In this document: piece by piece, positions 1 through 64,000 of the stretch
Numbering within the stretch: the stretch's first letter is position 1
How the letters are laid out: each line of letters begins with the position of its first letter
Assembly (NCBI GenBank): GCA_963828195.1
Contig: CAWHDT010000003.1
Location: 352,001 to 416,000 of the forward strand
From: Candidatus Bathyarchaeota archaeon
GTDB lineage: Archaea > Thermoproteota > Bathyarchaeia > Bathyarchaeales > Bathycorpusculaceae
Direction of reading: 5' to 3'
DNA: 64,000 nt
Position numbers and translations under genes: made by a program
Notes under the pieces: generated by a model
What the model was told of the DNA's origin: nothing
What the model saw: only the letters and a program-made list of their open reading frames with translations
Database searches by the model: none

Positions 1-1
1 C

Positions 2-154
2 GGTTACACTTCCATCGCAACTGAATCTGTGTCCAGCAGCCGTGAAACATCAGATGAATATTGTATAGCATCAGCAACAGGAACGTACACTCCAACCTAC
101 ACCTTCAGCTCAAATCCCTGGGGTATAATTGCAGATGCAATAAAATCCTCGTAA
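2..154 (+). CDS. 3' end of a Ser/Thr-rich, probably secreted protein (partial, runs off window)
   Basis: Open frame GYTSIATESVSSS...FSSNPWGIIADAIKSS ending in TAA at 152-154. Confidence 0.5.
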   Translation, partial: GYTSIATESVSSSRETSDEYCIASATGTYTPTYTFSSNPWGIIADAIKSS

Positions 155-251
155 CACAAAACTAAGGAACACTCATATGAAAAAAATAAAATGGTTGCCC
201 TCAAAAAACTCTCAGAATTCAAGTTGGACAAACGCTAGGTAGGAAGATAGA

Positions 252-1208
252 ATGAAAAATCAAAAAATAATAAAATTAGTGACTTGCCTCGTACTCGTCG
301 CGTTAGTTTCGGCAATTTTTACCTTTACTCCGCAGGCTAAAGCAGATTCTGAGGGAGTCTATATTTGGATTGACCCGAGTCAAGGTTGCGGAAGCGTTAC
401 TCAAAATTTAGTAAATAACTATACTACTTTCAATTTGACTGTTGACATTTCAAACGCCACAAATCAAAATGACAATTGCAAGATAAGATTGTCCACAGAT
501 TCCTCAGAAAGCGTGGCAATTTACTGGGAGACCGACACTATCGACGCTCAATCAACATATTTCGCTCAAACCCTATCAGTATGTAATGCCACGGACACCA
601 CTGAAATAGATTGCAACACAACAACGTTTGCGCCGAATCTGGTTTGGGATGGAAACACGATATATTGGTACGGTAATGATTCTAACTTGTTGCTGGGAAG
701 CATGGATACTTCTGCTTATTTTTCAAACGTGTCTATGACTTTCATAGATGCAACTATGTCATTTGATTCTGGAAGCGTCAACATAAATATCGAAACTATG
801 AGCGCGCCGACGCCAACTCCATCTCCATCGCCAACGCCTTCTCCAACTCCAACATCAACGCCGACTCCGACCTCCACTCCAGCCCCAACCGCAACACCAA
901 CGCCCACACCCTCACCAACACCCACTCTGATCCCTACATCAACCCCTACTCCAACATCGTCATCAACACCCACATCTTCCCCAAATCCAACACCAACTGC
1001 GTCCCCGGGCCCATTACCATCGCCAACGCCGACCCCTGTACCAACAACTCAAACTGACCTCACGGTTCCAGAATTCCCTGCTCAATTGCTAACAATTACC
1101 TTAGTTGCGTCTATGATTATCGTCTTGTCTGCGGTTATTGTTGCAAAGAAAAAAATACTTGAAAAATCCCGCGGATCACAAACAATCGCCAACTCCGTCA
1201 GCGCTTAA
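252..1208 (+). CDS. Cell-surface glycoprotein with Pro/Thr linker and PEF-CTERM-like sorting signal
   Basis: Signal peptide, many N-x-S/T sequons, long (PT/PS)n linker, then VPEFP + TM helix + KKK. Confidence 0.8.
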
Positions 1209-1488
1209 ACCCTTTTTCGCTCCAAACTTCATCTAAGGAAACGAAGCATGACAACCACGATAATTTTATAGTGGAAAACTCTTTTCTCTGTATTGATACT
1301 TATTTTTGATAAGTATTTGCTATTCATATTCAATAAATAGTAATAGGGCGTTTTTATCGAGTGGAAAGGTGAAGACAAGTCAAGATAAAGTCAGCAGGTA
1401 GCATCCTTTTCTTATGTTCAGTTCAGGCAATTACGCCACATTTTATTAGTGCGATGGGCAATCATAAGAAAAACAATAAGGGATTACA

Positions 1489-2304
1489 TTGAACTTCCAA
1501 GCAGTTCTCATTGCGGCGCAAGTGGTGGTTTCAGCAGCTTTGCTTACTTATGCCTCATGGAGTGACTACAAAACTCGCGAAGTAAGCAACCGAGTCTGGG
1601 CGGTCTATGCACCTATAGCAATCGTGCTTTCCCTCGCAGAGTTTTTGCTCTATGATCCCTCAAAACTTGCTCTATTCGGCATCAGCGCAGGATTTACCGT
1701 CGGGTTAGCGTTTCTTTTGTTTTATTCTGGTGCATTTGGCGGCGCGGACTCAAAAGCACTCATGTGCATCGCCTTCGCCATGCCTTTCGCCCCGATAACA
1801 CTATTTACACCCATCTTAGCCGGCGGGTTATCCCCAATCTCACAGGTCATATTTCCATTAACTATATTCAGCAACGCCGTTCTTTTCGCAGCAGCAAGCG
1901 GCATCTACATGATACTGCGCAATTTGGTTTGGCACAAAAAAAACGGAAGAAAAATGTTTACGGGAACACTTGCAAATGAATCTCTGTGGAAAAAAATAGT
2001 TATACTGATAACAGGTTACAAGGTGACGGTTGCAAAATTAAGGGAGAAATGGCATGTTTTTCCTATGGAAGATGTAGATGAAGGCGAGAACACGTTACAG
2101 AGAAAGCTAGTTGTTATTCCAAGTGATGAGGGACGCGATAAAATTGTGGAACGCTTGTCTAACGCCGTTCAAGGAGGAAAAATCGATACTTACGTTTGGG
2201 CGACTCCGGGTTTACCCATGCTCATATTCATAACTTTAGGATTAATTGTAGCCTTATTAGGTGGAGATCTGGTTTGGTTGCTAGTCAGATTTATCCTTCG
2301 ATGA
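1489..2304 (+). CDS. Prepilin/prearchaellin peptidase (A24, FlaK/PibD-like)
   Basis: ASWSDYKTREV and FGGADSK aspartate motifs; multi-TM; C-terminal VWATPGLP. Confidence 0.9.
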   Translation: MNFQAVLIAAQVVVSAALLTYASWSDYKTREVSNRVWAVYAPIAIVLSLAEFLLYDPSKLALFGISAGFTVGLAFLLFYSGAFGGADSKALMCIAFAMPFAPITLFTPILAGGLSPISQVIFPLTIFSNAVLFAAASGIYMILRNLVWHKKNGRKMFTGTLANESLWKKIVILITGYKVTVAKLREKWHVFPMEDVDEGENTLQRKLVVIPSDEGRDKIVERLSNAVQGGKIDTYVWATPGLPMLIFITLGLIVALLGGDLVWLLVRFILR

Positions 2305-2535
2305 AAAATCAAAATCTTCACTAAACATGTTTTTGCCACGTTTTGAGTATGAAACAGATGCGGTTACAGTGAGGACTGACCCAAAACTTACCAATACAAG
2401 AGCGTAGCCGTGATATGGATATGTCCAGTTTAGATTAAAATTTGAGCCGCCTGCCTGATAAGAATAAAAGAAGACGCCTATTGCGAACAACAATAGCGCA
2501 AGCGACAGCAAACAAACTTCCGTTTTGAACTTCAT
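2281..2535 (-). CDS. Small two-TM membrane protein
   Basis: Two hydrophobic helices around a YPY loop. Confidence 0.6.
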   Translation of the reverse strand: MKFKTEVCLLSLALLLFAIGVFFYSYQAGGSNFNLNWTYPYHGYALVLVSFGSVLTVTASVSYSKRGKNMFSEDFDFSSKDKSD

Positions 2536-2622
2536 ACCCCTATACTCCTCCGTATTCCCAAGACTCTATCTTAATCAAAAGGTATTTTAGCTTTTTGGAA
2601 ATACACCTACTAGAGCATTCTG

Positions 2623-3711
2623 ATGTACGATAATGAATGCAGAAAAGAACTGCTAAGCCTTCTGAGCGAAAAACCGAAAGATTGCAGAGTCGTCGTTCTA
2701 CCTGATTTCTTTCTTGACAGACTCATTAATTTGAATTGGAGCCCCTTAGAGTTTTCATCACTGATTTCAGATGTTGCCAATCGGAAGGGCGGCAGTATCG
2801 ACGGGATCCCTCAGACTGACATGCGAGGCGGAAACGCCATCAACGTAGCGTCAGCTTTAGCCAGATTGGGCGCTAAGATAACTCCAATCGTTTGTACGAG
2901 CGAATATGGCTTGCAACAAATAAAATACTACTTCAGGGACGCTCCAGTAGATACAACGCATATTAAAATTCGGAAAAAAGCCTCAGTTACAACCGCTTTA
3001 GAGTTCAAAAACAAAGAAGAGAAAACAAACGTTATGATACGCGACTTGGGGTCGCTGGCAGATTTTGGTCCCGAAGATTTGGATGAAGATGATTACTCGT
3101 TAATTGAGGATGCCGATTATACGTGCCTTTTCAATTGGGCGGGCACATTAAAATTTGGGACCCCGCTTGCCCAAGCCGTTTTCAGCACGGCAAAAAAGAA
3201 ACGCAAAGGCAAAACTTACTTTGATACAGCAGATCCTACGCCAAATCAGCTGGCAATCCCTCAATTGATGGAAACAGTTTTAAAATCCAACCAGTTGGAT
3301 ATTTTGAGCCTAAATGAGAATGAGGCAATTATGTACGCGTCATTGTTGGACAAGACTTTGTACGATAGGAAAAGCGATTTAGATTTCACTGAGTTGGCGA
3401 TGGAGGCAGCACGAGTGCTGGCAAAGCATTTTCGATCTAGAATTGACTTGCATACCACGGCTTTTTCAGCGACCTTAAAGGACAAAACTGAGACGACGGT
3501 TCCTGCCTTTAATGTTAAAGTTTTGCGTGCGACTGGAGCTGGTGATGCTTGGACGGCAGGAAACATCTTGGGCGATAGAAATGGTCTTTCAGACAAATGC
3601 CGTTTAGCGTTAGCGAACGCCGTTGCAGCTTGTTACCTTTCGGGCCCAGCGGGTCTCCATCCTTCAAGGCGTGAGCTAACCACATTCATTGAGCGCAGAT
3701 TAAAAGAATAA
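2623..3711 (+). CDS. PfkB-family carbohydrate kinase
   Basis: GGNAINVA, LNENEA and RATGAGDAW signatures. Confidence 0.9.
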   Translation: MYDNECRKELLSLLSEKPKDCRVVVLPDFFLDRLINLNWSPLEFSSLISDVANRKGGSIDGIPQTDMRGGNAINVASALARLGAKITPIVCTSEYGLQQIKYYFRDAPVDTTHIKIRKKASVTTALEFKNKEEKTNVMIRDLGSLADFGPEDLDEDDYSLIEDADYTCLFNWAGTLKFGTPLAQAVFSTAKKKRKGKTYFDTADPTPNQLAIPQLMETVLKSNQLDILSLNENEAIMYASLLDKTLYDRKSDLDFTELAMEAARVLAKHFRSRIDLHTTAFSATLKDKTETTVPAFNVKVLRATGAGDAWTAGNILGDRNGLSDKCRLALANAVAACYLSGPAGLHPSRRELTTFIERRLKE

Positions 3712-3773
3712 TCTGTTTGCTTAGGCGACTGTACTTTTTCGTTTATTTATTGAGTCTATTTTTTAAGTTATGG

Positions 3774-4487
3774 TTAAACAATGCTGAGTAACTCGTTGAG
3801 TCGCTGAATTGTGAAGTCTGGTTTAATTTTTCTTTTTCCTTTTTCATTTAATCTGCGTCTATCCATCAGCACCGTCACCATTCCACATTGATTTCCGCCT
3901 AAAATGTCTCGTTCCAAATTGTCGCCTACCACAACGGTTTCTGATGGGTCAGTTTTAAGTTGAACTGAGGCTTCTTTAAAGATTTTAGGGTCAGGTTTTT
4001 CCACGCCAACTTCTTCCGAAACAACAATTACGTCGAAGAATTCTCTAATTGCGAGTCTTAAAAGTATCTCATAGGTTGTGTCTGTCGATCCGTCTGTTAT
4101 GACTCCAAGTTTGTAACCCTTGGCTTTCAGAGCTGACAACGTTTGAATAACAGTTGAAGACGGCAAAATAATAGAAATTATGAAGTCGCGGTAAATGATG
4201 TGGGCGCTTTTTATGACCATCGGATCTGCTTTGATGCTTAACTCTTCAAAAAATTTTGAAAAGAAAAAATCATTTAAAAATAATCTGTCGGCATGTGGCT
4301 TAGCATATTTTTGGATTACTTTCTCAAAAAGCCTGTCAGCTTCATCAACATCCTTTATCGGTATGTTCTGGTCAATCAGTTTTTCAATCGTCATTCTGCG
4401 GGCGAAACACGTGTAGCTTGTAAGATCAAACAAAGTGTCCCCTAAATCGAACAGAATCGCCGAGATTTTAGTTTCTTGCTTTTTCAT
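3774..4487 (-). CDS. HAD-superfamily hydrolase
   Basis: FDLGDTL, EKPDPKIF and VGDNLERDI motifs. Confidence 0.9.
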   Translation of the reverse strand: MKKQETKISAILFDLGDTLFDLTSYTCFARRMTIEKLIDQNIPIKDVDEADRLFEKVIQKYAKPHADRLFLNDFFFSKFFEELSIKADPMVIKSAHIIYRDFIISIILPSSTVIQTLSALKAKGYKLGVITDGSTDTTYEILLRLAIREFFDVIVVSEEVGVEKPDPKIFKEASVQLKTDPSETVVVGDNLERDILGGNQCGMVTVLMDRRRLNEKGKRKIKPDFTIQRLNELLSIV

Positions 4488-5188
4488 ATTTTCTCAACTT
4501 TTTTGTGTAATTCGATGAATTCTGAAAGTTTTTGGCAAAGTAAGTCTTTATGCCAATACATCGCTGTTTTTTGGAACGACATGCTTCCTTCAATTTCGGC
4601 TTTTGCTTTTTTCCAAAAGAGAACTGAGAAGACCGCTGCTAACAAAATCTGTGCTAGATCAAGGTTTGAGTTCGGTTTATAAGATAGGAAATGGGAAAAG
4701 CTTGGACTTGAAATGGAAAGCGCAAGAAATAAAATATATCCAAGAAGTACAATGCTGCAGTTTGCGTACAGATAAAAAGTAGACGCATAAATTCTTTGTC
4801 GTTCCCTTACGGGCTCAGAAACCTCAGAGTAGGAAAAATTGCCCCAGAAATCGGCATAAAACTTGTTGGGTTTTAACGAGTTAAGGTTTGGATATTTATC
4901 CTTTTGAGCATTTGCGATTTTCAGCATCGTCTCGATTTTTTCATCTTCATTTATCGTCAGCATGCTGGCAAGTTTTGGCTTGAAAACAGGTATTTTCTTT
5001 TCTAGTCGCATTCCATATAGAGCTATGCCTAATCCTACTCCGCCGACTAATGCTAAAGCGATTCCTGTGTTGCCGGCAAATATTGAGGGATATAATGTGT
5101 ACACTAAGAAAAGTGCGAAATAGCCAGGGATCACTATTCTAAATGTTTCGTTAATGCTTTCTTGTCCAAGGCTTGGTAACTGCGCCAT
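4484..5188 (-). CDS. Multi-TM membrane protein of unknown function
   Basis: About four TM segments; 4-bp overlap with the HAD gene. Confidence 0.65.
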   Translation of the reverse strand: MAQLPSLGQESINETFRIVIPGYFALFLVYTLYPSIFAGNTGIALALVGGVGLGIALYGMRLEKKIPVFKPKLASMLTINEDEKIETMLKIANAQKDKYPNLNSLKPNKFYADFWGNFSYSEVSEPVRERQRIYASTFYLYANCSIVLLGYILFLALSISSPSFSHFLSYKPNSNLDLAQILLAAVFSVLFWKKAKAEIEGSMSFQKTAMYWHKDLLCQKLSEFIELHKKVEKI

Positions 5189-5341
5189 ATTGTTTATTTT
5201 ACTGCGAATCTAGAATAAAAATTGCGTGCTTGCCTCGGAATTGCAACGACCAAATTTTTGGCAATCCAGTTAAGGGTCTGTTTGAAATATTTAATATCGA
5301 ATAGTTTATTTTAACGCTAACTTCAATATTAGAGTAAACAT

Positions 5342-6727
5342 TTGGAGGACACCAAACTGACCAATTCAGTTGCATCAGACTTAGACAACATTTTCAGAGC
5401 CTACGATATAAGAGGAATTTTCGGCAAAAACCTCACTCAAGAAACAGCATCCGTCTTCGGATTAGCTTTCTCCACTTTTATGGGGGAAGGAACTGAGGTT
5501 GCCGTCGGACGCGATATCCGACTAAGCGGCGACGCTCTCAAGGAGGCACTGCTGTCAGGGTTGCTCTCCAAATGCGACGTCACCGATGTCGGAGTAGTTT
5601 CAACGCCCATGCTATATTTTGCAACAAACCATCTGAAGAAGAAATCAGGAATAATGATAACTGCCTCTCATAACCCGCCTGAATGGAACGGATTTAAACT
5701 CTTCAAGCAAAATGGATGCGTCCACGGGGAAGAAATGTATCAAATAAAACAGATAGCAAAAAACTCGCCAACTAAACCGACTGCACAAATGGGAAAAGCG
5801 AAACAATATCCTGGGATTTTTCAGGACTATACCCATTTTGTATTTGAAAAAATCAAAATTAAGAGAAAACTAAACGTGGTTGTTGACACGGGCAACGGGG
5901 TCTGCGGGTTATTTGTTCCATCTCTCTTCAAACAGGGTGGATGCAGTGTTCTAACTTTAAACGAAAAACCAGACGGAAGATTTCCAGCGCACCGTCCTGA
6001 ACCAACCGAAGAAACATTGGGGGAACTGGAGCAAAAAGTGCTGGAGACCCAAGCTGATTTTGGAGTAGGCTACGATGGAGATGGTGACAGAGCAGTTTTT
6101 GTTGACAATAAAGGCCGTCTGATTCCAGGTGATCTGACTCTGATGATATTTGCCAAGAATGTTCTTCAAAAAAATAAGGGTGCCTCAATAGTTTACGAGT
6201 TAAGCTGCTCCATGGCTGTCGAGGAATTCGTAAGAAAATACGGCGGAAACCCAATAGTTGAACGGGTTGGTCACACGTATATTATGGATCGGATGCTCTC
6301 CGAAAAGGCTTCGCTGGGCGGAGAAAAAAGCAGCCACTTTTATTTTTCCGAGACCAACGGCGGAGACGACGCAATTTTTGCAAGCTTGAAAATGGCCGAA
6401 ATTTTATCCAGCACAACAGAAACCCTTTCAGATATCTTTGATTCTTTGCCGAAATACCCGTCGATATTTGAAGAAAACTTTAAGGTTTCTGACGAACAAA
6501 AATTCGCCTTGATTGAAAAATTGAAAATCAACTTTAAGAAGTATTCGCTGAAGACTCTTGAGGCGGACGGAGTGAAACTGCTGTACGAAGACGGATGGGT
6601 TCTTTTGAGGGCATCTAACACTGAACCAATCATCAGGGTCTCTGCTGAAGCAAGGACTAAAAAAAGACTTGACGAAATCTATACGTTTGCGGTAAACGAG
6701 CTAAAACAGGCAATGAAGGAGAGCTAA
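5342..6727 (+). CDS. Phosphomannomutase/phosphoglucomutase
   Basis: FRAYDIRG, ITASHNP and DGDGDR motifs. Confidence 0.95.
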   Translation: MEDTKLTNSVASDLDNIFRAYDIRGIFGKNLTQETASVFGLAFSTFMGEGTEVAVGRDIRLSGDALKEALLSGLLSKCDVTDVGVVSTPMLYFATNHLKKKSGIMITASHNPPEWNGFKLFKQNGCVHGEEMYQIKQIAKNSPTKPTAQMGKAKQYPGIFQDYTHFVFEKIKIKRKLNVVVDTGNGVCGLFVPSLFKQGGCSVLTLNEKPDGRFPAHRPEPTEETLGELEQKVLETQADFGVGYDGDGDRAVFVDNKGRLIPGDLTLMIFAKNVLQKNKGASIVYELSCSMAVEEFVRKYGGNPIVERVGHTYIMDRMLSEKASLGGEKSSHFYFSETNGGDDAIFASLKMAEILSSTTETLSDIFDSLPKYPSIFEENFKVSDEQKFALIEKLKINFKKYSLKTLEADGVKLLYEDGWVLLRASNTEPIIRVSAEARTKKRLDEIYTFAVNELKQAMKES

Positions 6728-8044
6728 ATGCAGGCTGTATTGCTGGCTGGTGGCGCGGGAAAAAGGGTTTTTCCTTTATCGGCAAATAAGCCGAAACCAA
6801 TGTTCAAGATCGTTGGAAAACCACTTATCGAACATGTTATCGAAAGAATGAAGACAGCTGGACTAACCGACTTCGTCGTTATTGTTGGACCTAATGGAGC
6901 GCAAATTAAAGAGTTTTTAGGAGACGGCGGCGCCCTTGGTGTCCACATCTCTTACGGTTTTCAAAAAGAACCTTTGGGCATGGCAAACGCGCTTGAATCT
7001 GCCAAAGAACTGCTTGAAGACAACTTTTTTGTTGTCAACGCCGACGACATTTTCGAAAACGCGCTCATAAAACAGATGTTTGAAACATTCAGGAAAAGTG
7101 ATGCAGAAATCTTGCTTTCATGCCAGCCAGTCAAAGAAACTTGGAAGTTCGGGATAATCAAAAAGGAAAATGACAAAGTCACATGTCTTGTTGAGAAACC
7201 GCCGAAGGGTCAAGAACCAAGCAACCTTGCGGTCATAGGCGTTTACCTGATGACGAAAAAAATCTTAAGTTACTATGGGAAAGTGGGGGTTTCTGACCAC
7301 CAGTACGAAGATGCAATTCAAGCTTTCATAGAAGACAAAAATGTTGTGAAGGCAGTTAGCTACGACGGATTCTTTGCGGGCTACAAGTATCCATGGGATC
7401 TTTTCGCGATAAATCAACATTTAATGAATGAACTCATAACAAAACAAACCGTGGAGAAAGACGTGGAAATTTCAGAGCGCGCTGAGGTTGATGGAAACGT
7501 CTGGGTAAGAAAAAACACCAAAATAATGCCGGGCGCCGTCATAAAAGGACCTGCCTACATTGGACCAAACAGCATCATCGGAAATAACAGTTTAATAAGA
7601 AACTGCTCATCCATCGGCGCTAATTGTGTAGTGGGGTTTTCCAGCGAAATCAAGCGTTCGCTGATAGGTGACAACTGCTTTTTCCACATGAACTTCATCG
7701 GGGATTCAATAATATCTGACGGCTGCCTGTTCGGAGCGGGATGCATAACAGCCAACTTCCGATTTGACGAACAAGCAGTCAGTTTAACTGTTGACGCCAA
7801 AAAGGTCTCTTCTGGAGACAACAAAATAGGCGCCATCGTGGGCGAGAACAGTAAAGCAGGCGTTAACTCAACCCTTGGACCAGGCGTCAAAATTGGCCCC
7901 CAAAGCATCGTTGGACCAGGAGTTTTTCTTCAAAAAGACCTTGCGCCCGGCACGGCCATCTTTTTGAAAAGCGAAAACTATGTTTCCCAAGCGAATAGGC
8001 TGTCTTGTTCGGAAGATAAAAAAGCAAACGATAAGCATCAATGA
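6728..8044 (+). CDS. Bifunctional sugar-1-phosphate nucleotidylyltransferase/acetyltransferase (archaeal GlmU-like)
   Basis: LAGGAGKR...KP NTP-transferase motif and C-terminal hexapeptide repeats. Confidence 0.9.
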   Translation: MQAVLLAGGAGKRVFPLSANKPKPMFKIVGKPLIEHVIERMKTAGLTDFVVIVGPNGAQIKEFLGDGGALGVHISYGFQKEPLGMANALESAKELLEDNFFVVNADDIFENALIKQMFETFRKSDAEILLSCQPVKETWKFGIIKKENDKVTCLVEKPPKGQEPSNLAVIGVYLMTKKILSYYGKVGVSDHQYEDAIQAFIEDKNVVKAVSYDGFFAGYKYPWDLFAINQHLMNELITKQTVEKDVEISERAEVDGNVWVRKNTKIMPGAVIKGPAYIGPNSIIGNNSLIRNCSSIGANCVVGFSSEIKRSLIGDNCFFHMNFIGDSIISDGCLFGAGCITANFRFDEQAVSLTVDAKKVSSGDNKIGAIVGENSKAGVNSTLGPGVKIGPQSIVGPGVFLQKDLAPGTAIFLKSENYVSQANRLSCSEDKKANDKHQ

Positions 8045-8212
8045 TCCCGCAGCTTCCCCAACTCTTTGTCTCTCTTCACAGCTTCCACTTGGTTCACTAT
8101 TTGAACCCGATGAGTCTGCGTGAAAACCTGCGATAAGCCCAACAAATAAGCATCTTGGCTTAAATGCTCTGTTACCACGATCGGTTTGTTATATTACTGC
8201 TTAGATGATTTT

Positions 8213-8258
8213 GGAAGAAGAAGAAGAAAAATTGTTTTTCTAGGCTTCTTCTTCTTTT
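8213..8258. repeat. (GAA)n-AAAATTGTTTTT-(TTC)n hairpin element, copy 1
   Basis: GGAAGAAGAAGAAGAAAAATTGTTTTTCTAGGCTTCTTCTTCTTTT; near-identical to the reverse complement of 29513-29561. Confidence 0.8.
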
Positions 8259-8689
8259 GGAAAAAAATTATGCCGCAGAATTTTCGCGCAGTCTCAATAA
8301 CGCACTAAACAGAATTCAACATAGACGCAAGGCCCCGCACCTTCAACATAGAAACGTCTTTTTGCTTGAGAAATACGCTGTTTTTCGATTGTTTTTTGAA
8401 GGAAAAAAAAATTGCAAATATTGAAAAGGGAAAATGACTTGAAGGACTTTTCAGATGAATTAAGATGCCTTAAGAGTATTTTTCTGTTCTTTGGTCTAAT
8501 TGAATATCAATACAACATATCTAACAACTTTGGAATGTGAAGACTTTTCCGCCATTGGACATTTTTGGCTGGTTAGTTTTTATTCGTTTGAATTCCGAAT
8601 CTATGTTTTCGTGTTTTACACCGTTCTTATTTATAACTTGGCAGATTAATAGTTGGAGGTTAATATTTTCATAACCTTCGGAAGGCACG

Positions 8690-9361
8690 ATGATGGCTGA
8701 CACTTACGCCTCAATAATCTTGCATATTTTACAGGACAAAGTAGCTGTGCCTGAATTGGTTAAACCAAAAAAAGACCCATTTGAAACTTTAGTTATAACG
8801 ATTATTTCTCAAAACACCGCTGACCGCAACACTGAGAGGGCCTTCGAAAACCTTTCGAATCAATTCGAAATAACGCCTCAAGCACTATCACAGGTTGAAA
8901 CAAGCAAGATTGAAGCTTGCCTTCACGTTGGCGGACTCTACAAAAACAAAGCCAAAACAATACAAGCCGTCTCAAAAATAATATTGGAAAAATTTCATGG
9001 CTCACTGAAACCCATTTTATCGTTGCCTTTTGAGGAGGCTAGACAAGCACTTATTGAGTTGCCTGGAGTTGGGCCGAAAACTGCGGATGTTGTCTTGCTT
9101 TTCGCAGCGAATCAGCCCACTATTCCCGTGGATACGCATGTTAATCGGGTGTCGAAGCGGCTTGGGTTAGCGCCTGCAAACGGCGGTTACGAGGAGGTGC
9201 GTTTGAGTCTTCAGTCACTTTTTGACCCGAAAGATTATCTGGCGGTTCATTTGATGTTGATTGCGCACGGAAGGAAATACTGCAAGGCAAGGCAGCCGCT
9301 TTGCCCAAAGTGCCCAGTGAGGACTTATTGCCCTTCTAAGTGTTTAGGAGATAAAAAATGA
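8690..9361 (+). CDS. nth: Endonuclease III
   Basis: ISQNTAD, LPGVGPKTA HhH, VDTHV and C-x6-C-x2-C-x5-C Fe-S motif. Confidence 0.95.
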   Translation: MMADTYASIILHILQDKVAVPELVKPKKDPFETLVITIISQNTADRNTERAFENLSNQFEITPQALSQVETSKIEACLHVGGLYKNKAKTIQAVSKIILEKFHGSLKPILSLPFEEARQALIELPGVGPKTADVVLLFAANQPTIPVDTHVNRVSKRLGLAPANGGYEEVRLSLQSLFDPKDYLAVHLMLIAHGRKYCKARQPLCPKCPVRTYCPSKCLGDKK

Positions 9362-11289
9362 CAATTAAGCTGCCATCGGCGGTTGAAAAGTATTTTCCAT
9401 ATCAAAGCGTGCGTCCGCATCAAGATGAATTTATCTCCACAGTTTATAACGCCGTGCATGAGAGACGTTCAGTTCTCATCGAAGGAAGTAACGGTTTAGG
9501 AAAAACCATCTCAGCTCTTTCTGCCTGCCTACCGGTAGCAATGGAGAAAGATTTGAAGATACTTTATGTCGCTAGAACCCATCGGCAACACGACCGAGTT
9601 ATAGAAGAATTAAAAGCTATACATAGAAAACAACCCGTTGCTGGGGTTTCTATTCGTGGGCGCAATGAAATGTGCCTTAACGCTTTTGCCACCGGAGGAG
9701 CTTTTGACTCAAAATCAATGATGGAAGTTTGCGAACTGCTGAAGAACAAAAGCAGGTGCCCATTTTACCAAAACGTTGTTAAGCGAACGTCAGATTTTAT
9801 TCAAATTTCTGCCGCAGTTGCCGCTCGACCGTATTTGGCATCTGATATCCTGTCGATTTGCCTAAGAAAAGAGTTGTGCCCGTATGAGTTGGTGAAGTCG
9901 GCGGTTTCAGAAGCCAGAGTAATTGCTTTAAGCTACTTGTATGTTTTTGACCCTAATATTCGAAATGCTTTTCTGAAAAACTTAGAGCAGGAACTATCAA
10001 AGATCATATTAATTGTGGACGAGGCGCATAATCTGCCTGAGACAGCCATTGACATCTCGAGCACAAGTTTATCTTCTTTTGCTGTTCGGCAGGCGGAGTC
10101 GGAAGCCGACAAATTTGGAAATAAGGAAGTTGAGAGATTTGCTCATTTCTTGAAGGATACGATTGAAACCTTAACTGATGGCGAAAGTCGAGAAAAGATA
10201 ATTCCATCCAGTGAAATAATCGAAAGTATCAAAAAATCTTCAAGTATCGATGACCTAAATGGATTCTTTGAGCGCATGGTGGAAGCTGGCAACGCGATTA
10301 AGAAACGTTTGTTGGTGGAGGGGAAAAATCCGCGGTCATATGTCCATTCAATGGGGGATTTCTTGCTTAGACTGCTCGATACCGCTGATGATGATTCCTT
10401 CATAAACGTGGCTAGTTGCTATCTTAACAGAGAAAGAAACAAAACGGCGAAGTTGGAAATTGTTGCGTTGGATCCTTCAAAAATTACAAAGCCAGTTTTT
10501 TCTTCGACTTATGCCAATGTGATAATGTCGGGGACACTTCAGCCGATGGAAGCTTATGAGCAAATAACAAAGCCGCCTGTAAACACTGTGGAATTCATTG
10601 TTCCGTCGCCGTTCCCAAAGGAACACGTGTTCTCAGTTGTGGTTTCAGGAGTAACCACAGCGATGGAAAAAAGAACCCCGACCATGTACCAAACCATCAT
10701 CGAACGAATAAACGAGGTGGCGGATAATACGCCGACAAACACAGGTGTTTTTGCTGCTTCATTCCAAGTATTAAACTCAATCCTTTCGGAGGGATTAGAA
10801 GATGCTCTGGCAAAACCTCTTTTTTACGAAAAAAGAGAAATGACCTCGGAGCAAAATGAAAAAATGGTATCAAATTTTAAAGAATGCGGCAGCAAAAAAG
10901 GCGCCGTGTTCCTCGGCGTGCAAGGCGGAAGAACCTCTGAAGGAGTGGATTTTCCAGGCAACCAAATGAACTCAGTGGTAGTTGTCGGCATTCCGTATGC
11001 TGAGCCGACGCCGAGGGTGAAAGCGCAGATTGAGTATTACGAGAAATGTTTTCCTGGGTTTGGTCGGGAATATGGTTATGTTTTGCCCGCTATGAAAAAG
11101 GCTTCTCAGGCGGCGGGCAGACCAATCAGGACGCTGGATGACCGGGGAGCCATAGTCTTTATGGACTCTCGCTTTGGAACGAGTTACTGCAGAGGTTTCC
11201 TTCCCGTTTGGATAACCAATGGAATGAAAACTTTGCCTGACGAAAAAGATGCTTTGGCATGGGAAATCAGCAATTTCTTTAAAATTTAG
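9358..11289 (+). CDS. xpd: XPD/Rad3/DinG-family Fe-S DNA helicase
   Basis: GSNGLGKT Walker A, DEAH, SEGVDF, QAAGRPIR and Fe-S cysteines. Confidence 0.9.
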   Translation: MTIKLPSAVEKYFPYQSVRPHQDEFISTVYNAVHERRSVLIEGSNGLGKTISALSACLPVAMEKDLKILYVARTHRQHDRVIEELKAIHRKQPVAGVSIRGRNEMCLNAFATGGAFDSKSMMEVCELLKNKSRCPFYQNVVKRTSDFIQISAAVAARPYLASDILSICLRKELCPYELVKSAVSEARVIALSYLYVFDPNIRNAFLKNLEQELSKIILIVDEAHNLPETAIDISSTSLSSFAVRQAESEADKFGNKEVERFAHFLKDTIETLTDGESREKIIPSSEIIESIKKSSSIDDLNGFFERMVEAGNAIKKRLLVEGKNPRSYVHSMGDFLLRLLDTADDDSFINVASCYLNRERNKTAKLEIVALDPSKITKPVFSSTYANVIMSGTLQPMEAYEQITKPPVNTVEFIVPSPFPKEHVFSVVVSGVTTAMEKRTPTMYQTIIERINEVADNTPTNTGVFAASFQVLNSILSEGLEDALAKPLFYEKREMTSEQNEKMVSNFKECGSKKGAVFLGVQGGRTSEGVDFPGNQMNSVVVVGIPYAEPTPRVKAQIEYYEKCFPGFGREYGYVLPAMKKASQAAGRPIRTLDDRGAIVFMDSRFGTSYCRGFLPVWITNGMKTLPDEKDALAWEISNFFKI

Positions 11290-12374
11290 TCTTGAATTTC
11301 CTGCAACTTCTCGTTAAGAAAGACTTTTCCGAAAACAAGCCTCTTAGGCTTAGCTGAAACTGCGGTTTGAACTTTTAAGGCTCTTCTCACATGGTTAATT
11401 TCACGCAAAACTCCGATTCCTAAAAATTTGCTTTTAGAACCGTATAACCCCACAAGAAGTCCCTTCTCTGGCTCTTGATATTTTGGAAGAGCATATCTGG
11501 GTTCAATCGTCACATAACCTATTGGGTAGTTACGGAGCCTCGCGTTTTTCATATATCGTGCATAAGTCATTTCGCGTAGGCTTCTGCGTTTTTCGGCACT
11601 TCGTTGATTAAGAAAAGAAGAAGGCTCGACAATAATTGGTGGATTGTCATCTAAGTAAGCAATAAGAGACCTAAGTTCATCTTCAACTTGCACGGCGACT
11701 ATAACGTCTGGTTTTAGTTCTTTGATTAATTGCGTTTTGTAGCTTACAGCAATATCGCCTGTCACCCAGCCATCGGTATTAACTATCACAAAATCTACTG
11801 GCCTTTCTAAAATCTCAGCCTTCATAGCGGCTAAGCCTTCGACCGTTTTTGCTATTGCCATTATCGGTGAGGTAACGCCCATGAAAAAAGCGTTCTGAAG
11901 CTTCAAATTGTACAATTCTGTAATTGGCTTGGAAATTATCGCGTAACCCACAGTTCCTGAGGGTCCAATGTCTGATTGACCTAAATCGCCGTCTAAAAGA
12001 GCAACCCTGCATTTTCCGTCAACCAACTTATTTACTAAATAAGTGCAGTAGCTGCTTTTTCCAGAATCAATTTTTCCCAAAAGCAAAACAACAACTGGCT
12101 TCTTCTGCATACTCAAAATTGCTTCAAGAGGTGTATTCCATGACACTGGAATCGTGTTACCTTCAACTTCTTCAACGCATGCGTTTGGTCCTAACGAAAC
12201 GTCAAGAACCGTTTTTTCAAGAGCAAAAAATGGCAGACGCTTTCCTTCACGAACCAGGATTTTCACAGCTTGCTTTAATTGATAGCCGAACATTTCAGCC
12301 TTGCCAGAAACAACGCATACAGATGCGGGACCATCCACGAGCAATGTCTTATTGGATTCAACTGTTTGCTGCAA
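11286..12374 (-). CDS. Clp1/Grc3-family polynucleotide 5'-kinase
   Basis: GKIDSGKS, DGDLGQSDIGP and VNTDGWV motifs. Confidence 0.9.
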   Translation of the reverse strand: MQQTVESNKTLLVDGPASVCVVSGKAEMFGYQLKQAVKILVREGKRLPFFALEKTVLDVSLGPNACVEEVEGNTIPVSWNTPLEAILSMQKKPVVVLLLGKIDSGKSSYCTYLVNKLVDGKCRVALLDGDLGQSDIGPSGTVGYAIISKPITELYNLKLQNAFFMGVTSPIMAIAKTVEGLAAMKAEILERPVDFVIVNTDGWVTGDIAVSYKTQLIKELKPDVIVAVQVEDELRSLIAYLDDNPPIIVEPSSFLNQRSAEKRRSLREMTYARYMKNARLRNYPIGYVTIEPRYALPKYQEPEKGLLVGLYGSKSKFLGIGVLREINHVRRALKVQTAVSAKPKRLVFGKVFLNEKLQEIQD

Positions 12375-13008
12375 TCATTTTCCTCCTCCTTGGAAAAATA
12401 TAGCCTGTTCTTGCAGCAATCCGTATCGCTGAAGAAATATGCCTGATTCTTCGGCTACGCCTGTTATTTTTTAGGGGTAAGTTGGTTCCCGCCTCATTCA
12501 CAACTTCCAGCACGATGTCTGGTGGCAAAGCATCATCTAAGGCTTCAACTAAATCTTTGTAAACAGGAACACCATTCCCAATTTTTACGGAAACACTTGT
12601 CACTTTGGAATTAACAATTCTTATCGTTTTGATTATGCTGTTAATTACCTCTTGCGTGCTAAAGCAGTTATTTTCTTCGATAACTTTTCCATCGGCAATT
12701 GCTGCCAACCCAATCGCTGCACCTGGGTCAATGCCGATTGAGATTTTTTCGTAGGCTTCTTTTCCCTGAAGTATGCGCTTTACCTCGTTAACCAAATTGT
12801 CCAGTTCACTTTCGCTTGCTAAGATTAGTATGTTTTCATTTTTCACTAAATGCTTCTCACGCTCGGTTGTTATTACCGCTTTTACTTCTGCAGGCACAAA
12901 CTGTCCTGGAACTAAACTTATGAAGGGAACACCTTGCTCCCTCAGCCCGTTTACGATTAGAAAGTAAGCTTTACCCTCAACTGTGGCTACTGCAACTTTT
13001 TCCTTCAA
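12358..13008 (-). CDS. Conserved archaeal protein with RNase H-like (YqgF/RuvC-like) motif
   Basis: ISIGIDPG, VKIGNG, VNEAGT; overlaps the clp1 start. Confidence 0.65.
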   Translation of the reverse strand: MKEKVAVATVEGKAYFLIVNGLREQGVPFISLVPGQFVPAEVKAVITTEREKHLVKNENILILASESELDNLVNEVKRILQGKEAYEKISIGIDPGAAIGLAAIADGKVIEENNCFSTQEVINSIIKTIRIVNSKVTSVSVKIGNGVPVYKDLVEALDDALPPDIVLEVVNEAGTNLPLKNNRRSRRIRHISSAIRIAARTGYIFPRRRKMIAANS

Positions 13009-13093
13009 TAAATCAACCTTAATAGTATACGTTTAAGTGCAAAACACATTATTAGTTTCAAGTTTATAATCTTGACGCGAAAAAGGGTAAAAC

Positions 13094-13789
13094 ATGATTA
13101 CAATCAACACTGGGTCCCAATGTATCGACAGCAACATCGGCGGGGGCATTTCACCTGAAAGTGTCACTTTAATTTATGGCGAACCCGAAACTGGAAAAAC
13201 AACTTTAGCAATACAATGCACTGTTAGTTGTGCATTACAAAACTACAAAACACTCTTTGTAGACTGCGATAACACTTTCTCAACAAAAAGGCTCTCACAA
13301 CTCTCCGCTGATAAATTCGACCAAATCGCTGAACAAGTCATTTTAATTAAACCTAAGGATTTCCGTGAACAAATGGCAGTTATAGATTGCATTCAAGATT
13401 ACACATCAAAAAATTTCGGGCTAATAATAGTTGACACCTTCACATCTTTATACGGAGCAAAAGTTGCTGAGTCCTCTGGGAAAGCTTTCAGCGTTAACCG
13501 TGAATTAAACAGACAATTAGCAATATTGGCGCAAACAGCAAAAATCCGAAAAATCCCGGTTATTATCGTTAGTCAAGTGAGAAGCGTTTTTGATGACCCA
13601 AACGTCAGTGTCGCACCCGTTGCAAACAGAGTTTTAAAATTCTGGGCTGACACAATAATCGCCATGAAACCCATCGATTACCCCCAAACAATCAAAGTTA
13701 ACCTTGAAACACGGAGCAACAAGCAAGAAGTTACTTGTTATCTACAAATAGGTGAAACAGGAATAAAAGATACTGAATTCCGCGAATGA
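13094..13789 (+). CDS. radB: RadB-like RecA-family ATPase
   Basis: GEPETGKTT Walker A, IIVD Walker B, short length with no RadA N-terminal domain. Confidence 0.8.
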   Translation: MITINTGSQCIDSNIGGGISPESVTLIYGEPETGKTTLAIQCTVSCALQNYKTLFVDCDNTFSTKRLSQLSADKFDQIAEQVILIKPKDFREQMAVIDCIQDYTSKNFGLIIVDTFTSLYGAKVAESSGKAFSVNRELNRQLAILAQTAKIRKIPVIIVSQVRSVFDDPNVSVAPVANRVLKFWADTIIAMKPIDYPQTIKVNLETRSNKQEVTCYLQIGETGIKDTEFRE

Positions 13790-14295
13790 TGGTTGACCTC
13801 ATGGAAATAACCCAATTAATTGTTGAAGCGCTGAAATTTATTTTCCCAGCGTACTGCGCCAACGCCACTCCCGTGCTTGCCGGAGGAGGAACACGAATGG
13901 ATTTCGGAAAGAATTTCTTCGATGGAAAGCGAATCTTTGGAAACAACAAAACTTTCAGAGGCTTCTTCTTCGGCTTGGCAGTCGGCATACTTGTTGGGTT
14001 GATGGAGTGTGTTGTCTTCCGTTTTCCGATCTTATTTGCGGTGTTGATTCCTTTAGGAGCGCTGTTGGGCGATTTGACAGGGGCTTTTTTGAAGCGGCGG
14101 ATCGGAATTGCTCCTGGAGGTTTACTTCCTGTAATTGATCAAATTGACTTTGTAGTTGGAGCAGTCGTGTTTTCGGTTCCTTTAGCCATAATAAACTGGG
14201 AATTGGCAGTTACAGTTTTGCTTATTACTCCGCCTATTCACTTGTTCACTAATTTCTTAGCGTACAAAATGAAACTAAAAAGACACCCGTGGTAA
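13786..14295 (+). CDS. carS: CDP-archaeol synthase
   Basis: PAYCANATP, FGNNKTFRG, GDLTGAFLKRR and DQID motifs. Confidence 0.92.
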   Translation: MMVDLMEITQLIVEALKFIFPAYCANATPVLAGGGTRMDFGKNFFDGKRIFGNNKTFRGFFFGLAVGILVGLMECVVFRFPILFAVLIPLGALLGDLTGAFLKRRIGIAPGGLLPVIDQIDFVVGAVVFSVPLAIINWELAVTVLLITPPIHLFTNFLAYKMKLKRHPW

Positions 14296-14332
14296 AAAGA
14301 AAAAAACTATAGAAAAAAGGAAAAAAGCTGGG

Positions 14333-14758
14333 TCAAGCTCCGCCAGACGTCTTGAAGGCGATTGCGCCTTCTAAGAATATGTACGAAATGAGTAGAAATG
14401 CTACGCCAATGATTAGCATCAGGTAGGCTTGCCTTGGGTTATATGCATTTTTGGTGCTTTGGTAAATGGCAAACAGTCCAAGGAAACCAAAGCCATAAAG
14501 TATTACCGCGATCACGGTGTCAGATATGAATTGTGAACTAATACTTGGATAGAGGAAATAGAAGTTATTGTTAACGTAGGCTGATGGAAGAGGACGCGTA
14601 ATAAGAGTAAACAAGCCACCGCCGAAAAGAAAGATGCAGTAACCAATTCCTACAATGGTTATTAAGAGTGATGAAGGTGTAGTTGTTGAAATTCTGTGGA
14701 ACCAGCGGCTCATCGAAAAGGACATGTTCGACGTGCGCTTCTTTAGTTTATTTGACAT
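14333..14758 (-). CDS. OST3/OST6/OSTC(DC2)-like oligosaccharyltransferase accessory subunit
   Basis: Three TM helices with FLFGGGLFTLITRP...FLYPSISSQFISD...GFLGL pattern resembling recalled eukaryotic OSTC. Confidence 0.6.
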   Translation of the reverse strand: MSNKLKKRTSNMSFSMSRWFHRISTTTPSSLLITIVGIGYCIFLFGGGLFTLITRPLPSAYVNNNFYFLYPSISSQFISDTVIAVILYGFGFLGLFAIYQSTKNAYNPRQAYLMLIIGVAFLLISYIFLEGAIAFKTSGGA

Positions 14759-14907
14759 TGTATTCTCTCCCTTTAATCAGTGTTTTTACTACATCTTTAG
14801 CCCATTATCAGGTTAATGAATTTTTCTGATTCCCAACTAAAAAAACAATCCAAATCCTGCCAGAAGCGTCCTTTCTTAGCTCACCCAACCAAGTTAAGTC
14901 ATTTTCC

Positions 14908-16980
14908 TCAGTTGCAAGTTCCTTTTGAGGGGCAATCGGGATTCAGGCATGATTTCCAAGTCCTTTTCCCTTTCATGTATATACGCAACATTGGGTACCC
15001 ACAATTTTTGCAAGTGACTTTTAGGGGTTTTACTCCGCCAGTTTGAGGCAGCGGAAATGTCACGTTGCATTTTCCTTTGAAATAGTTTGTGCAGCCGACA
15101 AAACGTTTACCTGTTTTTTTGGAACGTAAAATAACTAGTTTTCCATCAGCACACTTTGGGCATGCACCAACTGTTCTTTCTTCAAGACGACCTTTATTCA
15201 AAGCTTGGCTAATTTGAATTCCTATAATGGACTCTTTTTCCTTAAGCTCAGCTAAAACTGGTTTCAAGATTTTAACAGCATTTTGCACCACAACTTCTCT
15301 TGTTTCTTTGCCTTGCTGAATTTCATTCATCTTCTCTTCAAGCTTTCTAGTTAGTTCAGGTGAGATAACAGCTGGACAATACTTTGATAGGATTTCGATG
15401 ACTTCAACGCCAAGGTCAGAAACCGCGAGACTCTTGGTTCCGTTTAGATATTTTCGGGCATACAACGTTTGTATGGTTGCTGCCCTCGTTGCTTTAGTGC
15501 CGATTTCCTCATTTTCCATTTTTAAAAGTAAAGTGCGAGGGTTGTATCTAGCAGGCGGTCTCGTAAAATTGTTTTTCACAGTTACTCTTTTAACTGAGAC
15601 TTTTTGTCCCCGAATTAAGTTGGGCAAAGCTACGTCATTCAGTTGGGCATAAGGTTTGTAAAATTGAAGCCACCCGTCACTTAGCGTTCGAACGCCATTT
15701 AAACGAAAAAGGTTCCCGCAGATACTAATATCTGCTTTCGTCCTTTGGCGGATGGCAGGCTCAGCGAAAACGGATAGGAACCTGCGAACAATAAGATCGA
15801 AAACGTTTCTTTCGCTTGCGCCAAGAGGTTTTTCTGGAAGGTTTCCAGTCGGGTAAATGGCTGGATGCGCAGAATCGGCTTTTTCCCCTTCATTGGGCTT
15901 CAAAACTGGCTGAGCGAGCAAGTAAGATGCAAATTTCTCGCAACCGGGCAGTTTAGTTAGTTTTCTTAATATGTTTCGGTAGTCGATTGTGGGCGGGAGT
16001 TTTTGGCTGCTTGTTCTGGGATACGAGATTAATGCATCCAAGTACAGGTGCTGAGCTATGTTTGAAGTACGAATCGGCATAAAGTGGAAATTTCTGTAAG
16101 CTTCACTTTGTAAAGTTCCCAAGTCAAAAGGCACCGGAGGTTTCTGCTCAAACTCTTCCACAACTGTCGTTTCTATTTGACCTTCTTTGCTTTTGCAGGC
16201 GTCTTTTACTGCCGTTGCTTCTTGGCTGCTTCTGAGGATTTTTTCATATTCAGCTTCGTATGTTGTGTCGTTTATGATTATTTTTGCGGTTATGCTCCAG
16301 AAAGGAGTGGGAACGAAACACTTTATGGTTTTTTCTCGATCTTCTAAAAATTTAAGGGTTGGCCCTTGTACTCAACCGGTGCTCAGTGTAGCGTATTGTC
16401 CGCTGCTTCTTTTCACAGCCATTGTTAAGGCTCTAGACAGGTTTATTCCGTAAAGCCAATCTACCTCATGCCTTGTCAATCCAGCTTCTACAAGAGCAAA
16501 ATCCAAATGCGGCAACAAGTGAGCGTAAGATTGCTGCAGTTCCTCTTTTGTAAGTGTAGAGTATTTCATGCGTTTAGCGGTTTTTTCTTTGCTGCCGCAA
16601 GCATACCTAAGTATGCAGTACCCTATGATGCTGCCTTCAATGTCAAAGTCGCATGCATCCACAAACTCCTCAGCGTTTTCTGCTAACTTTGCAATTACGT
16701 TTAACCAAACACGGATCTTCGATGCACTCCGTTCAGCAAGGTACCTTGGAACCCATTGATAGTCGAAAACTGGATAATCACGTTTAATTTTTTCTTTACT
16801 TGCAACGGTGTAAAGATGCCCAAGGGATGGCACAACAACGACATCGCTCTCTCTGTATGCTTTATAGTATGGAACGCCGTTCTCAACTATTTTTTGAGCT
16901 TTTCCATCTGCGTCCAAAGCCATAGCTATTCTTTTGGCGGCATCGGGTTTTTCAGTTACAATTAATGTGTACTTCCCCAA
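14908..16980 (-). pseudogene. topA: DNA topoisomerase IA (TopA/Topo III) interrupted by one in-frame TGA
   Basis: TOPRIM (EKPDAA, DFDIEG), LSTG*VQGPTL, catalytic ISYPRT and C-terminal Zn ribbons; both ORF pieces share a frame, stop at 16372-16374; may be a base-call error. Confidence 0.85.
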
Positions 16981-17104
16981 AGGCGATTAACCACACACTT
17001 TAACATTCCAATAGACCCACTTAAAATAAACTTTGCAGTTAACTAAGTGCATTATTTAGGAACCAATAAATATGCCATAGCATGTTATTATCGGGGGATT
17101 TGGG

Positions 17105-17278
17105 ATGCCGCAGCGAGTTATTTGCCATGGATGCAATTATGTTTTATATGAAGGCAGCGAACTTAAACCACCAGACGAAATTATTTCGCAAAATGGCGGA
17201 AACTGCCCAAAATGCCATAGGAAACTTTCATTGTTACCCATAGACGTTGAAGTCAAACCCATATTTAAGCGACGATAA
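17105..17278 (+). CDS. Small Zn-ribbon protein (57 aa, not in ORF track)
   Basis: MPQRVICHGC...LKPPDEII...NCPKCHRKL with two CxxC pairs; divergent from topA. Confidence 0.8.
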   Translation: MPQRVICHGCNYVLYEGSELKPPDEIISQNGGNCPKCHRKLSLLPIDVEVKPIFKRR

Positions 17279-17559
17279 ATAAAGTCGCTCCAAAGCTTCG
17301 ATAACTGATCCTGCAAGAGAGCATTAGAAAAGCGACTTAGCGAGAGTATTACAAAAGTAAGTTTATGCTTTGTCTGCCCAAAACAGGGTTCAAAGCTAAA
17401 AATTCTTTTAATATTCTACATTGACTTTTTTGGCCTAACTGGATTTTTTGTTGATTTTAGCTTATTTCGGTTAAAAAATATCTATATAGTTTAGCTATTG
17501 GGTTATATTGCAATATATTTAAATTACTTTAATCACCAAACTATGTTAGTTCATTTTGG

Positions 17560-17583
17560 GGTTCTGGTAACTTCATGGGTGAT
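17560..17583 (+). repeat. Left terminal inverted repeat
   Basis: GGTTCTGGTAACTTCATGGGTGAT. Confidence 0.9.
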
Positions 17584-17703
17584 AAATCTACCTGTTAAGA
17601 ATCGGGTGATAAATCCGCTGTTTTCTGTCTCTCGGAAAAGACCTGTTAATCTTCGGGTGATGACAAGGCTTAAGTCAAGAATCACATAATAAACGATTGG
17701 GGA

Positions 17704-18126
17704 ATGAAAGAACTGTCTCAAAATATTGGAGAGAAAGCGGTTAATTATGTCTTAAATTATCTTAAAGAAACAGAGCACAAAGAAGCAAGGCGATGCAAAA
17801 AAGGCAAGAATGGTGAAGGTGCAGACATAATTTCTGCCGAAGGCAAATACATTGAAGTCAAAGGATGCGACAAAAAAGAAACCAATTTGCGAATTGCACG
17901 ACAATCATTAGAAAAGATTTCTAAAGCAGGTAAACTAAAACAAGATTCTTACTTCATCTACTATGTTTACAACATGGAGAAAGAACCCACTTTAATGATA
18001 TTCGATTATGACACTTATAACAAGAACAAATTTGAAGAGACCAAATTATTAATACAACCGTTTAAAATTGAGAAAGAAACGGGCAAACCTGAGAGAATAA
18101 AACTAAAGAAGATGACTAGCTCATAA
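17704..18126 (+). CDS. Stand-alone PD-(D/E)XK nuclease (DUF3883/NOV-C-like), transposon cargo
   Basis: GEKAV...GADII...YIEVKG catalytic pattern. Confidence 0.7.
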   Translation: MKELSQNIGEKAVNYVLNYLKETEHKEARRCKKGKNGEGADIISAEGKYIEVKGCDKKETNLRIARQSLEKISKAGKLKQDSYFIYYVYNMEKEPTLMIFDYDTYNKNKFEETKLLIQPFKIEKETGKPERIKLKKMTSS

Positions 18127-19252
18127 ATTTTTTGCTCGCATTTTCTATGATGGTTTTCCACTTGTCATTTCCTTCAATGATTATTCCGCAAGCCTCGGCG
18201 GGAGTTTTGCCGTCTAACGCCTCATGAGGTCGAACATAATTATGATAAAGCTGATAGCCCTTGAGAGTAGCCGTATCGTCTTTCTTTAAGCCTCTCATGA
18301 CTTTTTCACGGTCTCTTACCTCGCCGTTCATGCGCTCCATCTTGTTATTGTTCATATCACCTCTTAGTTTTATGGCGTTAATATGCTCTGTTCTTGGAGC
18401 TTTTATGGTAAAAAACTCTTTTTTGTAAGCGTCATGATAAGCTGGAAGACCATCGGTTATGAAGGTCATGGGCTTTTTACCCATCAGTTCCTTAGACATT
18501 CTGAGTAGGTTGCGTGCGTCATGCTTATCTTTTGATTGCGCTACCTCTTGAGCAATCCAAAACCGTGTCTCATCATCCATCATAGCAAACAGATACTTCA
18601 TGTTGCCATTGATTTTAACGTATAACTCATCGGCTCTCCAAGTGTCACTAACGTTAGGCTTCATCTTCTCAAGATAATCAGTCATTAAAGCCGTGTACTT
18701 TGTTATCCACTTCAAAATTGAAACATGACTAATGGTTACGCCTTGTAGCTTTAGGAATTTCTGAACGTTCCTTAGTGACTCACCTGTGAAGTACAGTTGC
18801 ATCGCAGAGGTTATGACTTGAGGCGAAGCTTTCATATTCTCAAAACCAACATTGACGCTAAAGCGTTTGCCACATGCCTTGCACTTGTACCGCTGAAGAT
18901 CATACTTTTTGTTGTGGCGAACGGCATCTTTCACTATTTCTTCAGAGCCACAGTAAACGCATTTTGAAGTGTTCAAGGGCTGAATAACTACGTTGCGTTT
19001 GACTTGCTCCTTCATTTTGATGCTTACTTCTACCGCCACAATGTGCTTGCATTTTAAGTGTCGATAGGTGTGGTCTGGACATTCACAGTGCCATTCACCA
19101 TCAACCTGAAAAATCGCATACTCGCCATTTCCAGATTGTGATTTTACGGTGTAAAAGTTCTCTTCTATACTGATAACTTGACTCTCTTTGGATTGAGCAA
19201 TTACTAATCCTCTTTCTTCACGGACTTTTTCAAGTGTTTCAAGGCTCATCAT
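18116..19252 (-). CDS. IS6-family DDE transposase with N-terminal SWIM finger and Zn ribbon
   Basis: SWIM CECPDH..CKH; CVYC...CKAC; HTH SLRNVQ; WRADE, ITDG and NNNKMERMN catalytic triad. Confidence 0.92.
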   Translation of the reverse strand: MMSLETLEKVREERGLVIAQSKESQVISIEENFYTVKSQSGNGEYAIFQVDGEWHCECPDHTYRHLKCKHIVAVEVSIKMKEQVKRNVVIQPLNTSKCVYCGSEEIVKDAVRHNKKYDLQRYKCKACGKRFSVNVGFENMKASPQVITSAMQLYFTGESLRNVQKFLKLQGVTISHVSILKWITKYTALMTDYLEKMKPNVSDTWRADELYVKINGNMKYLFAMMDDETRFWIAQEVAQSKDKHDARNLLRMSKELMGKKPMTFITDGLPAYHDAYKKEFFTIKAPRTEHINAIKLRGDMNNNKMERMNGEVRDREKVMRGLKKDDTATLKGYQLYHNYVRPHEALDGKTPAEACGIIIEGNDKWKTIIENASKKFMS

Positions 19253-19280
19253 ATTATATTACCTTCTTGTTTACCCACAA

Positions 19281-19396
19281 TATTACCATATGTCTTACTA
19301 ACTTATAAACATGATGGTAATACGGTAGGTAAACTAAACAAACTTTAAGGTAAACTTATATACCACAATCAAGCCATTTACCATATTGAAGGTAAA
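19281..19396. promoter_or_regulatory. Divergent promoter/operator between transposase and AbrB-like gene
   Basis: Inverted repeat TATTACCAT (19281-19289)/ATGGTAATA (19314-19322) around TTATAAA; AGGTAAA at 19327, 19348 and 19390. Confidence 0.5.
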
Positions 19397-19400
19397 TAAG

Positions 19401-19625
19401 ATGGGCGAATTAACTACCCTTTCAGTAGCAACATCAAAAAAAGAATCTCTCAGAACAACCGTTCCAATGAGTATCCTAAAGCAGTTCAAACTATGTTCAG
19501 GTGATAAACTTGAATGGGAACTAGAAGCACGAAATAACGAATTGATTATTCTAGTAAAACCTGTTAAAAATTCAGAGTCCAAAGTGAACTCTGATTCTAA
19601 AAATTCCACTGAAAATATACGTTAG
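19401..19625 (+). CDS. AbrB/MazE/SpoVT-type DNA-binding protein
   Basis: SLRTTVPMSILKQFKLCSGDKLEW swapped-hairpin signature; ATG at 19401 preferred over TTG at 19386. Confidence 0.85.
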   Translation: MGELTTLSVATSKKESLRTTVPMSILKQFKLCSGDKLEWELEARNNELIILVKPVKNSESKVNSDSKNSTENIR

Positions 19626-19713
19626 TAATTGCCGTAAAACCTTTGAAAAAAGAAAAGTAGTAGAAGAACATATATAGAACTAATAAAAACCCGAAAGGAA
19701 AAATGTAAAAGAA

Positions 19714-21600
19714 ATGAGTCAATTTACCCGCCCCTTAGAATCTGCAACGAGAAAAGAGATAGACTTAGTTCTAAATAGCCTCGGATGGATTACTGACGAA
19801 ACAAAACCAACTTGCAACGTTTTTACTGAAAGAGCAAAAACACTAAATCAAAATGCTAGCTTCAAGGGGAATAATCCTGACTATGTTCTTTATAAATCAG
19901 GCACAGAAGACGACCCAATAGCAATTATTGAAGCGAAAAGGAAAGGTCAAAGTTTAGAAAAGGCTTTAGAACAAGCGATAGAAAAATATGCAAAACCGCT
20001 TGGTGTTTCCTTAGTTTTTGTTTACGATGCCACTTTTATAAGAACATTTGATTTAAGAAGTAAAAAGGAACTTACAATAGATGGAAATAGCTTAAAGCAG
20101 TTAGTTTCCGAAGCAAAACTGCTTCGTTTTCTGAAAACAGGTTCAAATATTGACGAAACTGCCCCTGAAGTAAAACACACTAGAGAAGAATTAATACGAA
20201 TTTTTAAATGGGTGGAAGAACTTCTAAGGCAAGAAGGTTTAAGAAACCTTGACAGGTTTGTTGAGTTTTCTAACTTATTATTCATAAAAATCATAAGCGA
20301 AATCGAAGACGACCGAGAAAAGAAAGGATTGCCTAGACGGTTAGCTAAAGACATATGTTGGGATAGCTTCTGTGATGAAAAAGACCCCAAAAAAATGCTC
20401 AACTACATTAACGATACTGTATTGAAGCAAGGTCTAGCTAAAGAGTATAATCATACTGACGATATTTTCCAAGAGAAATTAAAAATCCAAAATCCCCAAA
20501 CAGTTAAAGAAATAGTAAATAAACTATCCACCTTAACCCTACTCAACACTGAATCAGAGATTAAGGGTGATGCATTTGAGTATTTCCTAAAAAGCATAGC
20601 ATCTGGAAACGATTTAGGCGAATACTTCACCCCACGACATATCGTAAAGCTAATTGTGTCTTTGGTTAACCCAAAGTACGGAAACACCGTTTTAGACCCA
20701 TTTTGTGGAACAGGTGGATTTTTAATCGAAGCGTTTAGGCACCTAAAATCAAACGTAGACGAAAAAGACGAAAACATAGTGAAAGCACTAAAAGAAAAAA
20801 CCATTTTTGGGATTGAACTAACAGACACTTACAAAATAGCAAAAATGAATATGATAATCACTGGTGATGGGCACAACAACATAGTACAAGATGACGCTGC
20901 TAAAAACATTTTTTGGGACAAAATTATCGGTAGTTATAAAGAAAAAGACATAATCGAGGCTTTACAGGTCATAAAAGCTAAGGGGTTCGATGTAGTTTTC
21001 TCAAATATTCCCTATGGGCAACCAACAATTTTCGGAAATACTTATCCCATCCCATCAAATCAGGGCGATAGTGTCTTCATTCAATTCATAATTAAAATGT
21101 TAGGAAAAGATGGGCGATGCGGAGTGATAGTTCCAGAAGGATTACTATTCAGGTCGGAACACAAGAGTTTAAGAGAATATTTGATGCAAGAATGCGACTT
21201 AGAAGCTATCATTTCGTTGCCAAGCGGAGTGTTTTATCCCTATGCAGGTGTAAAAACAGACATTCTAATCTTTAAAAAGGGTAACTCAACTGAAAAAGTT
21301 TGGTTTTACAACGTAGAAAATGATGGATTTGAGCTATCTGCTAAAAGGAAAAAAATTCCAAAAGATGATTTGCCCGATGTTTTAGCCAAATTTCCATTGA
21401 GAGAAAACTCCGCTAAAAGTTTTAGTGTCCTGAAAAAAACTATAGAAAATAACGAGTTTAGACTCAATTTAACAAGTTACATTGAGAATAAAACAGGGGA
21501 ATTGACTTTCAAGTCTCCAATGCAAGTACTTGACGAAATCAATAAAATAGAACTAGAAATCAATAAAGAACTTGAAGTCTTAAACAAGATGATGCAATGA
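19714..21600 (+). CDS. Fused restriction endonuclease-N6 DNA methyltransferase (HsdR_N-like + HsdM-like; type IIB/IIG-like)
   Basis: N-terminal PDYVL...IIEAK nuclease; GEYFTPR, DPFCGTGGF motif I, SNIPYG motif IV variant. Confidence 0.88.
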   Translation: MSQFTRPLESATRKEIDLVLNSLGWITDETKPTCNVFTERAKTLNQNASFKGNNPDYVLYKSGTEDDPIAIIEAKRKGQSLEKALEQAIEKYAKPLGVSLVFVYDATFIRTFDLRSKKELTIDGNSLKQLVSEAKLLRFLKTGSNIDETAPEVKHTREELIRIFKWVEELLRQEGLRNLDRFVEFSNLLFIKIISEIEDDREKKGLPRRLAKDICWDSFCDEKDPKKMLNYINDTVLKQGLAKEYNHTDDIFQEKLKIQNPQTVKEIVNKLSTLTLLNTESEIKGDAFEYFLKSIASGNDLGEYFTPRHIVKLIVSLVNPKYGNTVLDPFCGTGGFLIEAFRHLKSNVDEKDENIVKALKEKTIFGIELTDTYKIAKMNMIITGDGHNNIVQDDAAKNIFWDKIIGSYKEKDIIEALQVIKAKGFDVVFSNIPYGQPTIFGNTYPIPSNQGDSVFIQFIIKMLGKDGRCGVIVPEGLLFRSEHKSLREYLMQECDLEAIISLPSGVFYPYAGVKTDILIFKKGNSTEKVWFYNVENDGFELSAKRKKIPKDDLPDVLAKFPLRENSAKSFSVLKKTIENNEFRLNLTSYIENKTGELTFKSPMQVLDEINKIELEINKELEVLNKMMQ

Positions 21601-22772
21601 CTGACTTTGTAGGAATCATTGACGTATGCGAAATTAATCCATCAAAAAAAATAGCAAAACTAAACACAAACGAGCAAGTTAGTTTTGTAGAAATGTCCTC
21701 AGTCTCCGAAGATGGCAAAATAATCAACGAGCAAACGTGTCTCTTGAAAAATGTAGCGAAAGGTTTTACATATTTTGTCAAAGGCGACATAATCTTAGCC
21801 AAAATAACCCCTTGTTTTGAAAATGGAAAGAGAGCATATGTCAATAACATAAAGAACACAATTGGGTTTGGAAGCACTGAATTTCTCGTTTTACGACCTA
21901 ACGAAAAGATTGTACCTGAATACCTATATTATATGGTTAGCAGAAAAAAGTTTAGAGAAGATTTAACGCCTCTATTGGTTGGAACCGCAGGTCAAAAAAG
22001 GTTACATAAAGACGTTTTAGCAAATTATCTAATTCCTCTTCCATCTAAGCAGAAACAATTTGATATAGTCAACAAGCTAAAACAGATTGAAAAAATAAAG
22101 AAGTTAAGGATTACACAAAATGAGGCTTTTGACGAATTGATAAAAAGTAAGTTTTTGGCTTTGTTTGGAAACCCCTCGCAAAGTGATTTTTCACTTGTGG
22201 AGCTTCGTACCGTTGCTAAGTTGAATATGGGTGGAACACCATCAACCCAAAAACCTGAGTATTATGTTAATGGTGACATTAATTGGATGAAGTCGGGAGA
22301 CATTAAGTCCGATTTTGTCAAGATTATTCCGAACAAAATAACTAAGTTAGGATTAAAAAATTCCAATGCTAAAATGTATTCTATCGGTGACGTGGTTATC
22401 GCTTTAAACGGACAGGGTAAAACCAGAGCGACAACTGGAATTTTGAAGATAGAAACTGCAAGCAATCAGTCAGTAGCTTCAATATCTCCAAATTTGGATG
22501 TATTGCTTCCCGATTATTTGCATTTTGATTTGAAATATAGGTATCAAGAACTACGAAATTTAACGGGTGATAAGCAAAGAAGTGGTCTCAATTTGAATAT
22601 ATTGAGACAATTGGAAATTCCCTTGCCTCCACGGGAATTACAAAGTCAATTTGGCGATTTTGTAAGACAAGTGGAAATTATGAGAGAAAAACAAAATTCT
22701 TCTAAGATTGAAGCTGAACAACTATTTGAATCCGTTTTGAATGAACTATATGTTCCCAACGTTTCAAATTGA
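21597..22772 (+). CDS. Restriction-modification specificity (S) subunit with two TRDs
   Basis: KITPCFENGK/GSTEF TRD, GGTPST second TRD, IPLPP..Q conserved helices; ATGA overlap with the RM gene. Confidence 0.9.
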   Translation: MTDFVGIIDVCEINPSKKIAKLNTNEQVSFVEMSSVSEDGKIINEQTCLLKNVAKGFTYFVKGDIILAKITPCFENGKRAYVNNIKNTIGFGSTEFLVLRPNEKIVPEYLYYMVSRKKFREDLTPLLVGTAGQKRLHKDVLANYLIPLPSKQKQFDIVNKLKQIEKIKKLRITQNEAFDELIKSKFLALFGNPSQSDFSLVELRTVAKLNMGGTPSTQKPEYYVNGDINWMKSGDIKSDFVKIIPNKITKLGLKNSNAKMYSIGDVVIALNGQGKTRATTGILKIETASNQSVASISPNLDVLLPDYLHFDLKYRYQELRNLTGDKQRSGLNLNILRQLEIPLPPRELQSQFGDFVRQVEIMREKQNSSKIEAEQLFESVLNELYVPNVSN

Positions 22773-22910
22773 AAAGCATTTTATCTTGTTAAGAAATTGA
22801 AATTTAACTACTATTTTTTCTAATCCAAGATTTTATCACTCTGTCACCCGTTTATTTACATGTACATTTCAAAGGCTTAATCCGTCACCCGAAAACTAAC
22901 AGAGAAAACC

Positions 22911-22934
22911 ATCGCCTATGAAGTTAACAGAACC
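22911..22934 (-). repeat. Right terminal inverted repeat
   Basis: Reverse complement GGTTCTGTTAACTTCATAGGCGAT. Confidence 0.9.
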
Positions 22935-23007
22935 CATTTTGGAAAGCCATAAATAAACCTCCAATGTGTATAAATTAAGAATTAACCGATAAAGATACAA
23001 TTAACAC

Positions 23008-25338
23008 ATGGAGAGATGGCTTAAAGTGGGGGAAGGAATTAAAGATCGGCTAAGTAAAAGACTAGCACCATTACGCATCGAGCTAAGTCACGGACAAATA
23101 ATAGCGTATTCTGCGTTAGCTGTAATATTGTTCGTCGCATTTATCGTCAGAATTTTGCCTTTACGCTGGGAAAACCTCTCCGGAGGAACATCTCTTCTTA
23201 ACGAGTTTGACCCTTACTATCAATTCAGCATCACGCAATACATGGTAAATCACGGTTTGATTTCACCTTTTTATCCCACGCACTGGATCAACAATCAACT
23301 GTGGTATCCTTTCGGACTTGACATGTCCACTGCCTTGCCATCAATTCCTATAACGGGTGCAGTGGTCTATGATGTCATCGCAGGTTTAGGCGCAAGCGTT
23401 AATTTGATGACCCTTTGCGCAATGATTCCGCCTGTGGTTGGTGTCATTTCGGTTTTGGTGATTTATTTCTTAGGCAAAGACATTGGTGGAAGAACAGTTG
23501 GCTTATTATCTGCGTTGTTCTTGGCGTTAGAGCCCTCTATCATTGAAAGAACATCTCTGGGGTTCTTTGATACACAGGTCCCAGGAACTATTGGTCTTAT
23601 CTTATTCGTATTCTTATTCTTGAGGTCTATCGACAACAATAGGTCCCTACGTCAATCAATCTTTTACGCGTTAGGTTCCGCCGGCGCCCTAGCTTATTTC
23701 ATAGCAGGCTGGGGTGGAGCATACTACATGATTGACATGACTGTTCTGTTCGTTTTTGTTATGGTTCTGTTTAAGAGGTACAATCAACGGCTTCTGATTA
23801 GCTACAGCATATCGTTTGGTTTAGCATTATACATTTCAGCAATAGTGCCCTATCTGGGACTCACCTACTTAACTTCAGGGGCAGTAATTCCTGTAGCTGG
23901 CGGATTCGTTTTACTTCTCATCGCGGAACTTTTACGAAACAACATATCCTTAAGAAGCAAATTACTTATAGCAATTACTTCGCTTGTCATAATTGTTGGC
24001 GGTTTTTCCACATTATATGCCGTTGGATTCATCAGTGGCAGTGGTCTTCAAGGTAAATTCAGCACAGTTTTGGATCCCTTTATCAGAGCAACTTCGCCCA
24101 TTATCAATTCAGTAGCTGAACAACAAATTACAGCTTGGGGAAACATATACATTGAACTAGGCGTAGGCATCCTATTCTTCCTCATCGGCTTCTACTTTGT
24201 ACTGAAAAATCCAACGAACAGAAACATCTTCCTAGTAGTTTTCGCCATAACATCGCTTTTCTTCGCTGCTTCAATGATTCGTTTACTGGCAATCTTTGCC
24301 CCAGCGTTCTGCATCATAGCGGGCGTGGGCATTCTGGGTCTCATAAAACCGTTTTACACTTTACTTAAAGAAGCGCCGCACAACCTCGCAAAAACAAAAC
24401 GTAGAATGTCGCGAGTAAGCAAGGAATACAGCGGCATCGCAATCTTTCTGATATTCCTAATACTGGTAACTGACGTAGCTTTCTCACCGCAAACTGGCGG
24501 AATACCAAGAGCCATCGACCAATCTTACGTGCCCACAGCGATAAGCGCATCGAGCCTTCCCATAGGCGGCGCAAGCCTAAGTCAACCAGTAGGCGCATGG
24601 CTTGACGCGCTAAGCTGGATGAAAAGCAATGTTCCCGCAAATAATGCTATGGTTGCTTGGTGGGACTATGGCGACTGGTTAACCAACCTTGGAAACGTAA
24701 CAACTCTGTGCGACAACACCACGTACAATACTACGCAAATCGAAAACGTAGGCTACATAATGATGGGCAACGAAAACCAGTCAATGCAAATGCTAAACAA
24801 CTATGAAAACTACCACAATCCTGGGCTGGTCAACTACATCCTCGTCTTCACCGTTCTGCAAATATCTCAGTCAAGCAGCGGCTCAGGATACACCGTGAGT
24901 CCTGCTGGATACGGAGATGAAGGGAAATGGGTGTGGATGGCGAGAATTTCAGGAACAGCAGAGTCATGGTACGAACAAAATAACTACATGAATGCAACGA
25001 CATCAACAGTATGGTCAAATGAAAACGCCTTCGGCAACACCGATAACCAAACAGGGCAGTGGGATTGGAACCTGCAAGGAGATAACTGCACAATCTATGA
25101 ATTGATGAACTATGCAGAAGTGCAATATTGCAACCAATGGACTGCCGCCTCAGGAACTACGTTCACGCCAAGTACGACAACAACAACGCCGACATACTTC
25201 GTAAATCCCTACATCGCTGGCGAAGACACATCACCATTCGAATACGGCGGATTAGTGCCGTTAGTTGCTATCTACCAAATCGACTACCAAGCATACTATA
25301 ACGCGACGGGCGCAACAGGCACAGGCGGCACAGGCTAA
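23008..25338 (+). CDS. aglB: Oligosaccharyltransferase AglB/STT3
   Basis: EFDPYY, GFFD, SVAEQ and WWDYG motifs; multi-TM. Confidence 0.95.
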   Translation: MERWLKVGEGIKDRLSKRLAPLRIELSHGQIIAYSALAVILFVAFIVRILPLRWENLSGGTSLLNEFDPYYQFSITQYMVNHGLISPFYPTHWINNQLWYPFGLDMSTALPSIPITGAVVYDVIAGLGASVNLMTLCAMIPPVVGVISVLVIYFLGKDIGGRTVGLLSALFLALEPSIIERTSLGFFDTQVPGTIGLILFVFLFLRSIDNNRSLRQSIFYALGSAGALAYFIAGWGGAYYMIDMTVLFVFVMVLFKRYNQRLLISYSISFGLALYISAIVPYLGLTYLTSGAVIPVAGGFVLLLIAELLRNNISLRSKLLIAITSLVIIVGGFSTLYAVGFISGSGLQGKFSTVLDPFIRATSPIINSVAEQQITAWGNIYIELGVGILFFLIGFYFVLKNPTNRNIFLVVFAITSLFFAASMIRLLAIFAPAFCIIAGVGILGLIKPFYTLLKEAPHNLAKTKRRMSRVSKEYSGIAIFLIFLILVTDVAFSPQTGGIPRAIDQSYVPTAISASSLPIGGASLSQPVGAWLDALSWMKSNVPANNAMVAWWDYGDWLTNLGNVTTLCDNTTYNTTQIENVGYIMMGNENQSMQMLNNYENYHNPGLVNYILVFTVLQISQSSSGSGYTVSPAGYGDEGKWVWMARISGTAESWYEQNNYMNATTSTVWSNENAFGNTDNQTGQWDWNLQGDNCTIYELMNYAEVQYCNQWTAASGTTFTPSTTTTTPTYFVNPYIAGEDTSPFEYGGLVPLVAIYQIDYQAYYNATGATGTGGTG

Positions 25339-25367
25339 AACGATGCAAAAGAGCAGGGAAGCCACGA

Positions 25368-26228
25368 TTGTTTCCAAAGGTTCCAGACCAGCATAAAGTT
25401 GGACACCCCTTAATTCCAAACGGTCTAGGCGTAATCTACGTCCTATTCACAACCGTTTACCTTTTTCTCCTCTACTTTCTAAAAATAGCTGGAAACCCAT
25501 CGAATGTTTCAGCGCCATTTACCCTGGCTGTATGCGTTCTTTTCGGCGGCTTCATGGGACTGCTTGACGACTGGATAGATTTGAAGTGGCGTTACAAAGC
25601 GTTCATGCCCTTAATCGCCGCGTTACCCCTCATATACTACGCCCAAGAGACTGGTGCAAGAACAACTTTGCTGCTGCCATACATTGCAACGCTCCATCTT
25701 GGCTCCATCTATTTTTACATCATTATTCCAGTGATTGTCATGATAGTTACCAACGCTGTGAACATGCTCGGCGGGTTGAACGGTTTAGAAACAATATGCC
25801 CAGCCATAGTTATCTTGGGGTTAATGGCTGTTTCGCCGTCATACATTTTAATGGTTGGCCCCATTTTATTTTGGCTAGTTTTAGCTTACTTCAACTTTAA
25901 CGGCAAAGTTTTCGTGGGAAATTCAGGCTCCTTCGCCATAGGGATGACGATAGCGTCGTTCGCTGTGATTTCAGACTTAAAATTAAGCTTGCTTGTTATG
26001 CTTCTGCCGTACATTTTCAATTCTGCATTAATACTTTTGATGGTTTACTTTACACGCAAAAAAGCCAGTGTTTCGTTTGACGGAGAAAAGCTTTCGTCGG
26101 ACCATAGAAGAAGTCTAATTACGTTGATAACTTACCATCGACCTTTAACTGAGAAGCAAGTGGTTAGAATAATAGCTTTAACAGTTGCACTATTCACGCT
26201 ATTTGGCGTAATTATTCAGCTAATATAA
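25368..26228 (+). CDS. Polyprenyl-phosphate GlcNAc-1-phosphate transferase (MraY/AglH family)
   Basis: GLLDD, NAVNMLGGLNGLE and VFVGNSG motifs; directly after aglB. Confidence 0.88.
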   Translation: MFPKVPDQHKVGHPLIPNGLGVIYVLFTTVYLFLLYFLKIAGNPSNVSAPFTLAVCVLFGGFMGLLDDWIDLKWRYKAFMPLIAALPLIYYAQETGARTTLLLPYIATLHLGSIYFYIIIPVIVMIVTNAVNMLGGLNGLETICPAIVILGLMAVSPSYILMVGPILFWLVLAYFNFNGKVFVGNSGSFAIGMTIASFAVISDLKLSLLVMLLPYIFNSALILLMVYFTRKKASVSFDGEKLSSDHRRSLITLITYHRPLTEKQVVRIIALTVALFTLFGVIIQLI

Positions 26229-28985
26229 TTAGGCGAGGAACCGTTCAAGTTTAGTTAAGCCGATGATTTCGTCAAAGCTCAAGCCTAAAGCATCCAAAAC
26301 CTGGTCAAAAGTAGAGTGCAAATAAGCAACGTACTTGTCAACATCCACCTCGTTTCTTGATGTCAACTCGACGGGTTTCACATGCGGCTCACGAATAACT
26401 TTAACAAAACTGATTAAATCGCCCGTATGCAGCTCTTTTCCATTTTCCTGCAGAATCCGCGCAGCTTTCACATGCTGAGGTGTAGTTTTAGTGTAACTTG
26501 AAAGTTCATCGCCTAAAGCTACATGAAAAGCCAGTTCGCTAATGTCACCCCACTCTCTGCGTTTTAGCCGCGTGTACCTTTCACGGATTATTTCAGCGAT
26601 TTCTTTTCTTGCCTTCTCGAAGTCGGATGGATTTTTAACTCTTGCAAGGGATTCTTTCATTTTGTTAAAAGCATCTTTGATAAAGACTGGAATGTGTTTT
26701 TTCTTGCCCGTTAAACCCTTCACATCCACAGTTCCGTCTTCCAAAACACCGAGATAATTCTTTTTGCGTGAACTAAATACGGCGTACCTGTAAACTTTGT
26801 CTACGTCGATACCCATGTTCAATTCGTGTTCCGTGTAGTGGACTAATTCTTCAATTTGCTCTTTAGAAGGGTTTTTCAAAAATAAGCTGTCTGTGTCGCC
26901 GTAAAGAACCTGTATGCCCACTGACTCGGCGTGCGTGAGTATTTGTGTAATAGAGTACCTGCCGATGGCTGCCGTTGCTTCAGCTACAGGAGGGCAATAT
27001 AGGTCGAAGCTGTCAGCGCCAAAGACTCCGTAGCTGGCATTTAAAATAACTTTAAGCGCTCCCTGCGTGGTGTTGTACCAGCTTCTAAGCTCAGGCGGCA
27101 AGGTTTTGTCTTTTGCGCGCTGCTTATACCATTTAACCCTTAGATCCCGCAGTGAACCAATCAATAAGCTTTCCAGCGCTCGTTTCTCGCTGCATACCCA
27201 ATGTTGAGTGTCAGGTATCATGCGGCGTCTGCATTCGCTATGTTGGCAATCAATTGACTGGTAACCCAGGTTCCAAACTTTAATTATTGAGGGGTACAGA
27301 CTGGGAAAATCCATAACTGAAACGTTAAAGTGAACGCCAGGCGTGGGTTCAACAACTATGGCGCCTTTATATTTTTTTCCTTTTATTGTAGCTGTCGACG
27401 AAGTTTTTCCTTTCTTTGTCAAAATGTCCTCTGCGTTGGGGATCAGCATGTTTTTTCTTCGGTGCTCGCGGTGCATAAAGTTGCGTATCCAACGGCTTAC
27501 GCCTTGTCGGCTTACGTCTTCCATGGGCATGCTGGCAATTCGTGCAAGGACAAGAATCAACTTCATTGCGGAGTCGTTGTCAAAACTGGTTAGTTTGTAG
27601 GTGATTTCTGAGTCTCGGAGGCAATAAGCTGCGAGTTCAGAATATGTTAAGTCGCCGAAGGTTTTTTCGAGGTGAATTTTTTCAACGCCGATTAATGCGT
27701 TGCCAACATCTTCTAAACTTACGTCTTTATAGCGGCCGCCGTAGGCGTAGATTTGGACGGATCTGTTGAAGAAGAACTTGTAGAGATCAATGTGTATGCC
27801 ATACTTCAGCAAACAAACCCGTTTGCCTACCTCTATGGGAACCTCGCTTCTTCTAAATCCCAAGTTCATTGCTCGATGGGTTAAATAGCGGAGGTCGAAG
27901 TCGTCGCCGTTGAAAGTTAAAATAAACGGATATTCAAGCAGCACATCAAAGGTTTTCTTAAGCAGCTCCTCCTCGGTTTCGCAGAACTCTACCGTAATAT
28001 CTGCTGCTAAGTGATGATTTCCTTCCCGTACGCCTTCGCGTCTGAGAACAAGCACTTTTTTTTCGCCGTCTGAACTGTAAATTGACACGGCGATCACGGG
28101 GCAGGCGCCTTCCCGTGCATCTGGCATTCTTGTGGATAACGGCGAGTAAACTTCTATGTCGATGGCTGCTCTGCGAAATTTTGGGGCAGGGTACTCGAGG
28201 AGTTTTGCCCACATCTCTGCGTATTCACGTTCTTCAGCCGTGCAGTCTGTAAAGAGACGCTTTATCTGGTTCAGGTTCTCGGTAGCTTCCTCAAGAACTT
28301 TAGGCACCAAGTCGCCGTTTTTAACCTCATAAATCATGCCTGGCAAAAGCTGGCGGTCATAAATGTATGATTGATAATACTTTATTTTTGACTCCCAAAC
28401 TTTAGTGTCGCTGTCCTCGATTCTGCATCCGCAAACACGGGGGTAATCTTCAGGAATTATGTCTCTAATCGTGCCCGCTGGTCTCCCACCGATGGCTAAC
28501 GGGTCTTTTGTCACTATTTTGATCAGATTTACATCTTTGTTTTCCAAGGGGTCAAACTTTTTCTGCTCTTCAAAAGCGAAGAAGCCATCATGTCCCGTTA
28601 TGCGGTCGAATTTTTCCAGTTTCTCCCGAGTCAAGTTGGTTAAACAGTAGGGTTTATGGTTCGTATTGTCATACCAAAAATAGATTTGCTCTGATTCGGG
28701 CTCGTAGAGTTTGATAACTGCTTTTTTCTGGCGGCCATCGTAGGATGCTGAAACAAAATAGGATGCAGGCAGGTTTTGGGGAGCCACTGGCGGAAAGGCA
28801 AGGGGTCTTTTCTTTTTTGGTCGTTTAGCTTCTTCTGGTTTCATTTCTTCGTTGTTTATGAGTGGCTGGGGCGTGGCTTTCGCTTTTGCTTCTTCTTTTG
28901 GCAGGGGTTTAGTTTGTTCGCTGCCACAGTAATCTAAGAGTGTTCGCGCCATCCCCAATGATACCTTAGCCTCCATATGGTACAT
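26229..28985 (-). CDS. polB1: Family B DNA polymerase, PolB1 type
   Basis: AIDIEV, FNGDDFD, DFPSLYPS, KVILNASYG, YGDTDS; N-terminal WYDNTNHKPYC typical of crenarchaeal PolB1. Confidence 0.95.
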   Translation of the reverse strand: MYHMEAKVSLGMARTLLDYCGSEQTKPLPKEEAKAKATPQPLINNEEMKPEEAKRPKKKRPLAFPPVAPQNLPASYFVSASYDGRQKKAVIKLYEPESEQIYFWYDNTNHKPYCLTNLTREKLEKFDRITGHDGFFAFEEQKKFDPLENKDVNLIKIVTKDPLAIGGRPAGTIRDIIPEDYPRVCGCRIEDSDTKVWESKIKYYQSYIYDRQLLPGMIYEVKNGDLVPKVLEEATENLNQIKRLFTDCTAEEREYAEMWAKLLEYPAPKFRRAAIDIEVYSPLSTRMPDAREGACPVIAVSIYSSDGEKKVLVLRREGVREGNHHLAADITVEFCETEEELLKKTFDVLLEYPFILTFNGDDFDLRYLTHRAMNLGFRRSEVPIEVGKRVCLLKYGIHIDLYKFFFNRSVQIYAYGGRYKDVSLEDVGNALIGVEKIHLEKTFGDLTYSELAAYCLRDSEITYKLTSFDNDSAMKLILVLARIASMPMEDVSRQGVSRWIRNFMHREHRRKNMLIPNAEDILTKKGKTSSTATIKGKKYKGAIVVEPTPGVHFNVSVMDFPSLYPSIIKVWNLGYQSIDCQHSECRRRMIPDTQHWVCSEKRALESLLIGSLRDLRVKWYKQRAKDKTLPPELRSWYNTTQGALKVILNASYGVFGADSFDLYCPPVAEATAAIGRYSITQILTHAESVGIQVLYGDTDSLFLKNPSKEQIEELVHYTEHELNMGIDVDKVYRYAVFSSRKKNYLGVLEDGTVDVKGLTGKKKHIPVFIKDAFNKMKESLARVKNPSDFEKARKEIAEIIRERYTRLKRREWGDISELAFHVALGDELSSYTKTTPQHVKAARILQENGKELHTGDLISFVKVIREPHVKPVELTSRNEVDVDKYVAYLHSTFDQVLDALGLSFDEIIGLTKLERFLA

Positions 28986-29112
28986 TGAGACTAAAATCTT
29001 TGCTTACTAAAAACCGGCAATCTGCCTTAAGATTAAAGTGATCAAAATAACATGCGAAAAGCAGAAGAAACCTGAAATCGGTTTAATTTTGAGACAAATT
29101 TCACGAAGCGGC

Positions 29113-29247
29113 TTAGAACAATTCATGCAGCACATTGAGGTGGCTATCGACTTCTTTTTTGGAATTGAAGATTTGACCACACTCAGAACACATATATTGC
29201 CCCGCTTTGGTTTGTGAGTTGCTTTTACGTTTGATCACTTGACTCAT
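29113..29247 (-). CDS. 44-aa C2H2 zinc-finger mini-protein (not in ORF track)
   Basis: MSQVIKRK...YMCSECGQIFNSKKEVDSHLNVLHELF. Confidence 0.7.
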   Translation of the reverse strand: MSQVIKRKSNSQTKAGQYMCSECGQIFNSKKEVDSHLNVLHELF

Positions 29248-29433
29248 TGTTTACTTCTCTTGCTTAAAGAAGACGAAAGTGGCATAAACTGATTTGTGCA
29301 AGCAATTTTGCTACACACTTATTGATTAGAAAAGGAGGTGTGTGTGTTTCTGTAGGAGTTGGTTTTGGGTTGCTTTTTTGGTTTAGAGCTTGGATCTTCG
29401 TGCTGGGTGGCTCTGAATAAGGTTTTGTTTTTG

Positions 29434-29615
29434 AAAGAACAACAACACCCGAAAAACAACTGTTGTTCTTCTATTGATCCAGATTTAAGGCAGCCATCTA
29501 AAAAATAAAATTAAAAGAAGAAGAAGCTTCAAAAAACAATTTTTCTTCTTCTTCTTCTTCCATGCGCACTTTTTCAAAAGAACAACAACACTTGGGAAAC
29601 AACTGTTGTTCTTCT
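29434..29615. repeat. Hairpin cluster: two direct copies of an (AAC)n...(GTT)n hairpin flanking a (GAA)n...(TTC)n hairpin
   Basis: AAAGAACAACAACAC-N-AAACAACTGTTGTTCTTCT at 29434-29472 and 29577-29615; central element 29513-29561 matches 8213-8258 inverted. Confidence 0.8.
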
Positions 29616-29672
29616 TGCTTTGTTTTGAATTCTTATTTAGAAGAGCTGCATCTTCTTTAGGCGTGAACTAGT

Positions 29673-31028
29673 TTGCTTAAGGATGCTTGGACAATCGCAA
29701 TTGAAACCCTAAGCTGGATGGAGATGGAGAAACTAAGCGAGCGCCTTGCTCTGGCAAGAACAATCAAGCAGCTGGGCGCAAACGACCCCAACGCCATCCG
29801 CTACGCATACGGCTTAGTCGTCGAAACCACACGACGCCGAAACCTCATCGACAAACTCATCAACACCACAGTTGCCCCCAAAAAAATCGGCGAATACAAC
29901 CTCGGCATCCAATCATTCTTAAGACTTTACGTTTACCAAACGCGCGTGGCTAAGAACTGGGTTAAAATCAATTTGCAAGAAGCCCAAAGCATCGCAGGTC
30001 TTGGCAGATCCATTTTGGGCTGGGAAACCATGCGTGAAGTTGAGCCAATTTTAGGTCTTCTGTTAACGCGCCCGCTTGAGCCAATCCTGAAGGCGGCAAA
30101 CGATGTGGAGCGGGTTAGCTTGCAAACGTTTCATCCCTCATGGTTCGTCAGGTACTGTTTCAGGCTTTTTGGACGAAGCGAAGCCATCAACTTCTTGGAA
30201 GGCAGCGTAAATCCACCGCCCACCTACATCCGAGTCAACACTCTTGCGGCAACGGAAGAGGCAATAGTTCAGAAGCTTGAAGCGGAAGGCGTTAAACTAG
30301 AAAAAGCTGAACCGTTAAAGTTCACTTACAAAATTGGCGAAATGAAAAAACCCCTAAACACCTTGGTGAGCTACAAAGACGGGTTATTTTACATTCAGGA
30401 TAAAGCAAGCTGCTTCGTCGCACAAGCCGCAGACCCCAAACCCGGGAACGTGGTTTTCGACGTTTGCGCCGCGCCCGGAGCAAAAACGACGTTTTTGGCT
30501 CAGCTTATGCGTAACGAAGGCAGCATAGCCTCGGTTGATTTCTCAAATAGGCGTATGAAAGTTTGGAAAAAAGAAGTCGCCCGTATGGGAACCACCATTG
30601 CGGAACCACTGATTGCCGACGCATGCGCCCCCTTGCCTTTCAACGTGCAAGCGGACTTGGTGATTTTGGATCCGCCCTGCACCAGCACAGGCGTCTTCGC
30701 CAAGCAGCCCTCAGCCAAATGGCGCCTCAGACCCAAATCGATTGAGAAAATGGCGGCTATCCAGTGGAAAATGATTAACAGCTGCGCCGAAAAAGTCGCC
30801 GATGGCGGAGCATTAACCTACTCTACATGCAGCATAACAGTAGAAGAGAACGAAATGATAATTGAGCGTTTCCTAAAGTGGCACCCAGAATTCACCTTGA
30901 CGGAGATAACGCCCAAAGTAGGTTTGCCCGGGCTTCGGGAACTAACTAAATGCCAAAGACTCTACCCGCAACTTCACCAGTGCAACGGCTTTTTCATAGC
31001 AAAACTGCAAAAAGAAAATAGAAGTTGA
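29673..31028 (+). CDS. RsmB/NOL1/NOP2 RNA m5C methyltransferase with NusB-like N-terminus
   Basis: QDKAS, DVCAAPGAKT, DPPCTSTG and YSTCS motifs. Confidence 0.93.
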   Translation: MLKDAWTIAIETLSWMEMEKLSERLALARTIKQLGANDPNAIRYAYGLVVETTRRRNLIDKLINTTVAPKKIGEYNLGIQSFLRLYVYQTRVAKNWVKINLQEAQSIAGLGRSILGWETMREVEPILGLLLTRPLEPILKAANDVERVSLQTFHPSWFVRYCFRLFGRSEAINFLEGSVNPPPTYIRVNTLAATEEAIVQKLEAEGVKLEKAEPLKFTYKIGEMKKPLNTLVSYKDGLFYIQDKASCFVAQAADPKPGNVVFDVCAAPGAKTTFLAQLMRNEGSIASVDFSNRRMKVWKKEVARMGTTIAEPLIADACAPLPFNVQADLVILDPPCTSTGVFAKQPSAKWRLRPKSIEKMAAIQWKMINSCAEKVADGGALTYSTCSITVEENEMIIERFLKWHPEFTLTEITPKVGLPGLRELTKCQRLYPQLHQCNGFFIAKLQKENRS

Positions 31029-31045
31029 GTTCTCAATTTATTTTT

Positions 31046-31510
31046 CTATTGCGCCATTAATTCTTTATCCACGAACTCTCTGAAAGACGAATCAAACCAG
31101 GTTGGCACCGGTGAACTCTGCCATTGTTCTTTTATCATTCGCCATTGGAAAACATTTTTCATCATTTTAAACCAGCCTTCCCATTGGTAGTCTTTAAGTA
31201 ATTTTCTCTGCCTCATTTGGTAAACCTTGGAGGAAAAAGAAATTATTTTGTATGCTAGTATTGATTGCGAGATTGAAATTGGGGAGTTATCGTATATAGT
31301 TTGTATTGCTTCAGGATTTGAAATAATAATATCAAATAAACTTGCGTTTTCCTCGTCTAAGTACGTTTGGATTCTCATTTCTGAGTCCCTTTCAGATCTT
31401 CGCAGTTGTTGCCAAGAAAAATAAAACGTTACTGCCAAGCTTGTCAAACTTGCAATGATTGCAACTGTCTGCCAAAAGAGTAAGATACCCGTGTTAGCAA
31501 CAAGAAACAT
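31046..31510 (-). CDS. Membrane-anchored hypothetical protein
   Basis: N-terminal TM followed by helical domain ending W..F...FREFVD; AT-rich. Confidence 0.6.
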   Translation of the reverse strand: MFLVANTGILLFWQTVAIIASLTSLAVTFYFSWQQLRRSERDSEMRIQTYLDEENASLFDIIISNPEAIQTIYDNSPISISQSILAYKIISFSSKVYQMRQRKLLKDYQWEGWFKMMKNVFQWRMIKEQWQSSPVPTWFDSSFREFVDKELMAQ

Positions 31511-31743
31511 TGTATCACCTCCGTACTTGAAGAACAGAGGGATCTATAAATAAAAAAACGCGTTAAAGCTAAGCTCCGAAATCTTCAAGCGTTCTCCGCG
31601 GGCTCTCTTTTGTAAACATGGGTAGGTTATTTTTGTTGCTTTTGACTTGTGTAGTTTAGTTGGACTCTGCCCAGCTTCCTTAAACTAGCCTACTTGAGCC
31701 ATAAAGTTAGCAAGATATTTGGGCTTTCAAAGGTTCGCGAGGT

Positions 31744-32181
31744 CTAGGCTGGCTTTGGGTTGAGGATTTTTGTGCTGGTAACCTCTTTTGCGCTGTTGCA
31801 GAGTTTTTGGTCTGCGGTGTATAGTGTGCCGTTTATTTTTTCTGCGGCGGCAATGTAGAGGGCGTCGTATATGCTTACGTCGAGTTTTAATGCTATCTGC
31901 ACTGATTCGCCAGTTAGTTCACGGGCTGAGATGACGTTTAAGCCGTCGTATACTCTGGTGAGGTCTTCTATCGTGGAGTTTACCTCACCTAACTTTAGGT
32001 CCTTGAGCAACATGGCATGCTTCCAGATGACGTTTAAGCACTCGATTAAGGCAAGGTCAACTGTGTAGAGGGCAACCCCTTTTTTTAGGGAGGCGGCGAT
32101 GGTGCTTCGGGCTTCTTTTGAGCCGGGTTCGCTGATGATTAGTTTTGAGATGATGTTTGAATCGAGGATTAGGTTTGTCGT
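31744..32181 (-). CDS. vapC: VapC PIN-domain toxin; probable start codon reads ACG
   Basis: Frame open from 32181: (M)TNLILDSNII...DLALIECLNVIWK...SIYDALY...LYTADQKL; GGAGG 7 nt upstream. Confidence 0.8.
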   Translation of the reverse strand, partial: TTNLILDSNIISKLIISEPGSKEARSTIAASLKKGVALYTVDLALIECLNVIWKHAMLLKDLKLGEVNSTIEDLTRVYDGLNVISARELTGESVQIALKLDVSIYDALYIAAAEKINGTLYTADQKLCNSAKEVTSTKILNPKPA

Positions 32182-32390
32182 TCTCTGTCCTCCCGTATCA
32201 GGACTGTTGAGTCAAATTTTGTTTTTCTCTTGTCTGCCCGTTTCTCGATTTCTTCGAGGGTTTGGAGCATTTCAACCTGTTTAACTCTTGCTTCTATGAA
32301 GGTTCGGACTTCTCGGCTCCATTTCGCAGGCGTTTTATCCATTTTCTCTTTAAGTTCTTTGGGAATGCGAATTGTAATTGTTGTGGACAT
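32169..32390 (-). CDS. vapB: VapB ribbon-helix-helix antitoxin
   Basis: MSTTITIRIPKELKEKM...WSREVR...IREDRE; overlaps toxin start. Confidence 0.85.
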   Translation of the reverse strand: MSTTITIRIPKELKEKMDKTPAKWSREVRTFIEARVKQVEMLQTLEEIEKRADKRKTKFDSTVLIREDRERQT

Positions 32391-32477
32391 AGCCAACCCT
32401 ATTGATGAGGGCGGGAATAAGCTTAAAAGGGTTGTGTCACAAAAAGTGCACAAAATGTGATACTAAAAGTGCACTAT

Positions 32478-33056
32478 TTATCCTGAATCAAAGTCTCCCA
32501 GCGTTCGCTGGGGAGTTTCTTTGGTGAACAATGGGTATGTAATTTGATTTCCCTCTACATGCGCCATCTCGTTTAGCTGATGGTTGAGGCAGCTGGTTGC
32601 GCTTATGATATGCTGCACTTTAATGTGCCGTACCACCAGCGCATCGGAGATGAGGCTTCGGTGGCATCGCCAAGGCAGCGCTTCAGCGCACATCAGCGCT
32701 AGGCGGTTTTCCCGAGCAAGAGCGAGGATTTTTAGAAGGTTGTCGGTGAACTCTTTGGTCTGCATGTAATCTGCGTAGCCGCGAAAGCCCATGTTTTTCC
32801 ATGCCAAGTTTACGGAGTCATGTTTGGGATGGCGTAAGCCGCCGATTTCGGGCATGTGAATGTATTTTATGCCGTAGGGTTTAAGCGTGTTTGGCAAGGT
32901 TTCCTTGTTGAACTGGGGGTTATGTCTGCTACGGGGAACCGTGCGCACGTCCACAACTAAGTTGATACGGAAATTTTTTAGCAACCCAACGAATTCATCT
33001 ATGGTTCTGGTTGAGTGCCCGATTGTGAAGACAGTTAATTCATGTTCCTTAGCCAA
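32478..33056 (-). CDS. DUF488-family protein
   Basis: FTIGHSTR, DVRTVPRSR, GGLR and LMCAEALPWRCHR motifs. Confidence 0.9.
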   Translation of the reverse strand: MAKEHELTVFTIGHSTRTIDEFVGLLKNFRINLVVDVRTVPRSRHNPQFNKETLPNTLKPYGIKYIHMPEIGGLRHPKHDSVNLAWKNMGFRGYADYMQTKEFTDNLLKILALARENRLALMCAEALPWRCHRSLISDALVVRHIKVQHIISATSCLNHQLNEMAHVEGNQITYPLFTKETPQRTLGDFDSG

Positions 33057-33061
33057 AGAAG

Positions 33062-33727
33062 CTACCCTTCGACATTTTGAATTTTCTCAATCCTATCGTT
33101 TGAACCCCGAGTTCTTTTCTCCGCCGGAAATAACTCATAAACGTCTGGATTTACAAAAACCTCTGTCGTTACAGTTTGAACGCCCAAAGAAGCTAACACA
33201 TCGATTATTTCAATAGCTGACGCACTTGGAACAATTACGCAGCTATCGCTGATTTTAGTTCCTCCAGCCTTTGCTACTTCGCCTTTACCGCCCCTTGAAT
33301 AAAGAAAATATGAAGCCTTCATTTTGTCAGCGTAATCCAAGTTTCGCATGTCATATGTGATTAAGGTGAAAGGGTCCAAGGTGATGGGTGATAAATAAAC
33401 TTCGAGGGGCATTTTGGCAAATAGCACTTTTCCAGAACTGCGCAATTCATCTAAAAACACGGGGTTTGCTTCTTTTAGCTCATCAAGTGTTTCGGGAATG
33501 GCATGCAGGTTCATTTTTAGGTTCCCAACAACCTGGAAAAGTCTATCCCAACTTTCCCACATTACACGTTTATTTTCGAACAGAACCAGCAAGTCATAAT
33601 CGGAAAACTCATCATAGTCCCCTCTTGCTTGACTACCAAATAGGACAATGCCTACGACACCCTGAATCGTTGAGACTAAATTGACGAAGTCATTTAAGAT
33701 TAACTTTTGCTGCTCTTTCAATTTCAT
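33062..33727 (-). CDS. Minimal nucleotidyltransferase (MNT) with extra C-terminal domain
   Basis: LFGSQARG..SDYDLLV; about 90 extra C-terminal residues. Confidence 0.85.
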   Translation of the reverse strand: MKLKEQQKLILNDFVNLVSTIQGVVGIVLFGSQARGDYDEFSDYDLLVLFENKRVMWESWDRLFQVVGNLKMNLHAIPETLDELKEANPVFLDELRSSGKVLFAKMPLEVYLSPITLDPFTLITYDMRNLDYADKMKASYFLYSRGGKGEVAKAGGTKISDSCVIVPSASAIEIIDVLASLGVQTVTTEVFVNPDVYELFPAEKRTRGSNDRIEKIQNVEG

Positions 33728-34061
33728 CAAAAACACGCTCCATTGCAGCGATAGCCCTCTCGGCTCTTTCCCCATTTAAGCCCTCGTAACCCAGAGCACC
33801 ATAGGCTCCCCATAACTCGTCCAAATCTTTCGATACTGAGGGAAGTTTTTCTTTTATCCAAATGATTCGGTTCCTATGTGCGCTTCTTGGCGTCGTATGG
33901 AAGTGCTTTCCCTCCGAAGCAGCTAGAACCTCTATCGCCTGTTCAACAGCCTTAATGGCTAAATCGCCTACTACGCTGTTTCTTTTTTTCGCATATTCGT
34001 CCAACGCTGCTAACCTTTTTTCTTGGGCAGCCTTGAGGTGGAATTTCAGATCATCGGACAT
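33690..34061 (-). CDS. HEPN-domain protein (partner of MNT)
   Basis: All-helical, KAVEQAIE..., H/R-rich loop HFHTTPRSAH, late LGY motif; overlaps MNT start. Confidence 0.7.
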   Translation of the reverse strand: MSDDLKFHLKAAQEKRLAALDEYAKKRNSVVGDLAIKAVEQAIEVLAASEGKHFHTTPRSAHRNRIIWIKEKLPSVSKDLDELWGAYGALGYEGLNGERAERAIAAMERVFDEIERAAKVNLK

Positions 34062-34114
34062 GTCGTTTCTCTGCTTTCCTGTGATATGTAATGTTTTTAT
34101 TACATATAAGACTT

Positions 34115-35026
34115 TCAACTATACCCTGATGTATTTCTTGATGTTTCCAGCTGGCACAGCATTTCGCATATTACTTTTGCAGCTGCAATCGCCGATATGC
34201 CTTGATCATAAATCGGCACAACCTCCACGACGTCAAAACCGAGCACGCGGTTGTCGCATAGGGAGCAAGCGAGGTCTATCAGCTGGGATGTGGTGATTCC
34301 TTCAGGCTCAGGGTTCTGGACCGCCGGGGCAAAGGCTGGGTCAAGAACATCCATGTCCACCGTCAAATACAGGTTATCGTATGGCAGGAGCTTCTCTTTG
34401 AGCTGTTCCCCGATGAGCAGCGACCCCTGCTTAAGGATTTCCTGCGAAGTGAAAAATTCCACGCCTGCCTTCTTCGCGTACGCAAGCTCCTCCTTGGAGG
34501 CACCGCGCGTGCCAACCTCAACTATCTTCGCGGGCTTCACTTGCTCGCTTATCAGCTGCATAAAGGTGGTGTGGGAAAGCGTTGAACCAAGAAATTCGCA
34601 GCGCAAATCCAAATGCGCATCAAAACTCACAACCGCGGTTTTAGCCGCCCTGTCGCCTAAACCCTTCGCAGCTCCAAGCGTAACTGTGTGTTCCCCGCCT
34701 AAAGCCACAGGCACCTTGCCCGCAGCCAAAATTTCGTCTACGACAAGACGGGTCATGTCAACGGTTTTCTCGGCTTCCAAAGACACATCCAGGTCGCCCG
34801 CATCATGCAAAGCTAAATCTTCCACATCGACGCCGCTGCGGAAACTGTACGTTTCAAGGTTCAAAGAAGCCTGCCTAATCGCTTGGGGAGCAAACCTTGC
34901 GCCGTTGCGATAAGTGCTGGTTGCATCAAACGGTACCCCGAAAACCACGTATTTCGCCTGCTCAAAAGGTTTCTGGACGCCGCTGAAAACGTTCGTTTGA
35001 GACGTGAACAATTCAAGATAACTCAT
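34115..35026 (-). CDS. speB: Agmatinase
   Basis: GGEH, DAHLD and DMDVLDPAFAP ureohydrolase motifs. Confidence 0.93.
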   Translation of the reverse strand: MSYLELFTSQTNVFSGVQKPFEQAKYVVFGVPFDATSTYRNGARFAPQAIRQASLNLETYSFRSGVDVEDLALHDAGDLDVSLEAEKTVDMTRLVVDEILAAGKVPVALGGEHTVTLGAAKGLGDRAAKTAVVSFDAHLDLRCEFLGSTLSHTTFMQLISEQVKPAKIVEVGTRGASKEELAYAKKAGVEFFTSQEILKQGSLLIGEQLKEKLLPYDNLYLTVDMDVLDPAFAPAVQNPEPEGITTSQLIDLACSLCDNRVLGFDVVEVVPIYDQGISAIAAAKVICEMLCQLETSRNTSGYS

Positions 35027-35268
35027 CGTAAATTCAATCCTCTTCCAATTTGTACTCGCCTAAGCCTACTCTAAACTCTTTCGCTCAGCGTAAACGGGCA
35101 TTTATCTGTGGCGAACCGCAGCGTTGATTGGCGCCTTTTTAGTTAAGTCTGCAGTTGAATGCCCGCATAAACCCACTTTTTATGCACAGCGCTCCTAATG
35201 ATGCGGTTTCTGCGTATTTACAAAATACTTAATAGCTTGCGAAGCCGTTTTTCATCACTAAAAAGTCG

Positions 35269-36751
35269 GTGAACCCAACTGTGAAGGCTCGCATTGCACT
35301 TGTAAATCCACCCTATCCGGCTGATGCGCCGCAAGCAATCTTCATTCCGCTTGGCATAAGCTATTTGTCTGCGGTGCTTGAGGAAAAAGGGTACGAAGTC
35401 AACGTGGTGGATTGCCAATTTTCCCGACCCAGCCAAAAAGAGTTGGAGGACAAGTTCAAAAGCTTAAGCCCCGATATCGTCGGCGTCACATCCGCGACGT
35501 TAACTTATTTGCCCGCAGTGGAAATTTTGAAAGCCGCCAAATCCGCACTTCCGAACTGCGTAACCCTTATGGGCGGTTCACACGTCACCGTCATGGATGA
35601 GCAAACCCTCACTGGAAACCCTTCGGCGGACATCGTTGTGCGGGGCGAGGGCGAGCAAACTATGCTTGAGCTTGCAGGTTTAGTATCAGGCGGCGACCTG
35701 AAAAAACTAAGCGAAGTTGCAGGCGTAACCTTTAGAAAGAACGGGCAGATTTTCCGAACACCAGACAGGCAGTTTATGCAAGATATTGATTCTCTCCCAT
35801 ATCCAGCTCACAAACATTTTGACGTTGGCAGGTACAAGGTTTTTGGGAAAGTCTACATGCCGATCATAACTAGCAGAGGCTGCCCCAGTCAATGTGCTTT
35901 CTGTTTGGCTTCTAAAATGTGCGGAAAAGCTTTCAGGGCAAGAAGCCCAAGCAAAGTTGTCGACGAGCTCGAAGTGGCTAAGAGACACCTTCGGGGCTGA
36001 AGCCTTCGCCTTCTACGACGACACATTCACTTTCGACGTGAAACGGGCAATTGCAATCTGCGACGAAATGAAGAAAAGAAAAATTGAGCTCCCGTGGGAT
36101 TGTCGAACAAGAGTGGACAGAGTATCTAAAGAACTTTTAAGTAAACTGAAGAGCACAAACTGCCAGCTTATCCACTTCGGCGTCGAATCAGGCAGCCAAC
36201 AAATCTTAAACACCATGCATAAAGGCACAACAGTCGAGCAAAATGCCCAAGCCATAAAATGGACCAAAGACGCAGGAATATCCGTAGCCATATCCCTAAT
36301 TATCGGCTACCCAGGCGAAACCCCTGAAATGCTACAGCAAACCGTAGATTTTATCCACAGAACCAAGCCTGATTACGTTTACATGTGCGAGGCAGTTCCT
36401 TACCCCGGCACAGAACTCTTCGACCGAGTCAAAGCGCTAGACCTGGAAATGTCCACGAACTGGACCCTTTACCACGAGGACATGCAGGTTTTCAAAAACG
36501 CCCTTTTGCCACTTGAAAAGCTGGAGGCGACCAAAAAAGCAGTCTACGACAGCCTCTTTACCCCAACATATTATCTGCAGAAGAGAATCAAAGGCGACTT
36601 TCATAGCAAGATTATGGCTCGGATGGCGCTGAATCATCTTGTGTGGAAATACAGATTTTCAAAATGGGCTTTTAGGCAACTGAGCAAAGTTAGACAACCC
36701 AAAAAGAGCCCAGGCGGACACAGCACGCCAAGCAAAGATCAGCAAGAATAA
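35269..36751 (+). pseudogene. B12-binding radical SAM protein split by a +1 frameshift near 35974
   Basis: B12-binding domain and SRGCPSQCAFC in the first ORF; removing one base gives VVDELEWLRDTF...YDDTF continuing into 35894-36751. Confidence 0.85.
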
Positions 36752-36902
36752 ACTAAACTAAAGTGAGAACTGGGTTTATGCGACATTTTTTTCTGACTGG
36801 TTAACATCAGGACTGCTGGATTCGGTGTTAATCGTGAGAAATTTAATGCAGCCAATTAAGGCTAAGGCACTTGCAGATTTGAGGGGTATTTGTGAAAGGA
36901 TT

Positions 36903-36946
36903 TGGAAATGTCCATGAACTGGACCCTTTACCACGAGGACATGCAG
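36903..36946 (+). repeat. 44-bp direct copy of radical SAM coding segment 36444-36487
   Basis: TGGAAATGTCCA(C/T)GAACTGGACCCTTTACCACGAGGACATGCAG, one mismatch. Confidence 0.9.
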
Positions 36947-37037
36947 TTGAACCAGACAAAGTGAATTAAATTATAACCAAGGTAGCGCTCGGACACTTGC
37001 GAAAGACGTATAAGATAATTGCCTCAGAATAAACTTT

Positions 37038-38633
37038 ATGAAGAATCTGAATAAACTTTCTTCAATCTTACTTTTATTAACTCTAGTTCTTGCTTTTTCA
37101 GCGGCTAATGCTGTTCACGCCTTAGGGGGAGTCAACAGTATAGTACAGGTGGGGAGTGAACCGGAAGGTTTAGCGTATGATTCTGCCAAAGGCGAGGTAT
37201 TTGTGGCAAATGCTGCTTCCAGCTCGGTCTCGGTCATTTCTGACGGCAACAATAGCGTGGTTGCAACCATAAACCTCCCGACATCTGCAGGTCCAATCGT
37301 TTATGATTCTGGCAAAGGCGAAATATTCGCTGGCGGCTACGCAACCCCGAGTGCAGTCTATGTGATATCAGATGCCAATAATAGTGTGGTTGCAACGGTG
37401 CCTTTAGAAGCCGCCCCCATGGCTATAACTTACGATTCGGGCAAAGGCGAAATATTCTTAGCTAATTTTGGTAACAGTTCGGTCTCAGTCATCTCAGATA
37501 GCAATGACACTGTGATCGCAACGATCCCAGTTGGATATGACCCATCTGGCATAACTTATGATCCTAATACGGGCGAAATCTACGTAACTGACCTCGTTTT
37601 GACCAATAACACTACACATGTTCCTAATTCGGTTTCAATCATATCGGACAGCACAAACACCGTGGTTTCAAACGTGTATGCCGGATTTGGCGACGGCGGC
37701 GTAGTTTACGACTCCGGAAAGGGCGAGATATTCGCAGCCAGTTCTCAAAACGCATCTGTCGAAGTCATATCTGAAAACGATAATGCGGTAGTTGCCAATA
37801 TAACCCTTGACTCCAACCCATTTTACTTAGGATATGATTCGGGTCAGGGCGAAATATTCGTATGCGGCGCCGTCTCCTCCAACGTCGTCTATATAATATC
37901 TGACGTCAATAACTCACTAGTTTCAACTATAACCATGGAAAGCCCATCGGATTTTGCATATGATTCCGTCAAGTGCGAAATGTTCGTAAGCAATTGGTAC
38001 GAAAGCTCAGTTTCGGTAATTTCAGATTCATCTACCCTGCCTCCGCCCTCAACCCCAGCCCCGTCGCCGACCCCGGGGTTAATTCCGACGCCAATCACGA
38101 CACTGCCCCCTCCAATCGTTAACGCTTCTACAACTTCAACCATCCAAGCAACAACCCGCAATGGCTCAACAGTCAACCTAACAATTAACGGAAACATCAA
38201 CAGTTCACAGATGTCCAACATTACCATAGCAACAAATCAAACAGCTGCCACAACCACTTTATCCTTCACTTTGACCGGGCAAAGCGGCACTACAGGCTTT
38301 AGCACTATAACCATCCCAAAAAGCGACGTGCCCTGTGGAACCACACCGGCAATCTACATCGACGGCCAACTTGCTCCAGACCAAAGCTACTCCCAAGATG
38401 CAAACAACTATTACATATTTTACTCAACCCACTTTAGCACACACCAAATATCCATTGTCTTTGCCACACCGCCTTCGATTGTCCCTACTACGCCGCCCGA
38501 CTGGGGATCAACGGCACAAACCAGCCTAATTCAAGTAGCTTACGGAGTGGCGGCTGCAGCAGCCATAGTGGTGATAATTATAGTTGTTCTAAAATTAACA
38601 ATAAATGGTAAGCCACGCAAAACCTCAGCTTGA
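37038..38633 (+). CDS. YVTN/YncE beta-propeller surface protein
   Basis: Signal peptide, about seven YDSGKGEIF...VSVISD repeats, Pro linker, C-terminal TM. Confidence 0.88.
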   Translation: MKNLNKLSSILLLLTLVLAFSAANAVHALGGVNSIVQVGSEPEGLAYDSAKGEVFVANAASSSVSVISDGNNSVVATINLPTSAGPIVYDSGKGEIFAGGYATPSAVYVISDANNSVVATVPLEAAPMAITYDSGKGEIFLANFGNSSVSVISDSNDTVIATIPVGYDPSGITYDPNTGEIYVTDLVLTNNTTHVPNSVSIISDSTNTVVSNVYAGFGDGGVVYDSGKGEIFAASSQNASVEVISENDNAVVANITLDSNPFYLGYDSGQGEIFVCGAVSSNVVYIISDVNNSLVSTITMESPSDFAYDSVKCEMFVSNWYESSVSVISDSSTLPPPSTPAPSPTPGLIPTPITTLPPPIVNASTTSTIQATTRNGSTVNLTINGNINSSQMSNITIATNQTAATTTLSFTLTGQSGTTGFSTITIPKSDVPCGTTPAIYIDGQLAPDQSYSQDANNYYIFYSTHFSTHQISIVFATPPSIVPTTPPDWGSTAQTSLIQVAYGVAAAAAIVVIIIVVLKLTINGKPRKTSA

Positions 38634-38746
38634 AAAACAAATCAAATCAACAGCCCCAAGTTCCAATTTTTCAACTTTAATGTGCAAAGCTGAAATAAGT
38701 GTGCGCCAAATTATTGTGTAGAAAGCTGTTTCTAGAAGGTTAGATT

Positions 38747-39476
38747 TTGGGAAAAAATATAGGCGACGATTTTCAAACAGGGACAAAGTATGCTCGTAGC
38801 AAAGGTCTCGGGGGCAACTTGGACTGGGCAAACAAGCCGGAAACCTACAAGAGCTACCCCTCTAGGCAGAACTGTTCAGCTGCCAACCCAGATGCAAGAA
38901 CCAGCAGTCAGCTTTTCTGAGGTTCTAAAAAGACGCAAAAGCATCCGAGCCTTCTCCGCCCAGCCGTTGAGCAAGGCAGACTTAGGTTTTCTTCTTTGGG
39001 CATCCACAGGCATCCAGCGAGTGGAGCACGGCTACGAGTTCCGTACCGCCCCATCCGCTGGCGCATTATACCCCATCGAAACGTACGTGGCTACAAACAA
39101 CGTTCAAGACGTGGAGTGCGGCATTTACCACTACAACATAAAAAAACATTTGCTAGAAGAAATAAAAACTGGAAATTTCGGCGACGCCTTAGCTCACGCA
39201 GCCCTGGACCAGAAAATGTGTGCGACCGCATCCGCTGCCTTCGTCTGGACAGCTATTTTTAGTAGGTCCAAGTGGAAGTACAAGCAGAGAGCCTACAGAT
39301 ACATCTATTTGGATGCGGGACATGTAGCGGAGAATCTGGCGCTGTCGGCGGCAAGCATCAATTGTGGATCCTGCCAAGTTGGAGCTTTCTTCGACGACGA
39401 AATTAACGCGATGGTGGATATAGACGGAACAGATGAAAGCGCCATTTGCCTTAGCGTAGTTGGCCATCCGAAATAA
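38747..39476 (+). pseudogene. SagB/ThcOx-family nitroreductase with a frameshift near 38857
   Basis: TTG at 38747 reads MGKNIGDDFQTGTKYAR...LDWANKPETYKSYP, then shifts into the RRKSIR...RTAPSAGALYPIE frame. Confidence 0.8.
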
Positions 39477-39710
39477 CCTCAAACGGCTAACTAATGCATC
39501 TTAAGCAAGGCGTAAAGGCGGGTTCTAAGGAGGCAACGGCGCTGCAGAAATTGGTTCAAGGCTAAGGCGAAAAAATGTCATATCGATTAAAAGAAATTAA
39601 TAACAGAATGGAAGAAAAAGTAAATTTGATACTTTTTTTTGGTTCCCATCGATGGAACTTTGGGGGAAATGGTTAAATATTTACTTCATAAAAGTTAGAT
39701 TTGATGTGGT

Positions 39711-40517
39711 ATGGACTTTTTGAATCAGACTGTAACTTTCAAGTGTTCTGACGGTGTCGAAATGGCAACTTATATTGCCGCTCCTAAATCGGAAGGCAAA
39801 CATCCAGCAATCCTCGTTATCCACGAAGCATGGGGTCTCAACGGGCAGATAAAAGGCGTCGCGAACAGATTTGCCCAACAAGGCTTCGTCAGCATAGCTC
39901 CCCATCTTTTCAGTCGAGAAAAAGATCTAACCGAACAAGCCATCGAAAAAGCTATGACGCGGATGTGGCAAATTCCCCCGGAAAAACGCAGCGACCCAGC
40001 GGCAATACAAAGCCTAATGGAGAGTCTTCCAGAAAACGAACGAAAAATAATGACTTTTTTCTTCACAGGACGAGAAAACGCAGAAAAAACAATGGCGCAG
40101 GACCTTCTCTGCTGCATAAACTATGCCAAAAACTTAGAATCAGTGAACGGGGAGAGACTTGGAATCACTGGTTTTTGTTTAGGCGGCGGGCTAACTTATC
40201 AGCTTGCAACCCAATACCCCTTCGACGCGGCTGTTCCTTTTTACGGCGCAAATCCCCAGCCGCTTGAATCAGTCGCCAAAATCGAATGCCCAGTATTTGG
40301 GATTTACGCAGGCGAAGATCTAAGAATAACCAGCGGAGTTCCAGCTTTAGTGGAGAGTATGATTGGGCACAAGAAAACATTTCAAATGAAAATCTATCAA
40401 GCCACTCAACACGCATTCTTCAACGAAACAAGACCGTCATACAACAAAGAAGCTGCGGAAGACGCGTGGAACATGACTTTAGCTTTCTTCAATAAGTACC
40501 TCAAGGCGACCCGATGA
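39711..40517 (+). CDS. Dienelactone hydrolase family protein
   Basis: HEAWGLN, GFCLGG nucleophile, HAFFN. Confidence 0.92.
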   Translation: MDFLNQTVTFKCSDGVEMATYIAAPKSEGKHPAILVIHEAWGLNGQIKGVANRFAQQGFVSIAPHLFSREKDLTEQAIEKAMTRMWQIPPEKRSDPAAIQSLMESLPENERKIMTFFFTGRENAEKTMAQDLLCCINYAKNLESVNGERLGITGFCLGGGLTYQLATQYPFDAAVPFYGANPQPLESVAKIECPVFGIYAGEDLRITSGVPALVESMIGHKKTFQMKIYQATQHAFFNETRPSYNKEAAEDAWNMTLAFFNKYLKATR

Positions 40518-40708
40518 GCAAAAGCCAAAGCCAAAACGGCTCAAGTCTACTCTGGGACTGCTTCACTAACTGGTCGTTGACACTGGAAAAAACCGCAGAA
40601 CGAAAAAAACCCGAAGAAAATGGCGAAAAAAGAAGGGTTTTGACTCCTAATGCTTCGGGAAAATAGGAAACTTATGTTACCTGAAAAACTAATGTTCTTT
40701 GAGGTGCC

Positions 40709-40988
40709 ATGAAAGATAAAGCCGCTAAAACAAAAAACCAAAGATAGCTTAGCAGTCATAGGCGTTTTAGCTCTAGAATCGCTTTTTATTTTTGGCGCAA
40801 TAAGCAATTTTTACAGGTACCTATTCCTAAAAATATCTCTCGATATATTCCTCGCTGTCCCCTCAACTATTGGATCTGCAATTTTACTCATATTTATAAT
40901 AGCGATTCTCATAAGCTATCTCGATAAACGGAAAGTCTTAAAGGAGATTTCAAAAATAAACTCCCGCAGCCGCCTAAATCAAAAATAG
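40709..40988 (+). pseudogene. Small two-TM membrane protein with a frameshift just after the start codon
   Basis: GAGGTG SD before ATG 40709; deleting one A gives MKIKPLKQKTKDSLAVIGVLALES...ILISYLDKRK. Confidence 0.45.
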
Positions 40989-41153
40989 TAGTCGCAAAAA
41001 AACTCCAAGGTTCTTTTTCGAAAAAACGTGTTTATTTTTTGATTCATATTTTTGATCCATAAGCCTTATTTTCATCCAACAACGAATTATTGAAGAACTG
41101 AAAGCTTTCAGCGCTGAATCAGCGGTATCGAAAAAATTAGCTGTGACGTTAAA

Positions 41154-41270
41154 ATGAAAGATGACAAAATTGTTGAAAAATGCAGAGTTTGCGCGAAACG
41201 CAGCACGTGTGATTTGGAAGATTGCGATTTTGAGGAATTCCCTTCCGCTTTCTACCGGGATTCTGATTAA
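41154..41270 (+). CDS. 38-aa four-Cys mini-protein
   Basis: MKDDKIVEKCRVCAKRSTCDLEDCDFEEFPSAFYRDSD. Confidence 0.5.
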   Translation: MKDDKIVEKCRVCAKRSTCDLEDCDFEEFPSAFYRDSD

Positions 41271-41272
41271 AA

Positions 41273-41419
41273 ATGAATGGAACTATTAAGCGCGGTTGCA
41301 GAACATGCGCAGAGTACAACGCAAGTTACAGTATCTGCAATGACGTTGATGTCGGTGGCGGAAAAAGCTCATTTTTAACTCATGAGACCTGTCCCAAATG
41401 GCATAAGCTTGAGCTATAA
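41273..41419 (+). CDS. 48-aa four-Cys mini-protein
   Basis: MNGTIKRGCRTCAEYNASYSIC...ETCPKWHKLEL; starts 2 nt after the previous stop. Confidence 0.5.
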   Translation: MNGTIKRGCRTCAEYNASYSICNDVDVGGGKSSFLTHETCPKWHKLEL

Positions 41420-41696
41420 ACCCTAAAGATAGTTACGACGCAAATCATTATTCCCATAAACAAAACGCATAGAATTCAATTAAACAATAGAAAAACTGTG
41501 CTTTGTTTTTTGAACACGACTAACGCCACGGATGCTTGCCTAGTTTCTTTTGTTTCGCATCCAATTTTATCTTTACCGTCTAACTATTTAAATTGCAGGC
41601 ACCTCTGCCTAAACTAGTTCACTGCGCCATGTATAATTGATTAAATACATGGGTTCCAATTTTGGAATATTCCGAATTTGGTAATACGCAAAGATA

Positions 41697-42131
41697 TTGC
41701 AGAAATCCATTACACGTATGGGAAAGGAGACGCAAAGCATGAGGACGTTACTGAGCAGAGACACGTTTAAGATGCCTGCCTTCAACTCAAGATGGTTCGC
41801 CTACTCCTACGCCTTCTTAGTTTTTGCGGAGTTTTTAGATGGTTTGACAACGAAGATCGGCTTGGATTTGGGGCTTGTTGAAGTCGGAACTTATGCAAAG
41901 GGCGTTTTGGGCAACTATGGCTTTTGGGGTTTGATGGCTTGGAAATACAGCGTTGTTGCTGCTGCGGGAGGGCTGCTTTTCCTGTTTTATTATTCAGTTA
42001 AAAGATTTGCTCCCAAACGTTTGAAGTATGTCGGGATCATTTTGACCGTCGGCTGCCTAATTGCAGGTGTAGCTTCACTCCAAGTAGTGATCAACAATAT
42101 CGGGCAGATCGAGCTTGCCTTACATCCTTAA
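41697..42131 (+). CDS. DUF5658-like membrane protein
   Basis: FLDGLTT.IGL..G..E motif, three TM helices, late INN; true start may be downstream. Confidence 0.65.
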   Translation: MQKSITRMGKETQSMRTLLSRDTFKMPAFNSRWFAYSYAFLVFAEFLDGLTTKIGLDLGLVEVGTYAKGVLGNYGFWGLMAWKYSVVAAAGGLLFLFYYSVKRFAPKRLKYVGIILTVGCLIAGVASLQVVINNIGQIELALHP

Positions 42132-42353
42132 CATACGATGCATCTTTATTCAAGAGCCCCTAATCTTGAGCTAAAATAAACGTCTCCGTCGTAGTTCCCT
42201 TCTGAAAGCGTCACAAAGAACTTGATAAAATAAATGTACGTTGTGTTTTTGGAATCTTGTTTTCCTGGCTTTGCGGCGCAATGTATTTAAATTCCAACGA
42301 TAGGTATAGACAAACATAACGTGTGAAGCGTAGAAAAAGTTTGGAGAATCGTT

Positions 42354-42602
42354 ATGATACGTGCATTTGTTATGCTTAACGTCGAGACCGGCGCAGAAGA
42401 AAAAGTGTTAACACGCCTCAAGGCCATGGATATGGTAGAGGAAGCTTATGTATCCTATGGCGTTTATGACCTTATTATAAAGATCAAAGCAGATTCCATG
42501 GAAGAATTAAAAGAGGCCGTAATACGTAAAATAAGATCTACCGATCAAGTGCAATCCACACTGACATTGGTGTTGACTGAAGCAACGGCTAATCCCGCAT
42601 AA
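42354..42602 (+). CDS. Stand-alone Lrp/AsnC ligand-binding (RAM) domain
   Basis: AFVMLNVE...YGVYDLIIKI...STLTLV. Confidence 0.88.
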   Translation: MIRAFVMLNVETGAEEKVLTRLKAMDMVEEAYVSYGVYDLIIKIKADSMEELKEAVIRKIRSTDQVQSTLTLVLTEATANPA

Positions 42603-42627
42603 TTTTGAAATCAACGTAAGTGCGGTT

Positions 42628-42873
42628 TTAAGATTGATATGCAATTATGGTTTTTATTATTAATAGCATCAAGATTTCCTCTTCTAATCGCTGTCCAGTA
42701 GCTTTTTTATGGTCAACCATATGCGCTTTTATGGCTTTGTCCATTTCAATTAAGTCGGGGATGACCAAAATATTGGCTCCACATGAACATTTGAAGATTG
42801 GCATTTTACCAATTTTTTTAATTCTCATACCAGAATTTTTTATCTGAATTTTAGCTGGCTCATTAGCCTCCAT
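42628..42873 (-). CDS. Small zinc-binding protein (CxC...HxxxH)
   Basis: FKCSCGANILVIPDL..M..AI..HMVDH. Confidence 0.65.
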   Translation of the reverse strand: MEANEPAKIQIKNSGMRIKKIGKMPIFKCSCGANILVIPDLIEMDKAIKAHMVDHKKATGQRLEEEILMLLIIKTIIAYQS

Positions 42874-43187
42874 CTTATCACCTTAACATGTGGGGTCTGA
42901 AGTATTCTGTATTGAGATTATGTTTACCAGCTGGGATAACGGTTTTTGAAAAGTCTGGTTCGCCAATTTAGTGAAGATGCCTTTGCAAGAAAGCGAAGTC
43001 AACTTGACAAATTTTTGTTATGCCTGCTAAAGTATTTTTGTGCACAGTGGCAGGGGTTTTAGGCTTCAGTGTGCTGTTTAGACCTAAAATTACAGGTTGA
43101 CACTCATAAGAACGGTGCCGTTGCAGAGTTAACATGAGTCGTAAATTGCTCAACATATCAAGGCATGAGCGTCCATTCCCTCTCTGT

Positions 43188-43400
43188 TCAAAGACCTGTA
43201 ATAATGCCGATTATTGTTATGCCAACCGTTATCAAAAACAGCACTCCTGTAGCGAGGGCGGCGTTGCGGAGCTTTTTCTTGTTTATTGTAAGATTCTTCA
43301 GTTGGGAAGACGAGGAAAGTTCGGCTATAATCAGGAGTACGATTGCTCCGACTGCAAGCAGAAAGGTAAGGTCAGAAAATGCTATGGGAGGGAGCTGCAT
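43188..43400 (-). CDS. Small two-TM membrane protein
   Basis: MQLPP...LLIIAEL...NKKKLRNAAL; tightly coupled to the upstream gene. Confidence 0.7.
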   Translation of the reverse strand: MQLPPIAFSDLTFLLAVGAIVLLIIAELSSSSQLKNLTINKKKLRNAALATGVLFLITVGITIIGIITGL

Positions 43401-43402
43401 GT

Positions 43403-44176
43403 TTATTCCTCAAGTATTCGGTATTCTATTCTTGTGGTTTTGGTTTCTTGGTTGTGGGTTTCGTTTTGGATAGTTACGGGTTTTCCTGCAGCTTTGGCTA
43501 AGGCACAGGCGATGGCGCTGCTGAGAAGACAGCCGACTTGCTTATGGGTTTTTGGTTTGGAATCGGTTTGTCGGCAAGCTTCGTCTAATATGCTTCCCGT
43601 TATTTCCGTGGCAACTGTGTCATTTTGGATTTGCATCTCGACATTTTCCGCAAGTTCCAGGTCTACGACCAGTATTTTTGGGAGTTTGACCTGAAGCTGG
43701 TTGAGGTCGATTTTTGTGAATGAAGACCTTAGTTCATCTTCGAAGAGACGTGAGAGAGCCGCTCCAGGCGGAGTGATTAACGCTCCAGTTTTCCCATTTG
43801 TAAGTAGCTTTTCGTATGTTTCTTCAGAGGTAGGCATTGGGGTTTCGTTGGTTTTCGGGATGAATACGAGGCTGGATTCGATGTCGCTGAGGTTTTTGGG
43901 AGGCAAGTAGACTCCTTTCTCGGTTAGGTTTAGCTCCAAGATTACCCGTTCGATGTTTGCTGTGGCTGCTTCGGCAGAAGCGTTTAGCAGCGTTAAGGGC
44001 ACATGCTTGGTAGGAGTAATGTAGAGAAGTATGGCTCCAAAGAAGATAATTGCCACGCCCATTATGGCTAAAAAAGACGAAACGAAAAAAGATGAAACCA
44101 CAACTAACGCAACGCCGAGCGATAACATAGCAATGACGATTATCTGGTTAAAGGTCGTTCTTTTTTGTCGAGACAT
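43403..44176 (-). CDS. Conserved archaeal membrane-anchored protein with Cys-containing C-terminal domain
   Basis: Two N-terminal TM helices, YLPP, ITPPG, VGCLLSSAIACALA. Confidence 0.75.
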   Translation of the reverse strand: MSRQKRTTFNQIIVIAMLSLGVALVVVSSFFVSSFLAIMGVAIIFFGAILLYITPTKHVPLTLLNASAEAATANIERVILELNLTEKGVYLPPKNLSDIESSLVFIPKTNETPMPTSEETYEKLLTNGKTGALITPPGAALSRLFEDELRSSFTKIDLNQLQVKLPKILVVDLELAENVEMQIQNDTVATEITGSILDEACRQTDSKPKTHKQVGCLLSSAIACALAKAAGKPVTIQNETHNQETKTTRIEYRILEE

Positions 44177-44689
44177 TCTAAGGTCACTTTGAATTGGAAT
44201 CTACTTTATCACATGATAACGACTTATTTAAAAAACAAGGTTCTTTTAATAGAATAATTGATTGGCTCAATTAATGGTAACAAAAATTAGACGTTCTATC
44301 TTAGCCCTATGAATTTTTAATCTATTTTTTATTCTTTAATGTTCTAGAAAACAAGTTTTTGTTTTTCTTCTTACTTTTTATGCTAGATGGAGCTCAGTTT
44401 ACTTCAGAGATCGATGGTTCCTCTGTGTCGGCAGTGAAAAACGGAAAACAGAAAAGGTGAGGTATTTTTGAAAAAAAGCTTTAAGTGGAATAAGCGTTAC
44501 GGGCACCAATTAGAACTGTACTTATGTTGTTCATTTGTGAAGATTGCTTTGTGCAACAACACAGTTTATTAAATCGTAAATCTTCAGATATTAATTTGTT
44601 CAGAAAAAAACGAATAAACAAGCCAAGAAATACCGCGAGGAAGCAAAACGAAAAACCAGTTCTTAGCCGCCCTTGCAGTCGTCATCGTT

Positions 44690-46411
44690 TTGATAGCACT
44701 CTCCATAAGCTCGAGCACCGCATCTCCCCAAACCTCCATTAATATTCAGTCGAACGGAGCTGTACAAGAACCTTCACCTTCACCAATGCCCACTCCAACA
44801 CCAACTCCAACGGAAACCTATTCCTATATCATAAGCGTCTCAGGCTCTAATTACCAAATGACAGATGGAACCACAGAACAAATGGTATTTCAAAGCACAA
44901 ATTCCAGTCAAGTGTTCAGTAATGTAGTTGGAAATTGCTCTGTTGGATCCAGCATTGATGTTGAAAGCGGCGTTTACGCGGTAAATACGGTGTGGACTAT
45001 GATGAACGTCAACAACCTCACTTTAAATTTTGAGGAAGGTGCGACGCTTTTCGCTGGAAACAACCTTGATTCCCCAGTTCTCTTCCTAAACAACACCAAT
45101 AATTGTTTGTTAACAGGTGTAAATATTAATGGCAACTCTGCAAATCAAGCAACAGAGTCATACCCCTATTGGTCCTCTGGACTTTTAATTTTCGGTTCAA
45201 ACGATCAAGTTAGCAATGCATACATTTACGATTGCCGCGTTATGGGCGTTGAAATTGCGGTTGGCGGAAACGTATCTTCTTCTTCCGCTGATAAAGTTGT
45301 GAATAGTACAATATTTGGTTGCGGATGGAACGGCATTGGCATAGGAAACCCGAATATTGTAAACACCATCATTTCAAACAACGATATTAGCGGTTGTAGC
45401 GACGTTGGTATAAGCACTTATGGTACTGGTACTCAGATAATTGGGAATTATGTTCATGACTTGAACGGCACCATAGGTGGGGGAGGCAATGCAGAGTGGG
45501 GCATCGCTGTTGAGGGAGGAAGCAACGCCACAATAACCCAGAACACCGTTCAAAACTGTTCAATTGGAATAGAGGATAGCGGGATGGATTACTGTGTTAT
45601 TTCAAACAATCTCGTGGTTGGCGCAAGTCAAGCCAGGCCTCAATATGGGATTGTATTGTCAGATGGTTACGGTACAAATGGCTGTTATTATAATTCTGTT
45701 ACTGACAATAATGTTACGGGAATATATTGTAATACAACTTTATATTTGGGCGGTATCGGAATATTTCTTCAGGGTGCAACTTTCAATTTTGTAGGTGGAA
45801 ACTACGTTTCTCAGTGCGGGAGCGACGGAATCTACCTTGACTCACCCAGCAATAATAACAATGTGACCCAGAATACATTTTCTGACCAAACTGTAGGTCA
45901 ATACTATACTATGGCGATAGGTGGAAGCGGGATAGAAATAGCTGGAACCAGCAATTACATAAGTCAAAACCAGGCTTTTGACGATCGCTCGGGTTCTTCC
46001 AGAACGCAGCAATATGGCTTAGCTCTGGATTTGGGTGCAGCTAACAATAATCTGACTGGAAATAATGTGTACGGCAACGTAGTGGCGCAGATTTATGATG
46101 TTAATGTTCCTGAGAACATGATGGTAAGCAATGTTGGTTATAATCCGGTTGGTTCTATTGTGAAGCCGATTTCGGGTAACACGGCGTACCTTGTGGATTC
46201 CGGAAGCAACTCCACCTGGATAAGCGGAAAAGTGTATACGAACTCTGGCTCGCCTAAAGAACTGATTATTACTGGCGGAACAGTTTCCGCCGTCGCCAAA
46301 AATGGGGTGACCCTTTTCACAGCGACAGGATGCACGGTGACTCTACAGCCAGAAGACACTTTCAGCATAACCTTCAGTCAAGCCCCAACCATCAGCGTCA
46401 GTGGAGAGTAA
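44690..46411 (+). CDS. Secreted parallel beta-helix (pectin-lyase/NosD-like) protein
   Basis: Repeated GI..N..I.NN turns; PT linker; hydrophobic signal extends upstream, true start probably near 44597 with a frameshift. Confidence 0.85.
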   Translation: MIALSISSSTASPQTSINIQSNGAVQEPSPSPMPTPTPTPTETYSYIISVSGSNYQMTDGTTEQMVFQSTNSSQVFSNVVGNCSVGSSIDVESGVYAVNTVWTMMNVNNLTLNFEEGATLFAGNNLDSPVLFLNNTNNCLLTGVNINGNSANQATESYPYWSSGLLIFGSNDQVSNAYIYDCRVMGVEIAVGGNVSSSSADKVVNSTIFGCGWNGIGIGNPNIVNTIISNNDISGCSDVGISTYGTGTQIIGNYVHDLNGTIGGGGNAEWGIAVEGGSNATITQNTVQNCSIGIEDSGMDYCVISNNLVVGASQARPQYGIVLSDGYGTNGCYYNSVTDNNVTGIYCNTTLYLGGIGIFLQGATFNFVGGNYVSQCGSDGIYLDSPSNNNNVTQNTFSDQTVGQYYTMAIGGSGIEIAGTSNYISQNQAFDDRSGSSRTQQYGLALDLGAANNNLTGNNVYGNVVAQIYDVNVPENMMVSNVGYNPVGSIVKPISGNTAYLVDSGSNSTWISGKVYTNSGSPKELIITGGTVSAVAKNGVTLFTATGCTVTLQPEDTFSITFSQAPTISVSGE

Positions 46412-46788
46412 GTCGGTTTTTTTTAACAGAATTATTCCCGCGATTATCAGGGCTATTAATACAGGATTTTGTGCAGAACGAGTCATTTTCATCTATCGCG
46501 TTACCACATTTAGTGCAGCAAGGCATAACCAAACTCTTGCGTACAAGCGGTTACGGTGTTTCAAATATTAAAAATTAAGTACTGGGCACGAAATGGCCGT
46601 TACAAGGCACTATTTGTAGTTAATCATCCGTTGCCGTCCGTGTAACTCTGAGCTATCATCTGGTGTCTAGCTAATGCCTTCTCATCATCCGGCAAGAACC
46701 ATTTAGCGCCGCAAAGATAAAAGAGTATAGATGCCGATTCATTTTTAGATAAGAACGCTTTTATTTTTCGGTTGAAACCTTATTTTAA

Positions 46789-47376
46789 ATGGAGAAAATC
46801 ACCATGAATTTTGTTGGTAGTCAAACAGAAAAAAACGTGTTGGCGGCGTTTGCAGGCGAGTCTCAGGCAAGAAACAGATATACTTTTTTCGCGAGTGTAG
46901 CCCGAAAAGAAGGGTACGAGCAAATCGGCGCCATTTTCGAGGAAACATCCGCTAACGAGAAAGAGCATGCAGAACTATTCTTTAAACATCTTAAGGGCGG
47001 CATGGTTGAAATCAAAGCTTCTTACCCAGCCGGCGTCATCGCATCAACCGCTGAAAACCTGAAAGCTTCTGCAGCTGGAGAGAAGCTTGAGTGGGGAACA
47101 CTTTACCCCGACTTTTCAGAAGTTGCTGACAGAGAAGGCTTCTCAGATGTCGCGAATACATTTCGGGCAATCGCAAAAGTAGAAGCGTACCATGAAAGAA
47201 GATACAATAAACTTCTTGAAACCATGCAGAAGGGCCAAGTGTTCAAGAAAGATCAGCAGGTTAAATGGAAATGTCGGAACTGCGGTTTCGTCTTTGAAGG
47301 AAAAGAACCACCTGAAAAATGTCCTGTATGCGCTCATCCAAGAGCATACTTTGAAGTCTGGGTTGAAAACTATTGA
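46789..47376 (+). CDS. rbr: Rubrerythrin
   Basis: AFAGESQA, EKEH, EAYH di-iron motifs and C-terminal CRNC...CPVC rubredoxin. Confidence 0.95.
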   Translation: MEKITMNFVGSQTEKNVLAAFAGESQARNRYTFFASVARKEGYEQIGAIFEETSANEKEHAELFFKHLKGGMVEIKASYPAGVIASTAENLKASAAGEKLEWGTLYPDFSEVADREGFSDVANTFRAIAKVEAYHERRYNKLLETMQKGQVFKKDQQVKWKCRNCGFVFEGKEPPEKCPVCAHPRAYFEVWVENY

Positions 47377-47537
47377 TTTATTAGAAGTTAGTTACAACCC
47401 CAAACTCTTTTTTGCTTAATTGTAATGACGCCTCCCAGTCTAACCGCCCGAAAATTTTTCCGTTATGCCCCACCTAACCAAAATTATATTAATAAAAAAA
47501 CCATAATAGCGAAAGGGCGAGAAAATGCTGACTCAGG

Positions 47538-47861
47538 GTGTTAGCGTGGGGAGCAATTGTAATGTCATTAATGTTCGAAATAGGTTTCCTCTTTGTATTA
47601 ACTTTTGTTGGAACACAAGCTAATTATCTTACGTTGATTTTAATCATCGTTGGAGCTATGTCCATAACTGGTTTTTTGTTCCCGTATAACCGGATTATTA
47701 AAGCCAATGCAGCGTACTGCGTTGACAAATCCTTGGACGCCATACAATACTTAAGAAAATTCAAAGGGGCATCCTTCTCGTTTGCTTCTTTTTTTCTAAC
47801 AGGCGGTTTTGCGGCAGCTTTCCTTATTCTGGCACCGTTTTGTTTTTTACCAATCCATTGA
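47538..47861 (+). CDS. Hypothetical membrane protein
   Basis: Three hydrophobic segments. Confidence 0.5.
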   Translation: MLAWGAIVMSLMFEIGFLFVLTFVGTQANYLTLILIIVGAMSITGFLFPYNRIIKANAAYCVDKSLDAIQYLRKFKGASFSFASFFLTGGFAAAFLILAPFCFLPIH

Positions 47862-47881
47862 TTAGCTGTTGAGGGCTTAAT

Positions 47882-48703
47882 TTGGGAAAAGAGTTTGAAG
47901 TATTCAAAAAACCAAGCATGGAAACAAAAATTTGGCGTTACATGGATTTTACTAAATTTGTGTCTATACTGAGCAAAAGCGCACTGTATTTTACCAGAAT
48001 GGACTTATTAGACGACACATTTGAAGGCTCTATTCCTAAATATTTTCATTCCAAAAAGTCAGCAGAAGCCAAGAGGCAACTCAAAGGGATATTTCCTGAA
48101 GATTACAACAAGCGCTATAAAGAGATGCTGAACGCAGAAAAGAAACTCGACCGACTCTTTTATAAGTTCAATAAAGCCAAAAGAAAATTGGCGTTTATAA
48201 ACAGTTGGCACGTTAACGAATCTGAGTCTGCCGCAATGTGGCGATTATACCTTAAAAGCCCAGAGGGCGTTGTTTTTCAATCGACGTTCAACAGATTAAG
48301 TGACTCTTTTATTCAAAAAGGAAACGTCATTTTTGGCATGATATATTACGTGGACGATTATAACAAAGAGTCCAAAGACTTCAGCGACATCAACTTTTAC
48401 CTTCATTCCTTCCCATTCATGTTTAAAAGAAAATGCTTTGAGTACGAAAAAGAGCTTAGAGCCGTAATCTTGACAGAACCAGTAACTGAAAAAGCAAAGA
48501 AGCAGTATTTAACGAAACTGGGCATAAAAGGTATGCCGGAAGGTTTAGATGAGCAAGTCGATTTGCACAAATTAGTTGAAAAAATCTATGTGTCTCCAAC
48601 CGCTGGAGCGTGGTTTGAAGAGTTGGTCCGGTCTGTTGTGGATAAATATGGCTTTAATTTAGAGATTACGCGATCTTCGTTAGCAGATAACCCAACTTTT
48701 TGA
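47882..48703 (+). CDS. DUF2971-like protein
   Basis: IWRYMDF.KF, D.FEG, SWH...ESAAMW..Y and KRKCFEYEKELR motifs. Confidence 0.8.
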   Translation: MGKEFEVFKKPSMETKIWRYMDFTKFVSILSKSALYFTRMDLLDDTFEGSIPKYFHSKKSAEAKRQLKGIFPEDYNKRYKEMLNAEKKLDRLFYKFNKAKRKLAFINSWHVNESESAAMWRLYLKSPEGVVFQSTFNRLSDSFIQKGNVIFGMIYYVDDYNKESKDFSDINFYLHSFPFMFKRKCFEYEKELRAVILTEPVTEKAKKQYLTKLGIKGMPEGLDEQVDLHKLVEKIYVSPTAGAWFEELVRSVVDKYGFNLEITRSSLADNPTF

Positions 48704-48767
48704 CAGCAATTATTTCTTAGAAACATTTGCTTAAATAAAAATGATCTAAAATCAGAAAATGTCTACA

Positions 48768-49823
48768 TTAATGGAAAAGCTGCAAAAGAATAGCTATAAC
48801 CACTAAAGAAACAGCAAAATACGGTGAACGGGCTACAGACTTTAAGGTATCAGTGGGCGTGACGACGGTTATCATTAAAGATAATTCGGACATTGGGTAT
48901 TCCTTTTCACCCCTTCCTGTTTTGATATTTTTTAACGCTGTTAACGCATCTCTAAGATCCTCTTTGCGTTGCACTCTCCCCAAAGACTTGAGGAAGAGTT
49001 GAATTTGATCCGTAACTACGACCAGCCCTTCATCTTTTCCTGCCAGAAATTCGCAGCAAAGTATCTTGCTATATTCGTTTAAACCCTCAAGACTGACAGG
49101 GACGAGCATTGAACGATTGAGATAGTCATTATATGCTTTTAATCCAGTATCAAAAAGACTTGTTAAGCTCTTTATTATTTTCTTTCTTTCCAGATCATCC
49201 TGTGTATGTGTTAGATTTATTGCTTTAACTAAGGCCAATTTAATGTAAATACGAGCCTTCCTGAATCTCGTTAAAGAGCCGAATAGCAAAAAAATCATTA
49301 TAAACAGTAATGCAATCGTAATATTGAGAGAATAATCAGCTAAAGAAAAAAATTCTCCGTTATTTTTGACCCACTGAGGAAAATAAACGCTCAATGACAA
49401 GGAAGCAGCAAACAATAATACGAAAATCGACATTAGAAATGCAACGAAATATATTCGGTATTTATCTAAAAAAATAAGGCTCTCTTGGTACAGTTCCTTC
49501 CTGCCCAATGACCTGAAGATTAAAGCGTGTGTTAAAACTACAACTGCGAGAATAGTTGCCCAAATATAGACTCCTAAAGACACTGGTGTCAAAAAGTGTA
49601 TGATGATCTCAAAAATGGTTAAGAGCATTATGATTATGCTTAGCTCAATGAGCCTAATGTGCTGTCCATACGACTGGTAAAACCTTTCGCTCGGTTTTAT
49701 TCTTCTAAACGCTTCTCTAAGCATAAATGCTAATAATGTTTTAGAGTTAAATAATTTGGCGTCTCTACAGAGTAACTTTTTGCATTGACCGAAATTGGCT
49801 ATATTTTTGAGTGTGATAAGCAC
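48768..49823 (-). CDS. Multi-TM hypothetical protein
   Basis: Four N-terminal TM helices, soluble helical region, C-terminal TM; start probably at MLREAF. Confidence 0.6.
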   Translation of the reverse strand: MLITLKNIANFGQCKKLLCRDAKLFNSKTLLAFMLREAFRRIKPSERFYQSYGQHIRLIELSIIIMLLTIFEIIIHFLTPVSLGVYIWATILAVVVLTHALIFRSLGRKELYQESLIFLDKYRIYFVAFLMSIFVLLFAASLSLSVYFPQWVKNNGEFFSLADYSLNITIALLFIMIFLLFGSLTRFRKARIYIKLALVKAINLTHTQDDLERKKIIKSLTSLFDTGLKAYNDYLNRSMLVPVSLEGLNEYSKILCCEFLAGKDEGLVVVTDQIQLFLKSLGRVQRKEDLRDALTALKNIKTGRGEKEYPMSELSLMITVVTPTDTLKSVARSPYFAVSLVVIAILLQLFH

Positions 49824-49859
49824 TTTTTCACTATTTTCATTGTGTGAAGGGGAAAATGT

Positions 49860-50495
49860 GTGACTGTAATTGTCCCAGAAAAAGAAGAAGTTGAATTAAT
49901 AAATGCCAGTAAGAACATTCTTGCAAAATTTAAAATTGAGGGGCTAACCAGCGGAGCAATCCACGAAATTATTATTGACGACAGAACCGGTAGAGTTTTA
50001 AGCGGTAGCCACCGAAAGAAATCTGACCCAGCTTGGCCTGAGAATCATATCCGCACAAAAAACGAGTTAGAAGCCCAACTCATCATTCTGCACAGCAACT
50101 TCCAAAGGCAAGTTTCCAGCGAGGAAACATGTGTTCATCTGCTAAAAATAGCCGAATGTCTTGAAGCTGAACAAGGGATTCCAAAACACAGAATCGCGCA
50201 GACATTGCTCGAATACTTACCAATGTCGCAGCGCAGAATTCAAGAACTGCTACCACGCGAATACAAAGAAAAACCGCGCACTCCACCAGGAACAAACGCC
50301 CAAAAAATGAACCAAGAGGAAAGAGAAGCCCTCCAAAAGATTGAGGAAAAACTAAAAGAATTAACTGGAAAATCAGTACAGCCTTCCGACGACATGACTG
50401 ATGCTTTATGCCCAAAGACGGTGTACCGTACAGTCCTTATCCATCAAAAGAATGCAAGTGCCAGGGCTGTCAACATGAGAATAATTGCCCTATGA
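49860..50495 (+). CDS. ParB/Srx-like N-terminal domain protein; C-terminus probably frameshifted
   Basis: IIID..TGRVLSGSHR, HSNFQR, HTH-like region; alternative frame from about 50407 gives MPKDGVPYSPYPSKECKCQGCQHENNCP. Confidence 0.65.
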   Translation: MTVIVPEKEEVELINASKNILAKFKIEGLTSGAIHEIIIDDRTGRVLSGSHRKKSDPAWPENHIRTKNELEAQLIILHSNFQRQVSSEETCVHLLKIAECLEAEQGIPKHRIAQTLLEYLPMSQRRIQELLPREYKEKPRTPPGTNAQKMNQEEREALQKIEEKLKELTGKSVQPSDDMTDALCPKTVYRTVLIHQKNASARAVNMRIIAL

Positions 50496-50579
50496 CTAAT
50501 CTTGTATATAACCTTTAATAACTGTTAAGTTTGGGTTGAAAACTACTAACAACCCTTTTTTTATAAAAATCGTTCGTGC

Positions 50580-51086
50580 CTAAACGATATATTTGCCTGT
50601 TTTTTCAAAATCCTTAACAATTTCCATGACACGCTTGGGTGCATTGAATGGTCCCAGCGGAATATCTTTTAGAAGAACCCATGGGCTTTTGCAAGCTAAA
50701 ACCGTTGCAATATGCTGTTCTCCAAAGCATTTTTTGGCGACTTGAACCACCATGTGCCGCACCTCAACCTCAGAGAGTTCCCCGAGGGCATGCAGGTACT
50801 CGTGCAGCAAAAGATTGTAGGTTAATGCGTTCACTGTTGATTTGGAGCTGACAGAGTGCTCAACAATTTCGACGAGCGCGCGGTTCAAAACGATGTTGTT
50901 GGTTCCCACGGGGTAGTACGCTCCAAGCTGAAGAGGCAAATCATCCAGAAACAGCATCATGCCCTCCCTTTTTTTGCCTTGAGCGAACTCCACTGTATCT
51001 TTTACTATCTGCCATACTTGACCGTAATTTTCGGCATTGTCTAGCTGTGAAGCAAACCGATTTTCTGCTTGTGAATCAGCACTCAA
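50580..51086 (-). CDS. Conserved archaeal HExxH metallopeptidase-like protein
   Basis: LGAYYP...IVLNR...LLHEYLHALG. Confidence 0.75.
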   Translation of the reverse strand: MSADSQAENRFASQLDNAENYGQVWQIVKDTVEFAQGKKREGMMLFLDDLPLQLGAYYPVGTNNIVLNRALVEIVEHSVSSKSTVNALTYNLLLHEYLHALGELSEVEVRHMVVQVAKKCFGEQHIATVLACKSPWVLLKDIPLGPFNAPKRVMEIVKDFEKTGKYIV

Positions 51087-51196
51087 AAAGTAAGCTCACC
51101 TTTATGGAAGAGTGAATATGAACTAGGCTTTAAGTTTTGCAGCCCCACACCACAAAAGAAAGGGCCTACCGCAAAACGTAACTTAAATCATTAGTT

Positions 51197-52206
51197 ATTT
51201 CAATTCTACCTTAGCTCGATTTCAACATTGCATCGAAGCCCTATTATCTCAGCTTCTAATCTATTTCAATTCTACCTTAGCTCGATTTCAACCTGCAAGC
51301 AGTGTTTACGTGCTTATGGTTGTTTCCGCATTTCAATTCTACCTTAGCTCGATTTCAACCGCCTCAAACGATTCTTTTTGTAATCTTTCGCCTTTATTTC
51401 AATTCTACCTTAGCTCGATTTCAACCTGGTCCACTGTAAGGTGTCGCTGTTGGGTTAGTCGATTTCAATTCTACCTTAGCTCGATTTCAACCGCCTCAAA
51501 CGATTCTTTTTGTAATCTTTCGCCTTTATTTCAATTCTACCTTAGCTCGATTTCAACCTGGTCCACTGTAAGGTGTCGCTGTTGGGTTAGTCGATTTCAA
51601 TTCTACCTTAGCTCGATTTCAACCGCTTTTCTTTTTAACTGCGCCACTATTGATTTTTCATTTCAATTCTACCTTAGCTCGATTTCAACATGAAAACGTC
51701 ACGGTGTTGATGGAGGAATCTCAGCATTTCAATTCTACCTTAGCTCGATTTCAACCACAATCAACACTGTTATGTCCGCCGTAACGTTAAGCAATTTCAA
51801 TTCTACCTTAGCTCGATTTCAACATAATGAGCTAATTTGCTAGTGCCATCTGGTTTGCGGATTTCAATTCTACCTTAGCTCGATTTCAACGAAATTCTCT
51901 GATGTTGCACACCTGTTCATGGATTTAATATTTCAATTCTACCTTAGCTCGATTTCAACGAAATTCTCTGATGTTGCGCACCGTTCAGGTTATAATATTT
52001 CAATTCTACCTTAGCTCGATTTCAACAGCTGTCAACGAGGACAATTCTGAGTGATTCAATCTCTGAGTCATTTACGCTCTAATGCATCGTCCTGCAACAA
52101 ATTTCAATTCTACCTTAGCTCGATTTCAACTATAACGCTCCAATGATATCTCTATTGACAACGACTAGATAACTAAATTTCAATTCTACCTTAGCTCGAT
52201 TTCAAC
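51197..52206 (-). CRISPR. CRISPR array: 15 intact 30-bp repeats plus one degenerate
   Basis: Repeat GTTGAAATCGAGCTAAGGTAGAATTGAAAT (minus strand); spacers mostly 36-39 bp. Confidence 0.98.
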
Positions 52207-52311
52207 AGGGCGGTTTTTACGCTTGTTTTTACTATCAAAGCAGGGAATTTAAGGTTTTTCAGGTGCCGTAAAAGTCAAGGTGCAACGGTGCCTCTGATTT
52301 ATAAATGCTTA
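52207..52311 (-). promoter_or_regulatory. CRISPR leader
   Basis: Non-coding segment between cas2 and the first repeat, with a TTTATAAA TATA-like box near 52298. Confidence 0.7.
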
Positions 52312-52575
52312 CTAGAGTACGGTTGTCACTTCGCTTTTTTCTATGCCTAAAACTTCTTTGGTGACCCATTTCGGGTCCGGCGTTTCATAAAAAATGATGG
52401 AGTCTTTGTCTTTCTCAATAAGCTTGTTCAAGCCCACCTTTACTTTTGCCACTTCACCCTCTTTAAGTTCGCCTTCAAACGCAGAGTTTTGCACCCAATT
52501 CAAGTATTGCTTTAGGTATTTCCGCACTCTGTCTATTCTTTCGACAGCTATATCGTAAACTACTATTATGTACAT
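52312..52575 (-). CDS. cas2: CRISPR-associated Cas2
   Basis: MYIIVVYDI...WVQNSAFEG. Confidence 0.95.
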   Translation of the reverse strand: MYIIVVYDIAVERIDRVRKYLKQYLNWVQNSAFEGELKEGEVAKVKVGLNKLIEKDKDSIIFYETPDPKWVTKEVLGIEKSEVTTVL

Positions 52576-52579
52576 CGCG

Positions 52580-53569
52580 TCACCACCATGCTTTGAAGCC
52601 CTCATATTTTTTTTCGCCGAGAAGATGCTTAACCAGCTTATAGCATTCCAACCGAATGAGCCGCTGATATGAAACGTGGCGGTCAAGGGTCTGATGCATC
52701 ACTGTAGTCTTGAGTTTTTCATCGTATTCTTGGACGAAGAGTTTTCTGCCATCTTCTTTTAGGTAGCAGTAGTTCAATTCTTGCAGAAAATGGCTGGGTT
52801 TTATGAGGCGGTTGTTGACTAGGTTAAAGATGGTTCGATCCACTATGATGGGTTTGAAGACTTCGCTTATATCAAGGCTCAACGAGAAGCGTCTTTCGCC
52901 GGGTTCATGCAGATAGCTGATTGTTGGGTTCAGTTGAGTGTTGTAGATTTCCGACAGCGTAGTTGAGTACATCAGTGAGTTGCCGAAGCTTATGAGGCAG
53001 TTCATCATGTTGTCAGGCGGCTGCTTGACGCGTTTGTCCAGTTCAAAGCCTTCCCGCAGGATTTCGCCGTAGCTATTGTAGTAGTGGCTTCTTATGCGTC
53101 CTTCCACGCTCATCAACTCAGAAATCTGGTTGACATGGTCGATTTCTAAGCGGCATTTCTCGATTTCTTCGATGTATGCGTCAACGGGTTTGTCTTGTTT
53201 GCGGTAGTACTGGAGGTTTTTGAGGATGTTGTAGCTGGCGGTGTTTATGAATTCCTTTGCAATCGCCAACCTTTGCGCTTTGTCCATGTAATGCGCTACC
53301 TGTTTAACTATTAGGAAGCCTGAGAGCAAATGCGCGCGTGGGTAGAAGGTGCCTGAGTAGTAGCCGTAGTAGTTGAAGAAGTGGATGGGTATGTGCTTCT
53401 GCGTAAGATAGTTGAGTAGTTTAGTGTTTAGGTCCAATTCGCCGTAAGCGTATATGGCGTAGATATCATTGATGGGAATGGCTTTTTTGCCGTTAACGTT
53501 CTCAAAGTAAACCGTGTTTTCTTCACGCCGCAGCCTGCCGCTGCTCATGATATAGTAGTTTTTAGCCAT
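52580..53569 (-). CDS. cas1: Cas1, subtype I-B
   Basis: HFFNYYGYYSG, EGRIR, NCLISFGNS, YLHEP, LDISEVFKP. Confidence 0.97.
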   Translation of the reverse strand: MAKNYYIMSSGRLRREENTVYFENVNGKKAIPINDIYAIYAYGELDLNTKLLNYLTQKHIPIHFFNYYGYYSGTFYPRAHLLSGFLIVKQVAHYMDKAQRLAIAKEFINTASYNILKNLQYYRKQDKPVDAYIEEIEKCRLEIDHVNQISELMSVEGRIRSHYYNSYGEILREGFELDKRVKQPPDNMMNCLISFGNSLMYSTTLSEIYNTQLNPTISYLHEPGERRFSLSLDISEVFKPIIVDRTIFNLVNNRLIKPSHFLQELNYCYLKEDGRKLFVQEYDEKLKTTVMHQTLDRHVSYQRLIRLECYKLVKHLLGEKKYEGFKAWW

Positions 53570-53572
53570 ACT

Positions 53573-54115
53573 TTAGCACCAACATAACTCGAAGTAACTG
53601 CATTTTTTGCAAAACCCCTTTTTCTCCACCACCGGAGGCTGAGACAAAGCCACGATTTTACCCATCTCCAGCAAGATGCCTTCAAGTTCCTTGATGTTTT
53701 CCTCCGTCAACTCAACGGGTACCGTCTTTTTCAGAAGCGGATAATGCAACACGCCTTTTACCTCAACGCCAAGTTTCTTAAGATAATAAAGGTAGTAGAG
53801 TAACTGGAAGAGGTGTGCTTTCTCCAATCGGCGGGAACGCTTAACCTCATGAATTTCGCCTTTGCCAAGCTCTGCAAAGTCGATTTTGATTCTGCCGATG
53901 CTGACTTCCTTAAACTTGCGGTTATAACCCTCCTCATGAAGAAGCTTACCCAGCAAAACCAAATCCGAATCGGCCTCCAAAGTCAGGTTATGCGAGAAAA
54001 ACCACAACTTGCGAATGCAAACAAAAAAATAATTAATCTCCGTACCAGTAAACGATAGAGCATCTGACGAAGGTTGTTGGGTCAATTCTTTCTCCTCTAT
54101 ATTCTTCATTGTCAT
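53573..54115 (-). CDS. cas4: Cas4
   Basis: YFFVCIRKLW, KID, HEVK, QLLYY and CKKCSYFELC Fe-S motif. Confidence 0.95.
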   Translation of the reverse strand: MTMKNIEEKELTQQPSSDALSFTGTEINYFFVCIRKLWFFSHNLTLEADSDLVLLGKLLHEEGYNRKFKEVSIGRIKIDFAELGKGEIHEVKRSRRLEKAHLFQLLYYLYYLKKLGVEVKGVLHYPLLKKTVPVELTEENIKELEGILLEMGKIVALSQPPVVEKKGFCKKCSYFELCWC

Positions 54116-54134
54116 TTTGTAAACTGATTATATT

Positions 54135-56630
54135 TTAGATTATTCTGAGCTCAATATCATCTTCAGGAATCGTGAAGCCAACATCCTTCTTATACCAATA
54201 ATCGACTTGCTCCTTAGAGATATATCTAAAATCGTCACCAAGAAAGACAGGTAAACTGCTTAGAGAATCTTTGAATCGATTTGCATATCTAATAGTAATT
54301 GTATTTTCATTTATCATCTTTCTCTTTTCTATGAGCTTAGCTTTTCTATCAAAGCCCTTAGTATCTTGTAAAATCTGCTGCACTTCTTCTCTTACACGAA
54401 TTGCTTCGTCATCTCTTTCAACAAATATGGATATAGCGGTATAATCTTCTGCGATAAGCTCGAATTTACCCAAATCCCCCAAGTCCAAAAGACTCAAATG
54501 CTCGACAATTTCTTCAGAATCCTGAATTCTGCTTCTCTCGCCTATTTTTTTATAGTATTCGGAAATAGGTTTAGCCAAGTCTTTTTCTGAAAAGTTTCTT
54601 CCAATTTTTTTCAATACTTCGCATGTGGCATCTACTAGAACCTTGTCGTAAACAAAAGAATGAAAAGGTCTGCTGTTTTCATCCTTCGTTAACAGTATCA
54701 CGTTAAAGATACCTTTTTCTTTCTTATTGTTTCGATTGCATCTTCCTGCCGTTTGAATAATGCTGTCAAGGGGTGCTAAGTCGCGGTAAACTACATCGAC
54801 GCTTATGTCAACACCTGCTTCAATTAATTGTGTGGTTACAATGACTTTTCGGCAGGTATCGACCTTTATTCTGTCGATTCTTCGGAGTCTATCCGATGGT
54901 AAAATATGCGTGGATAGATTGATTAACTCTGTTTTCCCAACCCTATATATTCCATCAGCATCAACGTGGCCTGAGCACTCAGGGCAAAGTGCAAGAAGGC
55001 AATTTCTGAGAAACTCATACAAACGCTGACATGAACCAATTGTGTTTAAAACAATCATTATGTCCTTTGAGTCATTATGTATGATTTCCTGTAATACGGT
55101 TTCTTTAAACGTTTCAAAATCTCTGGGAATAAACTCGCCATTTTCGTTTAAGTCAAGATTAAAATCAACTCGGTCGAAAATTTTGAAATACTCATTTTTA
55201 TCATGTACAAGCTCTTTTGCTTCGTTTGGAAAAATTAATGGCTGAGTCGCAGTCATCAAAATAATCCAACAGTCGAATTTTGACGCCAACAATCTCAGGG
55301 TATTATTGATTAATAGCCAGTATTTGGAGGGGATAGCTTGGACTTCGTCAAGAATTATTATGGAATTTGTTATGTTATGAAATTTTCGTGCTGACCTATT
55401 TTTGTTAGTAATGAGACTATAGAAGAATTGTATGAAGGTAGTAATAACAATTTCAGAGTTCCAAGCTTCTGTAAGTAATAACGCTTTGTTTAAATCCGCG
55501 ATTGGATTTAATTCGGCTTGCAATTCAGCGTCTTTCAATTCAGTATAACTAACATCGGATAAGTGGTGATGCTTTAAAAATAAATTTGAAGGAACAATAT
55601 TATACTGCTGTTTCAGAACTTCGTTCAGAACATAACTGTTTTGGTCTATAATACTTAAAAAAGGCAAACAATAAATTATTCGCGGTACAAAACCAGCCTC
55701 TTTCTCAACTCTATGTCTTAACTTTAGAGCGAAGGAGAACCCAGCTAAGGTTTTACCAATTCCTGTGGGCAAATTAATTGACAGCAACCTATCTTTGTTA
55801 AGGTTAATTTCTGGCAGAGAACGCATTATGTCCACATATGCCCGTTCTCTTTGAGTACTTATTTCGTCAGTGTTAATTTTGAAAGATTTTTCTTTAAAGC
55901 TGTCCACAATATCTTCTTCAAGGGAAGTAATTCTCAAGGGTGACTCCAAGTTAGCTGCATCCATTTTATCTGAATCAAGCAGTACAGAATAGAGAAGCAA
56001 CATTGTAAGGTAATTGCCCATGTCTTTCATATTGCGCATCTTCCGTGTTGCAGCACGAATTTCTTTAGTGAGAGAATCCCAATTCTCAATTTCGTCAAAT
56101 AGCCTTACGACATCCAAGTTGTTGATTAATTCGGCAAAAATTTGTTGAATTTCTTTTAAGTTCTCGGTTTTGATATTACGGATTTGCTCGCTTATGAGCA
56201 TTTTTGATCCAGGGTCTTTTAATGTCGTTGCTTCAGCGCTTTCTTCTCCCCACAGATTTTGAATATTGCCATGATGCTTCTTAACTATAACCCAAGCTAT
56301 TACAGGCAAGCATTGAAATTCTTCAAGTCGCCCTATGGATGATAAGTGAGCTCGCACGACCTGATAGGAAAGAAGTGAGGACAGCAGTCCATGTTGGGCT
56401 TTTTGGGACTTACGGCCCTTAGTAAGAAGGTCTTGAAAATACGTGGTTGCTTTACCTAAGTCATGCGTAACACCGATTAAGCGTGCGACGTCAGCCAGTA
56501 TCTGTTTGTTTTGTATTTCTTTAGACTTTATCAATTTTTCAGAAAAGATACCAACATTTTTCAGATGAATGACTAGAGGCTTATCAGGGTGGGACTTAAG
56601 ATTATAAGAATACAACATTGTCAGGTCCAA
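54135..56630 (-). CDS. cas3: Cas3 HD nuclease-helicase
   Basis: HDLGK, HH, LPTGIGKT, DEVQ, MTATQP, QTAGRCNR. Confidence 0.96.
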   Translation of the reverse strand: MDLTMLYSYNLKSHPDKPLVIHLKNVGIFSEKLIKSKEIQNKQILADVARLIGVTHDLGKATTYFQDLLTKGRKSQKAQHGLLSSLLSYQVVRAHLSSIGRLEEFQCLPVIAWVIVKKHHGNIQNLWGEESAEATTLKDPGSKMLISEQIRNIKTENLKEIQQIFAELINNLDVVRLFDEIENWDSLTKEIRAATRKMRNMKDMGNYLTMLLLYSVLLDSDKMDAANLESPLRITSLEEDIVDSFKEKSFKINTDEISTQRERAYVDIMRSLPEINLNKDRLLSINLPTGIGKTLAGFSFALKLRHRVEKEAGFVPRIIYCLPFLSIIDQNSYVLNEVLKQQYNIVPSNLFLKHHHLSDVSYTELKDAELQAELNPIADLNKALLLTEAWNSEIVITTFIQFFYSLITNKNRSARKFHNITNSIIILDEVQAIPSKYWLLINNTLRLLASKFDCWIILMTATQPLIFPNEAKELVHDKNEYFKIFDRVDFNLDLNENGEFIPRDFETFKETVLQEIIHNDSKDIMIVLNTIGSCQRLYEFLRNCLLALCPECSGHVDADGIYRVGKTELINLSTHILPSDRLRRIDRIKVDTCRKVIVTTQLIEAGVDISVDVVYRDLAPLDSIIQTAGRCNRNNKKEKGIFNVILLTKDENSRPFHSFVYDKVLVDATCEVLKKIGRNFSEKDLAKPISEYYKKIGERSRIQDSEEIVEHLSLLDLGDLGKFELIAEDYTAISIFVERDDEAIRVREEVQQILQDTKGFDRKAKLIEKRKMINENTITIRYANRFKDSLSSLPVFLGDDFRYISKEQVDYWYKKDVGFTIPEDDIELRII

Positions 56631-57309
56631 TTCTGTAGGATGAGTTCTCGGACATTTTCACAGGCTTTCCATCGGTCTCGTATATTACATTCGCAAATTC
56701 TTTTACAATTCGTTCTTGATTCATATAGATAGGAATACGCTCAATGCCATATCGCTTGTTTTCTTCAATTAATAGGCGCCCTCTATCTTTCCGAACTACG
56801 CTTTGAACCATTTCTTCGCCCGTTTTAGCCACTTCATACTCGCCCACGTAAGCAAAGTTTGCTATTAAATTAGCCGTCCCAAGAGAAGGCGTATAATAAC
56901 TGTAATGTTTTCTTAAAAATCCCCCAAACTTTAATCCAATATGTTCTTTTATGGTTTGAAAGTAAATTCTGTATTTTGGGTTCTTTACAAATTCGAATGG
57001 AATAAGCGTACGAGGATTTTCGCCTATGTCTCTAAGGCAGAATCCTCTAGAAGTATCTATTAGCGATATGTTGATTCTAGTTTTTTTCAAAGGATTCATT
57101 ACACGGATAGCAAGTCGCGTATTTTGTGGCGAAAACAGATCGTAATATGAATCGCGGTTTAGCCCAATAATGGCTGAGATGAGCCCTGCCAGCGCTGTTC
57201 CCGTGGGTATAGCGTAAGTTAGAGGGGAAGTGGTTGTCTCTATCTTGCGGAAATGGGCATAATCGCCCCAAATGTCAAAAACAAGAGCCTTAGTTTTCAT
57301 CTCGTCCAT
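56602..57309 (-). CDS. cas5: Cas5, subtype I-B
   Basis: GDYAHFR...TY..P..TA..G and YYTPSLG. Confidence 0.93.
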   Translation of the reverse strand: MDEMKTKALVFDIWGDYAHFRKIETTTSPLTYAIPTGTALAGLISAIIGLNRDSYYDLFSPQNTRLAIRVMNPLKKTRINISLIDTSRGFCLRDIGENPRTLIPFEFVKNPKYRIYFQTIKEHIGLKFGGFLRKHYSYYTPSLGTANLIANFAYVGEYEVAKTGEEMVQSVVRKDRGRLLIEENKRYGIERIPIYMNQERIVKEFANVIYETDGKPVKMSENSSYRIGPDNVVFL

Positions 57310-57328
57310 GACTTTTCTTTCCCAACGT

Positions 57329-58333
57329 CTATTCCAAGCTTAGTTTTGTGGCATTGAGTTCCTCTGTCATAATTTTGATAAAATCAGCACTATTCTTTTT
57401 CTGATTATCTTTGATGAAAGTTAGCTCTGAATTCACTTCAAATTCTATTCTTGCAATTTTGGCTTTATGTTTGCTGAGGCTGTCAACAAGTTCATTGATA
57501 TCCAAATCAAAATCGGCTACGTTACGAATTGCCTCACCGCTTTTTTCTGTAACTAACAAGATTTTTTTGTCTAGATCGCCAATGTGATAATTTTCCTCTT
57601 TGTAAATTATACGCAGCATTAGCCGAGGCATCTGGCCTATCTTAGAGCGCGATACAAGGTTCTTTGTGCCATTCCATAATCCGTCTAGAAGTAAAGATAC
57701 GTCCTCTTCCGTTAAGTGCGTGTACTGAGAAGCGTTTTCGTTAATAATACCATAAAAACAAATAAATGAGTATGGCAGAACATATTCATCTCTGAAGGTT
57801 TTTTGTTCTTTGTCTTTTCCCGAGGCGAATGCACCTGTTCCCTTTATGTGCATTACTTCGACTTTGTGAAGCGAACGCCCCATGCTGAATTGTACAGGCC
57901 CAGTTAAAGTAATTGCGCTTTTTTCTTTTTCGTTCTTCTCAATTGGTACAGTGCCGCCGAACAAACGAACGTCAATGCATTGGCTGAGAATATTTTGCGC
58001 GATAATATCTTTCATTTCGGCAAAGGCGAGATTTTTTTTCTCAACTTTTTCTCCATTTTTAATCAGGAAATCTTCAGCTCGAAGCTTTGCGTCTTGTATT
58101 TTCCCAGCCTCATATTCAATCTCACGTACAAAAATATCACCTGCTTGCTTTTTCCTGAAATTATAGAGATGGTCTCTAACGGTTCTTTTGAGCCTGACAT
58201 CAGTAACAATGTTTATGCCTGTTTCTTCATCAATTCTTGGTTTATTTTCGTCCATTGGGTCGCCATTTGGGTTTGCAAATTGGCTATCATAAAAAAAGAC
58301 TATTTCAGACCTGTTTTTTATCATATTACTCAT
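57329..58333 (-). CDS. cas7: Cas7 (Csh2), subtype I-B
   Basis: ANPNGDP..ENKPRID, TDVRLKR, DVRLFGG, TGPVQF, SRSK. Confidence 0.95.
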   Translation of the reverse strand: MSNMIKNRSEIVFFYDSQFANPNGDPMDENKPRIDEETGINIVTDVRLKRTVRDHLYNFRKKQAGDIFVREIEYEAGKIQDAKLRAEDFLIKNGEKVEKKNLAFAEMKDIIAQNILSQCIDVRLFGGTVPIEKNEKEKSAITLTGPVQFSMGRSLHKVEVMHIKGTGAFASGKDKEQKTFRDEYVLPYSFICFYGIINENASQYTHLTEEDVSLLLDGLWNGTKNLVSRSKIGQMPRLMLRIIYKEENYHIGDLDKKILLVTEKSGEAIRNVADFDLDINELVDSLSKHKAKIARIEFEVNSELTFIKDNQKKNSADFIKIMTEELNATKLSLE

Positions 58334-60131
58334 CCAACTTTTCTTCTGTTACTTTGAAGATTGGAGCTAAAGTCATTCCTAAAGCAAAGAAGTAGCTAGT
58401 TTCTTCACTTGTTAAGTGCCAACCATTGTTTTCTGCTTCTACTAGTGCTTTAGCGGTCGTCTTTTCCAACGTAGTGTATGCCACTTTGTATTCTCTCAAT
58501 TTCTGAATGGCCTCGGGAAAAAGGCTCTTTACTCTATGTTCATCAAGTCGTAATCCAAATAATTTTTCTCTAAACGGCATTGATCCGCGATTTGCAAACT
58601 GAACATCTAGCAAATATTTCGCTAAGACACCTTCTAGAAATGCAGCTTGTTTGCCGGGTGTATTAAAAGCATTCCCGTAGTCCTCAAAAAACTTTGAAAA
58701 TCTATCATCTTCAATTTTTCCAGTCACCGTTTGAGTCCCCCATTCATCCAGTATCTTCAATTTATCAAGTAATAAAATTATCATTAAGGATTTTAAGGAT
58801 AAAACTTTTGTGTAGTAATCATTTCCCTTTGTAAACGAACTACGTAATGTTCTACTGAAAGCGTTAATTAGTAAGCTGGCACGTATTTGTCTTTGCGCGA
58901 GTAAGTCACTTATTATATCTATAAAATATTTGTCGTATATGCCATCAATTTTTGAGTTGGGAAAAAAATCTCTTATCAATTTGCCGATGGAAGTATCTTG
59001 GTCGGGGTTTTTATCAAAGTGACCTACCCATTTGTTACCGAATATAATTTTTAATGCCTCTTCTCGAAAGATAGGCAGGCTATTTTCCGAGTAAATGATT
59101 TCCTTTCTGGCAACGAAAATCTTTTGAATCCACGATGGGGGAACGTCTTCAACATACCGCATTATGTCAAAGTAATCGCTTTGTTTTGGTTTAGTGAAGA
59201 CAAATGTCAAGCCAACTTGCTCTTTTTTATCTGCAATAATTTCTGAAATATTATCTTCTTTACATATTAGACGGTCGTATTGCTTTTTGGGACTTTTAAT
59301 TTCATCTAAAATTTCATCATTAGGCTCAAAAATGAAATCAGGTATTAAGTAAAATTTCAGACCGTACAAGCTTTTGTATAGATATTTATTGAGAAAATCT
59401 TTACCTGCTGATAGCACTATTGCACAATCAGCGCATATTGGCAAACGCTTCCATGCATCTTCTCTTAGGAAGTTTGGAGCAAACCCTCTCTTGTCAAGGG
59501 TGTATATAGAAAATGGCGATGCAAACCCCATAACTTCTTTGGGTTTTCCGCAAATGAAGCAAGTGCCTTCGCCCTTTGCCTCAACATCATGTTTTGAATA
59601 AAAACCTTTAAGCCCTTCATTTTTCAGAATGTTCCTAAAAACCTCAAAATCGCCAATATAGCGTATATTGTTTTCTTCAATTGTTATAGTAACGATTGTA
59701 TTTCGTCTTATGTCTGGCGAAATAGCCTTGTACTCTTTTTCAAAATCACCAAATATTCTCTCTATGTTAACTAAAAACTCTGTCTTAAGAGAAGATAGAA
59801 TTTGATCTTTAAGATATTCGCTTGGGACAGACTTGAACCAAAGCTCAAAACGCTGTCTCATCTTTTCAGGGATAGCTATTCTTGAAGTCGGCGTAACATC
59901 ATACCGTTGATGGCGATAAACTCGGTATAGATATTTTGTCGAGTCCTTCTGATTGAAAGCTCGAAGGAAAATATTTTTGTATAAAAGCCTTCCTTGCTGG
60001 CATTCAAAGTTAATACACAAAACATTTTTTACATCTTCAAGCTTTGAAGATTCAATGAACATGCTTTCAGCGCATAAGCTCTCACTTCGGCAAGCATAAT
60101 CTCCTAGGGCTTTTACAGCGGGTAACATCAT
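58326..60131 (-). CDS. cas8b: Cas8b (Csh1) large subunit
   Basis: CFICG...YTLDK.GF...PICADC Zn motif and C-terminal AFLEGVL...YFFALG; position in operon. Confidence 0.88.
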   Translation of the reverse strand: MMLPAVKALGDYACRSESLCAESMFIESSKLEDVKNVLCINFECQQGRLLYKNIFLRAFNQKDSTKYLYRVYRHQRYDVTPTSRIAIPEKMRQRFELWFKSVPSEYLKDQILSSLKTEFLVNIERIFGDFEKEYKAISPDIRRNTIVTITIEENNIRYIGDFEVFRNILKNEGLKGFYSKHDVEAKGEGTCFICGKPKEVMGFASPFSIYTLDKRGFAPNFLREDAWKRLPICADCAIVLSAGKDFLNKYLYKSLYGLKFYLIPDFIFEPNDEILDEIKSPKKQYDRLICKEDNISEIIADKKEQVGLTFVFTKPKQSDYFDIMRYVEDVPPSWIQKIFVARKEIIYSENSLPIFREEALKIIFGNKWVGHFDKNPDQDTSIGKLIRDFFPNSKIDGIYDKYFIDIISDLLAQRQIRASLLINAFSRTLRSSFTKGNDYYTKVLSLKSLMIILLLDKLKILDEWGTQTVTGKIEDDRFSKFFEDYGNAFNTPGKQAAFLEGVLAKYLLDVQFANRGSMPFREKLFGLRLDEHRVKSLFPEAIQKLREYKVAYTTLEKTTAKALVEAENNGWHLTSEETSYFFALGMTLAPIFKVTEEKLDE

Positions 60132-60891
60132 TGCTTCGCTTCTTTATCAGATTTGTGAATCCGTATCCTATGCTGTTGAGTTCTCCTAGTCCGGTGTCTA
60201 GGGCGAATTGTAGTAGCTTTTGTTTGTCCTTGCTTAAATAATTAAAGGTGAATCGCCAGGTGCTGCCGAAGATTTTGGATTCGCGCCCATCAATTACGAG
60301 GTGGTTGCAGACTTGTTTTTGGAACTCAAACTGTTCGAAGATTGGGAACGCCTCCAATTTTGTGTCGTAAAACTGGTTGTATTTTTTGAACAGGTTGTCT
60401 TCTACTTGTTTGACGAAGGCTTCGAAGGGGTATTGTTTGCGCCAGTAGACGTACTCGTAATCTTGAGGCGGCACGATGTCGTAGTGGGCGTAGTTGGCTT
60501 TGGGTATTCTGGCGACGATGGGTGTGCCCGCCGCCAAGACGCATGAGCCGCCGATTTTGGGCTCCAAAACCGAGATGCCTTCCACGGAAAAAGACATCTC
60601 GCCGATGTTCACCCGTTCCTTGCCGCGGTTAAGCTTCTCCAGTCCGCCTGCAACCACGCCGATCAAGCCCGCGTCGGGGGAAGAGACCAGAAACCGCCGT
60701 GCGTCGCCCTGCTGCATGTCTGTGCTGGGGAAGATGTTGCTGAAGCAGAAGTATTTGTAGCCGCGTTTGTCATGGAGGTCGCTGTAGGCTGAGCCGCGCA
60801 GCTGCTCGTAGATGAAGCCCTGCAGTTTGTGGTGGTACATGAGGTCGTAGATGCAGTTTGCCTCGGCTTTAAGCTCAACGAGCACGCGCAT
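60082..60891 (-). CDS. cas6: Cas6 endoribonuclease
   Basis: YHHKLQGFIY, LHD...YKYFCFS and GLGELNSIGYG glycine loop. Confidence 0.95.
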   Translation of the reverse strand: MRVLVELKAEANCIYDLMYHHKLQGFIYEQLRGSAYSDLHDKRGYKYFCFSNIFPSTDMQQGDARRFLVSSPDAGLIGVVAGGLEKLNRGKERVNIGEMSFSVEGISVLEPKIGGSCVLAAGTPIVARIPKANYAHYDIVPPQDYEYVYWRKQYPFEAFVKQVEDNLFKKYNQFYDTKLEAFPIFEQFEFQKQVCNHLVIDGRESKIFGSTWRFTFNYLSKDKQKLLQFALDTGLGELNSIGYGFTNLIKKRSNDVTRCKSPRRLCLPK

Positions 60892-61009
60892 AAGGCAATC
60901 TTTCGAAGCTTTACCAATTTAACAATTGCGTAACATGCAGAACCAACCCGCCGAAAAACCCCGCCCCACCCGCCCATATCCGACAATAACTTCAACATGG
61001 ATCAACATG

Positions 61010-61139
61010 GAAAGTCGCAACCCGCCCATCCGAAAGTCGCAACACGCAAACGCCTTCAAGACCTAAACCAAAAAACCAAACCAAAACACAACCAGCCAAG
61101 GCGGAAAGTCGCAACTTACGCCACACCGAAAGTCGCAAC
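61010..61139. repeat. Four exact copies of GAAAGTCGCAAC upstream of cas6
   Basis: Copies at 61010, 61032, 61104 and 61128. Confidence 0.88.
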
Positions 61140-61227
61140 AAAAAAATAAAACCCGAAAATTTCAATCGTCAAACAAAAAATTGATAAATGAGGGGTGCTT
61201 TTCTTTAGACGTTAAGGTGAAATTTGA

Positions 61228-61650
61228 ATGGCAAGCAATGTTCTCGTAAGAGACATAATGTCAAAAGATGTTAAAACTGTGCGCAATGATACAACAGTCA
61301 AAGAAGTAATTGCATTAATGAACAAATTCGACAAAGATGCAATTCTTGTTGAACAAAGCGGAAAACCCACTGGAATCATAACGGTCAAAGATGTCTTGGT
61401 AAGAGCAGTTGAGCATGGCGTACCCCTAAGTACAATCATCGCGCGAATGGTCTACACAAACCCGCTGGTGACGATAACTGAGGAAGCAACCGTTGAAGAA
61501 GCAGCTAACTTGATGAAAGAATGGCGAATCAAACACTTACCAATCGTTGACAAAAACGGCGCCCTCGTAGGCATGGTAAATGACAGGGACATAATCTACG
61601 CGGTTCCTTCATTGATGTCAACGATGGAAGAGTTCTGTCGAACAAAATAA
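61228..61650 (+). CDS. CBS-domain pair protein
   Basis: VRDIMS...GIIT..D and IKHLPIVD...GMV..RD. Confidence 0.92.
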   Translation: MASNVLVRDIMSKDVKTVRNDTTVKEVIALMNKFDKDAILVEQSGKPTGIITVKDVLVRAVEHGVPLSTIIARMVYTNPLVTITEEATVEEAANLMKEWRIKHLPIVDKNGALVGMVNDRDIIYAVPSLMSTMEEFCRTK

Positions 61651-61771
61651 GTGGCTAAATAACTCTTTTTTCTTCTTTAACTTTTTAAAAATTTTTCAAG
61701 CAAGATTTGTTGCTGTGCCTCTACACTCACATATGTTTAAGAAAGCTGGCGACCGCTTAACTATTATTTAG

Positions 61772-61966
61772 GTGCAAGTCATGAGCAAAAAAAAGCCCCA
61801 TCAACCTCACACTTTAGGAGTCCCGTCATCTCAGGAGACACCAGTGAAAGGCGTAGAGCCAGGCCAAGTGCCCTGTCCAGTCTGCGGTAAAACATTCAAG
61901 ACCCACTCGGAAATGGAGAGACACACCGATTCGATGCACCATGAAACAAAAGGCCACGAAGAATAA
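61772..61966 (+). CDS. C2H2 zinc-finger mini-protein
   Basis: CPVCGKTFKTHSEMERHTDSMH; ATG at 61781 is the likely start. Confidence 0.8.
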   Translation: MQVMSKKKPHQPHTLGVPSSQETPVKGVEPGQVPCPVCGKTFKTHSEMERHTDSMHHETKGHEE

Positions 61967-62013
61967 CTTTACCTTACCTTTTTCTTCTTTTGGAACCTTA
62001 GCGTTTTAGCTGT

Positions 62014-62388
62014 TCATCCGTGTTCTATGAATGTCTCTTTTGCAGCTTCTTTTTTCATGTACTCTTTGAGTTTTTGCGGAGATATACAGGTCTTCAGGTT
62101 CGGACAATATTTGTTGGTGTGAAAAGTCAGAAGCTCCGATAGTGGCTCGACAATTTCTTTGTTCAAAAAGTAAATCTTTCCTTTTCCCGAACCCTCAGAA
62201 TGCAACAGCGCACTTTGTTCCAAGCGGGTGACGTTGTAGGCAACTGTGTTTTCGTCCTGCTCAAGTTCCTTGGAAATTGCCGCGATGTCTTTTGGGCCTT
62301 CCCTTAAAACATCAATTATTGCCAGACGCGTTCTATTTGAAAGCGATGCGAAAAAAAGGTAATATGCCTCGTTTGAAAAATTTTCCAT
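62014..62388 (-). CDS. ArsR-family transcriptional regulator
   Basis: FASLSNRTRLAII..L..GP wHTH; C-terminal H..KYCP...C. Confidence 0.85.
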   Translation of the reverse strand: MENFSNEAYYLFFASLSNRTRLAIIDVLREGPKDIAAISKELEQDENTVAYNVTRLEQSALLHSEGSGKGKIYFLNKEIVEPLSELLTFHTNKYCPNLKTCISPQKLKEYMKKEAAKETFIEHG

Positions 62389-62621
62389 TTTAAATCACTT
62401 CGGATAGGTTATTGTTTAAAAACTAAGCTTTCCGCAGTACTTTAATTTTGCTTAAAGCTATCAGTTAGCACTAATTTTGTTGCGATTCGAAACAATAAGA
62501 GCAGCGAAAATTTGAGCAAAATAAAAAATATTGATACGCATTGATTTTTTTAAAGATCCATTGTTTTTTAATGCATTTGGAAAATCAAAAAAAGGAAGGT
62601 GGTGTTTTTGGTTGTGTTGGT

Positions 62622-64000
62622 TTATGATCGTTTTCTCAGCATCAGGACGATTAAGACACCAACTATGGCAATTGCGATTATTATTGCGGCTGCTGCAGCG
62701 CCGATGTACATTTCCGTTGAAGGCAAAGGATTATTTGCTACTGGATATGGCGAGGCTGTTGGCGAGCATGGGTCAACTGCGAAGACGGTTTCGTCAGAAG
62801 AAGGATAGTAAGAGTTTGAACCCGCAAATGTTGCGAAGACGGTGTATTTGCCTGTGATGTCGGGATACCACTGTAAACTAAACATGCCGCTTGAATCAGT
62901 TGTAGCTGTACCGATAGTTCTGTAGTTGCCGTTTGAGTCGATGACGCTGATTGTCACCGGAACGCCTGTTACGTTTGTTGGTTCGGGCTTTTGCATGTAA
63001 ACGTATTCCATCCAAGCGCTCTGGCTTGCGTCAGAAACACATGGAACACCATTTGGAAAGTCCATTGCCTGTTCATTTTGTGTCGTTCCCGCCGAGATGT
63101 CCATCACTGTGCCGCTGATCACTAAAGATTTGCCAAGTTCTATTGATGCTTGAGGTGCTGTAACAGTTAATTTGCTGGGTCCTTGACCGTAACAGTAGAT
63201 TTGCTCGTCATATGTATTCAAGAATGTCAAGTATCCGCTGGCAATCGCTGATTCATCGCCGTTCATTTCGTTGCTCCATCCGAAGATCGTCCATATTTGC
63301 TGTCCTGTGGTGGCGTTAAGGCATGTCAAGGGGAAACCTTTGTACATCGGTTGGTTCGGCGAGTGCTCGTCTCCGGCTATATAGACCATTCCGTCAGCTA
63401 TTGCCACGAACTGCTGCGGGTACTCACCCCATGGGGTTCCTAAGCCTGCATTGGTGCTGTTGCCTGCGCCGCCGTTTCCATAAGTCCATTCTAAGGCTCC
63501 GGTAGCATCGTTATAGCAGAAAATTAATCCTGCATAGCCAGCGCAGTAAAGGTTGCCGTAGGCATCTGTGTCGCTGGACATGAAGTACTGCCAGTTGGTT
63601 GTGCTGCTTGATGGAAAGCCTACTGGACCCCACAGATAAGCGCCGGTGTTCAAGCTGTAGCCCCAGTGCACATTGGTTTCTTTGTCATCAAAGATGAAGA
63701 CTCCAGTTGTTGGATCCCATGCGGAAATTATTCGAGTTACATTGTTTGGCGCTTGCTGGTAAGATTGTGTCCAAAGGGTTTGACCTATTGTATTTGGTTT
63801 TAGGCTTATGGCTGTGATGTTTGCTGGGTCTGAAGTTACGGCTGTAACGCTGCCTCCTGCATGTGTTCCGAAGGTTCCCTGGACCAGAAGCATCATGTTG
63901 CCGAGGCTAACTAGTGGACCAAGGGTTGCTGAACCGATACCCCAGCCTGTTCCCGGAAGATTTAGCGATATGTTCCAGTCATAGCACGATGGCAAGCTTG
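62622..64000 (-). CDS. PQQ-like beta-propeller surface protein (partial, N-terminus outside window)
   Basis: Repeated TG..LW motifs, EHSP, WMEYVYMQ, Ig-like domain, C-terminal TM + RKR. Confidence 0.88.
   Translation of the reverse strand, partial: SLPSCYDWNISLNLPGTGWGIGSATLGPLVSLGNMMLLVQGTFGTHAGGSVTAVTSDPANITAISLKPNTIGQTLWTQSYQQAPNNVTRIISAWDPTTGVFIFDDKETNVHWGYSLNTGAYLWGPVGFPSSSTTNWQYFMSSDTDAYGNLYCAGYAGLIFCYNDATGALEWTYGNGGAGNSTNAGLGTPWGEYPQQFVAIADGMVYIAGDEHSPNQPMYKGFPLTCLNATTGQQIWTIFGWSNEMNGDESAIASGYLTFLNTYDEQIYCYGQGPSKLTVTAPQASIELGKSLVISGTVMDISAGTTQNEQAMDFPNGVPCVSDASQSAWMEYVYMQKPEPTNVTGVPVTISVIDSNGNYRTIGTATTDSSGMFSLQWYPDITGKYTVFATFAGSNSYYPSSDETVFAVDPCSPTASPYPVANNPLPSTEMYIGAAAAAIIIAIAIVGVLIVLMLRKRS

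Follow-up and report, generated by a model that had tools for sequence, protein, structure and literature searches.

The window, that is, the whole stretch of 64,000 nucleotides that was analysed, contains an element of 5375 bp (positions 17560-22934), bounded by 24-bp terminal inverted repeats (TIRs). It is very probably an intact autonomous unit transposon of the IS6 superfamily, a 'transporter IS' in the terms of ISfinder, composed of a core module, formed by the transposase gene and a divergently transcribed AbrB/MazE-like gene, and a cargo of restriction-modification (RM) and NOV_C genes. The attributes of a unit transposon are all present: one transposase gene, one pair of TIRs enclosing passenger genes, and a target-site duplication (TSD) outside them. 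The coordinates of the features are listed in Table 1.

The left and right TIRs differ at 3 of 24 positions (21/24 identical), both tips read GGTTCTG(G/T)TAAC, and an exact copy of the 8-bp sequence CATTTTGG adjoins each end. Accordingly, the repeats, the length enclosed, the duplication and the location just upstream of aglB are as given in the original prediction. A degenerate TIR pattern (up to 3 mismatches) matched the two TIRs and nothing else in the 64-kb window, the interior of the element included; this and the presence of one transposase gene support the proposed single-transposase structure. The proposed gene content, namely, transposase, AbrB-like protein, nuclease-methylase fusion, S subunit and second nuclease, was also found, the AbrB-like gene being refined to the reading frame in Table 1.

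Table 1. Features of the element and its flanks (positions in the window).
Feature	Position	Strand	Remarks
TSD, left copy, 8 bp	17552..17559	.	CATTTTGG; read from sequence; single-copy at empty site
TIR, left	17560..17583	+	GGTTCTGGTAACTTCATGGGTGAT; transposase 3' side; contains putative terminal binding site 1, CTGGTAA-N6-GGGTGAT
Site 2, left	17592..17610	+	CTGTTAAGAATCGGGTGAT; direct repeat of terminal site; position 33 from tip
Site 3, left	17643..17661	+	CTGTTAATCTTCGGGTGAT; position 84
NOV_C (PF13020) nuclease-like protein, 140 aa	17704..18126	+	42.1 bits, cutoff 22.1
Transposase, 378 aa	18116..19252	-	SWIM finger, zinc ribbon and IS6-type DDE core; profile searches, alignment
Predicted AbrB/MazE-like small DNA-binding protein, 74 aa	19401..19625	+	divergent from transposase gene
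Nuclease-methylase fusion, 628 aa	19714..21600	+	N-terminal PD-(D/E)XK nuclease (HSDR_N) and N6-adenine methyltransferase
Specificity (S) subunit, 391 aa	21597..22772	+	two target-recognition domains; Methylase_S matches in two stretches
Site 3, right	22843..22862	-	CATGTAAATAAACGGGTGAC on - strand; read from sequence
Site 2, right	22884..22902	-	CTGTTAGTTTTCGGGTGAC on - strand; position 33 from tip
TIR, right	22911..22934	-	transposase 5' side; reverse complement reads GGTTCTGTTAACTTCATAGGCGAT
TSD, right copy, 8 bp	22935..22942	.	CATTTTGG; 66 bp upstream of aglB start
aglB	start 23008		beyond the right end of the element

Transposase and the family of related elements

The transposase combines a SWIM finger (residues C56, C58, C68 and H70), a zinc ribbon (C98, C101, C124 and C127) and a DDE core, the triad of which, judging from the alignment and the motifs of IS6 transposases, is presumably D208, D267 and E306. 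The NCBIfam model of IS6 transposases, NF033587, matched residues 137-340 with 127.8 bits, a narrow margin over the cutoff of 125; PF13610 (DDE_Tnp_IS240) gave 63.8 bits (cutoff 27), and the SWIM profile 21.9 bits (cutoff 19.6). Across 29 sequences, all of the DDE, SWIM and zinc-ribbon residues are invariant but one, C98, which at least 90% of them share. Annotated IS6 transposases are 25-31% identical to the protein over an aligned part that leaves out the SWIM region, and the best matches among them are long clostridial members (28-31% identity over residues 96-366). Sequence searches of solved structures yielded no match to the transposase at E<=0.01, and an AlphaFold2 model built from the 29-sequence alignment was discarded (mean pLDDT 60.9, catalytic core modelled as helices). 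Seven full-length paralogues of the transposase are encoded in the same genome.

The family is represented by 5529 protein hits. In genome contigs, 254 transposase loci were confirmed by tblastn, and 80 were kept for delimitation by TIRs and a perfect 8-bp duplication. Forty of these, together with four copies from the genome of the element itself, form the delimited set of 44 elements. The end detector requires identical first 6 nt at both ends and misses elements such as the sister element E3; 40 of the 80 loci were not delimited, including 13 with full 10-kb flanks. Because half of the loci escaped delimitation, the observed sizes (2153-9197 bp, median 3674) are those of a sample. All 44 elements have a duplication matching at 8/8 positions, one transposase each and further ORFs, from 1 to about 9 per element. 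No bare IS was found (0/44), nor was a homologous transposase with ends directly beside the gene on both sides (0/44), the layout opposed to the predicted one.

The hosts of the 44 elements are Bathyarchaeia, Methanoperedens, Methanoregula, Nitrososphaeria and an Asgard genome. Across several archaeal phyla, elements of this kind recur in which a single transposase and GGTTCTG... ends are combined with an 8-bp duplication and a cargo that varies. The sister element E3 occurs twice in the genome under study, as 2434-bp copies that are 100% identical, occupy different sites and are flanked by different duplications; these copies show it to have been recently active.

Several loci are in assemblies with bacterial labels: L029 and L058 are labelled Limnocylindrales, L064 Saccharibacteria and L062 Gammaproteobacteria. 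These labels were not accepted as evidence of bacterial hosts; the flanks of L029 encode MptA and beta-RFA-P synthase.

Of the 44 elements, 11 carry genes of restriction or modification: 9 have methylase or RM genes, and 2 have restriction of the GmrSD type. Among 300 genomes of the class, two of the three closest homologues of the nuclease-methylase of the element adjoin a transposase of the same family. The proposal that the transposon 'spreads defence cargo' holds with respect to carriage, while restriction, methylation and defence activity are predicted from domains. There is about an even chance that the elements represent a separate, archaea-wide family of autonomous transposons with cargo, characterized by a SWIM/zinc-ribbon/IS6-like DDE transposase, a divergent AbrB/RHH gene and multi-site ends, and a major vehicle for RM and other defence genes in archaea of soil, peat and sediment. 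In function, such a family would be to archaea what Tn7-like or Tn3 carriers of defence genes are to bacteria.

Multi-site ends, divergent gene and cargo

Besides the terminal site, further putative transposase-binding sites were found at both ends of the element (Table 1). In the delimited family members, an element-specific subterminal site at position 33 or 43 is present in 62 of 88 ends (59 of 63 sites lie within 1 nt of these positions), versus a mean of 4.0 and a maximum of 8 of 88 ends in the control with a foreign second half-site. When 18-mers of the terminal and subterminal sites were aligned without gaps, the match was barely higher than in shuffles (10.41 vs 9.88 of 18), owing to a 1-nt difference in spacing between the copies, which the test with two half-sites resolved. 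The family consensus over the 88 ends is GGTTCTGTnAAgTct.

The transposase would bind a bipartite site, of which each end has two to three copies, made up of CTGTNAA, 4-6 nt and a half that is specific to the element; it would pair both ends and insert the element with a stagger of 8 bp. As with IS6/IS26, transposition may proceed via a replicative cointegrate, resolved by host recombination. A serious, if tentative, alternative is that the same anatomy serves non-replicative cut-and-paste or copy-out transposition, the multi-site ends forming a paired-end complex similar to those of Mu and Tn7. This is suggested by the two to three putative sites per end, as opposed to the short terminal repeats, the only ones in the available text of both IS6 reviews (Varani et al. 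2021; Harmer and Hall 2019), and by the rule of single copies with clean duplications; a lone copy with no second one nearby would require efficient resolution of cointegrates. The catalytic core, on the other hand, best matches IS6 profiles, the two identical copies of E3 in one genome fit copying, and the contigs examined, which would rarely show such structures, contained no excision footprint or circular junction. These points count against the alternative; the data as a whole are compatible with replicative as well as with cut-and-paste movement.

The gene divergent from the transposase gene encodes a protein whose best Pfam match is MazE_antitoxin (PF04014, 20.4 bits, under the cutoff of 24.7, E 4.9e-4); among its counterparts, those of L029 (28.3) and L036 (32.1) score above this cutoff and that of L034 (22.3) below. 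A 91-aa ORF on the opposite strand (19334-19609) was rejected as an antisense shadow of this gene. An AbrB-like HMM gave matches in 21 of the 44 elements, in 20 of which the gene lies immediately upstream of the transposase gene and is read divergently, and most of the other 23 have, by reading of the sequences, an RHH-like or AbrB-like small ORF at the same position. A scan of the divergent spacer, 19253-19400, for sigma-70-type promoters, ill-suited to archaea, gave no sites, and between 17000 and 23500 no Rfam family reached its gathering score.

The probable role of the small AbrB/RHH-type protein is to control the divergent promoter region. It is rather improbable that the AbrB/MazE-like or RHH-like gene is instead the antitoxin half of an addiction module stabilising the element, as its top Pfam match and the Panacea, HEPN or RM cargo of other family members, which can also serve as addiction modules, might suggest. 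No conserved toxin gene adjoins it, and its constant partner in 20 elements is the divergent transposase gene. Moreover, this position is occupied by unrelated folds, AbrB-like in some elements and RHH-like in others, which fits promoter binding.

The RM cargo is on one side of the core module and the NOV_C gene on the other; a similar NOV_C gene (132 aa) is cargo of the element at L066. In the nuclease-methylase fusion, HSDR_N covers residues 51-95 and N6_Mtase residues 282-594, and PD...EAK, DPFCGTGGF and NIPY can be recognised as motifs. No ORF for a helicase or HsdR motor was found within the element. The A subunit of BcgI-type systems is a PD-(D/E)XK nuclease fused to an N6-adenine methylase; enzymes of this type cut DNA to either side of a bipartite site and introduce m6A. 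Judging from the sequence, the RM cargo is BcgI-like, of type IIB architecture, with which it shares the nuclease-methylase fusion, a separate type-I-like two-domain S subunit and the absence of HsdR, a likeness in architecture. This cargo may protect the host or addict it to the element, and retention would then be favoured.

Insertion into the topA-aglB spacer

The empty site that the original prediction expected upstream of aglB was found in related genomes and in a metagenome. Nine loci of congeners were compared by blastn, of which five were informative and the other four matched the right-flank query only. In these five, the topA-aglB spacer contains a single CATTTTGG between conserved flanks, and exactly the 5375 bp plus one 8-mer are absent. 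In the soil metagenome run X1, a contig of 331 nt joins position 17551 to 22935 with 8 letters shared, which corresponds to the empty site, while seven other contigs match the element with 0 differences (100% identity). No RNA run was listed as containing the element. Since the empty sites hold a single CATTTTGG, the entire 5375 bp entered the spacer as one piece, duplicating 8 bp, as had been proposed. None of the relatives listed has the RM genes at this locus.

The insertion upstream of aglB is recent. The 5375-bp copy is unique in its genome, and therefore present-day activity of the element itself cannot be claimed. The interpretation of the 'empty' sites as deletion scars is unlikely because they contain exactly one copy of the 8-mer. 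Transfer of the RM genes as chromosomal or plasmid DNA by flanking IS, in an IS26-style pseudo-compound transposon or translocatable unit of which the second repeat is a remnant, is the way in which classical IS6 members move cargo, according to the available text of the 2021 review. For this element it is highly improbable: there is one transposase gene and no third TIR copy in the window (up to 3 mismatches), the full three-site architecture is present at both ends, what is missing from the empty site is precisely the DNA from one repeat to the other, and the single-transposase layout is common to 44 relatives. Chance origin of the TIRs and duplication around a resident RM island, in favour of which only the AT-rich context speaks, is refuted for practical purposes by the empty sites in five congeners and one metagenome contig and by the absence of any match to the TIR pattern in 100 shuffled sequences.

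Comparison with known systems

No published description of this cargo-transposon family was found in the literature searched, and it is apparently undescribed. Passenger-gene transposons were not detected in archaea according to the available text of a 2019 survey of thaumarchaeal mobile elements. Cargo DNA transposons are central to bacterial gene flow, and their documentation in archaea is sparse. The element is a cleanly bounded, recently inserted case with empty-site proof, belonging to a multi-phylum family that repeatedly carries RM genes and is a possible route for defence genes between uncultured archaea. The natural ends and the transposase of the family are a candidate genetic tool for archaea. 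The family is also a test case of how an IS6 core became a larger transposon by adding a SWIM finger, multi-site ends and a regulator.

Tn7-like and Mu-like elements, the former frequently with variable defence cargo, have several transposase-binding repeats per end; they encode TnsABC or MuAB proteins, produce 5-bp duplications and possess target selectors. None of these proteins, 5-bp duplications or selectors is present in the element described here. Aloposons of Heimdallarchaeia were considered and set aside as unrelated because of the integration into tRNA genes and the giant genes reported in the available text. In the accessible supplements of the Atabeyarchaeia paper, 'IS6' gave rows of IS605 only; its Table S1 of IS-like elements may list the element at L066.

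Members of the IS6 family in ISfinder have GG tips, G at position 7 and a cTGTt motif (Varani et al. 2021), with terminal repeats of 15-20 bp or somewhat longer (Varani et al. 2021; Harmer and Hall 2019); in the available review text, archaeal members measure about 700-750 in the length units used there, and short bacterial members 789-880 bp. The element shares with them a profile-matching DDE transposase, the GG-type TIR motif and the 8-bp duplication. It lacks their compactness, being 5375 bp long with four further genes (the smallest of the 44 relatives has 2153 bp), and its transposase of 378 aa, with SWIM finger and zinc ribbon before the core, does not correspond to IS6 transposases of 220-250 aa with HTH and DDE only. 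The designation 'IS6-type' is thus valid in the broad ISfinder sense; the size and additional domains of the transposase, its identity of 25-31% and the extra subterminal sites speak against a narrower one.

The long clostridial IS6 members (ISCpe7-like; clade h of Varani et al. 2021, clades VII-VIII of Harmer and Hall 2019) share an N-terminal zinc-finger extension before the HTH and DDE core, and among the extra domains the resemblance is limited to this zinc finger. SWIM, a word that does not occur in either review, is a feature of the element described here. As far as the available text of the reviews extends, clade h has transposase genes of 1230-1460 bp and no reported passenger gene, unlike the present family; it is bacterial, not archaeal, and no divergent AbrB/RHH gene or subterminal repeats are described for it. 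ISDsp3 of Dehalococcoides, the only IS6 member with a passenger gene in the available text of the 2021 review, similarly has cargo within a single-transposase unit, but, compared by description only, it is a single bacterial case with one hypothetical gene, versus a widespread family. Units of IS26 and IS257 share with the element the DDE core (about 25% identity to IS257), GG...CTGT ends, the 8-bp duplication and the movement of adaptive cargo; their cargo lies between two directly repeated IS, whereas here it is inside one pair of TIRs with a single transposase.

One-piece insertion between topA and aglB

The inverted repeats of the 5375-bp cargo transposon in the topA–aglB spacer are identical at 21 of 24 positions, and each is directly bordered on its outer side by an 8-bp duplication, which reproduces in the window sequence the ends, length and duplication of the original prediction. 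A degenerate repeat pattern with up to three mismatches matched the window twice, at the two ends of the element (shuffles, 0/100). The start of aglB lies 66 bp past the right duplication. The G+C content of the restriction-modification (RM) cargo (window 19500–23000) is 0.34–0.35 vs. 0.42–0.46 in the flanking genes and 0.44 genome-wide, a composition that fits acquisition from elsewhere.

An 8.5-kb region was searched against 60 congeneric genomes and the window's own genome. The two flanks match as neighbouring pieces overlapping by exactly 8 bases in several congeners. Nine loci were compared for the empty site expected in relatives, with both flank queries matched in five and the right-flank query alone in four; conserved flanks joined via a single CATTTTGG were found in the former five, L020–L024 (genomes G004, G019, G047, G016 and G062). 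No RM genes at the topA–aglB locus of congeners were present among the matches listed, to which 84 weaker matches do not belong. Contigs of the soil metagenome run X1 include seven pieces that match the element without a single difference, as well as a 331-nt contig joining position 17551 to 22935, which skips 5383 bases with 8 letters shared. Two flank positions of this junction contig differ from the window, and it therefore probably represents a closely related strain without the insertion, not an excision product. Element pieces with no or almost no differences were also found in three more runs from other studies; in metagenome run X2, where flanks are divergent, the empty junction is present on one contig. 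The single 8-mer in five congener loci and in the X1 contig shows that the element entered as one piece with an 8-bp duplication, and this insertion, together with the presence of one transposase, supports the proposed single-transposase unit transposon.

The neighbouring gene topA contains a single in-frame TGA (16372–16374) in place of the conserved Arg codon of its STGRVQGP motif, which is AGA in six fetched relatives (L020, L021, L022, L024, L025 and L026); possible explanations are a nonsense mutation, read-through of the codon and an error in the assembly.

Gene content and transposase

The predicted gene set, namely, a transposase, an AbrB-like gene, a fused nuclease-methylase, an S subunit and a second nuclease, was borne out by ORFs and profiles. 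A 91-aa ORF opposite the AbrB/MazE-like gene was rejected as an antisense shadow; its ‘homologues’ in other elements likewise lie antisense to the actual gene. No gene of an HsdR-type motor was found among the ORFs of the element; a nuclease-methylase fusion and S subunit without such a motor are the architecture of BcgI-type (type IIB) systems.

Features of the element, its neighbour topA and related elements of the same genome
Feature	Position	Strand	Description
topA	14908–16980	-	
8-bp duplication	17552–17559 and 22935–22942		CATTTTGG
Left repeat	17560–17583		GGTTCTGGTAACTTCATGGGTGAT, read from the window sequence
140-aa protein	17704–18126	+	NOV_C match (PF13020, 42.1 bits)
Transposase	18116–19252	-	378 aa, profile matches
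AbrB/MazE-like protein	19401–19625	+	74 aa
Nuclease-methylase fusion	19714–21600	+	628 aa; HSDR_N-type PD-(D/E)XK nuclease domain (PD...EAK) and N6-adenine methylase (DPFCGTGGF, NIPY)
S subunit	21597–22772	+	391 aa, two recognition domains
Right repeat	22911–22934		Reverse complement GGTTCTGTTAACTTCATAGGCGAT
Own-genome element	C4:105826–109934		4109 bp
Own-genome element	C5:545557–551607		6051 bp
Own-genome element	C8:160229–164069		3841 bp
Sister element E3, two copies	C1:296460–298893 and C6:18214–20647		2434 bp, 100% identical (L015, L016)

The transposase scores just above the cutoff of the NCBIfam IS6 model (127.8 bits, cutoff 125, residues 137–340) and clearly above that of PF13610; it also contains a SWIM match (residues 52–75, 21.9 bits vs. 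cutoff 19.6) and matches to transposase-type zinc-binding domains (residues 97–132). In alignments of 6 and 29 family members, the SWIM residues C56, C58, C68 and H70 (CxC...CxH), the zinc-ribbon cysteines C101, C124 and C127, and residues D208, D267 and E306, taken from the alignments to be the DDE triad, are invariant; zinc-ribbon C98 is invariant among the 6 and retained in at least 90% of the 29. Among 72,556 plasmid records, the nearest annotated relatives are ISCpe7-like IS6 transposases of clostridia (28–31% identity, residues 96–366), identity to IS257 is about 25%, and some transposases of the family already carry the NCBI label ‘IS6 family transposase’.

Copies, ends and cargo across the family

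The window's genome encodes 7 full-length transposase paralogues (59–68% identity), and inverted repeats with duplications delimited four complete elements, the studied one and those on C4, C5 and C8, each with a perfect 8-bp duplication. E3, a fifth type with ends GGAACTGTAAAG / GGTTCTGTAAAG, consists of an AbrB-like gene, a transposase and one 271-aa ORF. Its two identical copies have different duplications, CTCTCTCT and TCGAACAG, which shows very recent movement of the family in this genome. In the 6051-bp element, the transposase (C5:549103–550488, L012:4547–5932) is extended at its C terminus by about 85 aa, which are absent from the other five own-genome paralogues aligned. A solo end at C5:22237–23714 (L014), with 39 of the first 40 nt identical to the left end of the element, is directly followed by a second GGTTCTG-type end and lies about 1.3 kb from a decayed transposase C-terminal remnant with stops; this arrangement suggests the remains of a close relative.

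With one genome scanned for each prokaryotic species, 254 confirmed transposase loci were obtained; protein searches gave 5529 hits at E ≤ 0.001, including more distant IS6 relatives. The best 80 of the 254 loci, kept for study, are from Bathyarchaeia, Methanoperedens, Methanoregula, Nitrososphaeria and Asgard archaea by record title. A repeat of at least 16/24 with a duplication delimited 40 of the 80, every chosen pair having an 8/8 duplication; of the other 40, 13 have full flanks, and the rest have less than 10 kb on one or both sides, many being short contigs. Adding the four own-genome copies brings the total to 44 elements of 2153–9197 bp (median 3674), each with one transposase locus (split into two ORFs in L071). 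The original prediction would fail if related transposases had ends without cargo; no bare IS was found among the 44, all of which contain further ORFs, and RM or methylase genes recur in the cargo. Cargo can be located on one side of the core or the other: L089 has only the AbrB-like gene on the 5' side and cargo 3', while many other elements have a transposase ORF that extends into the 3' repeat, with cargo 5'.

Record L029 is labelled Limnocylindrales bacterium, and its flanking genes (4165–4944, 11706–15636) match MptA and beta-RFA-P synthase of methanopterin biosynthesis; judging by these genes, the contig is probably archaeal and the label a binning artefact. Records L058, L062 and L064 also have bacterial labels; the flank check covered L029. 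Tandem insertions at L037:1448–7545 and L036:7530–11654 contain the same 8-mer three times, alternating with elements A and B (the first copy in L036 is off by 1/8 bases; element A of L037 is 2529 bp, with inverted ends identical over 60 nt), which suggests reuse of the target beside a resident end.

An HMM of the AbrB-like protein matched in 21 of the 44 elements, in 20 of them just upstream of the transposase gene on the opposite strand. Most of the other 23 have an ORF of 43–78 aa in the same place, RHH-like or of another AbrB type by reading of the sequences; among these, Pfam gave MazE/AbrB above cutoff for two and RHH_6 weakly for one (E 0.0014, 19.6 bits, below cutoff 27). A conserved ORF of about 65 aa (…AKAIDRSLKAP…SAPNRFDLPTVD…) occurs in L031, L034, L067, L072, L076 and L107, in most cases close to an end of the element and at times as part of a longer fusion protein; the L107 copy, the sole member scanned, had no Pfam match.

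The terminal site is bipartite, with CTGTNAA separated by a spacer from an element-specific half. Of 88 ends, 62 contain a further copy that matches both halves of the same element, nearly all at position 33 or 43 (within 1 nt), vs. a mean of 4.0 and a maximum of 8 in the control with the second half from an unrelated element; this covariation with the element's own half-site argues for a real binding site. The studied element has three copies at the left end (positions 5, 33 and 84) and three at the right (5, 33 and 74, read from sequence).

Cargo of the 40 foreign elements was scanned with Pfam (ORFs of at least 95 aa, 105 proteins, E ≤ 1e-4), and most cargo ORFs had no Pfam match. DNA methylase genes are present in 9/44 elements (the window's element, L029, L050, L052, L056, L063, L064, L069 and L090), six with a recognisable nuclease partner or domain. 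Other cargo includes GmrSD-type restriction genes (L049, L086), HEPN (L067), NOV_C (L066), Panacea domains (L069, weakly the C5 copy), a TATA-binding protein gene (L063:2964–3521) and proteasome-subunit-like proteins (L036:8852–9736, L050:4354–5103, L065:8826–9710).

In a quick maximum-likelihood tree built from 43 transposases, with SH-aLRT as the sole support measure, methylase-bearing elements occupy five separate places. The window's element is sister to L029 (support 100), sharing its repeats and a transposase 85% identical; the cargo of L029, a split nuclease and methylase, has no DNA similarity to that of the element. Another clade (support 99) comprises four elements, all with RM genes of differing types. 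The nuclease-methylase is rare: a search of 300 other genomes of the class gave three full-length homologues (53–55% identity), two of which adjoin a transposase or transposase fragment of the same family. Accordingly, RM genes seem to be exchanged among elements and also retained for long stretches of time.

Proposed mechanism and comparison with IS6

At the sequence level, the catalytic residues are intact, the multi-site ends conserved and the sister element recently copied. The transposase would recognise the repeated bipartite sites, probably contacted by the zinc ribbon and HTH, pair the ends and make 8-bp staggered joins. By analogy with the IS6 family, movement may be replicative, with resolution of a cointegrate; a cut-and-paste pathway is a possible alternative. 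The small protein probably controls divergent promoters, and the RM cargo probably either helps the host or makes the element more stable.

Two IS6 reviews (Varani et al. 2021; Harmer and Hall 2019) describe transposases of 220–250 aa, one clostridial clade with a zinc-finger extension, repeats of 15–20 bp with GG tips and cTGTt, and a single member with a passenger gene, ISDsp3; ‘SWIM’ has 0 occurrences in each. IS6-like cargo transposons with a SWIM domain were not found described for archaea in the literature covered, which excludes most subscription journals and ISfinder, so that an earlier description may exist; a 2019 survey states that passenger-gene transposons had not been detected in archaea. 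The finding is real, the first reading of the element is supported, and the element is of moderate to high interest for specialists in mobile elements and archaeal defence. It resembles IS6 in its profile match, GG...CTGT ends and 8-bp duplication, but has neither the compact size nor the simple transposase of that family, and, unlike the IS26 pseudo-compound transposon, it works like a unit transposon.
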